Made by a program: the position numbers and the translations under genes
NCBI GenBank assembly: GCA_900088475.1
Contig: FLMG01004215.1
Span: 1-64,000, forward strand
DNA: 64,000 bases
Direction: 5' to 3'
Origin: Hyphochytrium catenoides
Taxonomy: Eukaryota; Protista; Hyphochytriomycota
Shown here: piece by piece, positions 1 through 64,000 of the stretch
How positions within the stretch are numbered: position 1 is the stretch's first letter
How the letters are laid out: every line of letters begins with the position of its first letter
Notes under the pieces: model-generated
Databases searched by the model: none
Seen by the model: the letters and a program-made list of their open reading frames with translations, nothing else
Told to the model about the DNA's origin: nothing

Positions 1-451
1 CCATAATCCATAAAGAATTGATTTTTCCCCAAAACCCAAAGGTCAAATCCCTAAAATAGAAATAAAGCTATTTTCGGAGTTACTCCCTATTTTATGTCCT
101 AGAGTAAAATACAACTCTCAATTCTCAAACTTCGGTTCCCGCCAAAAACAACTGTCATTGGTGCTCGGTGTCAGCGGTGCGCTGTCGGTTCCTCCTTCGT
201 CAATAAAAAGCTCCATTTCTAGGCCGCTCAGCGCCGCCCTGACAACTTTAGAGCGAAGAAGGCATGTGAGGATGTCTTCACCCTCACGATTGACTGGAGC
301 ATCACGGTATGGCTGGACTTTTGAAGACTGTCTATTGGATCGATTACCTAAGGCGTTACTGAATCCTGGTGTCGAAGGGAGAGTTTGCAAGTCATACAAA
401 CTTCATGTTCACCTCTATAACGAGGGAGCCAGTAGGAGCGGCAAGACCGTG

Positions 452-1889
452 ATGGAAGGCGACAAGGACCCAAGCTCCGAATCCGAGCCTATACTGGACA
501 GATGGCTTCAAAGCGTCCTCACACAGGAGGAATGGCGTGAGTTTCGCTCCAACAATCAGAACCCTAATGTAATTCGGGAGTTGGAGGTTATTAGATCCAC
601 AGATCAAGCCGTTCGCCACGGCAAGACCTTTAACCAATTGTGTGAAGCTTATCAAGAACATGAGTTGCAGGTATGAAGGCAAGTAGCCCGCTTCACGATA
701 ACGCTGTTCATGACTGTTCATGACTGTCCTTCAATGGTAGGAACTTCATGCCAACATCAACCGGCGCAGAGCCCTCTTAGACCGATTCTCTGTCCAAGTA
801 CAAGATCTGTCTAAGGCTGGCAAGTCATACTTACACATACTGAGCCACCTCGCGACGACGCTGGGTCTAAGAGATAGTAGAACCAGTAGGTGTGTGCTAT
901 CCCCATCTGCACTCTCTCTATTTGGGTACGGTCTACCTCGTTTAACTTTCTGTCGCTCATTCCGTCTGTCGTAGCATCTTGAATGCTCTTTACGCGCTCG
1001 ACAGTGAGACCCGAAGAACGTTGGACAGGCAAAACAAGCTCGAGTAAGATTCTCCGTATAGAGCCCTCTTCAGGACGAATGATGTCAACGATCACCGAAC
1101 TAAGGCATGCTATTGTAGTCAGGATGTCGCGATCGCAGAGCAAGAGTTAGGATCTGCCAGACAACTTCTTTCAGCGCTTGAGACGGTAGAAAGTGAGCTA
1201 CACAGTGATGATCAGCTCTCCTTGAGGCGAAAAGCCATATTGGAGTTTCAGACCCAGAGTAGTAACCATATAAAGAAGCAGGAGCAGTATCGGAGCCAGC
1301 TGGTAAAGAACTACCACGGGAGAGCCCTTCTCTGAGGCGTGCACTTGTAGACCATGGCTACTCTACTCAGAACATGATCCTCAGTTAGTGACTGGCTCTC
1401 TCTTCCTGTCCTCTGCTCACTGCTTGGATTCATAGCTTCAGACTGACTTTCTTTGTCTCAGGCTAGCATCCGTCAAGGTCTGGATAGCGTCACCAGAGGA
1501 CTGGAGTCCCTAGGGTGAGATATTGCTTTGAAATGCGGAACTCTCTTTCTTGCTAAGCTTACTTCAGAACTAAAGTCTAGAGTTTGATGACGTGAACCAC
1601 GCCGGACTACGGGAGAGACACGCGGTACGTCTACCCTTGCGATATCAACGGTTCAAGATCATTCGACCAACAAAGCTTTCCTCTTACCGATTCCCCCCGT
1701 GCTACCTATCAGCGACTTCTGTCTGTTCAAGCAGAGAATGCTGCCTTAGAGCGAGAAATCTCAGCTTTCGAGGCTCTTCCAGTGGACATCGACCTCGCTA
1801 AGCTAAAGCTGGAGGAAGCACGGGAAGAACTCAGGAGGGTCGAGGAGGATTTCGAAGCGAAAATTGGGCAGATTGCAGGAGCAGGCTAG
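452..1889 (+). CDS. HAUS1: Augmin (HAUS) complex subunit 1-like, multi-exon
   Basis: Manual splicing from ATG 452 gives MEGDKD..ILDRWLQSVL..HELQ|ELHAN..VQDLSKAGKSYLHILSHLATTLGLRDSRTS|SILNALYALDSE.. and a last exon ..ISAFEALPVDIDLAKLKLEEAREELRRVEEDF..AG*. These segments match recalled HAUS1 motifs (WLKKIF; NLSSTGSRYLNAL; TKDTSLASF; SYLDLMPNPSLAQVKIEEAKREL). Some internal exons are uncertain. Confidence 0.75.
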
Positions 1890-2189
1890 CCGGTATCTAT
1901 TTTGTGGACATAACCAGATGCTGTAAGGAGAGAGGAATTTTCTTGCTCAGCTGAAGCCGAGTCGGGTCTCGGTGTCTATCCATAGCTTCTCAGCTGCCAA
2001 TGAGAGGCGCAGAGGCAACTCAGCAGCAGCGTACATGGTGCCAAACCACTTTATTTTCTCCATATCTATGCTAATTTCCAGGCCGGATGAGGAACTTATG
2101 GCTGAAGGAGAACCGTAGGGGCCTATGGGCTAATTTATCTTGTTAGGCCATTATAAGTGAGAGAGAACATGATGTCCCTTATTCTAAAG

Positions 2190-5100
2190 CTAATCTTCAT
2201 CTGCCGGACCCTGGCGTGGCTTGGGGCCTCCAGCCATTTTGGCCATAATAATCTGTGATTTAGATACCCGTTTCAATGACAAAGCGAAAGCGTGGCGAGA
2301 TAAGAATATAAGACATACCTGGTCCACCTTCAGCACAGTGATAGCGGCATCCGTAGCGAGACGAATTGCCGAAAGCTTGGTCTCATAATGGTCCAGCACG
2401 CTCTTCGAGATGTCTCTGATAATCCCCTCGCCCTGCAAGAAAGAACAAAGTGAGAGAGTTAGACTCAGCAAAGTGGCGTTTCTCGGACACCTCAAGTACA
2501 CTTGACGTGCACCACAGGCAGGCCCAATAGAAACAAGCGTCTATGGTCTTACGTCTATGTTGATCCCTGCATATTTATCGCCTGCCGCATGTGCTGCGTA
2601 GAGACTGGAGATGGTGTCGGTGGCCACTTGCCCGCTGTTCTCTGCCAGTGTGCGAGGGACGACCTCCATAGCCTCCCCATACTAGCAATGAGTGAAGCCG
2701 TGTCAGTGCTAAATATGGTTTTACAGGTAGATGTAGAACAGGAAGACAGTATCACCTTCTTGATAGCGTACTGGTCGAGACCGGGGCTGGCTTCACCCAG
2801 GGCCTGAATCTGCCTGGAAAGCTCAATCTCAGCAGCTCCGCCGCCTGCCACAAATCTGTTGTCTTTGCAAAGAGCCTTTACGCAGTTCACGCCATCGTCT
2901 ACAAGGAGCCAGAGAATGGGATAAAGAAGAGCAATTAGTCAAGGTGGATCCTTTATGGCCCTACGCCAAATGTATGCCAACGAGAGGGCGAACTGCGGAG
3001 TAGGTAAGCCACCTCATAGCGCTAGACGCGAACAAAAGGATTCCAACCCAGTTAATCTTTCACTCAGACAGCTGCCATAGAGGCGTGAAAAGTGGCACAG
3101 CTCAAGCAGCACAGCAAGCGCATAAGGGTACAGAAGAAGAGCGCAGATTAAGATCCAAGCGAGCAAGTTTGTCCCTACCAATCGCTCTTTCTAGGTCATT
3201 GAGCACGTTGTCGGTACTCGCTCTTAAGAGGATAGTGGCGATTGCACTATCCTCACTCTCCTGCCTGAAGATTGTCACCTTCCTGCCTCCAATCTCCCTC
3301 ACACTGACGCTGTCGCAGAAACCCATTTCTTCAGGTGTCGGAGCCCCTAGACGTACAAGTCCTGTAGCCCCAACAGCTCTGCAAAGGCGACGCAGCTCCC
3401 ACTTCGAGGTAATCTTAATAACCATCAGTTTGTACTTCTCGATGAAGTGGAGCGCCATTTCACTATATCAGCGCACACAAGGCATTAGTTTTCGTGTCTC
3501 GGTACTGCAAGGGTCACCTGTATGTTCTTTATCCGTGCCTCTCTTTCCAGCTGGCTCTTTTTGAAGAATCCTGACCATGGTCGCCCTGGCACACTCTTCT
3601 TTATACTCTTACAAAAGCCCCTCGCTGGCTCGAGTGCTGCTTCCCTACACCGCCTTACTTTGTGCTCCACTATTTGACTTACCTAACAGATCCTCCGGCT
3701 ACGACGACCTTTACGCCGCTCTCCGCGATGCCTCTAATGATCTCCTCCATGAGCTTCTCTTCCCCCTTATTATAGTTTAATAACTCGTCAGCATTGTGAA
3801 TCAGTACCGTACCCTTGGTCTCGGTGGATGCCTGGAAGTCCAGCAAGTCAGTCCAGTTTAAGTCGCAGTCCTACATCATTTCTCTCGTTCTTCGCACTCC
3901 AATATTGACAGATCAAACGCTTGGGCCCGTCTCTGTTAAGATGGCCACCAACAGCTCTCCCTACCGGTGGAACTCAATGATCCAGTCTTTCTGCTGTTCA
4001 ACACCACTATTTCCTACTGGCACCATAGCAGTGGGTCTACGTTTTACAAGTAACTTTTTCTTACCTGCTCTATTCCGCAGCCGAAGACGGCGATCTTGGC
4101 CTTTTCTACCTTCTTGATCATCCCCTCTGCGTCTCTTTGCACGACCATACCCTTCACCACTTCGCTGTCATGCACGTTGCCTCCCATAATTTTATTGACC
4201 CTAATGTTTTCAACATTCACTCTTGGTTTCTTGGGAGGTGAGGGAAGCACGATCAGCGATGCCTCGGCCACGAATGGGGCAAGAATGTCCTCATATCCGT
4301 ACTGTTTAGCTGCTAGTACGGGTCTGAGTGCTAGGACAAGCTCCTCTTTCTTTCGAGGGTCTTTGACCTCATGACAAACGAGTCCTGATGGCAGAAGAGA
4401 CGTTAGTGATAAAGACGAAACCTCACTAGAGTTGCCAGCACAAGATCGAAACGCCGGTTATACCTTCAAGGACCTCCTTTGCTTTGCCAAACGCTTTCTC
4501 GTAACCCGCAATGATTTCGCTTGTATGTAGGCCCTAGTGTGGACCAGCACGCAAGATACAGAGAGGATGGACCTCAGCTTCACAGAATTAATTGTACAAA
4601 GGACTACCCGATGAAGAAGCGTAAGGGTTATATATAGGAAAGCTATAGCAGACTCTTAGAATATCTATGGGTGTTCGATTCTCTCCAGCAAAGAGAAGGG
4701 TGCATGCACTCACCGTGCGAAGTAGATCCTCCGCCCCGCTAAGCAGTTCGCCAGCCAAGGACACCACGAGATTTGTACCGTCCCCAGACTGCCAGTTACA
4801 TAATTAGGTGAAGAGGAGAGTGTGAGACATTATGTGTGAGATGGAGAGAGAGAGAGAGACAGCCAGAAATAAGGAGGAATGGAAGCATTGAGTAAAGGTT
4901 CAAATGTAATTGAGATAAAGGTTCGAACATAAAGATAGGGCAAGTTCGCTAAGAGCTTTTTGAGGCCCTCAGGGTAACAGCGTTAAGGTAGAAGCAAGGT
5001 ACACGACTACTTCGGGAAGGCAAGGGCAAGTGGAGGAGAATAGGGACAGCTACGCTACGTCCATGGACACCAAGTACCTCTTGCTCCTGCATCCTTGCAG

Positions 5101-5578
5101 CCATGACGACGAGCTTTGCCGCTGGATGTACGACTTCTAGCTCCTTCATAATGGCCGCGGTATCACTTGTCACAAAGATCTTCTCTAAGTGATTGATCAC
5201 CAGCTTGTTCATGCCTGAAGGAAGAAAGGAGACAGCCACGATTTAGGGCTTCATAATGGAAACTTATGGTTGGGACTAAAGAGAGTAATAGATGTAAAGA
5301 GGAGCTGTAGCATCGCTCTACATTTGGCAGTCCGTTGGCAGTCGTACTGTCAAACCTTGCATCAAAGGACGAGTAGGCAAAGAAGACAGATGGGGTTAGT
5401 GAGCCTCGCAGCGTCTCTCACCATTGGGACCTAAAGACGTTCTTGAGATAGCCGCAAGATCTTTAACAGCGGTGATATTCTTAAGGACAGCCTCGTCGAC
5501 TCCCTCAATGTGCTTGAAACCCTCCTTCAGCATGCCCTGCAGCCCAGAGGCCAGGTTGAGGCTCATTGACTTGGCCAT
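2190..5578 (-). CDS. CCT8: T-complex protein 1 subunit theta (CCT8), multi-exon
   Basis: Exons encode EAVLKNI..SRTSLGPNG|MNKLVINHLEKIFVTSD, EQE|SGDGTNLVV, SKWELRRLCRAVGA, LRASTDNVLNDLERAI, GGGAAEIELS and IIMAKMAGGPKP. The first introns were checked and are GT-AG (e.g. 5215-5421, 4789-5077). Confidence 0.96.
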
Positions 5579-5870
5579 TGTGATATCTGCGCCGCGTTAT
5601 CGCTTGAGTGAGAACTTTAAATAAAGAATGAGGCTGCCAATTGCTGCTCTTCTTGAGGTGCTTCCGCTCTGAGAACTGGAGACACTTTCTTGGTGCTTTG
5701 CTGTGTCTTCCTCTATTATTTCTTCACTCAGATGTCGCAAGCGCTGATGAAGGGAGGCTGAGACCAAGGTGAAGGAGGCAGGGCAAGAGAGAGAGAAGGC
5801 GATGATGGGCAGGAGGAGAGACTGGGTGAGGGGCTTCAAAAGGATTCTCTTTGAGCTCAATGGCTCTCAC

Positions 5871-6372
5871 CTTTCTGTCCCTCTCTCTCTTTCTCTCTCT
5901 CTCTCTTCTTTCTCTCGTTCTCTTTGTCTTCCTCTTTTTTTTATCTCTCTTTCTCTAGGTACTTCGTCTCTCTTATACTCTTTCTCTCTCTCTCTCTCTC
6001 TGTCTCCCTATCTTTCTCTCTCTGTCTCTCTATCTTGCCTCCCCTACATAATGTGCGGTGGGGAACTTTCGCTCGAAAGGAAAGCTTCGGTAGCCGCTAA
6101 CTCAATTTTGTGGATCTTCCCTCAGAAAAAGCCGCTAGCGGCTAGGCTGTTACGAAGCGTCATGTTACAGCTCCCTCTCTTCCTCTCTCTCTCTCTCTCT
6201 ATCTATCTATCTATNNNNNNNNNNNNNNNNNNNNNNNNNNNNNNNNNNNNNNNNNNNNNNNNNNNNNNNNNNNNNNNNNNNNNNNNNNNNNNNNNNNNNN
6301 NNNNNNNNNNNNNNNNNNNNNNNTCTCTCCCCTCACCCTACTCTCTCTCTCTCTCTCGCTTTTCTCCCTTCC
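5871..6372. repeat. (CT)n/(ATCT)n microsatellite-rich tract in the CCT8/WDR34 divergent interval
   Basis: Visible ctctct runs at 5871-6035, 6170-6214 and 6324-6372, flanking an assembly gap. Confidence 0.9.
6215..6323. other. Assembly gap (N run)
   Basis: Run of n characters. Confidence 0.99.
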
Positions 6373-6696
6373 CTAAGTGCTGATTATTAGCTGCAGCCTT
6401 GGTCTGTGCTTCTACTTGAGGCTCCCCGTTGCGGCACGGCACTATCATCTCATCCATCCTCCTTCCAACCACAGGCCCTGGGTTTCCGTCTGGCTTGGAG
6501 CTTGTCTGGTCTCTCTCCTATGGGACTTCTTGCTGCTCTGTGCTTTTAAGTCCGAGGCCTGAAAGGGTTCGTCTTCCCTGCACACCTCTTTACAGCACAG
6601 TGTACTGATCCGGGCGGTGATACATCAGGGAAGGAGCGGAAGACGGCAGAAGGAAGGACCTGACGCGAAGGGATAAGGGAGCTAACAAAAGGTCTA

Positions 6697-9600
6697 ATGT
6701 CGCGAGTCCATCCTTCCGTCTGCTCTTTCCAGGATGCTCCGGGCGGTTCAGTCTCTTTCGCCCCTTCTTGGCAGAAGAAAGCCAAGACTGAGGATGCAGA
6801 GGCACAGACAGCAGAGCTCCGGTACAAAGATGCAGAAACCCAGGCTTTAGAGCGCGCGGAGGCCGCAGTACGAATCGGCTGCGGCTCTTCTCCTTTCTCT
6901 TCTTCGCTCTCTTCTGCAATCCCCACTCGTTTTCTCACCTATGATTACGTTTTTGCCTTGAGAAGGTGACTGCGCTCTGTTTCTCGCCGCGGAAGCTTCG
7001 ATGCCCCGCCACCTTCTGTCTTTTGCCCCTGACAAGCTTTGGGCGGCTTTTGCTTCGTCATTGAGGTGGTTCCGTCTACCAGTACTGTTGTCTGCCTGCG
7101 TTCAATCTGCCGCTCATACCCGTAGCAATTTCTCCATTTTTTCTCTCTTCTCTACTGGGACCCACAGCATTTTGATTTGCTTTGGCTTGCTACAGGTGCA
7201 AACGGAGGAGGAAGCAAGGTCGAGGGAGAAGGAAGGAGAGGATTGGGCCGCAGATGAGAGCGTGAGAGAGTTCGTCGCGAAGATTGGCGGGATTATGTTA
7301 GAGGAGCTTGAGACATCAGTGAAAAGTCAAGCATTTGATGGTAGGAGTTCCCCTCCTCTACTTTCGCTTCTCTGGTCGCGAACAGCGCTTCCCACCAGTT
7401 GATAAGCATCTCACTCTTCTCCAACTCAATAAGCTGCCTTCCTCTATTCTGCCGTCATTGTCTCCTCTTCATTGTCCCATCAAGCGCGCTAACGCTTCTT
7501 TAGATTACCAGCCCCTTGAAGAAGAAGGAGACGAGGAAATCTCCTGCAAATACACTCTCCGCTTTGACTCTGCAACGCACTTCAAGCTCTCCAAAGGTAC
7601 GGATTCGTCTGAATTCTTAGCAAGCCTAGCTCTTTCTCTCCATCCGTCTGGCATCCGCATCCCCTCCACTCCTTTCTGTTTATCTGCATACTCTCTTTTC
7701 CTTCATTTTGTTTCTAACCTCTACCAATCTGCGTAATAACCTCTCTCTCTCAGGTCTGGTGTTCTCTCTTCTTCCTACCTCGGCCCAACTAGCCTTCTTA
7801 GGCAGAGAAGACGTTACCTTTTTCTAGTAACCTTCCCCATTTTCTCTTTCTGACACCTCTTCCCGTCCCAGCCCTGCAGTGCACAGGCCTCTCATGGAAC
7901 GCTACGGGGTCAATGGTGGCCGTTTCCTATGGAAGGTTCGACCATTCAGGATGGTGCGAGTACAGGGCAGCTCTGTGCATGTGGAACATCTTCGGGAACA
8001 AGTTCCAGCCTGACAAGCCAGACGTACTGCTGGAGACCTCGGTACGAAAAGTGAAGCGAAGAGAAGGGCTCAGAAGCAAGTAGGAAATAATACGATGTGC
8101 TACACTGTAATGAGAGAGTTTGGTCTTACAAGGAACCGACTACTCTGCCCATATGTTGACAGCTCTCCCTCCATCCTTAGAGCGGCCTTATGTGTGTGGC
8201 TTGTCACCCGGTGCAGCCAGCGGTGGTCGCGGCAGGGTCATTCAATGGCGAGGTGCTTGTCTGGAACGTGAGTGCTGATGACCCACTAGTTGCTAGCACG
8301 AAGATTGACGACTACTTCCATCGAGAACCAATTCTCAAGGTAAGATAGCTCGGCTCTTCGAGGTGCCATCCCTGTATCGGCAGCAAAGGTCTGGTGTACT
8401 GTCGCATTACCGGTCTTATTTCTCCATTCTCACACATGAGTTCTACCATGACCTTACGGCCAACGATCGTCACTTTGATAGTTTGTCTTTCATATCTTTG
8501 ACTCTACTTCTCGGTCTTCTTGCGGGTATCCTTAACATACGCCAACGAAACTCTGGCACTCAGCTCGAGTGGGTCTATGACTATAAGGAGCGAGACTATC
8601 AGGTAACCAGGCATGAAGAGACTGAACGCTGCCTGTCGCTCTACCATGTTCCTCTCTCTCAAGAGAAGCCTCTAATTATTTCCCTATCCCATTGCACTGT
8701 ACTCGACGCCGGGCAGATCTGCAGTGTCAGCGCCGATGGCAAAGTTCTTTTATGGAGTCTTAAGAACAAACTTTCTTCCCCCATCCAAGGGTGAGCTGCA
8801 TCGCCCCTCCCCTGCTTCTTCCTAGTATCCTTTATGTACCCTTAATTACCCTTCTCTCCTCTCGCCCTAGTTCCCTGGTATCCTATGCACTATGCCCTCA
8901 CCAGATCTGTCTAATAACTCTCTCCTACATCATTTCCCTTCTGTCTCCGACTCGTATTTGTGGTACGCGTTGTCCCGTGACTCATCTCGCGTTGCAGCTA
9001 TCGCATTATACCTAAGGACTCCCATGGCTCACGAAAGGAAACGAAGCAGCTCTGCTATGGAGGTGACACTCTCTCTTTACTCTGATGTCCACTTACGAAT
9101 AGCAATCAGACCAAATCTAAACTTTATCCCGACAAGGGTAACTGTCTGGTACTTTCCTGTCCTGCGCTTCTCTACGTGGCTGGCTCTTAGGGCAATCGGC
9201 TTCTAGTTGACTAACTCGACCGTGTGTCCCACGTTCCCTCCAAACCGTTTGCTAACCTCTGCTAAGTTAGGTACCGCGGTAGCCTTTCCTGTTGAGGGTT
9301 CGGGGCAAGGAAACTTTGTCGTGGGGTCAGAAGGTGGACAGGTGCTGAGATGTCTCACGAAGAGATACACTCATCCAGTCGTCAAAGGTCCTGTTCATCA
9401 ATGATAACTTTGATATTCTCTCTTGCTTGACTTTCCCGCTTATTTCTCTTGTATCCATTACTTAAGATCCTCCTTCTGCTCTGCAGCGCACCAAGACCTG
9501 CGTAGATTCCTTTTCAACTGCCCTTCTTTTCCTAAAATTTCACAGCTTCTATTGTCGGTATTTGCTTGTCCTGATGTCTTCGCTTGCCTTTCGTGGCAAC

Positions 9601-10859
9601 ATCGCATTTCTCCCTGAGCTGACTGTGATGGTCATCAATTCTTACTTAGGAGCCGTCAAATGGAGCAAAAACGCGGAGTCAATACTCTCGAGGCTTCCTG
9701 AAAGCGAGCAAATGAAAGTTCGGAAGCACGTTGAGGACTGGGCCAGAGAACAAAACCTTCGAGAGATTTCGTCGGCCAATGTTTATGAGGCCAAACCTAG
9801 CCAGGTAAGCTTAACCTAGTCTTCGGTGTCCGTAGTCGATCGCTGCATCAGTTTGTCGCATAACCCTGAACGCTGACAAGAAAACTATGCGGTGGTCTGT
9901 GTCATCCTCCGACTTTCTGCTTCATCTTCTCACGTATTCCCGTCCTGCAGGACCTGCTGTTCCCCTCCCCGATAGACTTCACTTTTCAGCCACATGTGGG
10001 GCCCGTCAATGCCCTAGAGTTCTCTCCTTTCCATCGCAACGTATTTCTCTCTTGTGCGTCAGACGGTATCCTGAGGGTCTACTCTCTGCTTCAGGTAAGA
10101 ATTACCTGCGTGCTTCCGTTCTCTATGCGTTTAAATCCGGTTGCTAGGTTGGTAAACCGTCGACGGTCTTCTGTTGTCAGGCTCCTGCTGCTCTCTTGGC
10201 TTCATTTCACAGACTAAGGCTCTCGTCTTCTATGGACAGTCGCGACCATTACGATCCGTAGAGCCCTCCTCCAGTTACCTGTACAGCGCTTGCTGGTCAA
10301 GGTCAAGACCGATGGTGCTTGCAGCAGGGAGCGAGGATGGTTCCCTTTATATCTACGATCTCATGGTAGGACCGCCTTCACAACTAGTCTCGTCTACTCT
10401 GGCTCTCCCTAAACTTCCTTCCCCCCGCTCTTTGTAACCTTCAATGCTCCAGGATGAAAATTGTGCCGGTTCCTTTCTTCTTACGATGATATGTCCTCCT
10501 GCCCTCCTTCTAACTCGATACATGCTATTCTGTTGTCCAACTGTTCACTGTGTTATCTGACATCCTCTGCTTTTCCTTTTCTTAAGAGTATCGCTACCCA
10601 GCCAGCGGCTCGCCTTACCCCTCCTTCCAGTGGTCAATCAAAGCAATCAAGCAGCAAAAAACCGTCTCCGGTTTACTGCTGCGCGTTTAACCCGAGAGTG
10701 AGAGACTTTCTGGCATCTGGAGACAGCAGAGGGGTTGTGAGAGTATGGCAGATCACGTGGAAGCTGGCCAACCTCGCGCTCAAGGAGGCAGCACTATTAG
10801 ATAAGATGGCGAGGGCGGCTATGGAGGACGACGAGGGAGAAGACGCACTTGGGGCATAG
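6697..10859 (+). CDS. WDR34: Cytoplasmic dynein-2 intermediate chain WDR34/DYNC2I2 (WD40), multi-exon
   Basis: N-terminal light-chain-binding xQT motifs (AEAQT, AETQ, VQT), then ELETSVKSQAFD, LSWNATGSMVAVSYGRFDHSGWC, HPVQPAVVAAGSFNGEV, HREPI, SVSADGKVLLW, FVVGSEGG, FSPFHRNVFLSC and WSRSRPMVLAAG. Confidence 0.9.
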
Positions 10860-11303
10860 CTTTTGAGGCAATGCGCGAACTCCGCGGATACAAGGAGTTC
10901 ACTTCCGGAGCAAGGGCCAGACAAGTATTGAGAAAGAGGCATTGTGGGCTTTCAACCATCAGGGTTCAGACCATCGCCACTTTTTTGGAGAAACCATCAA
11001 TACCTGGATATCCTTGTCTCCTCGCCTGCGTCGCTAAGGACTAAGGCTCTGGTAGTGCTCCTTGTTTACCAGTTAGGGGCCGAAACGTAGCGTTAATAGA
11101 CAAAAGGTGAAAGAGTCGGAAGGTGCAGTGTGACTTCCTGACTTTGATATGTCTCTTTAGAGCTTTTGGTCTCTTCTCTTTAGCAACGCAGCATCTGATC
11201 CCTACACGAATCTTTGTATTATAAAATACATTATCTGTAATGATTGTAGCACTTCCAACAGTACTTATAGCCCATTTCTCCGCGCTCTTCCAAAAGACGA
11301 TCC

Positions 11304-14300
11304 CTACGCATCTGTATAGTTCGCGGGGAAGAGGCCTCTCACTCCGTTGCACTCGCCCTCCCACCAGCCACTGACGTCCTTCGCCATCACTAAGATCTTG
11401 CCTCCTGCCAAGAAGGATAAATCCTCCTCTTCGGTTCCAGAAAAGTCAAATAACGCCGTCACTACTTCTTTCTTCGACGGCTTAGACGACGCGCAAGGGG
11501 GAGCGGGAGCAACTAATGGTACGGTCTTGGTTCTCGCTGGTTGTCGGTACAAGCACAGAGGGCAGAATAGACGTTAGGAAACGCATGGGCAAAGAGGTGA
11601 CGGATGGAAATGGCGGACGCCTAACTAAGCAGGCAACCGCGAGAAGCAGGCCACGAGAATCGTAAGTGAGGAGGGTAAGAAGAGACCAGCTGCAGGCTTA
11701 TTCCCTGTAAAGCAAAGAGTTAGACAACAGCTCTGACGGCCAACCTTCGGTCTTAACTTTGGCCAATTTGGCAAGCGACGGATTCCTTTCTAAGACTGCC
11801 GACTCCAGCCGAGAGGCAATCTCAGATGCTGTCAATCCTTGTCGATTCTTTACCATCGGGTCCTTAAGTTGAGACGAACGCAAGAGGTGATACATTCAGC
11901 TGATATGGCTAGGAAGTGTCTGCACATTCGGTTGAGGAATAGCCAAACCAGACACCACAAGGATAAAAGTTGTACGGAGGGCGAGGAAAGGAGGAGCGCA
12001 GAGTACTAGAAGAAAGACTTAATGTGAGATGGGAGATCACTCACGGCTCTTTTCGACAGGAGAAGCTCAACCACCTCCTCTCTCCTGCTTTTGGCAGCGA
12101 GGTGCAGGGGAGTGTCTCCCTCGCTATCGACTGCGTCAGCGGAACATCCACTCAACAGCAGAAGGTTGCAGACCAAAGGGAAACCTGCCAGAGGACCGAT
12201 TATTAGGAGTATTTGTTTCTAAGAGATTAGAAAGAATAGCGAACAGAATGACTTCAGCCACTGGAGGTAAGGTGGAACGCTAGCCGATGACCATAAACAG
12301 TCAACTTCACATGAACACGCGGGTATATCCTTAGGCTGTTGGCGGAGAAGGGACGCTGCTTGAGTCGGATCGAAAGGGCAACCTTATGACCAACGACCGA
12401 AGCACTGAAGGAGGGACAAGGAAAGGAAGGAGCAAAGAAGTAGATTGACTAAAGCGAGGAGACGTACCTCCTTCTGCTGCTTCATGGAGGGGTGTTCTTA
12501 GACCATGCCCTCCGGTCTGGGTACCATGCACCTCTTCCCCATGAGCTATTGACCGGTAAGTCCCGAGAAGGTCACCTGCCGCACAGCTTGAGCGCAACAG
12601 CTGGGAGCGTAAAGGGAAGCAAACAATGACGAGAATGATTGTGAGATGTAGCGGTTGTCTCACCTTCTTCAGACTACTCCCAATCTCCACTTCACTCTAC
12701 CTTTCCCTCGCACTGTCTCAATACCTGATCTCTATTCATTAACCCATCTCCTGGTCTTTGTGCATACCTTGCTCTTATCGCCTTTGTCTCTTTCAACGAA
12801 GGCTCTTTTCTCATACTTGGCTTTGATCCACTCCTCCCTTTCTCGCTTCCCAGAGTCGGGTGTAACCTTAGCTGGTGTCCGTGACGACTCCCACTCCGCT
12901 TCCCAGATGGCGTTTGCCTTCTCGTTACCAACGGAGAGGAGCAGAGAGAGGTCCAATGGTTCTAACGCGTCCAAGGTCATAGAACGCTAGAAAGAACCGA
13001 GAACCAGTCAGCTGAAGAAGAGATACAAGCTCACACACAAAGGCCAGAGATCTCAACAAATGCTTAGCGCGAAACAGGGAGACAGAGAGAGAGAGAGACA
13101 AGGAGTAAGGAAGTTCTTTTCACTGGCAACGACAACAAATGGCACTTCAGATTGAACATAATTTACAAAGAGTCAGCCCCGAATAGCGACAGGAGCGAGC
13201 CTGGCTGCCATGCACGGCCACTTCGATAAAATGGAAAGGAATAGAAGCTTGCACACCAGCATGGCTGCAGAGAATAGCAAAAGGCAACGAAATGAGAGCA
13301 AGAGAGTACACCCAGGAGGGGCGGCGCAGGGTGTTGATAGAGGGGACGGTACGCAGGACTGAGGGGAGAGGAACTTCGTACAGTCTTAGAGAGGTGGACA
13401 CCCAATCCTCGATGTATCCCAGCGCACTGGAGACAAATGACAATTAGAAGGTTCAGGGATATCCAGTCAGGCTCTACGAAAAGGAAGAGAGAAAGAGAGA
13501 CAAAGGTGAATTGAAGAGGAAGAGTGAACCCACCCTAGCCATTTACCCTGCTAGGGAAGGCAACTGATATATAGAACAGAGAGAAAAGATGTTATAGTTG
13601 GGAAGATGAACCCGTAAGAAGACATACAGCTAAGGACATTGCCACAAATGGTCTGAGCGGAGTCAAACAAATCTCCCTGGCGGAAGAGAGTCGGAGTAAG
13701 AAGAGCAGCAAGCTGGGAAGCGGAAAGAAATCAGCAGACAGTGGTAGCCCCAACATACCGACAGCTGAGAAGAACAAGTGCGAGAGGGATGCGAAGGATA
13801 TAAAGAGAAGGATGAGACTCTTCCTACCTGGACTGCCACAGTCGGCGCAAAAGCCATTCCCTGATGCACTGCGAACCTGCCCGGGTGATGGTAGCGCGAG
13901 GCGTATGGTAGTGGCAATAACGTGAGGATACGTAAAGGGAAAATGGAAGATATGAACCGACGAGGGAGACTCAATATCAGGAGGGGGACACGAAGAAGTA
14001 TGAGTCTAGCAAAAACTCCGAGCCAATTCAAGGGAGCACAGGTCCAAGTGGAAGTTAGGAGTTAAGGACAGGACAAACGGACCTGAGCAATGGTGTTACA
14101 GGCACCAATAGGCCCTCTGCTGAGAGAGGCAGCAGTACCTTGTGGGTTGACACCAAGACTGACTCCTATATTGTTCTGGATGGTGCTGATATTTCATGGA
14201 TGAGCATATCAATAACGAGTCATAAGAAGAGAGAGATCAAAAATTGGCTAGGGACAGCGAACAAGCCAAAGATATCCGTGAGGGGGCAGACAGAGAGGCA

Positions 14301-15612
14301 AGAGAACGAGAGCTAGCCTAATCCAGAGTGACTTGACTCAGAAACGAGCTCATCACTGACCAGACCCATTCCTCCATATCAACTTGGCTATTGGCCTGAA
14401 GGAGCAGAGTACGTGGCGGTTTGAGGCTGATTAGCTCAAAGCAGAAGCGCTTCCCAATGTCCCTTGGAATCCGGACAGTAGCCAGCGTCAACGGCAGCTG
14501 ATAACAACGTGCAAAGTAGAGAGCGTCGTCAGGAGAGGGTAAGTAGCTCTTTAGGAGGGGGACCTGCAGGACTAACAGGGCAGCTGCTGCTATTATCCTC
14601 CTGCTGCACAGAGGCCACTAAGCTTTTCTGGAATTCCCTCCCTCTACCTCAGCCCCTTGATTCACTGTTAGTTGCCATGTTCTCGTGGTCCTAACCTCTT
14701 TTACTGTGTCATCGTCCAAGTCATCCTTGGACGTTCGCTCACTTCGATATGATAGAGTACCAGCGCCAGAGCCGTCCAAAATAAACCAGCGCTTCTTCCT
14801 GTTGACGAGAGGCGATCAGAAAGGCGCTACGAGCCGTTGATACAGAACGAATATCTGAGACTGGAAGCATAATGTGCTCTACAGCGATAGCGCTGATGAT
14901 TGACGAGACAACAGAACAGATACTACCAAATGACAGACCAGAGAGTAGAGGATGCGTGACAGAGGATGAGAAAGTGAAAGAGAAAGGTGAGCGCTGAAGA
15001 TAGGAGGCTTAAGCGGTACGAACCAGTCCTTTCTGAGGTTTGAGCTCCTTTTCAACAGAAACCCTTCCTTGTGCTGCAGAGACGCGTAGTGTAAGGCGCT
15101 TAAAAAGCTAAAGTCTGGCCAGTTTTTACGTCGAGCTCCCTTTCTAACTGGACCTTTCACGTTGTGTCCCTTTCCTTCCTGTCCTCGACCAGTGATCCGT
15201 GACGGCATATATAAACATATCCCTTTCTTGATATAATTCTTGCTACCGTCTTTGAGCTTGTTGAACTCCTCCCTGTCCAGTCCCACTCAGATTATATTTA
15301 AGCTCTTACCATCCATCCGCTGTCATCGAAAGGCTTAGTCCAGGACCTCACTCGAGAAGGTGGAGGAGGTACTGTCCGGCTATCCTCAAAGGCCTGTACA
15401 GCTTTCCTCTGACGCGACGATAAAGTAGAGCAGGAGGGAAGGAAAGTTGAGATTAGGTAGCAATGAAGGAAAGTTGCCCAGCGTGCCCTCTTTCGTAAAA
15501 CAACAGGATCCTACCGGAGAGCGAAAGCCAGGCGAAACCTCTCCCTCTCTCTCTTTATCTCTCTCTCTCTCGCTCTCTTACTCTCTCTCTCTCTCTTGCT
15601 CTATTACTCTCA

Positions 15613-15646
<34 letters not shown>

Positions 15647-18600
15647 CCATCTCCCTAGTAAAGCATTTGGCGATCCCCTACAGTCCAGCACCAAGGGTCA
15701 CTGGATACTTTCAAGGTCTTGTGNNNNNNNNNNNNNNNNNNNNNNNNNNNNNNNNNNNNNNNNNNNNNNNNNNNNNNNNNNNNNNNNNNNNNNNNNNNNN
15801 CCGGCATGCTGTTACTCTCCTCCAGTTCCACCCTTCTCCTCATCTTTCTCCACCAAATTTAATGATTGTGCTTGAAGAGTCACGCCTTTTCCCAACTGCT
15901 TCTAGAAAATAGGAGAATAGGGTGCGCTTTCTACCTTCTTCTCGGCTATGGTAGATCGCGTCTGCCGGAGGTTCTTGCTGACCGCAGCAAGGTAAGAGTC
16001 ATTGGCTTGCATGAGATTGTAGCTGGAGAGAATAGGAGAGAGGGCGGTCAGAGTTTGGGCTTTCGTTTAGGGCTATTGTCAGCCCGGTCCTAAATCCGCT
16101 ATCTGTGTCGAGGCCTGTTTACATCTTTCCTTCTATCGTTGCTTCTTACTGCTTCAACCGATAGCTATCGGCCGAAAGTTGTTACCTACCCAGTGTAAAA
16201 AAATGCCCGCTGCTGGTACATCCACGTGGTCAGGTGGTCTAGATATCTTCCGACGTCGAGCGTCAACATGTAATGAGAATTGGTAGCTTGTTAGAGAGCA
16301 AAGCTAACATGGCAAAAGAAGCGCCACAGAAGGAAGATGGAGACTTGCGTTAACAGGAGGGGGAGAGGGACTAGTCCACATATGATTGGACCAAACAGTA
16401 CTTCGAGGTGGTTAGCAATATGTGTCTTCTATGGACCCAAGACCGCCAGATCAGAGGAAAAAGAGTGACATATAGTATGGACTAAAGGATTGAGGGGCGA
16501 AGGGACGATATTCTACCGTGAGCCCGTTCTTACTCTAAATTCTTCTTGCTATCAATCTCCTGAAGCATAAGCACCGCATCCACTTTGACCACCTCCAGTG
16601 CCTACATCCCAAAGTAAAGGAATTTGGAGAGAAGGAGAGAGAGAATAAGAAAGAGAGAGAAGGAGACAGAGAGAGGGAGAGAGAGAGAGAATCACCAAGG
16701 GGGTAGAAATCGAACCCGGCAGTGAACTACAGGTGGCAATACTAGCTCATAGAGAGGTTAATGTGCTTATCGTCTTCCTGCACGTTCCCTCGATAGATTC
16801 CTTCACACACCTTATGCAGCGCCTGCAGCTCTTCTTCCGCTTCTTTGGCTCTCTGACACTCTGTCTCCTTGGGAAGCTGCAGGTAGGAGGACATAGAGGC
16901 GTCATAGCGCTCTCGAGCTCTTTCTAGCCGATGCTTGCATCCTTTTGCTTCCTTGATTTCTACGTCCAGCAGCCGGCGGAGATCGTTAAAGAAGCTTTGC
17001 TGCAGTTGAGTCAAACGCACCTGAGAAAGGGTAACAGAGGCACCAGTAGAAAGTGAACAGAAAGAGGTAGACAGGTGAGTCCCAAGTGAGATCGGCAGTA
17101 AAAGCCCACGGAGACGGAGGAAGAAAAAGGGGTTCTGAGGCGAGACAAGGGGGTCGGGCAAAGGGAAGTGCCGCTTACCCTGGTCATTTCACCTTAGGGT
17201 ATTTCCTTTACCTCCCTCTCTTTCCTCCACAAGACCCCATTCACCTACTGACAATGATGCTCTCTCCTACAATCCTTCATCTCTCTTCCTTCATCTCTGG
17301 TAATGGTAGGCTCCCTATCATGCTTGAAGACGAGGAAGTCGGAGGACGGAGCAGCAGAGATAACTAGAGCCCCAACGTGTCCGCCTCTTACCTCCTCCAA
17401 CGTAAGGTGACTACGAAAGCAGTGCACCAACTTCCTGACTCCGCATTCAAACCCAGTGAGTGCGCCATCACCATCAGAAGGCGGAGAGACTCTGACGAGA
17501 GTATCCGCCAGCTCTCGACCACAGGAAATGGACTGAAGAGAAGATCGAAGATACCTGGAAGTCACCTCGGCCAACTTCTTCATATTCTCCTAAGGGATCG
17601 TATATGGAAAAGGGACATAGCCACCGTAGGATTAGATAGGAGGCAAAGTTTGAGGCGGAGCAGAGCATCCCGGAAAAGATAGAGGCGAGAGCAATATCTT
17701 GAACCAAAAAAAAGAAAGGAGAGAGAGAGAGAGAGAGCAAGAGAGAAAGAAAGAGAGAGAGAGAGAGAGCGAGACGGAGACGCTGAAGAGGGGACTTGAC
17801 GGTCCCGAAAGCGGATCAAAACAGATCTAGACGGTGACGCTCAACGCTTATTCGACGGAAGGACTGGTAGAGGACAAATATACCTGTAGATGTTCTATGC
17901 GGACTTCCAACCTGGTCAGCTCCTTCTTAAGGGTAGGAGAGTCATCCTCAAGAAGAGAGAGAAGAAATCTATTCTCCTCACGTGCAATCTTCTTTAATGT
18001 CTCGCTGTGGAAACTGTCAGATGACAAGAGCCGGTCTGTATGACTCTCGCATCGTTCTCTGGAAAAGCCTTCTTCCAGAGACCCATGGATTGACACGTCA
18101 ACTTCTTTCTCTGTATCTCCTTCCTTATCTGATCGATCTGCTTCTATTGAAGCACGCCTTTGAACCTTTGCCATCGCAGGCTGATTCAAGAGAGAAGACG
18201 AGAGGAGGCTTTTGCGTCCTTCATAGTTATCTGATGTGTTATGTGCTGCGTTATTGATCTCCTTCATCATCCTCCACTTCACCTGAGTGGCGAAAAAGGG
18301 TTGAGAAGAATCTTAGGGAGAGGCAGGAGGCAGCTACAAGCGCACTATACATAGCGGGCAGAAAGGTTACGCCCCCAAAGGCCAATATAAAGCAAGTGGT
18401 AATCACTCAGAGGTCAACATTGGTAGGCAGAGAAAATAGAGATCAAGTGCCAGATAGAGGAGGAAAAGAAACGAGGATTGAGGAAAGTAGCACTTGGTAC
18501 AAAGCCACAAAGAGACTAAACCGAGCGAGACGGAGGCCAGAATCAGATCATAATGAGAGTGGCGATGAGATCATGGAACAAGAGTGAGGGGGTATATGGG

Positions 18601-19699
18601 TAGACCTGCGCGAAGCTCGAGGCACAGATAGTTAAGGAAAGCCAAAGAGAAAGGAGAAGGGACTATGAAGAACAAGAAAACCTGGTAAGCACGAGACGCA
18701 CCTCAGCTTTGAACAATTCGTTGTAGCCGTAAAGATTAGCAGCATGGTCATCCCTCTTCACAGACTGAGCCTCAAAAGGCTCCCGACAGCAGGCATGCTG
18801 AGATAGAGCGAAGAGCCACTGCTGGCGATCTTGGACGCTCTTAGCCTGGATGTAAGCGTCCCATCTGTGAAAGCATCAAAGAGAGCAAAGCCCTTGGTTC
18901 AGCCTTTGTGCTGCTCACATCCCCCTATCCCCACCTATTGGTATCGTCATGATCTTCCTCCGACTGTTCCCACTCCATCTCGCACTGTTTCTCTTGGCTT
19001 CGTTATCTCTGCATATTAAGGGTTACCTTTTGGTCGCATGTGTGGCTTTCATCAGTATCCAGCAATCCCCGTCTAGATCGTCGGTAGGCTAGAAGACTGT
19101 TGTTAGCAGTGAATATGACTTATTTGTGGACGCAGCTGCAAATTGGGAACCCATTTTTGGCCTTTCAAGTCTGACTCTCCCGTTGGGACGAAGAGGGCTC
19201 CCCACATAAAACAAGACGGAGAGATGACAAAGGTACCGCAGAAATGGTCCAAGTAATACCTCTTAGAATTAGGATGAGGGCAGGTAATAAGGACGTCTAA
19301 CCTCAACGACCATTCCGCGCAAGAGAATAGCGCCACAAAGTGCGGGATCCTCTGGGCTCCGAAAGATATACAGCAGGTCCTTCTGCAGAACCCATTATCG
19401 TTAGCGCTGTCGCTTGTACACTTCATGACGTAGCTCCGGCGACTGTTTACCTGAAGAGCACACCAGTAAGCGCTGCTGCAGTCGCCTGGACGACTGCGGT
19501 AGTTTAGCCAACCACACCGGTCGTTACTTTTTATGACCCCGGTAGCATTTGCTTCAAGTTGGCAGCCATTCCAGAGCAAAGCCGTCTCCGCTAGATTACC
19601 CCCATCACCCTTCAGCACCATTCCGTCCTCGCTGGCGGGATGAGGTTGAGGAGATGTAACCGGATGCACGGGCTCTGGGCTGCGAATGGACATTGCCAT
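11304..19699 (-). CDS. ACAP/ASAP-like ArfGAP with PH-BAR-PH-ArfGAP-ankyrin-SH3 architecture, multi-exon
   Basis: ArfGAP Zn finger [48 protein letters not shown] and REEWIKAKY; BAR start EDDSPTLKKEL; PH KEGFLLKRSSNLRKDW|KKRWF; ankyrin RTPLHEAAEG; SH3 ALFDFSGTEEEDLSFLAG..WWEGECNGVRGLFPANY. The start codon (19699) is tentative. Confidence 0.88.
15539..15648. repeat. (CT)n microsatellite in ArfGAP intron
   Basis: Visible ctctct run. Confidence 0.9.
15724..15800. other. Assembly gap (N run)
   Basis: Run of n characters inside the ArfGAP gene. Confidence 0.99.
17718..17770. repeat. (GA)n microsatellite in ArfGAP intron
   Basis: Visible gagaga run. Confidence 0.88.
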
Positions 19700-20555
19700 C
19701 ACTACCTCTTTTGACTTCACTGCTCGCGCGACTTCATAGCTTAGATATCCGGCTAGATGGAGGTCGAAGATGAAGATTTTGTTGGATCAAAAGCTCCTCA
19801 GAGGACGAGCCAACCTGATTCAGAGGCGAGTGAAGGAATTAGCACTTCTAAGTAAATGTTAGGGAAGAGTGGCGCGGCACCCCTGAGCATGTCCTGCAGC
19901 GTTGACATCACGAAAATAAGGCGGTTACCGGTCGATATCTCAGGAAGGGGTTACAAGGCCTTCAGAATCAAAGATCTGATAATCATCACTGGAGTTATTT
20001 AGAGACACTTCCCCAGGGAAGGGAAGCCCCATGATTAGACTGTATAATGGCATAAAGATGTCCATATTTACAATAAAGTGACTATGTTCTATGTTCGCCC
20101 ATGGGGGTCCTCTCAGGACATCCTCTCCCTGGACCGCTCGTTTGTCAGTGATGGAACTTCGAAAGCGACTGTACCCAATAGAACTCAATGGAGATGTAAG
20201 ATGTAATAGGGGAATACAGGGACTAAAGGAGGAAGAGTGAGGGCAGAGACAGAGGGATGAGTGTAGGACTATTGAGAGGGCAAATGGGAAGGTGAGAGAA
20301 ACAGAGTGTGCGAGACAGAGTGAGGGAATCCTCGAAAGATCCATCGCTGTGTTCATTGGCCTCGCTCTGCCTCGGTCCGGAAGGGCTTCTATCCCATGAA
20401 GCAGCCACCGCCATCTCGCGCCAAACATCTGCAGTTATCTGAGAGAGTTCAGCAGCAATCATCAGCCAGAAACACAGACGGAGCATCCGTACAATAGATT
20501 AGGCAGGCCATCAGTGCCTTATATTCAATTAGACGTCTCGTCATCGGTCTGAGCC

Positions 20556-22178
20556 ATGGCAGCTGTTCGCAACGTGAACTCAGGCGCCGAAATTGTTGGC
20601 AAGCGCCAGGCTCTTCTGGTCAATGTCGGCGCTGCAAAGGGCCTGCAGGGCGTACTTCGCTCCAACCTTGGGCCTCGGGGGACCCTCAAGATGCTTGTAG
20701 GTGGAGCTGGTCAGATCAAGCTGACGAAGGATGGTAGCGTCTTGCTCAGTGAGATGCAAATTCAGCATCCTACTGCCATGCTTATCGCCCGCACAGCCAC
20801 AGCACAGGACGATATTACCGGCGATGGCACGACATCGGTTGTTCTCTTCACTGGTGAGCTGCTAAAGCAGGCAGAGAGATTTCTCGGTGAGGGCCTTCAT
20901 CCACGGATACTGGCTGAGGGCTTCGATATCGCTCGGGACATTGTACTGGAATTCTTGGACGAGTTCCGTGTTACAAAGACAGAAATAACACAAGACAGGG
21001 AGCTGCTCCACTCTGTGGCAAGTACCTCTTTGAGGACAAAGCTATCACTAGAGCTTGCAGATCAATTCACAGACATTGTAACGGATGCTCTTCTGACCAT
21101 CGTCAGACCGCAGCAGCCTATTGACCTTTTTATGGTTGAGATCATGCACATGATCCATCAAACAGCCACGGACTCCAGACTGGTGAAAGGGTTAGTGCTA
21201 GACCATGGTGCAAGACATCCAGACATGCCTCCAGAGCTCCATAATTGCTACATTATGATTGCGAACGTTTCCCTAGAGTACGAGAAAAGTGAGATCCAGT
21301 CAACGTTTAACTACAGCAGCGCGCAGGAGAGAGAACGGATGGTCGAGGCAGAGAGGCGCTTTACGGATGAGAAGGTTCGACAAATTATTGAGCTGAAGCG
21401 TCAGGTCTGCATCCCAGAGAATGGCAAGAGTTTTGTGCTCATCAACCAGAAGGGTATTGATCCGCTCTCATTGGATATGCTGGCCAAGGAAGGTATCCTG
21501 GCACTGCGTAGAGCAAAGAGGCGCAACATGGAGCGCCTCGCGCTTAGCTGTGGCGGCGTAGCAGTGAATAGTACAGAAGATCTCACTCCTGACGTTCTGG
21601 GATACGCGGGCCATGTGTACGAGCAGATCTTGGGAGAAGAGCGATACACCTTTGTGGAGGACGTCGAGAACCCGTTCTCGTGCACAATTCTCGTGAAAGG
21701 ACCCAACGAGCACACGATCAATCAGATCAAGGATGCCGTCCGTGACGGACTGCGCGCTGTAAAGAATGCAGTTGAAGATAAAGCCGTTATTCCTGGCGGT
21801 GGGGCTTTCGAGGTTGCAGCGCACTCCCGGCTGATGAAGCGAAAGGATAGTGTAAAGGGCAGGGCAAAACTTGGTGTACAGGCGTTTGCAGACGCGCTTT
21901 TGGTTATTCCAAAGACATTGGCTGAGAACTCTGGGTTTGATGTGCAAGAATCGCTTATCAAACTGCAAGAGGAGCATGAGAATAGCGGCCAAGCGGTAGG
22001 ATTGGATCTTGTGACAGGTGATGTGATGCTCCCAGCTGAAGTGGGTATTTGGGATAACTATAGAGTCAAGCGACAGTTCCTTCATCTGAGCACTGTGCTG
22101 GCCAATCAGCTGCTCTTAGTGGATGAGGTGATGAGGGCAGGCAAGCCTATGGGAGGTGGTAAGATTGACAACGAATAA
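20556..22178 (+). CDS. CCT6: T-complex protein 1 subunit zeta (CCT6), intronless
   Basis: Single 540-aa ORF containing [55 protein letters not shown] and [13 protein letters not shown]. Confidence 0.98.
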
Positions 22179-22929
22179 GCTCCGCACAATAGCCTTTTAG
22201 AACTTCTGCAGCATTGTTTGCTCTAAGATATCAATGGACTTTCGTTTCGAACTATACGCGAGCTACTTCACTCGTGAAGGTTGGATACCGCTTAATAGTG
22301 GCCAAAAAGCATAACTAAGCGTGGTGTGTGTGAAAGAAGGAAGGGGCCATGCCAAGAATAGTCCAAGAAGAGTATACGAGAGCACCCCAAAGGCCACGAT
22401 AGCAGATTGAGCTTCATAGAATCGTAAGCAAGGTGTGAAGGGACGGGTGCCGTTGCCGAGGAACGCACTTTCAATCGTTCGGGTTGCCTCCAGTCAAAAA
22501 AAAGGTCCAGACAGCCAGAGCTATCTTCCCAAAAAAATAAACTGGAGCTCCATCGACCTTTGCAACGTGTTGGGTGGTTGACCGAAGCGAACAAGCAGGA
22601 GGAAAACAAGGAGTGAAACTCATAGGCAAAGGATAAATATTGTAGGCGTCTCAACCAGTAAGGGCTTAGTTAACAGAAACGCAACCCGATCACTACATTC
22701 TCCTATGACTGTACAATCTCCCCAGCGGCGAATGGCCATCAGCTAGTTGGAGTACCGAGGGGACTTGCCTTCTCCATGGAGTGTTGGAAGTACATCTTAA
22801 GACAGTGCTTTCTGGGTGATCTTTGGGCCATAAAGCATCCTTGAATGGTCCTCCTGTGACAGAAATCTGAATTGGCTGGATTGAGTTGAACTGTATTAGA
22901 GAAGACTACCTTACCTCGCTCTGTGCAAT

Positions 22930-23082
22930 TTACTTATCCTGCTTGTTGTAGGTGGCGTAAAACTCCTCAAGCTTCTTTTTCTCCGACTTATGGTATGATC
23001 GCCATACCATACAAGAGGCCACACCAGCAATTGAGGCTGCGACAAGCTCCCTGATGGCTATTTGTGCTTGAGCTCCCTTCAT
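22930..23082 (-). CDS. Cytochrome c oxidase small subunit, COX6C/Cox9/plant COX5C-like (50 aa)
   Basis: MKGAQAQIAIRELVAASIAGVASCMVWRSYHKSEKKKLEEFYATYNKQDK*: one transmembrane segment followed by WxxYH..KxxxFY, as in plant COX5C (KELIIG..WKMHH..RKTRTFY) and yeast Cox9. It falls below the ORF-track size cutoff. Confidence 0.75.
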   Translation of the reverse strand: MKGAQAQIAIRELVAASIAGVASCMVWRSYHKSEKKKLEEFYATYNKQDK

Positions 23083-23753
23083 CTTGAAAAGAATGCGTGC
23101 TCTAGGGTCCTCGTACGCCCTTGATCTGTTCCAACTGACTATCTGGAGTCTTCACGAAGCTTTAAATGAGTTGTGCAAAGCCGCAATAATCTCTGTCATG
23201 AAAGCTGCACCATCAGGTAAACAAGAGCACAGCAACCGTGTTTTGTGCTGTCTTTGTCCCCTGACTAAAGACTCCACCATAATCCAGAATAGCAATCCTA
23301 AAAGAAAGCCTTATTTATGATTTGATCTTCAAGGTTCAGAAAGCAGAGTAGCCCTTTACCGGCTATCTATAGCCTTGAAAATCAATGACGACGGGAAGGA
23401 CCACCAGCCTTGGGCAAAGGAACAAGTCAGTGAAAGATTTCGCATTTATTTGAAGGTTTCATTTAACCGTTAACGGTGATCTCGAAAGGTCACACATCAT
23501 AACCTTTTTGGCGATAATGAAGCTTCACTCAGAGCTTCTTCGGTCCGGTTTCTGATCTCTGTCTTATAGAACTTGGAATAGGTCTTAGTTGTCACCTCAT
23601 AGTAGAGCTCGAGAGCGTCGAGACTGAGCAACTATGTGCTTGATAATGGGGAGCCGGGTAGTGGAGGAAGGCAGATTCTGGTAGTAGTCCTGGCATATTT
23701 ACACTTCTTGTCAAGGCATTGGAGGAGAGGGCAGTAGAGAGACGCGGTCCAGA

Positions 23754-25571
23754 ATGGAGGTGCTACGAAGCTTGCTAGTCCGAGGTGCGGATGAACGCGC
23801 CAAACTTGCTTCTTGTTGTAGTTCTTACTCATCGCATGCGATGCCTTGGGCCTTAGATAAGAAAGGTGGGCAATCTGCCGGGAAAGAAACAACAGAACAG
23901 GCTGGCTTTGAGCCTATCAAGAGTATCGTCGACTTCTCAACAGGTACTCTTTAGCGGCTCATGTAGATTCTCCTCTCCACTAAGGGTGTACCTGCGGCAG
24001 TTGACCAGATGGAGCCGTACTACAAGGAACTGCTGAAGCACCATGCCCCAGACACTGTCACGGTCGGCAAGGCCCTGAGCCAGAAGGAAAGGTCCTCATA
24101 GTCTGACAGCCAAAGACAGGTTTATAAATCTGCTTACAATGTTGCCGTTATAAAGACAAGAGAAGCAACTGTCACATCCCGACCTAGCTTACGGAGAGAT
24201 AACCTATCGCTCCTTTGGCTTCTTACTGCAGTTGGTAAGTGGTGCTTTCTAACGTAGTACATAGATGGAGCCACTGAATATGGGAACAGATCAAAGAGAA
24301 GCACGGAGGAATGCAGAAATCAGGAGGAACGTTCTACGACCTTGGCTCAGGACTGGGTAACGTGGTATGAACTCCTTCTGACAGCGCTAGCCCGTCGCCC
24401 CTGCTAGTGAACTACTATCTTGCTGAAGATCATGTTCCTGGCCGCTGGTGGTGAGCTAGTGCTAGGCTTCCTTCTGGAGTGCAGCGACTATGTTTCGTTC
24501 TGGTTGCTATAGCTTCTTCTTAGGTACTGCCTTCTGCCTGGGTCTCCTTTGACTCATCGGTAAAGACGTTAATGCTCAGCTTATCTTTCTGGCGGCTCTT
24601 TCGTGCTTTCCATCACTTATCCTAGTATATATCGGTGTCTCTTGGGCATAGGTGTTCGCTGCAGCTCTATTGCATGACTTTCGAAAATGCATTGGCATTG
24701 AGATTCTGGAGCGCCTGATCCATGAGGCGAGGCTGACGCTAAATAAGTACCGCATGGAGGTGCGGCCTGCGCGATCTTGCCATTGTTCTGGGTCTCCCAT
24801 CCTTCGTCTGTCCCTTCGTCTCAAGACCTCTCTTCCACCTTTCCTCTTCTTCGCGGGCTGTACCACCTTGTGCTTCATCCTCCTTCGGGCTGTATTTCAC
24901 CTCGTGTTTGCCCTTCCTCCTCTCACTGTCATCGTTTCTACCTCTATTCGCCTGCTTTTTGCCTCTGTAACCCTCAGGTTCTCAAGAAGCTTGGGGCGCG
25001 AAAAACAGGTAGGACGGGATGGGTACTTCTCTCCCCCAGCACTACATTGCATCATCTTCCACTCATCCTCCTATTGGGTTTACTTAGACCTGCGCTTTGA
25101 TAAGGACGATATTTTTGAAAATACCTCGTGGAGGGATGCCTCTCTTTTATATATAAACGCGGCCAGCTTCTCCGAGGAGGTGAGCAGCGCATGTTGCAGA
25201 GTTTACATTCCTTTCTCCTTCGTAATGTTTCCTTCTGCACCACGCTATGGGCGATAGTAAATCTTTGCATTCTTCTTATTTCCAAATGATTCACCACCTT
25301 CTTTGCCTTAAAACGTCTAGAACTTTGCGCGGCTTGAGCAGGCAGCAGGTGAGCTGTCCTTTCACAGAGTCATTGTGGCAGTGTGCCAATCCCGTTCATG
25401 ATCTCCTCCTCTTCTGATCGACACCGATTTCTGGCAGAGCTGCTAGCCAAGGGCACGGTCGTTATCACAGTAGGCAAAAAGTTCCAGAAGGACTTCGATC
25501 AGATCGAGAGACTCAGGCTGCAGATGAGTTGGGGCTTCGCCTCCGTTTACCTCTTGCGTAAAAAGCGGTAG
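23754..25571 (+). CDS. DOT1-domain-like class I SAM-dependent methyltransferase, multi-exon
   Basis: Spliced product: GKALSQKER|QEKQLSHPDLAYGEITY..GGTFYDLGSGLGNV|VFAAALLHDFRKCIGIEIL..DDIFENTSWRDASLLYINAASF..MSWGFASVYLLRK. It contains YGE, motif I DLGSGxG and GIEI. The substrate is unknown. Confidence 0.8.
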
Positions 25572-25734
25572 AACCATTTGGGGCTTGGGTCACCAGAGTG
25601 CGGAGTCATATTGGCTTTACCCGTAATGAACATTGTCAGGGCTGAAGAACGGGCCTCACCTGGACAGTGATGACCTGTAGAATGCAATGGGGCCTCTGTC
25701 CGGGGAGCATAGTCTTCGAAGGTCTGTTATCAAG

Positions 25735-28700
25735 CTACATTTGATATCCCAAAAGCGCGTCAGAGGTCATCTGAGACCTACATATCTTGGCGTAATCTCC
25801 TATCATGGCTTTAAAGCGCATCTTGTGCGGCAGTAAACTGCAGGACCAATAAGCAGAGAGTAGGTGGAAATGAGAGCGAGGGTGAGAGCGGATAGAGAAA
25901 TAAGACGCTACGAAATGGGGAAGGGGTTCGGATAGGGTTGGGGGCAAATAGAGAGAACGACAGCTTTGGGTCTGAAGCCGGACGCTTAAAGGCTACCTTC
26001 CCTCTACTTACCTAATCATCAACTGCAGTGTGAGATTCCTGTCACCTGTACTGAGTCCAGGACAATTCACTTTTCCCAACTCTGCCCGCAGTAACTCGGC
26101 CGCCTCTTTTCTAGCCAAAGTCAAAACGCTGTGTAGCGCTTCCGCAACATGGGGGATAAGAGGTGAAGGGGCGGATACTTGCAGTGAGGTCATGATCTGC
26201 TGTACCACGAAGGGGAGATTTTTGTGCAGAAAATCAAGGATCGGGCCATGCTGAGATAGGGATGGGTTACACCTACACAGGAAAGGGGAACGTGAGAAAG
26301 AGTGACCTAAAGAAAACGTCTAGCCTGTGTGGCCAGGAATAAGGGCCCTTCACGGACAAAGGAAGACCAAGAGACAAGGTATGATCGTTTAATAGGCCAA
26401 GAGGAATGGCAGAGACAAAGGTGAAGTCACACGTCTAGTATTTGTCAAGTAGTACATAGTAACCCGAGGATGAGGGGTCAAACAGGAAGGGTGTAAGTGT
26501 TCCTGAAGCCCTTACTTTGACACCATTTGGTTGATGAAATTTACAGCGGTCCTAGTAGAATCTCTATGTTGGTTCTGGAAGCAGCAAAGCCCCAGGTAGC
26601 TGAGGTCGGAGAGGTACTTGCTCTGCAGCAAAGCTTCCGGACAGAATAGAAGATATCGAAAAAGAAGCTGTTTCCACGTTAGAATCAACAAGAGTGCAGC
26701 ATGGCCCTTTCTACTACTTATTAGCCCCATTCTGTCCTTGACCCTTTATGTGCTTTTTAAATGTCCTCCGCACCCTTCTCTTTCTTCTTTGCCTCTTCCA
26801 GTACTTGTCCTACTTCACCATCTTCCGTTCCGTACATAGTTCTCCACCTCTTTGGTTTCTGACTGTCCATCTAGCTCGGTTGCCTCAACGTCTATTCTCT
26901 ACTTCTAGCCTATGACATCCCTCACCTCATAGACCGATTGTATCAAATCTGGAGAAGTGTCAATCGGCAGATTCTGGTAATAAGAGCAAGTTCTGGCGCC
27001 AATCTTCTCAATCGCATCCTTAAAAACGAGCTCGGTGTCTATCACACAGACTGTTAGACAGACGCTGTTTATAGAGAACACCCGCCCAGGAAGATATGGG
27101 AGAACGGGAGATCGTAGACTACGTAGAACATCAGAAACAGAGTAGGCTCACTGAGATCAAAGCGGAGGCACTGCTATGGATTGCTTACCCTCGTCCCTTT
27201 CTCTTATCACTTCAACTGCAACTTCCAGGCACGAGAGACAACAAGGGAAGAGAGTAACCTCGAATGTCCTGACGGCTTGCTGCACAATTCCTACAAACTC
27301 TGGGGAAGAGATCGATCCAGCTGCTAAAGTGGTGAGCGCACGGCTATAGAAGTCAAAAACAGCGCCTAAGGCTCGTTCGCTGTTCTGAAAGTCACTGTTC
27401 AGAGAGACAGCTACAGGTAACATCTTGCCAACTAGTTCCCGTGCAATCATCTAAGCAGGTGGAGGGAGTTCAGCAACGAGTAAATATCAAGGAATGAGAG
27501 CCCGGACTACATCGCATTGACATATATGTTGACTAAATACTGGTAGAGGACAAAGTAGAGAGCGGCGATTGCATTGACAAGATAAACAGAGGACCATGAC
27601 TGGTGCAATAGAACTGTGCCAGACACAATACAACCATGGTGGAGGTAAATATAACATTAGGCATTAGATGCAGCTGGTGCTCCAGCTCCTTGCGAGGAGA
27701 AAGCGGGTGTCCATAGATTGAGCGCAAGGATCCAGCGTCTCTCACCTGCTTCTCGTCTTGCCGCTGCGCGCTGTCTAAGAACCTTATTACCGTGACGACC
27801 CGAGTCAGCTCGGTCTCTACGGTCTCTGCACCCTGCGTAGAGTTGTTTTTGTGCTGACGAAGCCACTCGAGTGCCTGCAGTCTCTTCGCTACAAGAGCAG
27901 TGAGGAAGCCATAGCACCTCTCTCTGTCTAGATAGGTGGAGATTCGGGTGACCCCTTCCACTAGGACGGCGCTATCAGAAGATGGAAGTCCTGCTTGAAA
28001 GGCATTCTCCACGGACGAGAAAAGGGAGTCAAAGTCTAACTGCTGCGCGGTGCTGGCATGCGAGCTTATGCATAGCTGCCTCAAAGCAGCACAAGTGTTG
28101 GTTTGGCTTCTCTTCAAGGGGAGAGAGGAAGCGACAAAGGTGATGGCCTTTGGACAAGGAGAGGGATGACGTAAGACCACTGAAAGAAGTTACGGGTGCT
28201 GTGAGAAACAACAAAGCAGGCGAAGGAAAGCAAGAAAGCTGAAATGTGATTGAGTGTCGATATCGCGAAGGAGTAGCAGGGAGTCAGAATGGAGGGAGAG
28301 ACGGCCGAGGTTTCTGGCAGCAATGTAGGATTAAAAGTGAGAGAGGTCACTAACTTCTTTCCAAAGGTCGATGCCTGCAGGGGAGAAGGTGGCAAGATGG
28401 CAGAGCCACTCTGAGAGCTTTCCTGTAAGCACTACCGCCGTTGACACCTCATCGGGTTGAAGCCTGCCCTCTCTACTAACTGCGAAGATCTTCTGAAGCA
28501 CAGTCGCAAGCGACCTCTGTGTTTCCTCAAGCTCCCCGTTGTTCTACCAGATGCAGAAGTTGAATAGTAGGAATAAGCATTAGCGTTGAGCTTACCCCTC
28601 GCCGAAGAATCAGCGAGTCCTTAGTTCAGATCCTTTCATCCGCAAGCTCTCTAGTGTCATCCACAGCACATATCCTTATCTCTTCCTCTCCCCTACTGGA

Positions 28701-30997
28701 CGTATTCTCTAGCAATAGTTCATTCAAGTAATCCTTACCTTGGTAGCGCCATCACCTGGGACTATCCTTATCACCACTTCAGGCGCCACGCAGGAAAGAA
28801 TATAGAGGCTGCTTTCTACGATCTGCCAGTGCTGGACGATTAATTCACGTCAATAAGGGTCCAGGTTAGCCATACGTTATTTAGTAATCCAGGCATGCTG
28901 CGTCTTCTTCCAACTTTTCACAATTTTACAGACATTGATGCTTTGCTCCTTACCCGCTGTGTCGACCCATTTATGTTTGTCTCTATTAACCCTGCCAGAT
29001 AACTGCAGAGAGAAGAGCGTAGGAGGAAGTAGATGGAGACCAGCAGTTCTGCAGGGCCATGGGCAGAAGAGCGGAACATGCGGAAGTCCTCCTCGTTCTC
29101 CTGGCCCTCGTATCCCTCCCAAGAGGAAAGATAGTCGGCAGGAAAAGCGCATTGGTGCACAAAGACGGCCAGCAGCTGTTGGTAGAGAGGCTGCCCCAAA
29201 GAAGGATGCCTCTCTTCCAAAGGAATGTCCTGAAGAGGGCGTTACATTTAAGAGATAATCCACACAAATACGCTGTAGTGAATGGCTAAAAAGGCAGAGA
29301 TAAAACGGGCAGAGAATCGAGGTTCTCAAGGAGAGTTTTCCACCTGTAAATCAGCCCAGAAGTCGAGCGTCATTGCCGCTATCGGCTTATACTTGCATGC
29401 AGTACAGTGCACCATGAGCTCCATAAAGGGGATAGTGGGGCCCTGGCCGGAGGACAGCAGAGTTACCTCGGCCTCCGCTGTTGCAACCACCAGCGAGACA
29501 AAAGAGTGAAGAGCTCCCTCTTTGTCAACGGAGGCCTGATTGTTCTCCACTAAGTGGCGCAAGGAGGCGAGAGTTTGTAGAAGAAGCGAGACTGCGGAAT
29601 CTCTAATCGACCCCGCTATGGAAGAGGACCGATTACTAATGGCTTCTGCCAAGACATCCGCAGCTGACTCAAGCAGAGGCCCGCAGTTGCCTGCAGTTGT
29701 TAGAGTTATATGAGCTTTGTGTTCTATGTGAACCAGGAACAAGAGGTCTATATGTTGTCGGCATGTTGCTCTCTTAAGGCGCCACCTACCTTTTAACATG
29801 CCAAGGAGGCTATCAAAAAGCTCTCGATGGGATATGAACATGTCCTCAAGTGCAATGCTGAGGCAGCAGATCCACCTTTTGAGGCAGGACAGAGACAATT
29901 GCTGCAACGATGATGTCGATCCAGACCTACAGACAAAGGTAACGAGCTGCGCAGCAAAAAAAAGTGACTACTACTGCCTGATGAGTAAGCGCGACGGAGA
30001 AGAGTGGTACCTTCAATACATTATCTTGATGCTTTCTTAACTCATCCTTGGTGGCTCGCTGCTTTTGAATGGTGATTTGTGCTGAGAGCCCGAAGAGGGA
30101 GGTAAGGGAACAAGACAAGGTGTATAAGCCATGGTAGAGGCAGAAAGTTTGAGACCAAGAATCGAACATGCTCATCACAAGGTCAAAGACGTGCCAGAGG
30201 GAAAGAGCGTCGACATATAGGAGCGATTAAGCCGACCCGCAGTAGGAGCAGGGGATGGCCCTATATGAAGAGGAGAGAAGCACGAGAGAACCCTGAACAT
30301 TGTTGCGGTACTGACCTGAGTATACGTCATACTCAGAAGCCAGAGCTAGTAGAATGTCCAGCCCGGTCGACAAGAGAGGCAGCTGAGATGTCGCTGACAA
30401 TCTTAAGGCTTGCTCAATGAGGGGAGGGACAGCTTCAGAAGTCATCGCGAGGACAGCGAGAGCAAGGCAGATGCGTTGGATGACGACGGGAGGAAACCGA
30501 GGACTGGGGCCGCCGTTGCTATCAGTGAGCATGCCCAATAAAGCCTGCATGACCCCATGCACCAAGTTACTAGGAGAGGTAGCACCGCTGTTTCGGGCCT
30601 ATGGGGACATTAAAGGCGCAGAGCCAGGGGAGGTAAGAAACGCAAATCAAGCAAAATCTGCCTCGGTAAGTACCGACCTTTGAATAAACTAAGTTCGCAG
30701 CAAAGTACTGGACCTCTACAGCTAGGCCCTGGGCCTTGAGAAGATTTATGCCTACCGTCCACGCTTCCTGGGAAAAGCATCAACGGACATTGGTGGTTCA
30801 TCCCTTTCACCAGCACAACAGAGTAGACCGTGGTACCTCGGATTCAGCTAAAGCCACGAGAAAAGCGTTTGCTTGAACTGCATTTGGCCCCTGAGACATC
30901 ATTAGAGTGTTGTTGATGGAAATACCATCCCGACACTCGGTACCTGACTATATAGCTCATGAATAGCCTCGAAGGCATGCTTAGTGGCATCGTCCAT
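25735..30997 (-). CDS. Importin-beta family protein, importin-13/transportin-SR (TNPO3/Mtr10) subgroup, multi-exon
   Basis: MDDATKHAFEAIHELY..ANAFL..EAWTVGINLL..EVQYFAANLVYSK, QRICLALAVL, AMTLDFWADLQ, EEDFRMFR and WQIVESSLYILSCVA; C-terminus RFKAMIGDYAKICR. Confidence 0.8.
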
Positions 30998-31920
30998 TTC
31001 TAGTTGCTGAGGGACTATCTCTCACTGACCGCCGCAGCAACTCCTCTCAGCTAGCGGTCCGCCCTCCTTTGCTCTGGACGTAATACTGTCTTGATGGCTC
31101 ATACAATGATAGAGCCCACGAAGCACATCAGTCTTTGGAAGAGGTGTGCTCGATCTACCTCAAGGTCCAGACTATAGCAGCTCCGAACTCAGATAGCAAG
31201 CAGTTGACGATAAGAAGATAAATAATAAGAGCTTGAATGAAGCTTTGAAGCGAAGAATCTGCAATTTGGAGTCATCCAGAGCTCCCCTCTGACCTGCCTC
31301 GCATAGATCAACTCATGGATCACACATGACGCCCAAAATGATAACCTATATACTGATAATTGGAAGCGATTGTGAGTTGATGTTTGTTGAGAAAGAGCTC
31401 TTTGTAATCCTTTTGATTCACTTTTGCAGATTTTCAGCAGATTGTTCACGACTTTGCTTGCACAATGCCCAGTGCAGCTTGAAGACGTGTCGGCTCGCCC
31501 ACATCGATGGAACGTGCCTTTTTATTAGTTGTGAGGCCTCCAGGCTTTGAGAGATGTCGGTGAGGCTGGCTGGCTGTCATGCTGACATAGACAGGAACTT
31601 TCCCCTCTTTGGTGCCCGTCACCAGACGTATTTTGCACTGTTTGCTTGAAGCTTAGGGACACTAAGGGCTACGGAGCTTCTGATGACCTCAAGGGATCTA
31701 GAATGGTAACCTACGGGGTACCCAGCAGGGGCCATGATGCGGAAAGTTTTGCCATGTTTAGAACATCGTGGCTGGGCCGGTCATGTCATGTCGGCTGTTG
31801 GGTTGATGGATCTCCATCTCCGCATCAGCTTGACAAGAAGCTATGAGTAGAGGACCCTACCTTTGGAGGCAATAACGCCACAAAGTGAGGAATCTGTTCC
31901 CCGCGCGTGACTGTACGGCC

Positions 31921-34900
31921 ATGGCTGAAATGGAGAAGAGAGAAGAGGACCCTCTGCGCTCCAGGCGGCCGTGCAGAGAGTCTGTTTCTCCTACTGCTCG
32001 TGAGGAAGATACAGGGCAAGATTTAAGAGTCAGCCCAACGCTGCTAATAGACGAAAGTGGTTCCTCAACGTGGGAACCACCCCCAGTCTCCAGACCCTCT
32101 ATAATATCACCTCCAAAGCGAGTCAAGGGAGCAACAGAGTTCCAAGTGCTCTTTCCCTACGATCATCGCGGTCTAGGGATGGTCCTCAAGCCGGGTTATG
32201 GGCTCGGACTCCACGTCGCTGAAATGAAGGAGGGGCCTGCAGATACACTTGCTTTTATACAACCTACAGAGGACTTCATTGTGAGCGTTAATGATTGGGA
32301 CGTGACTGCCATGGACTTCACCCAGGTAAGGTTGTCTCTCCGACGTACAGGACTCATGCTCTTCCCTTATCAACTTCCTGCTGTAGGCCGTGGTTTTAGT
32401 TAAGCAACTGAAGTTTCCGAAGCGTGTCGTCTTCCGGCGGTATACTTACAGGGCGATAGAGAAGGCGCAAGATAAGGAACGGAGAAGATCTTCTCGAAGA
32501 TTCAGTCCGACTGCAATAGTGAGGGAGATTGTCAACACTGAGCCGACTGCCAGTAGAGCATCTGAAGTCCCCAGCAGTTCAAAGAGTCAGAAAAAGAGAA
32601 AAGCAACTGCATTAGTCTCTCCACAGCCTCCGGAGAAGAAAGCTGCAGTGGTGGAGATTGTATCTCTTGATAGTGATGACGAAAGTTCAGCCGCAGGATC
32701 GGTCCTTCAGCCCCTGGAATTAGTCGAACAGCAACTGCATACTCGGCCAAAGGGCCCTTCGGGGCCTAAGACGCGAAGTAGCCTAGCGGGCCTCCAAATG
32801 TACAACACTCGTTTTCAGAAGGGAGCAATTGTGAAGACGCTCTTTGGGCCAGGAGAGATTAAAGCCCACAAGGTAGTGCTCGCTGGGTCGGAGCCTTCAG
32901 GTCAGTTAAGAGCACTATTGGCGTTGACAAAGAACGACAACGTGAAGCCCTGAGCTCTGGCCCTACAAAAGTACTTGAACAGGGTATCAAAGGGGCACAG
33001 GACCGGGAGCATATAGCGATGGGTAGCCGGGAATCATGTCCATAAGAGCTTACCGACACGCGCTCCTTACATTTACTGTTGAACTTTCTAGTGGTTTACA
33101 CCGTGAAGGGGCAAGGTTTCATGGCATATGCTCAGGAGCAGACGCTGGTGGACCTTAGGGGCATCCCGGTAACCAGATACCCTAGGAACGCCACCAAGGT
33201 GAGATGGGAGCCCCAAAGAGAACCAAGGAATCTATTGAAGGCTAACGTACCTCTTTCCTTACGCTGTATGTAGAATGGCATCAATGTTACAGAGGCTGAT
33301 ATCTTCCGTTTAGGGCCCGGGCAGTATTTAAATGATAATGTGATTGATTTCTACTTCCGGTACGTTTGCCTTCCATCTCCATGCTTGATGCACTTAGTGA
33401 CCTTGTTTTATCTTTTCCTACCATTGCCACCTGACTGCACCCAGATACTTAGAGCAGACTGTTACGACGGGGAGCTCCTTCAGGAAGGTGCTCTTCATGA
33501 GTTCCTTCTTCTTCAAGAGCTTGATGCAGGCAAGCGAGAAGCACAGTGAAGAGGGAAGCTATAAGATCATGAGCAGATGGACCAAAGCAGTTGACATATT
33601 CAGTTGTGACTTTATCCTGGTGCCTGTCAACGATGCGTAAGTACCACTTTAGGGATGACTTTTATCTACTATCGTTATTCCTTAGGCAGCAGTGCTCCCT
33701 CTCCATATGTCTGTGGCACTGGCCCTATCCGTCTAATGTTCTCCCTGTATATCGTAGAGGGTGCCATTCTGGCGGTTAGTGTCTTTTTTGGGTTGCGGAT
33801 TATCTATTTTATTGTTTCCCAAGCTTAATCCCCTGACGTTGGCGCTGTTATTACCTTTTCTTTGCTCTGCGCCTTCGATCCCGGTGTGTTAAACTCAGAA
33901 TGCATTGGAGCTTGGCAGTGATATGCAACCCAGGGGTAAAACCGCAATCTTCAAGCTCAAGGCCAAGAGGGCAGGAGCCCATCAAGAAGAAAGACTTTTG
34001 CAATCCATTTGCCGGTTGCTTGGTACCAGCGACTAAAAGTGGTGAAATTCATCCCCCTTCTAAGAGTTCCATGGAACACTTGGTCAGTAATTCATCACCA
34101 CTTCCTGAAGCGTCCTTATCTGCCACTCCTGAGCCTTCTACGCGAACGCGAGAAGCTGTGTTGTCAGGAGGTACTGAGGACATGATGGACTTTGACGTGG
34201 AGAAGAAAGCCATTCTATCACAGAATTCTCCTCATATCCCTAGTCTGAGTGCGTTACCGCTACGTGGACTAGCAAGTTTTAAGGAGGATACCTTGGTTGA
34301 TTCTCTCCTGAAAAGACCAAATAGTCCACTGCCTGTTCTCAAATCAATTGAAGCTCCGACTGCACCTACGGTCAGATTGGATGACGCTGAGGTTCACCCA
34401 GCACTCTCCAGTAGTTTTGAAGGGCCGGAGAAGGGTAGGCAGTCGTCTTCAATGAACCCAAGCCCGTGCAAAGAGAATAATAGAAGAGATGGAGTCCTTG
34501 AGGAAATGGCAAGCGTTAGCTGTTCGCCTGCGGTGGAAGGTGCAGCCCTAAATGGTAAGCACCCTATAGACATCAAAGTGGACGGACGAGGCGCGGGTGT
34601 TGGCTTAGCCTCAGGCGCTGACCACGACGGGGATAAGAAGGAACGTGCAGTGGATGTAGAAGCACCAACCATCTTGGATAACCGGACTGAATCATTAGAA
34701 GAGCCAGAGCCACCGCTTGGCTCGAACCATACCCAGGTTGACGTCAAGGTTCTCCGTGCCAAAGAGAGAGATATGGAAGAGGTGAAAACAGCGGTTGGGA
34801 CGGATAGAACGGAACAAGGGAAACGGACTTCTGCCCCGTGTATATTGATGCTGGATTCATCCAAGTGCCACCGGACCCAAAAAGTTGTGAAGTTACTGAG

Positions 34901-35722
34901 AACGTAAGTACGATGAATGAGCCTTTTTCCTCTCTTCCTCTTCTTCTCCTTCTTGTCGTTCCTCCTTAGCGGCCCTGTCTTCACCTCACCATGGCCTACT
35001 AATTTGCCTCTGCTCCTGGCAGTTTTCTCAGTCTAGAATGGAAGCATCGGAAAGAGAAAGAACTAGGGGCGAGAAAGTTCGCAGCTACTGCTCTCCCGGC
35101 TGTGGTCCCAGCCACGGTAAGACTGTCATTGATATCTCGAATATTTAAGTATGGGAGTGGTCTGTCCCCCGATCTTGAACTCTCACCTTGTGTTCCGTGT
35201 GAGCAGTTCTCTGGTTGGGTTTACAGCGTGGTATCAGATTTTTGTTAGCACTGGTCCTAACTGCAGTCAATGCTGTTTCTTTTTCACTTTTTGTGCGGCC
35301 CTTTCTGGCCCTTCTCTATAAAGATCCCCCGCCAAGACAATGGGTGCGACTGCGGTGTGTTCCTTCTTCACTATGCCGAGCTGCTAGCTACAAGACCTCC
35401 AATGATAGATGAAGAGTTCATTCGCTCGAAAGGCGTAAAGGGAGGATTAGATAAGAGCTGGTTTAGGGCCTCAGAGATCAAGCAGAAACGGAGGAAGATC
35501 AAGGAGCTCATACTTACCCTAGCGCAAGACGAGGTCGAAGGAAGTATGGGCGAAGGGCCTGGAGTGCAAGAGAAAGAGAACGTAGAGTTGGAGAGGGTAG
35601 TGGGCGGTAGCCTGCCAGAAAGCAGTAGTGAGGGCACGGAGTCTGTTATGGGTAAGACTACCATGATAGTAGAAGAAGAGTTTGCTGGGCCTACAAGGAT
35701 GGAGCTGGAAAAAGAAGACTAG
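31921..35722 (+). CDS. Ulp1/SENP (peptidase C48) SUMO protease, Ulp2/SENP6-7-like, with N-terminal PDZ-like domain
   Basis: RLGPGQYLNDNVIDFYFR, FMSSFFFK, RWTKAVDIFSCDFILVPVN, catalytic HWSL, LDS and PRQDNGCDCGVFLLHY; PDZ-like GLGMVL..GPAD..IQPTEDFIVSVNDWDV. The start codon is tentative. Confidence 0.88.
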
Positions 35723-35970
35723 GGCAGAGCCTGGCTTGTATGTTGCCAGGTGTCATGTTTCTGAGTCCTCTTGGAGAGACCCAAATGAGTCCAAGTTTTG
35801 AGAAGTGGGAGAAACTCCGGCTTCGCTCGAAGCCTTATCATAGCTTAGAAAGAGGCGCTAGCTTGAGAGTGCTTCATAATTTATTGAGAGTTATAGCAAT
35901 GAGCCCGCTGAATACCGATGGCTCCCACCACAGAGGTCGTATCTCTTCTGTTATTCTTCTACTCCCCTCC

Positions 35971-38723
35971 TCACTTCTTCAAACGCCTATCGCACTCTTT
36001 GATGCAGTCCAACAGCCCTCTCACAGCTCGCTTGTTTTCTCCATCCGCTATCAAGCGGTCCAGGAAACGATCTATAAGTAAACGCAGAGCGTTCGGTCAG
36101 GAAGAGACACTAGGAGCGATGGATGTGCAAAAGCTAAACGATAGCAAAGTGTATAGGGAGGATGATGCATGGAAAGTGCTGGGTTTTGTGCTCTGTGGCT
36201 GTGATGATAGTGGAAGCTGCAAGCCCAACCCTGACTGCAGCCTGAGCAAGAGAGACGGATCTGTAACATACCTTCAAGCCCAAGTATGAGCTCCCTATCT
36301 TCGGTGCTCTGAATGTAGTCGTTCTGTCCATGATTTGAGGCAATTGGGACATTTTAGTCGTGAAGGCAAGAGTGAACAGTGGCGACACAGCAGGGGAAGA
36401 GATTGAGGATTATAGTGCGCGGCGACAACTGGTACCTTGTGAGTTTGGAGCTCCTCAGTATTATATAGTCGCGCAAGGAACTCAGACCCAACTATAAGGT
36501 CAATTTCCTACAGAAGATGAACAGAGACATCGGAGGTTAAGCGAGAGCTGGACTCATGGTACGTCAGGGGAAAGCTTGGAAATATAGAGAAGTTGAAACA
36601 GTCAGTTGGAACCTGCGAGAGTCAGAAGGGCAACAACCTTGACCGGCGAGGCAAGGGTAACGGCACAGGAAGAGTAGCGACAATCGAGCTAGAGCCATAG
36701 CCCCGAGCAAGCTTGCAAGTACCTTAAGCTTTTGGTAGTTCAGACTAAGATGTCTTGCCACGAGCATAAAGATATTCCTCTCTTGAATGGGAGGCATGAG
36801 CCTGAAAATAGGTGACAAACAGTGTCAAGCCAGGAGAAGAAGTAGAGTTAACCTAGGCCTGCTTTCCTCCCTCTTACCTACTCTCCTCAATGGCATCCAC
36901 ATGCCGCGCTAAGCCGTAAAGATAGTGCAGAACCATCACTTCCTGAGTCCGATTATAGGCAGGAACGTCCTGAAGGAGGGCGTCATTAGAACTGAATGCG
37001 GAAGGGAGATGATTGGTGGTAGAGCACTACTTGCACGAGAATGAGAAGAGGCAGGTGCAGGATTTAAGGGTACGAGTCGAAGTTCCCGGGTGTCTTTAGG
37101 AAGAGAGAGGCGGTCTCTTACTGATGGGTGATCAATTGCATCCGCTAAAACGTCAGCGCAATACTGGAGCAGCATCGGAAGATCCGTGGTCTGCAAAGTA
37201 AGGACGCGTAGGTGAGTTGTGCATGATCGGCCCAACAGGAGATTGAGTAAGGAAGCAGCTGGTAGCTAGAAGCTATTAAGACATCAGAGACTGGAATGGA
37301 AGGATAAGAGCAAGAGGAGAAAACTCTTAAGCTTCACAAAATGAACATCTCTCGCCTCACCTGCACGGCTTCCACGTGCATCCAAGCATTTCGCAATAGC
37401 AGTCCCATTGATGTCTCATATGAACTCATGAGCTCCATGATCTTAGCAGTCTGCATAGAATGAAGGTGGAAGAAGGTCACCGCCAGTAAAGAACAGGGCT
37501 GGATTGGGACTGGAGGTTGGTTTGGGCTGAAGATCGGTCAGAGCAACAGAAGACAAAGCAGCTTAAGGTAGGCGCAGCAGCGATGGCAGGCAAGAGATAC
37601 GGAAAGAGACTAACAAAAAAGCCCTCCCTAGCTAATGCTGTACGGGGTTGAAGACTGAAAGGTGGCGCTCTAGGGAAAGCTAAGGTTTCTATGCATAAGC
37701 TTAGCACTTGATGGAAGCTCTACCTTGACAACATCCTTCTTGTTGTTGAAGTCTCGTTGATACTTTCTGAAGTCAATCAAGCTCCGAAGACACCTGAAGG
37801 CACCGACAAGTGGAAGTGAGCGCTTCGGAAAGATGTGATGCAAGAAAACGCAAGTGATGCTTGAAGAAATAATGAAGGAGGTAGGAGGAGCCTAGGTGCG
37901 GACAAGTGCCAGAGGATGAACACGTTTCTTAGTGGAGGAGGGCAGAAGAAGAAAGCAACAAGGAAAGGAGAAAGCGAGAGGTAACCGGAGAAAAAGAAAG
38001 AGAGAGGCCATAATAGAGGAGTGAGCTAGCCAGAGACTCACAAGTTGAGCTTCCCGTCCTCAAGTATGAACCTGCAGGGTACACTACAGTCAGCTCGGCA
38101 TACTAAGACATTGCAACCAGTAGGGCCCCATACCTTAAGGCAAGCTCGTCACCTTCCCAGAGCGTCGCATCTTTCGTCGCGCGAGGAATCATTGTTTCCT
38201 TGGAAATTCACCGCCAGAAGAAGAAACATCAGAAATGGAGTTTGCAAGTGGAAAAGGACCTTGGGATACGAGGGTAGGATGTTAGGCTAGCGGTGTCCAG
38301 TCAGTAAGAGCTGCCACTCGAACATCGAAGAGAAGGGCTGTGCGGGGAAGAGCTGAAGAGAAGAGCTACCATCTCTGACACCGTGGCAATTTGTTCCAAG
38401 TTGGAGACCATGTTGCACCACTTCTCGGACATCACTGGGAAGTTGCCCTGAGCATCAGTAGAAGAGGGAGAGGACATGAAAGGACAGCGCATTAAATTCC
38501 GGCTTAGAGGGACAAAACAGAGATGCCAACGAACAGAGGGACAGAGAGAGCGAAGGAGAGACAGGACACCAGAGACTCCTAGAGCAAGGAGGCCCCGACA
38601 ATGTCATACCAGAGCTCGTATCCTTGACCGCAAGGCGGCTCCCAGCTTGTTCGAGATTGGATCGAAGGCATCCCCGGTATTATTCAATGAATAACGCTTC
38701 ACTTTTGCGCCAACGACCGCCAT
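35971..38723 (-). CDS. Uncharacterised alpha-helical protein, about 10 exons
   Basis: Phase-consistent GT-AG splicing gives MAVVGAKVKRYSL..RIRAL|GNFPVMSEKWCNM..|ETMIPR..LWEGDELALR|FILEDGKLNL|CLRSL..|..|DRFLDRL..KECDRRLKK*. No family recognised. Confidence 0.7.
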
Positions 38724-39071
38724 AGTTGCAGAAGGCTAATGGAGGAAGATATAGAGTCTTCGCTCGAGGACTGATGAGGTCAGGAACAGAGTCGTGGGGC
38801 TGTCTGTGAGCAGATGAGCGCGACAAGACTGGCGTTGGTTGTCGTCGGCGCTGCCAAATGTGGATATCCTCGGGTACTTCTTCCTCTTCTGGTAGCCATC
38901 GCACGGTCGAGCAGCGAGCCCGGTGAGAGGTGGGGTGAGAAGGGCTAAGACCGGTCCTCTGAGTAGAAGACAGGGAAAGGAAGGAGCGATAGTGATGGTA
39001 TTTATAAGAGCGGGAGAGCGAGTGAAAGGAAGATGTAGAGAGAGAGGGGAAAGTGAGGGATGGAGGGAGGG

Positions 39072-39108
39072 TGAGAGAGAGAGAGAGAGAGAGGGAGAGA
39101 GTGTGTGT

Positions 39109-39143
<35 letters not shown>

Positions 39144-39180
39144 TGAGAGAGTGTGAGAGAGAGAGAGAGAGAGAGAGAGT
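39072..39180. repeat. Compound (GA)n/(GT)n microsatellite
   Basis: Visible gagaga/gtgtga run. Confidence 0.92.
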
Positions 39181-39581
39181 GACAAAGAGATGATCCATCA
39201 TCAGCACCTAGACCATTTTCCATACTTATCCTAGATTAGATCAAGTATTCGGTAGCCTGTAAAGAATAAGCTCTATAAAGGTATACTGTTTCAGGATTGG
39301 TCGTTACAAAGTTCTCCCAGATGCAATGCGATGGCTGTTTGATGAGCGATGAAGGGCCAAGGAAGTTTCACATTTTTCTCTCTCTCCTTGAACCTGCTGC
39401 CCTAGCTCCTCCCCTGCGCTTCTCAAGAATAGGATGCTCTCTCACTTCGCTCCCTTCATGATTTGGATTTGTTGAGCGCACGCAGACCTAACTTCGTTTA
39501 AAAACCTAAGTCAGCTTATGGAAATTGTCACGTCCCGCTGCTCTGTGAGCGCTAGCACGAAATATTACCTCCTCTAGTATT

Positions 39582-41412
39582 CTAAGACCTCTCTCCATAC
39601 GTCCACTTGCTATCTCCAGGAATAGAGTCATCTTTTCCCTCAGCTCTCCTCTCCTTGTCCCTGCGCGCAGGTTTCACAGGCCCTCTGTTGCAGAGGGAAG
39701 TATGACATATAACAGTAGCGCCACTTCGAGCAAAAATACGTTGTTGGTGAGGTGGGCCAAGGGGGAGTAGCCATACTGCCAGCTTGATGAAATGCTTTAC
39801 CGCGGTGAGTTAGACCTTGAACGGCTCCTGGAAGAGCTACTTCTACTGCTCGAGGACGATGATGATGAAGAGGAGCGGTCACAACGGGACCTACGAGGTG
39901 CAGATCTGCTACGTGAGGGGCTCCTGCCTCTGCTGGCGGAAGAAGATGACGAGGAAGAACGAGAACTAGCGGATGAAGGTGATCTCGCCCTTCTGTTGCG
40001 ACTGTCACGACTTAATGGTCCTTCTTGTCCTTTCTTGGCCGTTGGCTCCTCTTGACCATCCCTTCTAGCCTCCGACTTCCTTTGCCTTCCGTCCGACCCG
40101 TCCTTTGCACTGGAGCGCCTAGGGGAGATGTTCTTTTCTCGGGATGTGGAGCGGTCGGTGCGAGCTCGTTTCCTTTCAATTGGGCTTCTACTTCTAGGAC
40201 TGCGAGATCGCGGCCCCTTTGAAGTCTCTTGGCGACTTTCTTTCTTTTCCTCGAAAGTGTCTCTTGGCTCAGGTTCCGTCTTCAACTCTTTGTCCTCGGG
40301 CAGAGGTGCTTTCACCTGTTCCTCTGGTTTCCTCTCTTCGAATCGTCGCCTAGATTTGTCTGGTCTCCTATCTCTCTCGACACTACCGCTTGGGGAGCGT
40401 TTCTGTCCTCGTTCTCTGCTTCTATCTCGCAGTCGGTTTTCCCGACTAGCGTTGCGGTCAAAACTTCTATCTCGCCGGGTGCTGCTCTCTCTGATTTTGT
40501 CTCTGCGGTCGCCGTACCTTGGAGATCTATTGCCTCTTTGCCTAGAGCGGCTTCTACGGGTTTCTCTAGGTCTTCTGTCACTGTATCTAGGCGCTCCTCT
40601 CGCTGGGCTCTTGCTTCGATCTCTGTGATACGGTCTCCTGTCGCTCCTGTTGCCATTTCTGTTTGGACTTCTGCTCATGCGTCGCCTCTCACGCCCATAG
40701 TCCCGCTCTCCTGAGCGCCCCTGTGTTTTTGACTGTTTTTCTTCATCGCCCTCTCTTCCTCTTTCAGTTTGTTTCGTTCTTCCCTTTCTTTCTCCATCTG
40801 CTCCCGCTTAGCGATGCGTTCTGCTTTCTTCCGCTCCTGAAGCTCTCTGTCAAAAGCTGCACCTATGGACCAAACGCCTTAGAACCGCTTTCGAAGTAAT
40901 TGAGCCTATCAGCCCAAGTCCCATCACCTACCTTCTACAAAGTCATCATCGATCTCAAAAGCTCTTCTGATTTTCTCGTTCTCCTTCTCCTTTACAGCCG
41001 CATTGACGTGACTCTCTAGCTTCCCTGCCTTGAGAAGATCATTTGCCTTTCCCTGAAGCTCAGCCCTAAGCTTCCCCACTCTTTCTTCAATTTCCTTTTC
41101 GGAGTAACCCTTATCTTCCATGGCTACCCGAAGTTCAAAGACTTTCACTTCAATCTGACGCTTCCTTGAGTGCTCGAGGAGCTCAGCATTTCCTTGCTTC
41201 AGCTTAAGAGGATCAATATCGTGCCCTAACTTCCCTGAGTTCAGCTCGACCTGCTTCCTCGCAATTCGCGCAGGGACAAAGCTGTTTGTACATGGTTAGG
41301 AGCGGTATGGCGGTGACCCACTTCCTTTGAAGCATTCTCACCTTAGATTCCTTGCAACGTATCCATTAGTCCCTGATCCCCTCGCTGTTTGAAGTCCAAT
41401 GCCATTATACAT
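39582..41412 (-). CDS. CWC21: Pre-mRNA splicing factor Cwc21/SRRM2-like with RS-rich C-terminus
   Basis: [23 protein letters not shown]|SFV and the cwf21 domain [31 protein letters not shown], followed by a long RS region. The gene ends at 39797 (CGG TAA) if unspliced, or at 39582 if the gtaaag donor adds a last exon. Confidence 0.92.
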
Positions 41413-42612
41413 GGTTGTATGCCGATATTTCAGAGCGATTTAGCGGCACAGAGTTTATCTCCTGCCAATGCGGCTTTTGGTCCCTGTAGGACCGGACGTC
41501 CTGCAGCAGTGCGGAGATATCACTTTGACAATGACTCCAGTGCGTGATGAGAGAGTTTCTCAGAAGCTTTTTGCCTTCAATTAGTAGCGCCTCTCAATCT
41601 TCATAATAACGGCGCAGACATCGACAGACAGAGATCTTCGTGGAGCCGCAATGGCTGTGAAGCTCAGAGGTTGGAAGGGCCTGCTTCGAAACGTAATATT
41701 ACAGCCTCAAATAGCTGTTTGTCTTCCTTGAGTCTAGAGCCACTACTTCAAGGGCTAGACCATACGTTCCAAAAGCGTTAATTTTTAATTTCAGGCTTTT
41801 GAGAGAGCACTTTTCTCTTTCCACATCGTCCATTCGTCTTCGACCGTAAAAGATTCTGGTCAGATATTCTTCAATTTCCACTGTAGTTCGTGCTTCGTGT
41901 ACATACCAACTCGAAATTTGCCCCCAATTGGACAGTCTCAGGACTTGCCTTTACTGATTTATTAACTTCGTACAAGTGAAAGGGAGACATTTCGTAAACA
42001 AAGCGGGAGGCGGGGGGGGGGTGTTGTCCGCTGCATTCTGAGTGTGAACGTTCTGGCTCCTATTCAGAATCCTACGGCTCTGATATGCCATTTATCCCGT
42101 AATCAGATTGCGTTGATTCTGGTATAATAGCACATGATGATGGTTCTTGTGGTGCGCTTGATGCCAGCGTCGCCAAGATGTTGATCGCCGCTGCGCTACC
42201 CTGTCTTCTTTCTCTATAATAAAGGCGGTTGATGTACGGCACTTCTACTAGCGATCCGCAGCTCGATGACACCGCCAGCAGCGTTGTCTGGGCATTCGTG
42301 AGGCTGAGATGCAGGGGCTGCATGAGGAATAGCCAGATTGATTGTCGGAACCCTGTACCGACTCTTAGAGACGCACTCTTGAAGCACGTCGCCATCGCTC
42401 TTCAGGTGGCAGGCTATCCTGGCGGTCTGATACTGAACTCACAGACCGTTACTAGGAATAACATCCAAATAAGCGAAGTAAGCTTGGGCTCAGAGACTTT
42501 TTCAACCTCACATGGGGAGGCCAGATCACTCGATTGACCCCGTGGCTGATATCATATGAAGATATTCTGGGCTTGATTGGCTGCTATTTTGGCATCGAAG
42601 TGTTCCTCTCCA

Positions 42613-46057
<3,445 letters not shown>

Positions 46058-46476
46058 GAAGTCAATTCAAGCCAAAGGATGACAAGATCTTACGGGAGTA
46101 CTATTTATGAAGCTTATCTCCATAGGCCAATCTTAGATTTATAAGGGAAGAGTTTACAAAAGGCTAGAGACTTGTAAGTGAGAGCTGTTGGAGGCTACAG
46201 TCATCAGCTCCGCTTAGCGACGATAGGTGTCTTCTTTGTGGATGGTGCTAAGAGATAATAAGAGGTATCGTTAGCAGCGTTCACCTAAATCGTGCACTCT
46301 CCGAGTGGGACATAGTCTATTCCACCGCGGAACCACCTTCCTGTCCACCTGGCTAGTGGCACAACTACGCTGTCATGACTGATGAGAAGAGCGAATGCAT
46401 CTCAAGGAACTGAGGATATCATCAATCAATTATATCACATAAAATTGCTCTGAAGTAGAGCCCGCGGTCTGACGTC

Positions 46477-49400
46477 TTAGAAATATCCCGAAAGATCTGC
46501 GTTCTGCTTGGCCAGCTCTACCAGCATGGGATCATCAAAGAATTTGCTGATGCTAACATCTTCACTAAGCCCCTTGCGACGTCTGGTCTTCACCATAAAC
46601 TCGCGGGCGAGATGCGGAGGTGGTGAGGGCTCTAGAGGGTGGAGAACGATGCTCCGATCCAGAGGGTCTCCTGGAACCACGGCCCAATGATCGAAGACTT
46701 GCTGGCAGAAACTTGAGCCCTGGGTGAAGCAGCGAAGGTCTGTCTCAAAGCCGAAGGACTCAATGACTGGAAGGTAACCGTTGACAGTGTAGAACGGTGA
46801 CCCTGGCTTTGGCGCATCCTACAATGCCAGTGAAAGAGAGAAGGTCAGCACAAACGACTACGTCATCCTCTGAGAACACCAGGGACCGTGAAGAGTCAGA
46901 TGATCAAGGTTCTTGGCGCTGTTACTACCAAAGCACAGTAGTAATACTGTAGCAGTACAGATCCCCAACCACCACGGTTAGGGAGATGTAGAAGTAGCTA
47001 GAGAGCAGATTTCATTAGCTGTACCTGCGTAATATGTCCTCTTCTCCTTGCAAGGACATTGAACAGTGACGACACGGTATCAGCCGGTGTCTGAATTTCA
47101 ACAAAGTAGACTGGCTCCATAATGCGGGGAGTGGCAGTCAAAAAGGCGGAATATGCGACCCTTCTGGCGGTAGGGATGATCTGGCCCCCACCTCTGTGAA
47201 TTGGCTCACCGGCAATGGCTACGTGATAAAAGAGCAAGAAGGACGAGGAAGAGCCCTTAGATAGAAGACAGATAATAAGCCATCCAACCCGAGAAAAGGG
47301 AATAGGATGATACAATTCGAGATTTTCTTCAGGTGGACTAGCAGGCAGGAGAGGGCAAGAGGTCATAATAATGGAACAGCACGAAAGATCTCTGTAAGAC
47401 AGAAACCAAAGGCAGGCCCGCAAGGTACTCCCGATAGACAGTGACACTTCGACGGCCCTCTTCCTACCTGCATCAAGGATCTTAAACTTAGCGTTCCTGA
47501 TCGGCTCATCGCAGAGAGGACCTTCTCTGCATCCCCATTGGAAACCTTGTACGATGCTGTCCTTCACTGCACCGAGTAGACCCTTATCCACCTCGGACGG
47601 TAAGGTGTCATCCAACAAAACGTTGGGGCCCTGCTTATCAGGTCCGAAGGCCCAAATAGACCGAGCCGCCAGTAGGTCCCAATCATACTTCGATTGAAAG
47701 AATTCTCCAACGGCTTTCCTCCCAGCTTCAATATGAACCTCCCCTTTCTCTATATCTTCAGCAATCCCCGGTTCCAAAGGCTCAGCGATCATTGTGAGCT
47801 TATTCCGTTTGTTCGGAGTCTCGGACACGCATCTACACGGAGTGACAGCAAAATGTGCGTGACGGTGGGTGAGATAGAGAATCTAAGATGTAATTCGATA
47901 TGCCCCCCGCTAAAAAGTAGACCAAGGTAAACGAAAGACTATTTCTTAGCGATGATGCAGGCAAGAAGACAATCCGTGCGCCGTCGTCCAAATCCATCCA
48001 CTTACTTGAGGGAGCTTGTCTCTACTACGGTCTCGCAGAAAGCCACAACAGGATCGGCAACCTTGATTTCGATGCCACTGAACATCACTCTGAGATCATG
48101 CATGATGCAGTCCATGTAGAGTTCTCCTGTGCCTAGTATGACATGCTCCCCACTCTCTTCTACCTTAGTTGTTACCAAAGGATAGGTCTTGTTGATTTTG
48201 CGAAGCCCTAGGGAGCGCAACAAGGCACGCGTTAAGGTGAGTCCTACCAGATGGCAACTGAGGCACGAGATATGCACGTCAATGCTCCCGCATTAACCAA
48301 AGGACTTACCTTCAAGCATTTTGGGGAGCTCAGAGGGATTGAGAGGCTCTACCGCTAACTTAACCGTGGAGATGGTGTTGAACCTTAAGGGCTTGAATAT
48401 CGCTACGTCTTCGGTTCCCCTAACGTTGGTGACGGTAGCCGTTTTGTTGATGGAAGCATCTATGCCGTCTATAAGCACCCAGTTTCCTGCAGGCACTCTG
48501 TTGACGTCAACGCGATACCGGCCTTGAGGAATAGAGACTGCAGTAACTGCTCTAACGCTCATATCTTCATCGTCGTCGATAGAGTATGACTCTCCCAGAA
48601 CTTTCACCTCCTAGAAAAGAGAATGGTCATGGTTACGTCTAATTAGTTGACAGGCAACCGGTAATCGGTGAGAGCGGCGTCCTTTACCTGTCCAACAGCT
48701 ATTGATCCACTATAAATGCGTCCAAACGCCGAAAACGTCTGGGCGTCGACTGACGAGTACAACTTTACAATATGGATCATTAGAGGGCCATCAGGGGAGC
48801 AGCTTCGCATCTCCTCGAAGATCTCTGTATCTCTGTCTCCAGAGTAGATGTTGTCCACCTTACGCACGGCGTTCGACGGGGGACTGGGCACATGTTTGAT
48901 AACCATGTCCACAAAACCCGTAGCTTGGCCAAAGAACTGTCGGGCAACAAACCAACGTCAGGATATTGGACTATGGGCGTAGCTTTAAAAATGTAAGGAA
49001 AGGGTACGAAAGGTTCTATGGGGGAAAAAACGAAGCACCCCGGATGGAACGATAGGAGGAGCAAAGGTGACTGTAGCTTCAATAAGCCCAACGCTTACCT
49101 GCTCCAAAACGAGCTTTAAAAGTGGCTTTGGGTTTAGATGAAGCTGTTCTCGCCTTAGTTTGATTCCTAACTCCCTCAAAGTCCTTTGGAGGGACTCTGA
49201 CTCCTCACCTAACACCTGAAATGATGCCCCAATACTCCTGTGAGCTTCGCCTAGCTCATCTGACCCACAAAATGGGGTCCATATGAATGCTGACCTGCGC
49301 GTACAGCTTGTACAGCGGCTCCAGGATGAACTGGACAAAACTTCTCTGGCCTCCGGGGGGCTACGGATGCAGATGGAGTCAAACCTGGGACTGTCGGATC

Positions 49401-51253
49401 CACTAGGTCTTTCTATGGCCAGTCCTGCCTTACCGCCTGCTTTCTGAATGTCCTGCTGTCTGGGTGGTAATAGTAGTCACCCCATAACCGCTTTGAAAAT
49501 GATTCAGCGTTAATGTTACCATAGTAATCTGCATAAACCTGCACACGATATGTAAGCTTCGTGAAGTGAAGAACCAACCTTTGGCTGTTGTTTTGGCCGA
49601 CCAACCTTGGCAAATGATCCTAGAGAAAAGCACCAACCGTGCTGGCCTGATGCGAAGCAGACATTGCCCAGCTCGGGGCTAACTCTTTGTCGAGGTCCGC
49701 TGTGACCAATTGCGGACGCCAAAAGGCCATTTACCTCCTCAATCGTGTGCATCAACTTGTGATAAGCGTCCGCGGGAGGTAGTTTAAGCTCGAGTATAAG
49801 CCTGTCCACCTAGTCAACCACGACTTTAGCAACTTGCTAGAGCTTTTTATCTTTATGGCTGTTAGCACACAAGCGAGCGCTTGCAAATTACCTTGTTGAT
49901 GACTAGGACTACTGGCACAGGCTCTTGAACGGCATGCCGGATGAGGCGCTCGGTCTACAAATATTGGGATGCGAGGTAACGGAATGGAAAAGAATGAGGC
50001 GAAGACCAATAAGGCCCCGTTAAAGAGTTATGATAAGGGCCAGCTTTTTTGAATAGAAGAGTCATCAAGAGCTTAAAAGTTAATTGTACGTACGTTGAGC
50101 ATCACACCCTCAACAGCATCAACAACCAGGACCGCGCCGTCAGCGACTCGAAGTGCGGCTGTGCACTCATCAGAGAAATTCACGTGGCCCGGAGTGTCGA
50201 CAAGGTTGATTAGAAAGGACTTCCCCTTTGAAGACTCTAGTACAAGCGACACAGGTGTGGACTTTATGCTGATCTTTCTCTCCTGCTCGTCGTGACGAGT
50301 GTCTGTGTACCGGATCTGCCGAAATGAAAAGAAAATAGAGGACTTAGATTGTCTGGTCAGGGAGGGCATACTCTATCTTGGCTACCTCTTTGGCTGGATT
50401 CCACTTCTTCTGTTGTGTCTGTTGGATAAGGAGGTCCATGAATAAAGTTTTACCTACGGAGGCGCTAGGTTATATACAGCCATTTTAGGGTCCTAGAGCT
50501 CAGGGTAAGGAACAACCTACCATGATGCAGATGGCCAAGAATGGCTACGTTTCGTATAAGATGAGGGTTGCCCATGAGCGACGTCATAAACTCCGTCGAG
50601 TACTGTGTGAAGGCAAGGAGATATAAGGTGTGCGCAAATAGCCGGAAGGCAGGCGTCGAGGGTGGTTAAAAAAGGCGTCAACGTCTTAAGGGGGCAACTT
50701 TTAAAAGGGTTGACTGAGGATGGAGTCTATACTGCTACTTACTGTTGTCGTGGGTGTTTCCTTTTCTAGAACGCTGAAGGCAACTGACTTCACGGGCTCA
50801 ATGATGGGCTTCTCAATAGGCTGCGCATCCTCATCCATAACCAATGTCTCCACTTCTGGACCGTAAACCTCTTCTGCATCTGGGTAGTACTTCTTATCCT
50901 CGTGCAACACGATAGCGGATTCTTCCGCACCCTCTCGGTCATCTGAACAGGAATCACTTACTATGCGACCATTGATTTGCTGATAGAGAAATCCGTCACC
51001 TACCTCCGTGAACTATCAGTCTTTGATCGCTCGCACTGTCTTCCATATCCATCCGATCGAAATCCTAGTTCGAAAAGGTCCACTCTTACAGGCCCATTCT
51101 TGTAAGAACACAGCCTTTCTTTCTCACCTGTTCTCTCCTGTCGCCCTCCTCGCTCATCTCTTCCTCCTCACTCTGGTCCTCATCTTCCTCCTCGCTGCTC
51201 GCCAGCTCCGGCCCAATGTAATTCCCAAACTCGTCATAAAGTGAATCATCCAT
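46477..51253 (-). CDS. EFTUD2: U5 snRNP 116 kDa GTPase Snu114/EFTUD2, multi-exon
   Basis: [87 protein letters not shown] and [20 protein letters not shown]. Confidence 0.97.
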
Positions 51254-52216
51254 GATTGCTAAATGAGATTAGCAGAGGCGATAGGCACTGTGTCAAATGA
51301 GCTTTGGCACACTGGCACGAGCACCAAGCAGGTCTCGCACTACCAATCTGGATATGGAGATTCAGACAGAGAAATCTGGATTCTCGCCTTTCTTCCTTGA
51401 GACTTCCTCTGCTGCTGCTGCTCTTGTGAACCTTGCGCTCTCCCCCACAAATCCAGTCCCACTGCACACCTACCCCAGGAGATAAAGGTCGCAAGTCGCA
51501 AGTTCCAAGTTTCAGGTTGAGATACTTGCGCTAACTATACTTATACTTGACCCATCCAAGATTTCCAAGGTTGGTATGTCGCTGAATCTCTATTTGAAAA
51601 GCTGTAGAAAGTCAGAAACAAGTTACAATCTCTGAAAGGCCTTCATCCTCAAGCATCTGCATGAGTCGCCTTCTTCAATAATATCACATGCTTTCTAACA
51701 TCACTACTAGTAGTGTCCTCTTGCAATTTGGCGGCATTATTACCTCCCTTTCCTATCCTCTTAGAATCCAAATTATTGGGGTCAATTCTCAGCTAGGCTT
51801 ATCCTCTGAAGCCCTCGTGGGAGCTACCATCCATCCTCCAAAGTACTTTCCTGTCTAAGATTATTATCTTGTGTGTCCCTTGCCGTCCACTAGTGGTAGT
51901 GTTGTCATCAGGTTATGATGAGCCGTCACCCTACTACGAGTAGCTCTTATGGTCTCATGATTGTGTGCAATTCTCTCACTCAGCACAGGTGAATCCTGAA
52001 AGAGTGATCCAGATACAATAGCCTACGACGTGATCAACCAGAATCTACTGGCGTATACTAAGCCTCACAGGATTGATAACAAGGCAGCACTATTGGGTTT
52101 CTCAATATATTATTGGAGAAAGACATATACATCCCTAAGAGTCGTCACGGCACTACTTAGACATTAATAAGTGGTCTAGCTTTTCGAATACGTTTGAGCC
52201 CTAGATAGATAGGCGC

Positions 52217-53701
52217 TTAGTACTTAGCGGGTGCCTTGTAAGGGTCCTGGTGGTAGTAGTCATCCTCCTCGTACTTGTTGTACTCCTCAGAGTAGAGGTA
52301 GTCATACTTCTCCTTCTTGTAAGGCTTGCCGTAGTATCTAAGTGGAAGAACTGCGGGAGACCAGTTAGGAGTGCAAGCCTTGTCGGCGTATCCCCAGACA
52401 GTACGGTTGCCAACAGGGCGAACAAGTCTGTTGTTGTAAACTTCGTATCTGTGAGGGAACGCATCTGCGTAGGTGGCATCGCTGGAAGGATAGCTGGTGG
52501 AAGCCACAAGAGCATGAACGAACTGCTGGAACTCAGCAACCTTAACGTCAACCTTAAGAGTGTTGCCTGACACGAAAACGTAGGCGGGTCCCCAAGGCTG
52601 GTAGGTCTCAGAGCCAATGTAGCCGTAGTATCCGCTGGAGACATCAAAGAGGCCACGGATGTTAAACTTGAAGTCGATGACAGCGGTCTGTGCGGATGGG
52701 TGAGGGATAGGAGTGTAGGCAGCGTCGTAGCCCTTGCCGGTCTTGGTAACATCGATGAGGTTGGCAGCAACAAAGTTAGCAATTTTGCGGAGGGTGTCAG
52801 ATGCCAAAGCATCCTTGTCAGACTGTAGCATAGTCTTGAAGGTCTCCTCGTACTTGTTGGTATAGTAGTAGTCATCCTCATCACCAGGGTAGTACTCATC
52901 CTCCTCACCATAGTATTCGTCGTATTTGGGGTCATACTTGTCGTCGTACTTATTGTCGTAGACCTCAGCAATGAGAGACTCAAGATAGCCCTTGGCGTTC
53001 TTGCTATACTGAGGCTTCTTGTACTTCTTGGGCTCAGCAGGCTTCACATAACGTACGTTGTACAGCTGATGGAAGACAGCGACGGAGTTGTCAGTACAGG
53101 TGTGCTTGAACTCGATCTCAAGAGGGAAGTTGTTGCCCATATACTGGTGCTCAGAGATAGAGTGGAAAGTGAACTCCTTAAGGGTGCACTTGAGAGTCTC
53201 CTTCTTGGGCTTGTACTGAGGAGGCTTATATCCCTTCTTGGGCTTGTAAGCGGGCTTGTAAGCAGGCTTGGTAGGAGCGTAGTCTTCAGGGAGAGCAACC
53301 ATATCGTCGGATTGCTCGAAAGAGGCATAGTAGCCGTACTCGTTAGGCTCAGGCCTGTAAGAGCTTACGTACTCCTTAGGAGGCTTGACATTGGTAGGCT
53401 TCTCAAAGACCACGGTAGGGGCCTTCCAGTAGTCATTGTCTGCGCCAAGAGTAACCTTGATAGCCTTCTGGTCCAAGATGCTCACGGTGGCGGTTCCCTT
53501 AGGTACCCATTTGGTATGGGTGGTCTTCCAGGAAGCAGGGGTGCCTCCCTCAGGAAGCGGCCACACGATGTTGATAGGAGAGGTACCTGCCCAGGCGCCT
53601 TGAGTTACATAGTTCTCGTTGCTGATATCTTCTGGTACGAGAGCAGCATTGCTGGTAGCAGTGACAGCAGCGATAGCTGCAGCGATTGCGTAGATCTTCA
53701 T
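52217..53701 (-). CDS. Secreted Tyr-rich alpha-carbonic anhydrase-fold protein, probably non-catalytic (CARP-like); intronless CDS
   Basis: Signal peptide MKIYAIAAAIAAVTATSNA. Alpha-CA motifs occur in the correct order: TSPINI (QSPINI), EFTFHSISEH (QFHFH..SEH), FPLEIEFKH (YPLEMHLVH), YYGYIGSETYQP (YYRYxGSLTTPP) and NNRLVRPVGNRTV (NxRPxQPLNGR). Confidence 0.8.
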   Translation of the reverse strand: MKIYAIAAAIAAVTATSNAALVPEDISNENYVTQGAWAGTSPINIVWPLPEGGTPASWKTTHTKWVPKGTATVSILDQKAIKVTLGADNDYWKAPTVVFEKPTNVKPPKEYVSSYRPEPNEYGYYASFEQSDDMVALPEDYAPTKPAYKPAYKPKKGYKPPQYKPKKETLKCTLKEFTFHSISEHQYMGNNFPLEIEFKHTCTDNSVAVFHQLYNVRYVKPAEPKKYKKPQYSKNAKGYLESLIAEVYDNKYDDKYDPKYDEYYGEEDEYYPGDEDDYYYTNKYEETFKTMLQSDKDALASDTLRKIANFVAANLIDVTKTGKGYDAAYTPIPHPSAQTAVIDFKFNIRGLFDVSSGYYGYIGSETYQPWGPAYVFVSGNTLKVDVKVAEFQQFVHALVASTSYPSSDATYADAFPHRYEVYNNRLVRPVGNRTVWGYADKACTPNWSPAVLPLRYYGKPYKKEKYDYLYSEEYNKYEEDDYYHQDPYKAPAKY

Positions 53702-55622
53702 CTTGGTCTAGGCAAGTGAGGCTGTTCTCGGCGGAGGATGCTCACTAGAGGCGGGGAATTTGAGTGTGAGGATCCTGTTGGCAGGAGGCACCAGGGCATC
53801 GACGAAAAGCCACGATCTCGCCACACCATAGTTAGTAGAGAGATCCCATAGCTTTTGTTCTACTTTGCCTCACACACAGGTTGTATCGGCATGCATCGTT
53901 CTCTCTTTGCCTTCCTGTCCCTTGGAGATACAGTGGTCAAGACGTCAGGCTTGTCAAAAGGCAGAAGAGGAATGGGCAGAAAGAGTCAAGAGGGAAGGTT
54001 GTTACACTCTCCCTCCCTTTGATCAGCCAAACAAGGGACCAAAGAAAGAAAAGGATAGAGGCGCAATCATGTGAGAGAGAGAGAGAGAGACAGACGGGAA
54101 GGCAATAGGAGAGGGAAGTCTAGGACGAAGGAGGAAGAGAGAAACACGAAGAGACATCCGTCAACCTTCACACGAAAGCAACTTTCTCGTTCTCACCCTA
54201 AACCACCCCCGGCCCCTCCCCCGACCCTGAACTGCTTAGAAGCGAGCCCTCCCCCTCCTTCGCGTCTAACCGTCATGGGCGACCTTAGGAGCTCTGTTGC
54301 CCCCTCTTGGAGATTGAGCCGCTGGCCTTCTCTCTTCTTATCTACCATGTTGGCACAAAAGCCCACCCATCCCACACTAATATGATATCGAAGGAGGTCC
54401 CACCCAGCGTGCGAAAGGTCAAAAGGTCTGCCCAGTAATACTCTAACACATACAATATCCTCCCACACACTCTTCACTTGGCCCAGCTAACCCTAGCGAC
54501 AAACGCACGCCTCGATCGAAGCATCGTAATGCGGAATAGGCCACTGACTATGTACCAGTCAGGCCGGAAAGATCGCCAAACACAGACCAGAACGCTGAAG
54601 AGCCACTACATGTAAGTTCGCCCTTCGAACTCTTCCTGTGATTGGTGACCCTTGACATCGTATTTATTCAGAATGATAGCCACGTATATTAGTTCTGGAG
54701 TTCAAATAGCCCCAACATATTCAAGATAGTGGTCATCTCCACCCTGCTGATTGCTCGATTTCGATGTGGAAGCAGTTTGTCCTGCTGGTCAAGGGTCCAA
54801 GCACGGCCTGCTGCCATCATCATGGGAACTCAGAGACCTTCTCTCTTGCCCTCTCTTCTCTTCTCTTTCTTCCCAGTCCTCATCTCTCTCTTCCATCCCG
54901 CTGTGCTTCTGCCCTGGTCGCACAGGGTAATTAGCGTGGCAGGCATGGCAGGCATGGCATCCCAATGATTGCACGAGACCTGGTAACGTCAGCAGTCTTA
55001 GGAGGTCCAGCTAGAGAGAGAAAACGTGGGGAAGGCTCTTTGGGTTGTCCCTTATTATCCTCTTTCATTGCCATGCTCACCCTACTCTGCTTGCCAACCG
55101 ACAATTGCATGAAAGAAGAAGGAAGAGAAAGGGTTCGCTCTGACGGTCAGCTGTACCTGAGCGTCATCCTTTCTTTTCTCTGTGGCGTTTGGAAGTAGGG
55201 TTGGATGGGGAGGAACTTTACTGAGAAGAACGGAGGCACAGAAGAAGAGACGGCCGCAAAGGAAACGAAAGAATGGCAAACAGCAAAAACAGAGGTATAG
55301 AGGTGCGGGAAGGAGGGAGAACAAAGAGGGATCGATCGATTGCAATCAAAACCTTTGCCTTTCTCGAGAACCAAGGAGGGGTGGTCCATGGAAACAACGG
55401 TCAGCACCCTGAACACACCGACTGGCAAAAGAATCTTACAGAGAGGAGAGAGGGAAGAGCAATAACACTCCTTCCTCTGACTTGAAAGCTCGGGATTTCT
55501 ACCACGAAGTCCGCGGCTGTTTGTGGCTCCAGCTAACGCGCGGTACTGCTGTGCGTTCTGATCATGGAGAGAAAGCTCTTTCTACGAGTACGTTGTAGGT
55601 ATTATAGATAGGAGGACAGCAC

Positions 55623-55630
55623 CTTTTATA
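55623..55630 (-). promoter_or_regulatory. Candidate TATA box (TATAAAAG) facing the CA-fold gene
   Basis: The plus strand reads cttttata, a consensus TATA box on the minus strand. It is followed by a GT donor-like site near 55502 and minus-strand pyrimidine tracts. Confidence 0.35.
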
Positions 55631-57955
55631 GTCACTGTTATACTGGTGCCTGGTGCCTCTATGTATCACACTTCCTAGCTTTTCCAGTCACTGGTGTACA
55701 TGCAGAAGGGTTCGGAGAGCCGAGACGACACGCTTACTACTTTCACTGCTCTCCTGCCCAATCATCCATCTCGAGAACTAACTTCGGATATATCTTTGCG
55801 ACCGAGACACCTCTCTCATCTCCTTCGGTTGGCTCCTCGGTCAGTAGAGGGCGCGGTGAGAAACTCCTGATGAAGAGATGACCTTTCGCTTGTCCATAAC
55901 CGCCACCACTTGAGATCTTGATTATGAGACATTCCTGCTAAATGTCGCTCTCACCAACAGCTATCGAAAGAGCCCCAGCCGATCGTACGTATTCACACGC
56001 CTCAGCTCATGATGGCATAACCTGGAGGCCGTTTGTTGAAAAGCAGAAGCCAGGGTTCCTCTCAGTCAGCTCAAACTTCGTTTTGGGATGGTACGCTCTG
56101 TCCCTCAAGGCTGACTAGGCGTACTGTATCCGCTACTGTATCTTCCATATCGCACCTCATGTGCCGAGGTTCGACACTTCTTCGCATCTTCATAGAGCAG
56201 CAACGGCAATCGGTGTCTGTCGTCTACTCCCTCTTACTTGCTGGATAAAATATCCTTATGCTCCTATTCATTATGTTCTCTTATCTATCTCCGACAATCG
56301 GCTTCTCAACTTATGTTGTTTATCCTCCTCTCTCGCAGTATCCGGCAGTGTATTGCCGAAGGCATGTTCTATAACTAGAATGGCTATGTAATCACTAAGA
56401 GATCCGGAGCTTATCCGATCCTATTATTCATCCCCCTTTGAATGTGCATTCTCCCACGGCCTCAGCCCTCGGCCACGACATAGCATCTGTGACAAGCTTG
56501 AAAGATTATTATGCGCGCTAACGAAGTGGAAATAAGAGGATGACGACTGGGTGCCGCATAATCCGGCACGTTCCGCCCTGTCGCTTCGTCTCTCCATCTC
56601 AGGTCCCCCTAAGCTCTTCTCTACCTCTTAAGCTCCACGTTCTGAAACCTACTGCTTAAAATCAAAACCACCATCAGCCACAGACAGAAGAAAGCCAGAA
56701 CATATTGCGGGTCATCGCCACTACCCTACTATTAATGACCTTTGGCATCTTCCACTTTCTACTAATGGCAGATAATTTGTCATCTGCGCTTGGACATGGT
56801 GGCGTCATAAAGAATATGAGGTTTTATTTGACCTAGGATTGGGTACTTTCTTCTCTTCCAGTAAACCTTGCGGGAATGTACCTGATGGGCTCATGTGCTA
56901 TGAATGGCATCGTCATCATCTGGGACATCGTCGACTGCCGTAGCAATTTTGTCCCTTTTGAAAGAAGTCTCTGGTGGAGATGAGAAAGGATAGCAAAACA
57001 CGAAGCCAATATAGAGGTCCTGGGCAGGCTCGATTTGAAGGCGTCTTATGCCATCATTATGTACCATTGCTTACATTATGGGGGAATGGCGACGGTCGCA
57101 AATCTTAGCAAACAGAAGAGCCGTCCTTCTGCCTTCCCTGGGTAATCTATAAGTGCAGCTGACCAAGCACGCAGATCTGCTGCCTTACATGGGCCAAACA
57201 TAACGCTACTCCCGTTCTGTGGTCTATCGATAATAAGAGTCTTGGCGCCTGACCAAGGCTGGCCGCTCACAATACCAAGACCCGAAGCCTTCATGGCGGC
57301 GCCGCTTCCGCGCTCGCCTGCCTTGAAGTCCGTCTCTCTATCGTAGAAACTCCTTATCAATACGGACTGGTGACCGAATTTACTGATCTTCAGAAGGAAG
57401 TATCCCTAGTTAGTAGAGGTAAAATATATGAACAACCGATATTATTGAAAAAGAACGAAGAAACCACAGCAAGGCATCGTAGGCCCCCTTACAAGTCTTT
57501 GAAATGCTACCACATGGTCATAACGTTGTATACAGTACCCGACAGGAGAGTCCAAAGGAGGTTTAGGCAGTGCGTAGCTCAAGTTTAAACTTTTCCAATT
57601 CATCACCCAAGGCGCCGGCGCCAGCACTTGATCTGGCCACCATCACAGCTCTCTCTGTTGAGTGTTGAGTGTTGAGGCTTCGGCGCACCATTAGCTGCAG
57701 CTGCACCACGGCCTGCATCATCGGCAAGTCTCGACGAAGTACAATCTGTTGAGCCTGTCGACCTCAACGCTGATGAGGTGGAGTCCAGCAGGCTGGTTGT
57801 TGATAAGTGGCAGACTTCAACCAGCGGCCGTAACCAGGATCCTAACAGGTCCATCCAGTAGTGCGCCGTAGCGACCCTATCTAGGCCCTAGGTTCTGCCA
57901 ACGTCCATTATTACAGCGAAGTGGAGCACGATGCGCTTCCCTCTCTATCACGTTG

Positions 57956-60175
57956 ATGGAGAACTCTCAAAACGAAGACGAGCTTTCCGGTAAATCGCCC
58001 ATCGCGGTCCGGTCTGCACCTTCTCCAAACTTCTCGCGGATTCCTAGATTAGTCAAGAGGCCAACACCGATATCAACCTCAAGCCTCAGGTCTTAGAATT
58101 AAATCCCTGCCTTTCTTCCATGGCATCTGCTAACGCTCCTTACTTTCCTGCTCCTTAGTGCGGATAGAAATGCGGGAGCTGGTTATTCTAGCCAGACAGG
58201 TAAGGTGCTCGAGCCTTCCAGTCCTCCCCATCAAGATGATGCAGTCCACGGCGAGACGGGCTCCGTTTTGGCTGAATTTATTTATCGCTTTCGCAATGCC
58301 GCTCCACGAAGCCCTTCTGAGAGGCAGAAGGAGCTGGATACCTCCAGAAAAAAGTTCTGGTGGCTAAGCGAGGACGAGGCGAAAGCCCAGAAACGGAACA
58401 GGAGTTCCAGTCGTACAGGAGAGAAAAAAGGGACGCCCGAGCAAGCAGAAAGACTCCCACCTGGAGGACTTAACTCGAGCCCACAGACTGATAGAAATTC
58501 GTCTCATCAAGGCTTGGAAGCGGAAAGAGTTGGACAAGATGAGTCCCTACTTCAATCCACGACCCAGCTGACGGCTGGAGTTGTGAAGGATGTATCCTCC
58601 ACTAATCATGGACTGAAAGAAGGAGACGTTCAATTGTCATTGCCTGATGCACCTGGATTAGGAGACTCTACTCTGAAGGGAGAGAAAGATGTCGGAGAAG
58701 TAGCCTCCACTCTATTCATCAACTCTCTCCCTCCTACTCCTACACGTGCACACATTCCGGACCTTGCCTCTCCGTTCTCACCTCTACTAGTCTCTAGCCA
58801 CCTCGCTCTAAATATGGCTCCACCCGGAAGCGTTACGGAGGAAGAAAGGTTTCAACTAACTCTGGAAGAAAGGACGCTAGAGCTATCTTCGTCTCGCTCT
58901 CTACCTTCAGGGAGAGCTGCGGCTTACGTTGCTCCTGAAGAGCTCATTTTGGAAGATCCAGAAGTGACTATCTCGCGGCTTCGAGAGAGACTGAAGTCCA
59001 TCGATTCCCTGTATACCCGAAGTGCCAAAGATATGTCCCAGACTCCTTCAGAGCTTTCATCAAGCCAAGCGGACTTTCTTCGCTTATCCTCTCCACGTTC
59101 ACAGTCCGTTCTCAGGTCTTCGGATACCTCGCTTCACTCATCGACAGCGATCGGGAACAGACGAGCCAGGGGACAGGGAAGCCTGATGGCTGTTAGGCAA
59201 GTCGATGAATTTGAAGATGATAATCGGGACAGTATGATGGGTTGGTGGCAAAAGAGAGGGGTCTTCTCGGTCCCATCTGTCTCAGGATCTGACTTAGGTC
59301 TGCTCCTGGCAGAGGATACGGAGGAAGGAAAAGGCAATGACAATACTGCTTCTGTGAAGTCTTCCTTTGAAAAAGACACAAGCGGCCGTAGCAAGTCCTT
59401 CGCAATGACGGTTGCCGTCGGATCAGGACCGCCTTCCTCAGAATCGCCCACTCGATTACCAGGATCTACAAAGGCTGGGGAAAGAGAGTTCTCAGAAACC
59501 GATCAAGCGGCAGAATCCGTGATGGAGCATGCTGACACCGGTCCAGAAGTCATTTCTCTTCCGACAAACGTTTCGAAGATTGATGATGTGGAACGGTTGA
59601 CCATGGAAGTAGCAGATGAAGTCGCAAAGAAGGATAACTCTGAGACAGTGGCAGAAATAACTCCCGTTACGACCAAGAGTAGAGACAGCACTCAGCCTTT
59701 AAACGAAGAACTTTTGGATTTCAAAACACCAAGCGAGCAAGATAGACTAGAGTCGGCATCTACCACTATTCTTCCTCCATCCGAGGTCAGTCTCCCGTCC
59801 GATGAGGGCACGATGGGTGTGACCTTAAGTACGACCACAAATGAGTATAGAGAGAGTGAAAAGAGTGTCATATGCGACGACTTTGAGCTTAGCGTCTCTT
59901 CCCTCTCTACCTCCACTGACGAGAGCGTGCTGCTAGAGTATAGTGAGGATGAAGACAGTGAACTTCAACCATCACTTGTTAACGTTGACGGGGATGTGCG
60001 AGCCGTGTCTCCGTCTGAGTCCAACAGCCACAGTATCCATCTACCACCTGTGTCTTCCATAGGCGAGGCTCCAGTGGTCCCAAGAGAGCATGACTCAGAC
60101 CCTATCGTTGTATCACTTCAACAAGCCATAGAGCGGTACCGTCTAGCACTAGACATATTAATGAGCAAAGAATAA
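57956..60175 (+). CDS. PROSER3-like (proline/serine-rich, disordered) protein
   Basis: SVLAEFIYRFRNAAPRSPSERQ..FWWL resembles the recalled PROSER3 motif [22 protein letters not shown]..FWWL, and there is a C-terminal DPIVVSLQQ helix. The long exon runs from an acceptor at 58158 (branch gctaac) to 60175. The start is ATG 57956 or 57931. Confidence 0.6.
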
Positions 60176-60366
60176 GCCGATATTCCCCTCCAGGATCTGC
60201 GCTCATCCCCTTTCAAATCGCTTCATCCACTCTAATGACATCAACCTAGTAGTCATGGGGGTCTTCATATTTCTAATTATACTTAGGGAAGTAGAGACTG
60301 GCGCTTAATAGGTTCAACTGCAACCTGGTCGCCTTGCCTCATGTCGCCCGCCGCAGTTTCTGCGGC

Positions 60367-62424
60367 TTAGAACTTGAAAACATTGCTAGAATCAAAGCCT
60401 AACTCAGCAAGGATTCCTGTAAAAGGCACCATCGTCAGAATCAGGGGTTCACGCTGTCAACCACAACCACGGCCTCGAATCTTACTCTTCTCTCAACCAT
60501 TGAACATACTCTCTACTTTAGCTCCAAGCACTTGTGAACTGCCCCTAAGTCAAACTTTCACTGACCTGTAACGGGTCCTTGCTTTTGCCTATCCTTGGGC
60601 CCACAGGTTACCTCTACGAAACCAGGCGGCCCACACACGCAAACAAGTGACTTCTCCTTGTCAAGGGTAGCTAGAATAGGCTGCAGGATATTTTCCAAGA
60701 GCTCCCGAGAAATGTGTCCCTTGTGTCCAGGCCAAGCTTCATCTCCCCGACTTAGAACATGAACATGGGAGAAGTGGGGGTAGTTCGTTTCTAAGGCTAA
60801 AAGCCGCAGTTACCAGAGCACATAGGAGATGGAGCCACCAGCAGAGATGTGAGGGAGATATCCAGTTGAGGCGAGTGGTCGATGACTAAGCGTACCAGTG
60901 AGCAGATCTCTGACGATAATATCATCTTCTGTCTTGTTGAAGTCGACCAATATTACTTCTGTAGAGGAAGAGGACCGAAGAAGAGTGAGAAACAAAAATC
61001 ACACTAGTGTCTGGGCCATCTAGCAGAGATCTGATTAGGGATACCTGTGAAGTCATCATTATACACAATGTGCTGGATGAGCTGTGGTACAGGAGGTAGG
61101 TATGTGCGGCCCACAGTGAGAAGAGAGCAAGGCAGAGGTTAGAAGACGTATTTAAGCTAACGTCCTCCGGTTTTGATAACTTCGGTCCTGACTGCCATAC
61201 GTTACCCTTGGTCCGACAATGTCTCAGCTTTTGTCTGACGTTGAGCCCTAAACCTTAGCCAGCGTATCCTAAGTTTACATTTGATGCACCCATCGCTTGT
61301 TGGAAGCCAAACGCTTAAACCATGCCCTCGGAGCTCTCTGGACCCCAATGCTTTGCTCTGCACCCTACATCTAGCTGGCGTTCTTTGTATCCTTTCACCT
61401 TCATTTACCTGTAGCATTGGCGTCACGCCAGTGCCGCCTGCGAGCATGATAATTTTATTGTACTTCCCGGTCTCATAGGGAAACTTCATAAACGGGCCCT
61501 TTACACCGACTGGAGCTCCGAGCTCCGCCTTCACCAAGAAATGGCTCAGTGCGCCGTCGTTATAGCCTTTCACGATAAGATCTATGCCATCGACATCTCC
61601 AGGCCGATTCACTGGGGTGTAAGGGCGAACGACAGCTTTCGACCCTTCTTTCTCGCCTATAACAGAAGAAGAGTGAACATCGTCAGCAAGAGGAAGTGAT
61701 TGAGTCAAGTATTCATATACCAACTCGTCCATCGTTCACGAGAGGTCAGAAGCCGCTAAAGACGTAAAGAATACGTGATAACACGCTGGGGCAGCCACGT
61801 CAGCTTCAAATAAAATGCATGAAGAAGTATTATAACCTTTGAGCTGCTCAGGAAAGGCTCTGATGGTGATGCATGAAGCAGCGTTGAACATGAACTTCTC
61901 CTCCGGGTTCTCAGGAACTAGTCGTAGCCGCGCAGTGTCATGGGTGATAAAGTCCTTCGATGCTATCCTGAACGGCCTGAGATTACGGTGTTACGAAGTA
62001 ACAGGTCAGAGATAGGGTCCCAAACAACGTTATTCACTATGGTCTTGGGACATAAGATACTTACTTCCAGTCCTTTGAGGCATCAGCAGGTTTCTGAGCG
62101 GACTTGGTAGGTACGGCAGCAACAGGTGCCGGGATGCTTGATAGAATGCCACCCGAGTTGCCAGGCTATATTAGCAAATGCTGTCAGGATCTATTACGCT
62201 TCGAGCCTAGCGCATACATCTGCACCATGCCGCCCATGCTCACCTCCATCAAGACCGGGCTATTCCTTTCCAGAAGCTCTCCTACCACGATGCCAGTGGC
62301 AGCTCCACCGACAGTCATCAGAGTGCCTGATAAGGATAACGTACACTTAAGTCGATGTGGTAATCTACTATAGCCTTTCAAAGAGCTTACCGCGCACATT
62401 GCGGCGGATGAACGCCCCGATCAT
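60367..62424 (-). CDS. NADH-cytochrome b5 reductase, mitochondrial MCR1-like, multi-exon
   Basis: ITHDT, VVRPYTPV, LIVKGYNDGALS, KGPFMKFPY, MLAGGTGVTPMLQ, FNKTEDDI, CVCGPPGF and GILAELGFDSSNVFKF*; the N-terminus looks like a targeting/membrane segment. Confidence 0.9.
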
Positions 62425-63311
62425 GGTGAAGAAGACTCAGTGGCCGTCTACCTAGAAGATCGCCTATTAGGAAAGCCTCAGTGGGACAGTCAATGCCAGA
62501 CTGCCGCCTCAGCTCTGCGGCTTATGAGGCTGTAATAATTATACTAGCCCCCTTGAGTTGAGAGGGAGCCAGAAGCGATCAGCAGGTTTCTATCTCAAGG
62601 CAATAATCTCCGGCTATTGGATCTGCATAAATCTTCTCCTGCGTCGTACTTTTTTGATGGCGCCAGTCACTCAGTCAGCAAGAGACAAACAGCTCTATGA
62701 CAATAGTCTGAAAAGGCCTATATCTCATAACCATCAAATCCTCCTTTACAAGATATTGCAGGCCTCCAGGAGACCTTGGACGCAAGAAATGAGCTCTTCA
62801 GTGTGATGTCGTTAACGGCTATCGTGCTGGTCATCTGCGCTTTCATTGTCGACTTGGGGCCACTTCCAGTCCGCGCCTGGGGTTTGCAGCCCAAGACCGC
62901 CAAGGATGATCTCAGTCTGAGCTTGTAGAAGCACATGCGTGAACACACTGTGGTTGAAGACAGCTCGGTCTCAGTCCTCTCGTGAGCAGGATGCCCTGAA
63001 TAGCGTTAACTTAGCCGATGATAGGTAACCTCTTGCGGACTGATGAGAGCAAGGAAGGAGAACGGCGGACAACTCCAGGAGATGCACTTTCAGCGACTGT
63101 CCTAGGGTTGCACACGATGGCTTTGGATGTGGGTCCGGTGAAGATGGCAGTTTAGCCTTTGCACAGGTGGAGGTGGGCGCAGCCTGCCTGAACTCTAGAT
63201 TATTGACATGAGTAAAAGGCACAAAGGTGCCACTGGTCTTATCCAACCTCAAACCGTAGGTCTCTTTCTCTTAATTTATAGATTTTTGTGTCTGCTTTGT
63301 CTAAACAGTAT

Positions 63312-64000
63312 TTACAAGCCTAGGAAGCCGAGCTTCTCTGTCACATACTCCGCCTCATCCTCCTTTCGCTGTTCCTCCTGCAAGGCTTTGCCAAGCTTCT
63401 CAAACATAGTTCTAGCTATCACTGTTGCTGAGTTCAGCAAGGATTCCATCACGGGGAAGGAAATTCCAGCATAACCCGACTTTTGAATGCCGCATACATT
63501 TCCCTCAGGGTCAATCTACAAATGGCAAGTCAGAGACAGCATGCGCCGCGGAGAACAAAGTGTCAGCCGGGAGATCCCTTCTTGCGCGAAGACAGGCGGA
63601 GAGGGATAGCGACATAGTGGTAGAGTGTAGCGTGGGGAGGAAGACCGAGAAGAGGAGACAAAGCAGAAGGTAAAAAATGAAACACCAGGAACTACATAAC
63701 TAGAGTGGGACGAGGCACGAGAAGTCATGCTAGGATGAGGAAGCAAAGCCAAACGAACTGCCATCCTCAGGCTGCCTTACCGAGACCACTACCTTCACGC
63801 CGACACACAGCTCTTCCTCCTGGGTAGCATCAGCAATGAACGGGGCTCCTCCCACTTGTGAAAGCGTGATGCAGATTGGGAAAGAAGATGCTTGGAAGCG
63901 ATTGCTAAGAAGAAGGTCTTCTTCAACCTCTATCACGGGATCGCCTTCTTCTGTCTCTATAGTTCTAACTTTAGGGAGCAATGTGTTGTTCAGGGCTGCG
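63312..64000 (-). CDS. EXOSC7: Exosome complex component RRP42 (3' part; truncated by window edge)
   Basis: AALNNTLLPKVRTIETEEG..IEVEED..PICITLSQVG..IADATQEEELC..VS|IDPEGNVCGIQKSG..EKLGFLGL* matches the RNase PH domain 2 and the KVGFLG tail of RRP42. Confidence 0.85.

Follow-up and report, generated by a model that had tools for sequence, protein, structure and literature searches.

A tyrosine-rich alpha-carbonic anhydrase homologue with a degenerate zinc site in the protist Hyphochytrium catenoides

A gene of Hyphochytrium catenoides encodes a homologue of alpha-carbonic anhydrases (CAs) that has almost certainly lost catalysis, as judged from its replaced zinc ligands, and whose CA domain is interrupted and followed by Tyr-rich, low-complexity sequence. 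It lies on the minus strand of the first 64,000 nucleotides of contig FLMG01004215.1 (assembly GCA_900088475.1), the whole stretch that we analyzed and refer to here as the window. We hold, with a probability of about 50%, that its 494-residue product is a secreted, non-catalytic CA-fold protein with one ordered hairpin and three disordered Tyr-rich segments that contributes to an extracellular cement, wall or adhesive. A first-pass annotation of the DNA had proposed a secreted CA-fold pseudoenzyme rebuilt as a Tyr-rich matrix protein, and the evidence set out below bears on that proposal.

According to the list of open reading frames, the frame at 52217-53701 (minus strand, as are all features below) runs uninterrupted and without introns through 494 codons and a stop. 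It is a complete coding sequence, as RNA contigs cross 52147-53621 without joints and two relatives, P0001 and P0002, are collinear with it from Met1 to a C-terminal Lys-Tyr. Expression, the frame kept in strain variants and the collinear homologues rule out a pseudogene or annotation artefact, and the overlapping antisense frames at 52201-52983 and 53069-53719 are by-products of repetitive composition. The protein contains 55 Tyr (11.1%, an exact count that matches the earlier estimate), 49 Lys, 40 Pro, 64 Asp plus Glu and only 3 Cys. Residues 1-19 (MKIYAIAAAIAAVTATSNA; 53645-53701), followed by ALVPED, read by eye as a signal peptide, with a charged start, a hydrophobic core and a small-residue cleavage site. 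The signal peptide noted in the first-pass annotation is further supported by P0001 and P0002, whose N-termini are likewise hydrophobic, and residues 2-14 are modelled as a helix. With this N-terminus and a hydrophilic C-terminus that, on reading, carries neither anchor nor retention signal, the protein looks secreted.

Downstream, a Snu114/EFTUD2-type gene interrupted by numerous short introns lies on the same strand, and upstream a Ser-rich open reading frame that matches no family is separated from the gene by 4.5 kb of low-complexity DNA. No cross-linking-enzyme or wall-synthesis gene is a neighbour. The 64-kb window as a whole holds no cross-linking enzyme, no Rfam family, no tRNA and, by tblastn, no paralogue of the gene. 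A b5-reductase fragment was also seen, with its best match (about 46% identity) to 2eix, which we take to be a Physarum protein.

The protein is homologous to alpha-CAs, with a similarity far beyond chance. The complete, ordered set of motifs reported earlier is indeed present and collinear: SPINI (QSPIDI in CAs), FTFHSISEH (FHFHxxSEH), PLEIEFKH (PxExHxVH), YYGYIGSETYQPW (YYxYxGSLTTPPC) and YNNRLVRPVGNR (NNRPVQPLNGR). A phmmer search of the PDB with the single protein reached solved alpha-CAs at E 8e-5, with LKEFTFHSISEHQYMGNNFPLEIEFKH aligned to LKQFHFHAPSEHTIKGKSYPFEAHFVH. A profile of the three family members improved this to E 8e-7 over three collinear blocks (SPIDI; FHFH..E.H; GS.T), in which sPidi pairs with QSPVDI. 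An hhalign comparison with 120 true alpha-CAs spans residues 172-436, taking in the terminal NNRPVQPLNGR motif, at a probability of 97.7% and E 1.4e-12. The Pfam scan returned no Carb_anhydrase (PF00194) match even at E up to 10, below every threshold, because the inserts and divergence break up the match. A Mating_N Pfam match on the same protein is due to chance.

The protein also models as an alpha-CA. Prediction from the single sequence reached a pLDDT of 32, and the successful model (pTM 0.67, core pLDDT >90) drew on a joint alignment of the family and the 120 true CAs. As that alignment is dominated by true CAs, the model leans towards the CA fold, but the sequence-level statistics are independent of it. 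The top Foldseek matches of the model are all alpha-CAs (E ~1e-11), and only alpha-CA-fold structures were matched. In VIA-align, model residues 23-438 fit 4x5s with a Z of 22.7 (204 of 223 residues at 2.4 Å); an ESM Atlas match covers 212 residues at 2.6 Å, and AlphaFold DB clusters concur. Structural alignments begin at residues 23-29 and end at 437-444. The best matches by sequence and structure are bacterial-type and algal alpha-CAs, those by sequence being bacterial-type. Profile-profile comparison, model and Foldseek search thus all agree with the fold that the first-pass annotation had proposed.

Along the sequence, this fold is divided by additions. Its N-terminal part (residues 20-94; 53420-53644), placed by PDB profile and structural alignments, contains SPINI and ends at insert 1 (residues 95-168; 53198-53419). 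The central beta-strand block (residues 169-216; 53054-53197), modelled at pLDDT >90, is the stretch that aligns best to solved CAs and holds the former zinc site (Thr178, His180, Glu197). It is followed by insert 2 (residues 217-284; 52850-53053) and a family-specific ordered helical hairpin (residues 285-320; 52742-52849). The C-terminal part of the fold (residues 321-445; 52367-52741), which includes GSETYQPW (52592-52615) and YNNRLVRPVGNR, is delimited by hhalign columns to residue 436 and by the ends of the structural alignments. The last segment is a Tyr-rich tail (residues 446-494; 52220-52366) with 12 Tyr, recognized by its composition and by pLDDT <50 from residue 449, and its final residues are the invariant Lys-Tyr.

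At the former active site, two of the three zinc ligands have been replaced: in CA II numbering, His94 is Thr178 and His119 is Glu197, and His96 is retained as His180. Alignments to solved CAs and a table of the family agree on these substitutions, as they had been read at first. The motif alignment likewise bears out the reading of the GSLTTPPC loop as GSETYQPW. Glu106 (Glu184), Glu117 (Glu195) and Thr199 (Thr366) are kept as described, as are His107 and His122. Two positions of the CO2 pocket have become charged, Val121 being Lys199 and Leu198 being Glu365. Across the three family members, position 94 is T/R/V, position 96 H/L/H and position 119 E/E/Q, so that the two relatives carry the triads R/L/E and V/H/Q; positions 106, 121 and 198 read E/Q/E, K/L/F and E/T/E. 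The fold-stabilizing residues His107, Glu117, His122 and Thr199 are invariant in all three. Since the ligand positions vary and leave no common metal site, we regard this as a pseudoenzyme family and not as an enzyme with a new metal. These features, with Lys199 and Glu365 in the CO2 pocket, indicate that the protein is almost certainly non-catalytic, as first proposed, and that its CA core would no longer bind zinc.

The least secure of the earlier claims is the absence of the His64 shuttle, as the alignment is uncertain in this region. In its favor, residues 1-179 contain a single His, His62, which precedes the strand in question and is polymorphic, with H62Y in two runs. The protein also lacks the cysteines typical of secreted CAs, and a new invariant pair, Cys172 and Cys202, sits on neighbouring central strands, where it may form a cross-strand bridge.

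Three low-complexity segments, at about residues 95-168, 217-284 and 446-494, were confirmed as first outlined. They have no equivalent in the 120 true CAs compared and are predicted to be disordered, with pLDDT <50 at 105-149, 226-280 and 449-494. Insert 1 passes from a mixed acidic Tyr stretch to a basic Tyr-Lys-Pro block, KPAYKPAYKPKKGYKPPQYKPKK, with a pI of about 9.9. Insert 2, which is gapped in true CAs, begins with a basic block (residues 217-238; pI 10.2) and continues through a short helix to an acidic block of 37 residues (248-284; pI 4.1) that contains 12 Tyr and 14 Asp/Glu. Strongly basic stretches make up half of the low-complexity sequence. In-frame tandem DNA units build the blocks, a 12-nt unit encoding AYKP in insert 1 and units of 12 nt (DKYD) and 24 nt (PGDEDEYY) in insert 2. 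The hairpin is ordered in the model (helices 278-290 and 293-315, pLDDT ~90) and has no equivalent in true CAs by hhalign; residues A300, L304, K306, N309, A312 and V318 are invariant in all three members.

An exhaustive HMMER search of 1.84 billion cluster representatives (~15 billion proteins) found only two family members, P0001 (490 aa, 38% identity, E 1e-35) and P0002 (707 aa, E 2e-12), the other four matches being ordinary CAs at E 3e-8 or weaker. No new relatives came from word-indexed protein searches, whether queried with the single protein or with the profile of the three members; low-complexity words probably crowd their candidate lists. Two scans of JGI metagenome contigs returned no relative. 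P0001 and P0002 are each represented by one contig of 1.7-2.3 kb that resembles a transcript and belongs to a public run, and one of these contigs begins with a sequencing-adapter remnant. A weak CA match from the searches is close to a Physarum transcript. Both relatives have a signal-peptide-like N-terminus, inserts at matching places, about 10% Tyr and a C-terminal Lys-Tyr. Tyr makes up 9.6-11.1% of all three members, whereas the 120 true CAs average 2.9% and reach 5.6% at most. As the relatives reach about 10% Tyr although the G+C contents of their contigs are 52% and 30%, high Tyr is a conserved family trait independent of base composition.

The first-pass annotation had called the protein abundant and had staked its reading on expression. 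Near-identical sequence is present in 20 public RNA runs, 16 of which are soil or plant metatranscriptomes from many studies, whereas an equal-length control stretch of an intronless chaperonin gene in the window was found in 1 RNA run. RNA contigs of four runs, mapped on 51000-55500, cover 52147-53621 only, contain no joints and are 90-100% identical. Because they reach 52147 without joints, the transcript is unspliced and has a 3' untranslated region of at least 70 bases (52147-52216, the limit of contig reach). Codon bias is strong (TAC 43/TAT 12, AAG 46/AAA 3, GAG 28/GAA 4). Run counts, which are a crude proxy, and codon bias together point to very high expression in situ, which supports the claimed abundance indirectly.

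Strain variants change 3-24 codons per run, with 33-64% of the changes non-synonymous, yet none breaks the frame, introduces a stop or loses a Tyr. With about half of the codon changes non-synonymous, the sequence itself is only modestly constrained, in contrast to its composition. The sequence is evolving fast, and composition and frame are maintained. From the conserved Tyr level, the placement of the inserts, the charged blocks and the variants that lose no Tyr, we infer that the Tyr-rich composition is a selected trait.

Composition and expression together suggest a role as an extracellular matrix or adhesive protein, and the basic Tyr/Lys blocks, the acidic Tyr/Asp/Glu blocks and the apparent abundance would fit such a role. 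We propose a model where the dead CA domain would act as a stable folded hub, and possibly as a binding module too. The Tyr/Lys/Pro and Tyr/Asp/Glu blocks of the protein, being opposite in charge, would draw molecules together by charge pairing and by cation-pi and pi-pi interactions. Their Tyr and Lys would be available for oxidative cross-linking, either from DOPA-quinone to Lys or as dityrosine. An extracellular tyrosinase or peroxidase would serve as the cross-linking agent, yielding a cement, wall or adhesive layer outside the cell.

The same cross-linking principle operates in mussel foot proteins, which are rich in Tyr and Lys, and KPAYKPAYKPKKGYKPPQYK presumably resembles the mussel decapeptide of the AKPSYPPTYK type. 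Trematode eggshell precursors are also Tyr-rich, and tyrosinase oxidizes them to DOPA-quinones that bind Lys (PMC2758302). The eggshell proteins P14, P19 and P48 share with the 494-residue protein a high Tyr content with Lys and Asp in short repeats, secretion (predicted here) and very high expression (PMC2758302). However, neither eggshell nor mussel foot proteins have sequence homology with it or a folded CA core, and we use them as a working analogy rather than as a class to which it belongs.

A different possibility is that the CA domain itself does the work, as a secreted pseudo-CA that binds a polysaccharide or protein on prey, on a host or on the protist's own surface, with the Tyr segments as spacers or avidity tails. 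Non-catalytic CA-fold binders are found among the structural matches, namely the PTPRG/PTPRZ domains, CARP VIII and poxvirus OPG105. CARP VIII, X and XI and the CA-like domains of PTPRG and PTPRZ, which are used for binding, share with our protein the alpha-CA fold, the loss of at least one zinc His and the lack of catalysis, but they are metazoan and without low-complexity inserts. The PTPRG/PTPRZ domains with contactins match the model at a Z of ~21 (VIA-align), and CARP VIII (2w2j) ranks 31st by Foldseek. As the best matches are bacterial-type and algal alpha-CAs and not CARPs, the loss of the zinc site looks independent, and nearest sequence matches to bacterial-type alpha-CAs place the protein outside the metazoan CARP VIII/X/XI clade. 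Poxvirus D8 (OPG105), a non-catalytic CA-like fold that functions outside the membrane in attachment, matches structurally at E 2e-4 to 2e-5, much more weakly than cellular CAs do, and unlike our protein it is viral, membrane-anchored and without Tyr-rich segments. The conserved, family-specific hairpin would also suit a binding module. Nevertheless, the former active-site positions differ among the three members, which argues against a conserved pocket, and the trait that stands out as conserved is Tyr content with charged blocks; no ligand can be proposed. We therefore consider ligand binding as the main function unlikely, if worth keeping in view.

The first-pass annotation had also drawn a comparison with nacrein, which holds in one respect: an alpha-CA domain is interrupted by low-complexity inserts, here at residues 95-168 and 217-284. 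It does not extend to the active site, since nacrein-like proteins, which are secreted alpha-CAs split by a repeat, keep the three zinc His and CA activity (PMC4066178), and the comparison stands as an analogy only. Nacrein is metazoan and its inserts are not Tyr/Lys-rich, whereas our protein has three low-complexity segments and the helical hairpin, and there is no sign of shared descent beyond the alpha-CA superfamily. A biomineralization matrix of the nacrein kind, in which the acidic Asp/Glu/Tyr block would bind calcium and control the deposition of carbonate or another mineral, could draw on the 37-residue block with 14 Asp/Glu inside the domain and on some oyster nacrein-like forms in which an Asp/Glu run replaces Gly-X-Asn (PMC4066178). 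Against the idea are the zinc site, which nacrein-like proteins keep and this family does not, and the strongly basic character of half the low-complexity sequence, and we find a mineralizing role quite improbable.

Even less credence is due to a storage function and to residual catalysis. One of the best structural matches is dioscorin (PDB 4twl), an abundant alpha-CA-fold protein of the yam tuber in a non-CA use, which aligns over 215 residues at a Z of 21.9 and appears in the PDB sequence searches at E 0.04 with the single sequence and 0.005 with the family profile. Together with the high expression of the gene, this might suggest a secreted or vacuolar reserve of tyrosine or nitrogen, or a pool of pigment precursor. 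However, dioscorin is a plant storage protein without low-complexity inserts, and blockwise charged, disordered, repeat-built segments are atypical of storage proteins. Our protein has no vacuolar signal, its transcript comes from many bulk soil samples and not from one reserve stage, and storage is very unlikely. The first-pass alternative of a His/Glu site with altered metal chemistry, or any enzyme still active with His180/Glu197 or another ligand set and zinc or a different metal, could appeal to the retained His180, Glu184, Glu195 and Thr366 and to Glu197 as a ligand in principle, but we set it aside as highly improbable, because the relatives have Arg or Val at 94 and Leu at 96 or Gln at 119 and so share no ligand set, Lys199 and Glu365 occupy the CO2 pocket and all Pfam Carb_anhydrase thresholds were missed.

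Returning to the cement, wall or adhesive that we favor, it is tempting to speculate, and we do so tentatively, that the family represents an undescribed class of protist extracellular material. A dead CA would form the folded centre of a Tyr/Lys cement that assembles itself, becomes cross-linked by oxidation and, though constructed like mussel or fluke-eggshell proteins, evolved independently; its transcript would be one of the most abundant in a widespread soil protist. We regard this broader proposal as possible but on balance doubtful. To our knowledge, acatalytic proteins with the CA fold have been described almost exclusively in animals and poxviruses, which use them as binding modules. 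CAs split by repeat inserts occur in mollusc shells and remain active. We found no description in the literature of a Tyr-rich acatalytic CA in protists. Here, a protist lineage independently combines the loss of the zinc site with the gain of low-complexity sequence, with high-level expression in soils.

Should the protein prove to be merely a binding pseudoenzyme, it would still be a clean case of convergent reuse of the CA fold. If it is a cement, its transcript would be a marker for the activity of a soil protist. As a glue or wall component, it would represent a new design for a natural adhesive, in which Tyr-rich arms of opposite charge extend from a folded hub, and would offer a way to study attachment, encystment or the building of the cell covering in an abundant soil protist.

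The gene for the Tyr-rich carbonic anhydrase (CA)-like protein lacks introns, whereas the adjoining gene, encoding a Snu114/EFTUD2-type spliceosomal GTPase (46480-51253, reverse strand), contains many short ones of ~80-140 bases each, which start with GTACGT or GTAATT and have a CTAAC-like branch site. Two long ORFs overlap the CA-like gene in another frame or strand (52201-52983, reverse strand; 53069-53719, forward strand). Both encode Ser/Thr/Leu-rich nonsense; we rejected them as genes and regard them as by-products of repetitive composition.

Upstream of the CA-like gene, the coding strand is pyrimidine-rich across 53702-54110, and RNA reads seem to be cut at a (CT)n/(GA)11 repeat located at 54073-54094. 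As an expression control for the CA-like gene we used an intronless gene for a 540-residue CCT/TCP-1 chaperonin subunit (20556-22178, forward strand; Pfam Cpn60_TCP1, E 4e-169), which was found in only one RNA run.

Elsewhere in the window, an exon at 61202-61732 (reverse strand) belongs to a gene resembling that for NADH-cytochrome b5 reductase. The best match of this exon among solved structures is 2eix, at ~46% identity, and it is without the insertion present in the mammalian enzymes. A Ser-rich ORF of 656 aa (58205-60175, forward strand) has no Pfam match and is apparently disordered. The assembly gaps, two runs of N at 6215-6323 and 15724-15800, are distant from the CA-like gene.

The weak matches to the CA-like protein query include two giant metagenomic proteins, P0003 (1841 aa) and P0005 (1283 aa), with six and four complete alpha-CA domains in tandem, respectively; each also has a signal peptide, as well as a membrane anchor at its C-terminus. 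Within the family itself, all three members (the CA-like protein and its relatives P0001 and P0002) end in Lys-Tyr, encoded in the CA-like gene at 52220-52225 (reverse strand), although their tails are otherwise divergent. This shared terminus may serve as a processing or sorting signal.
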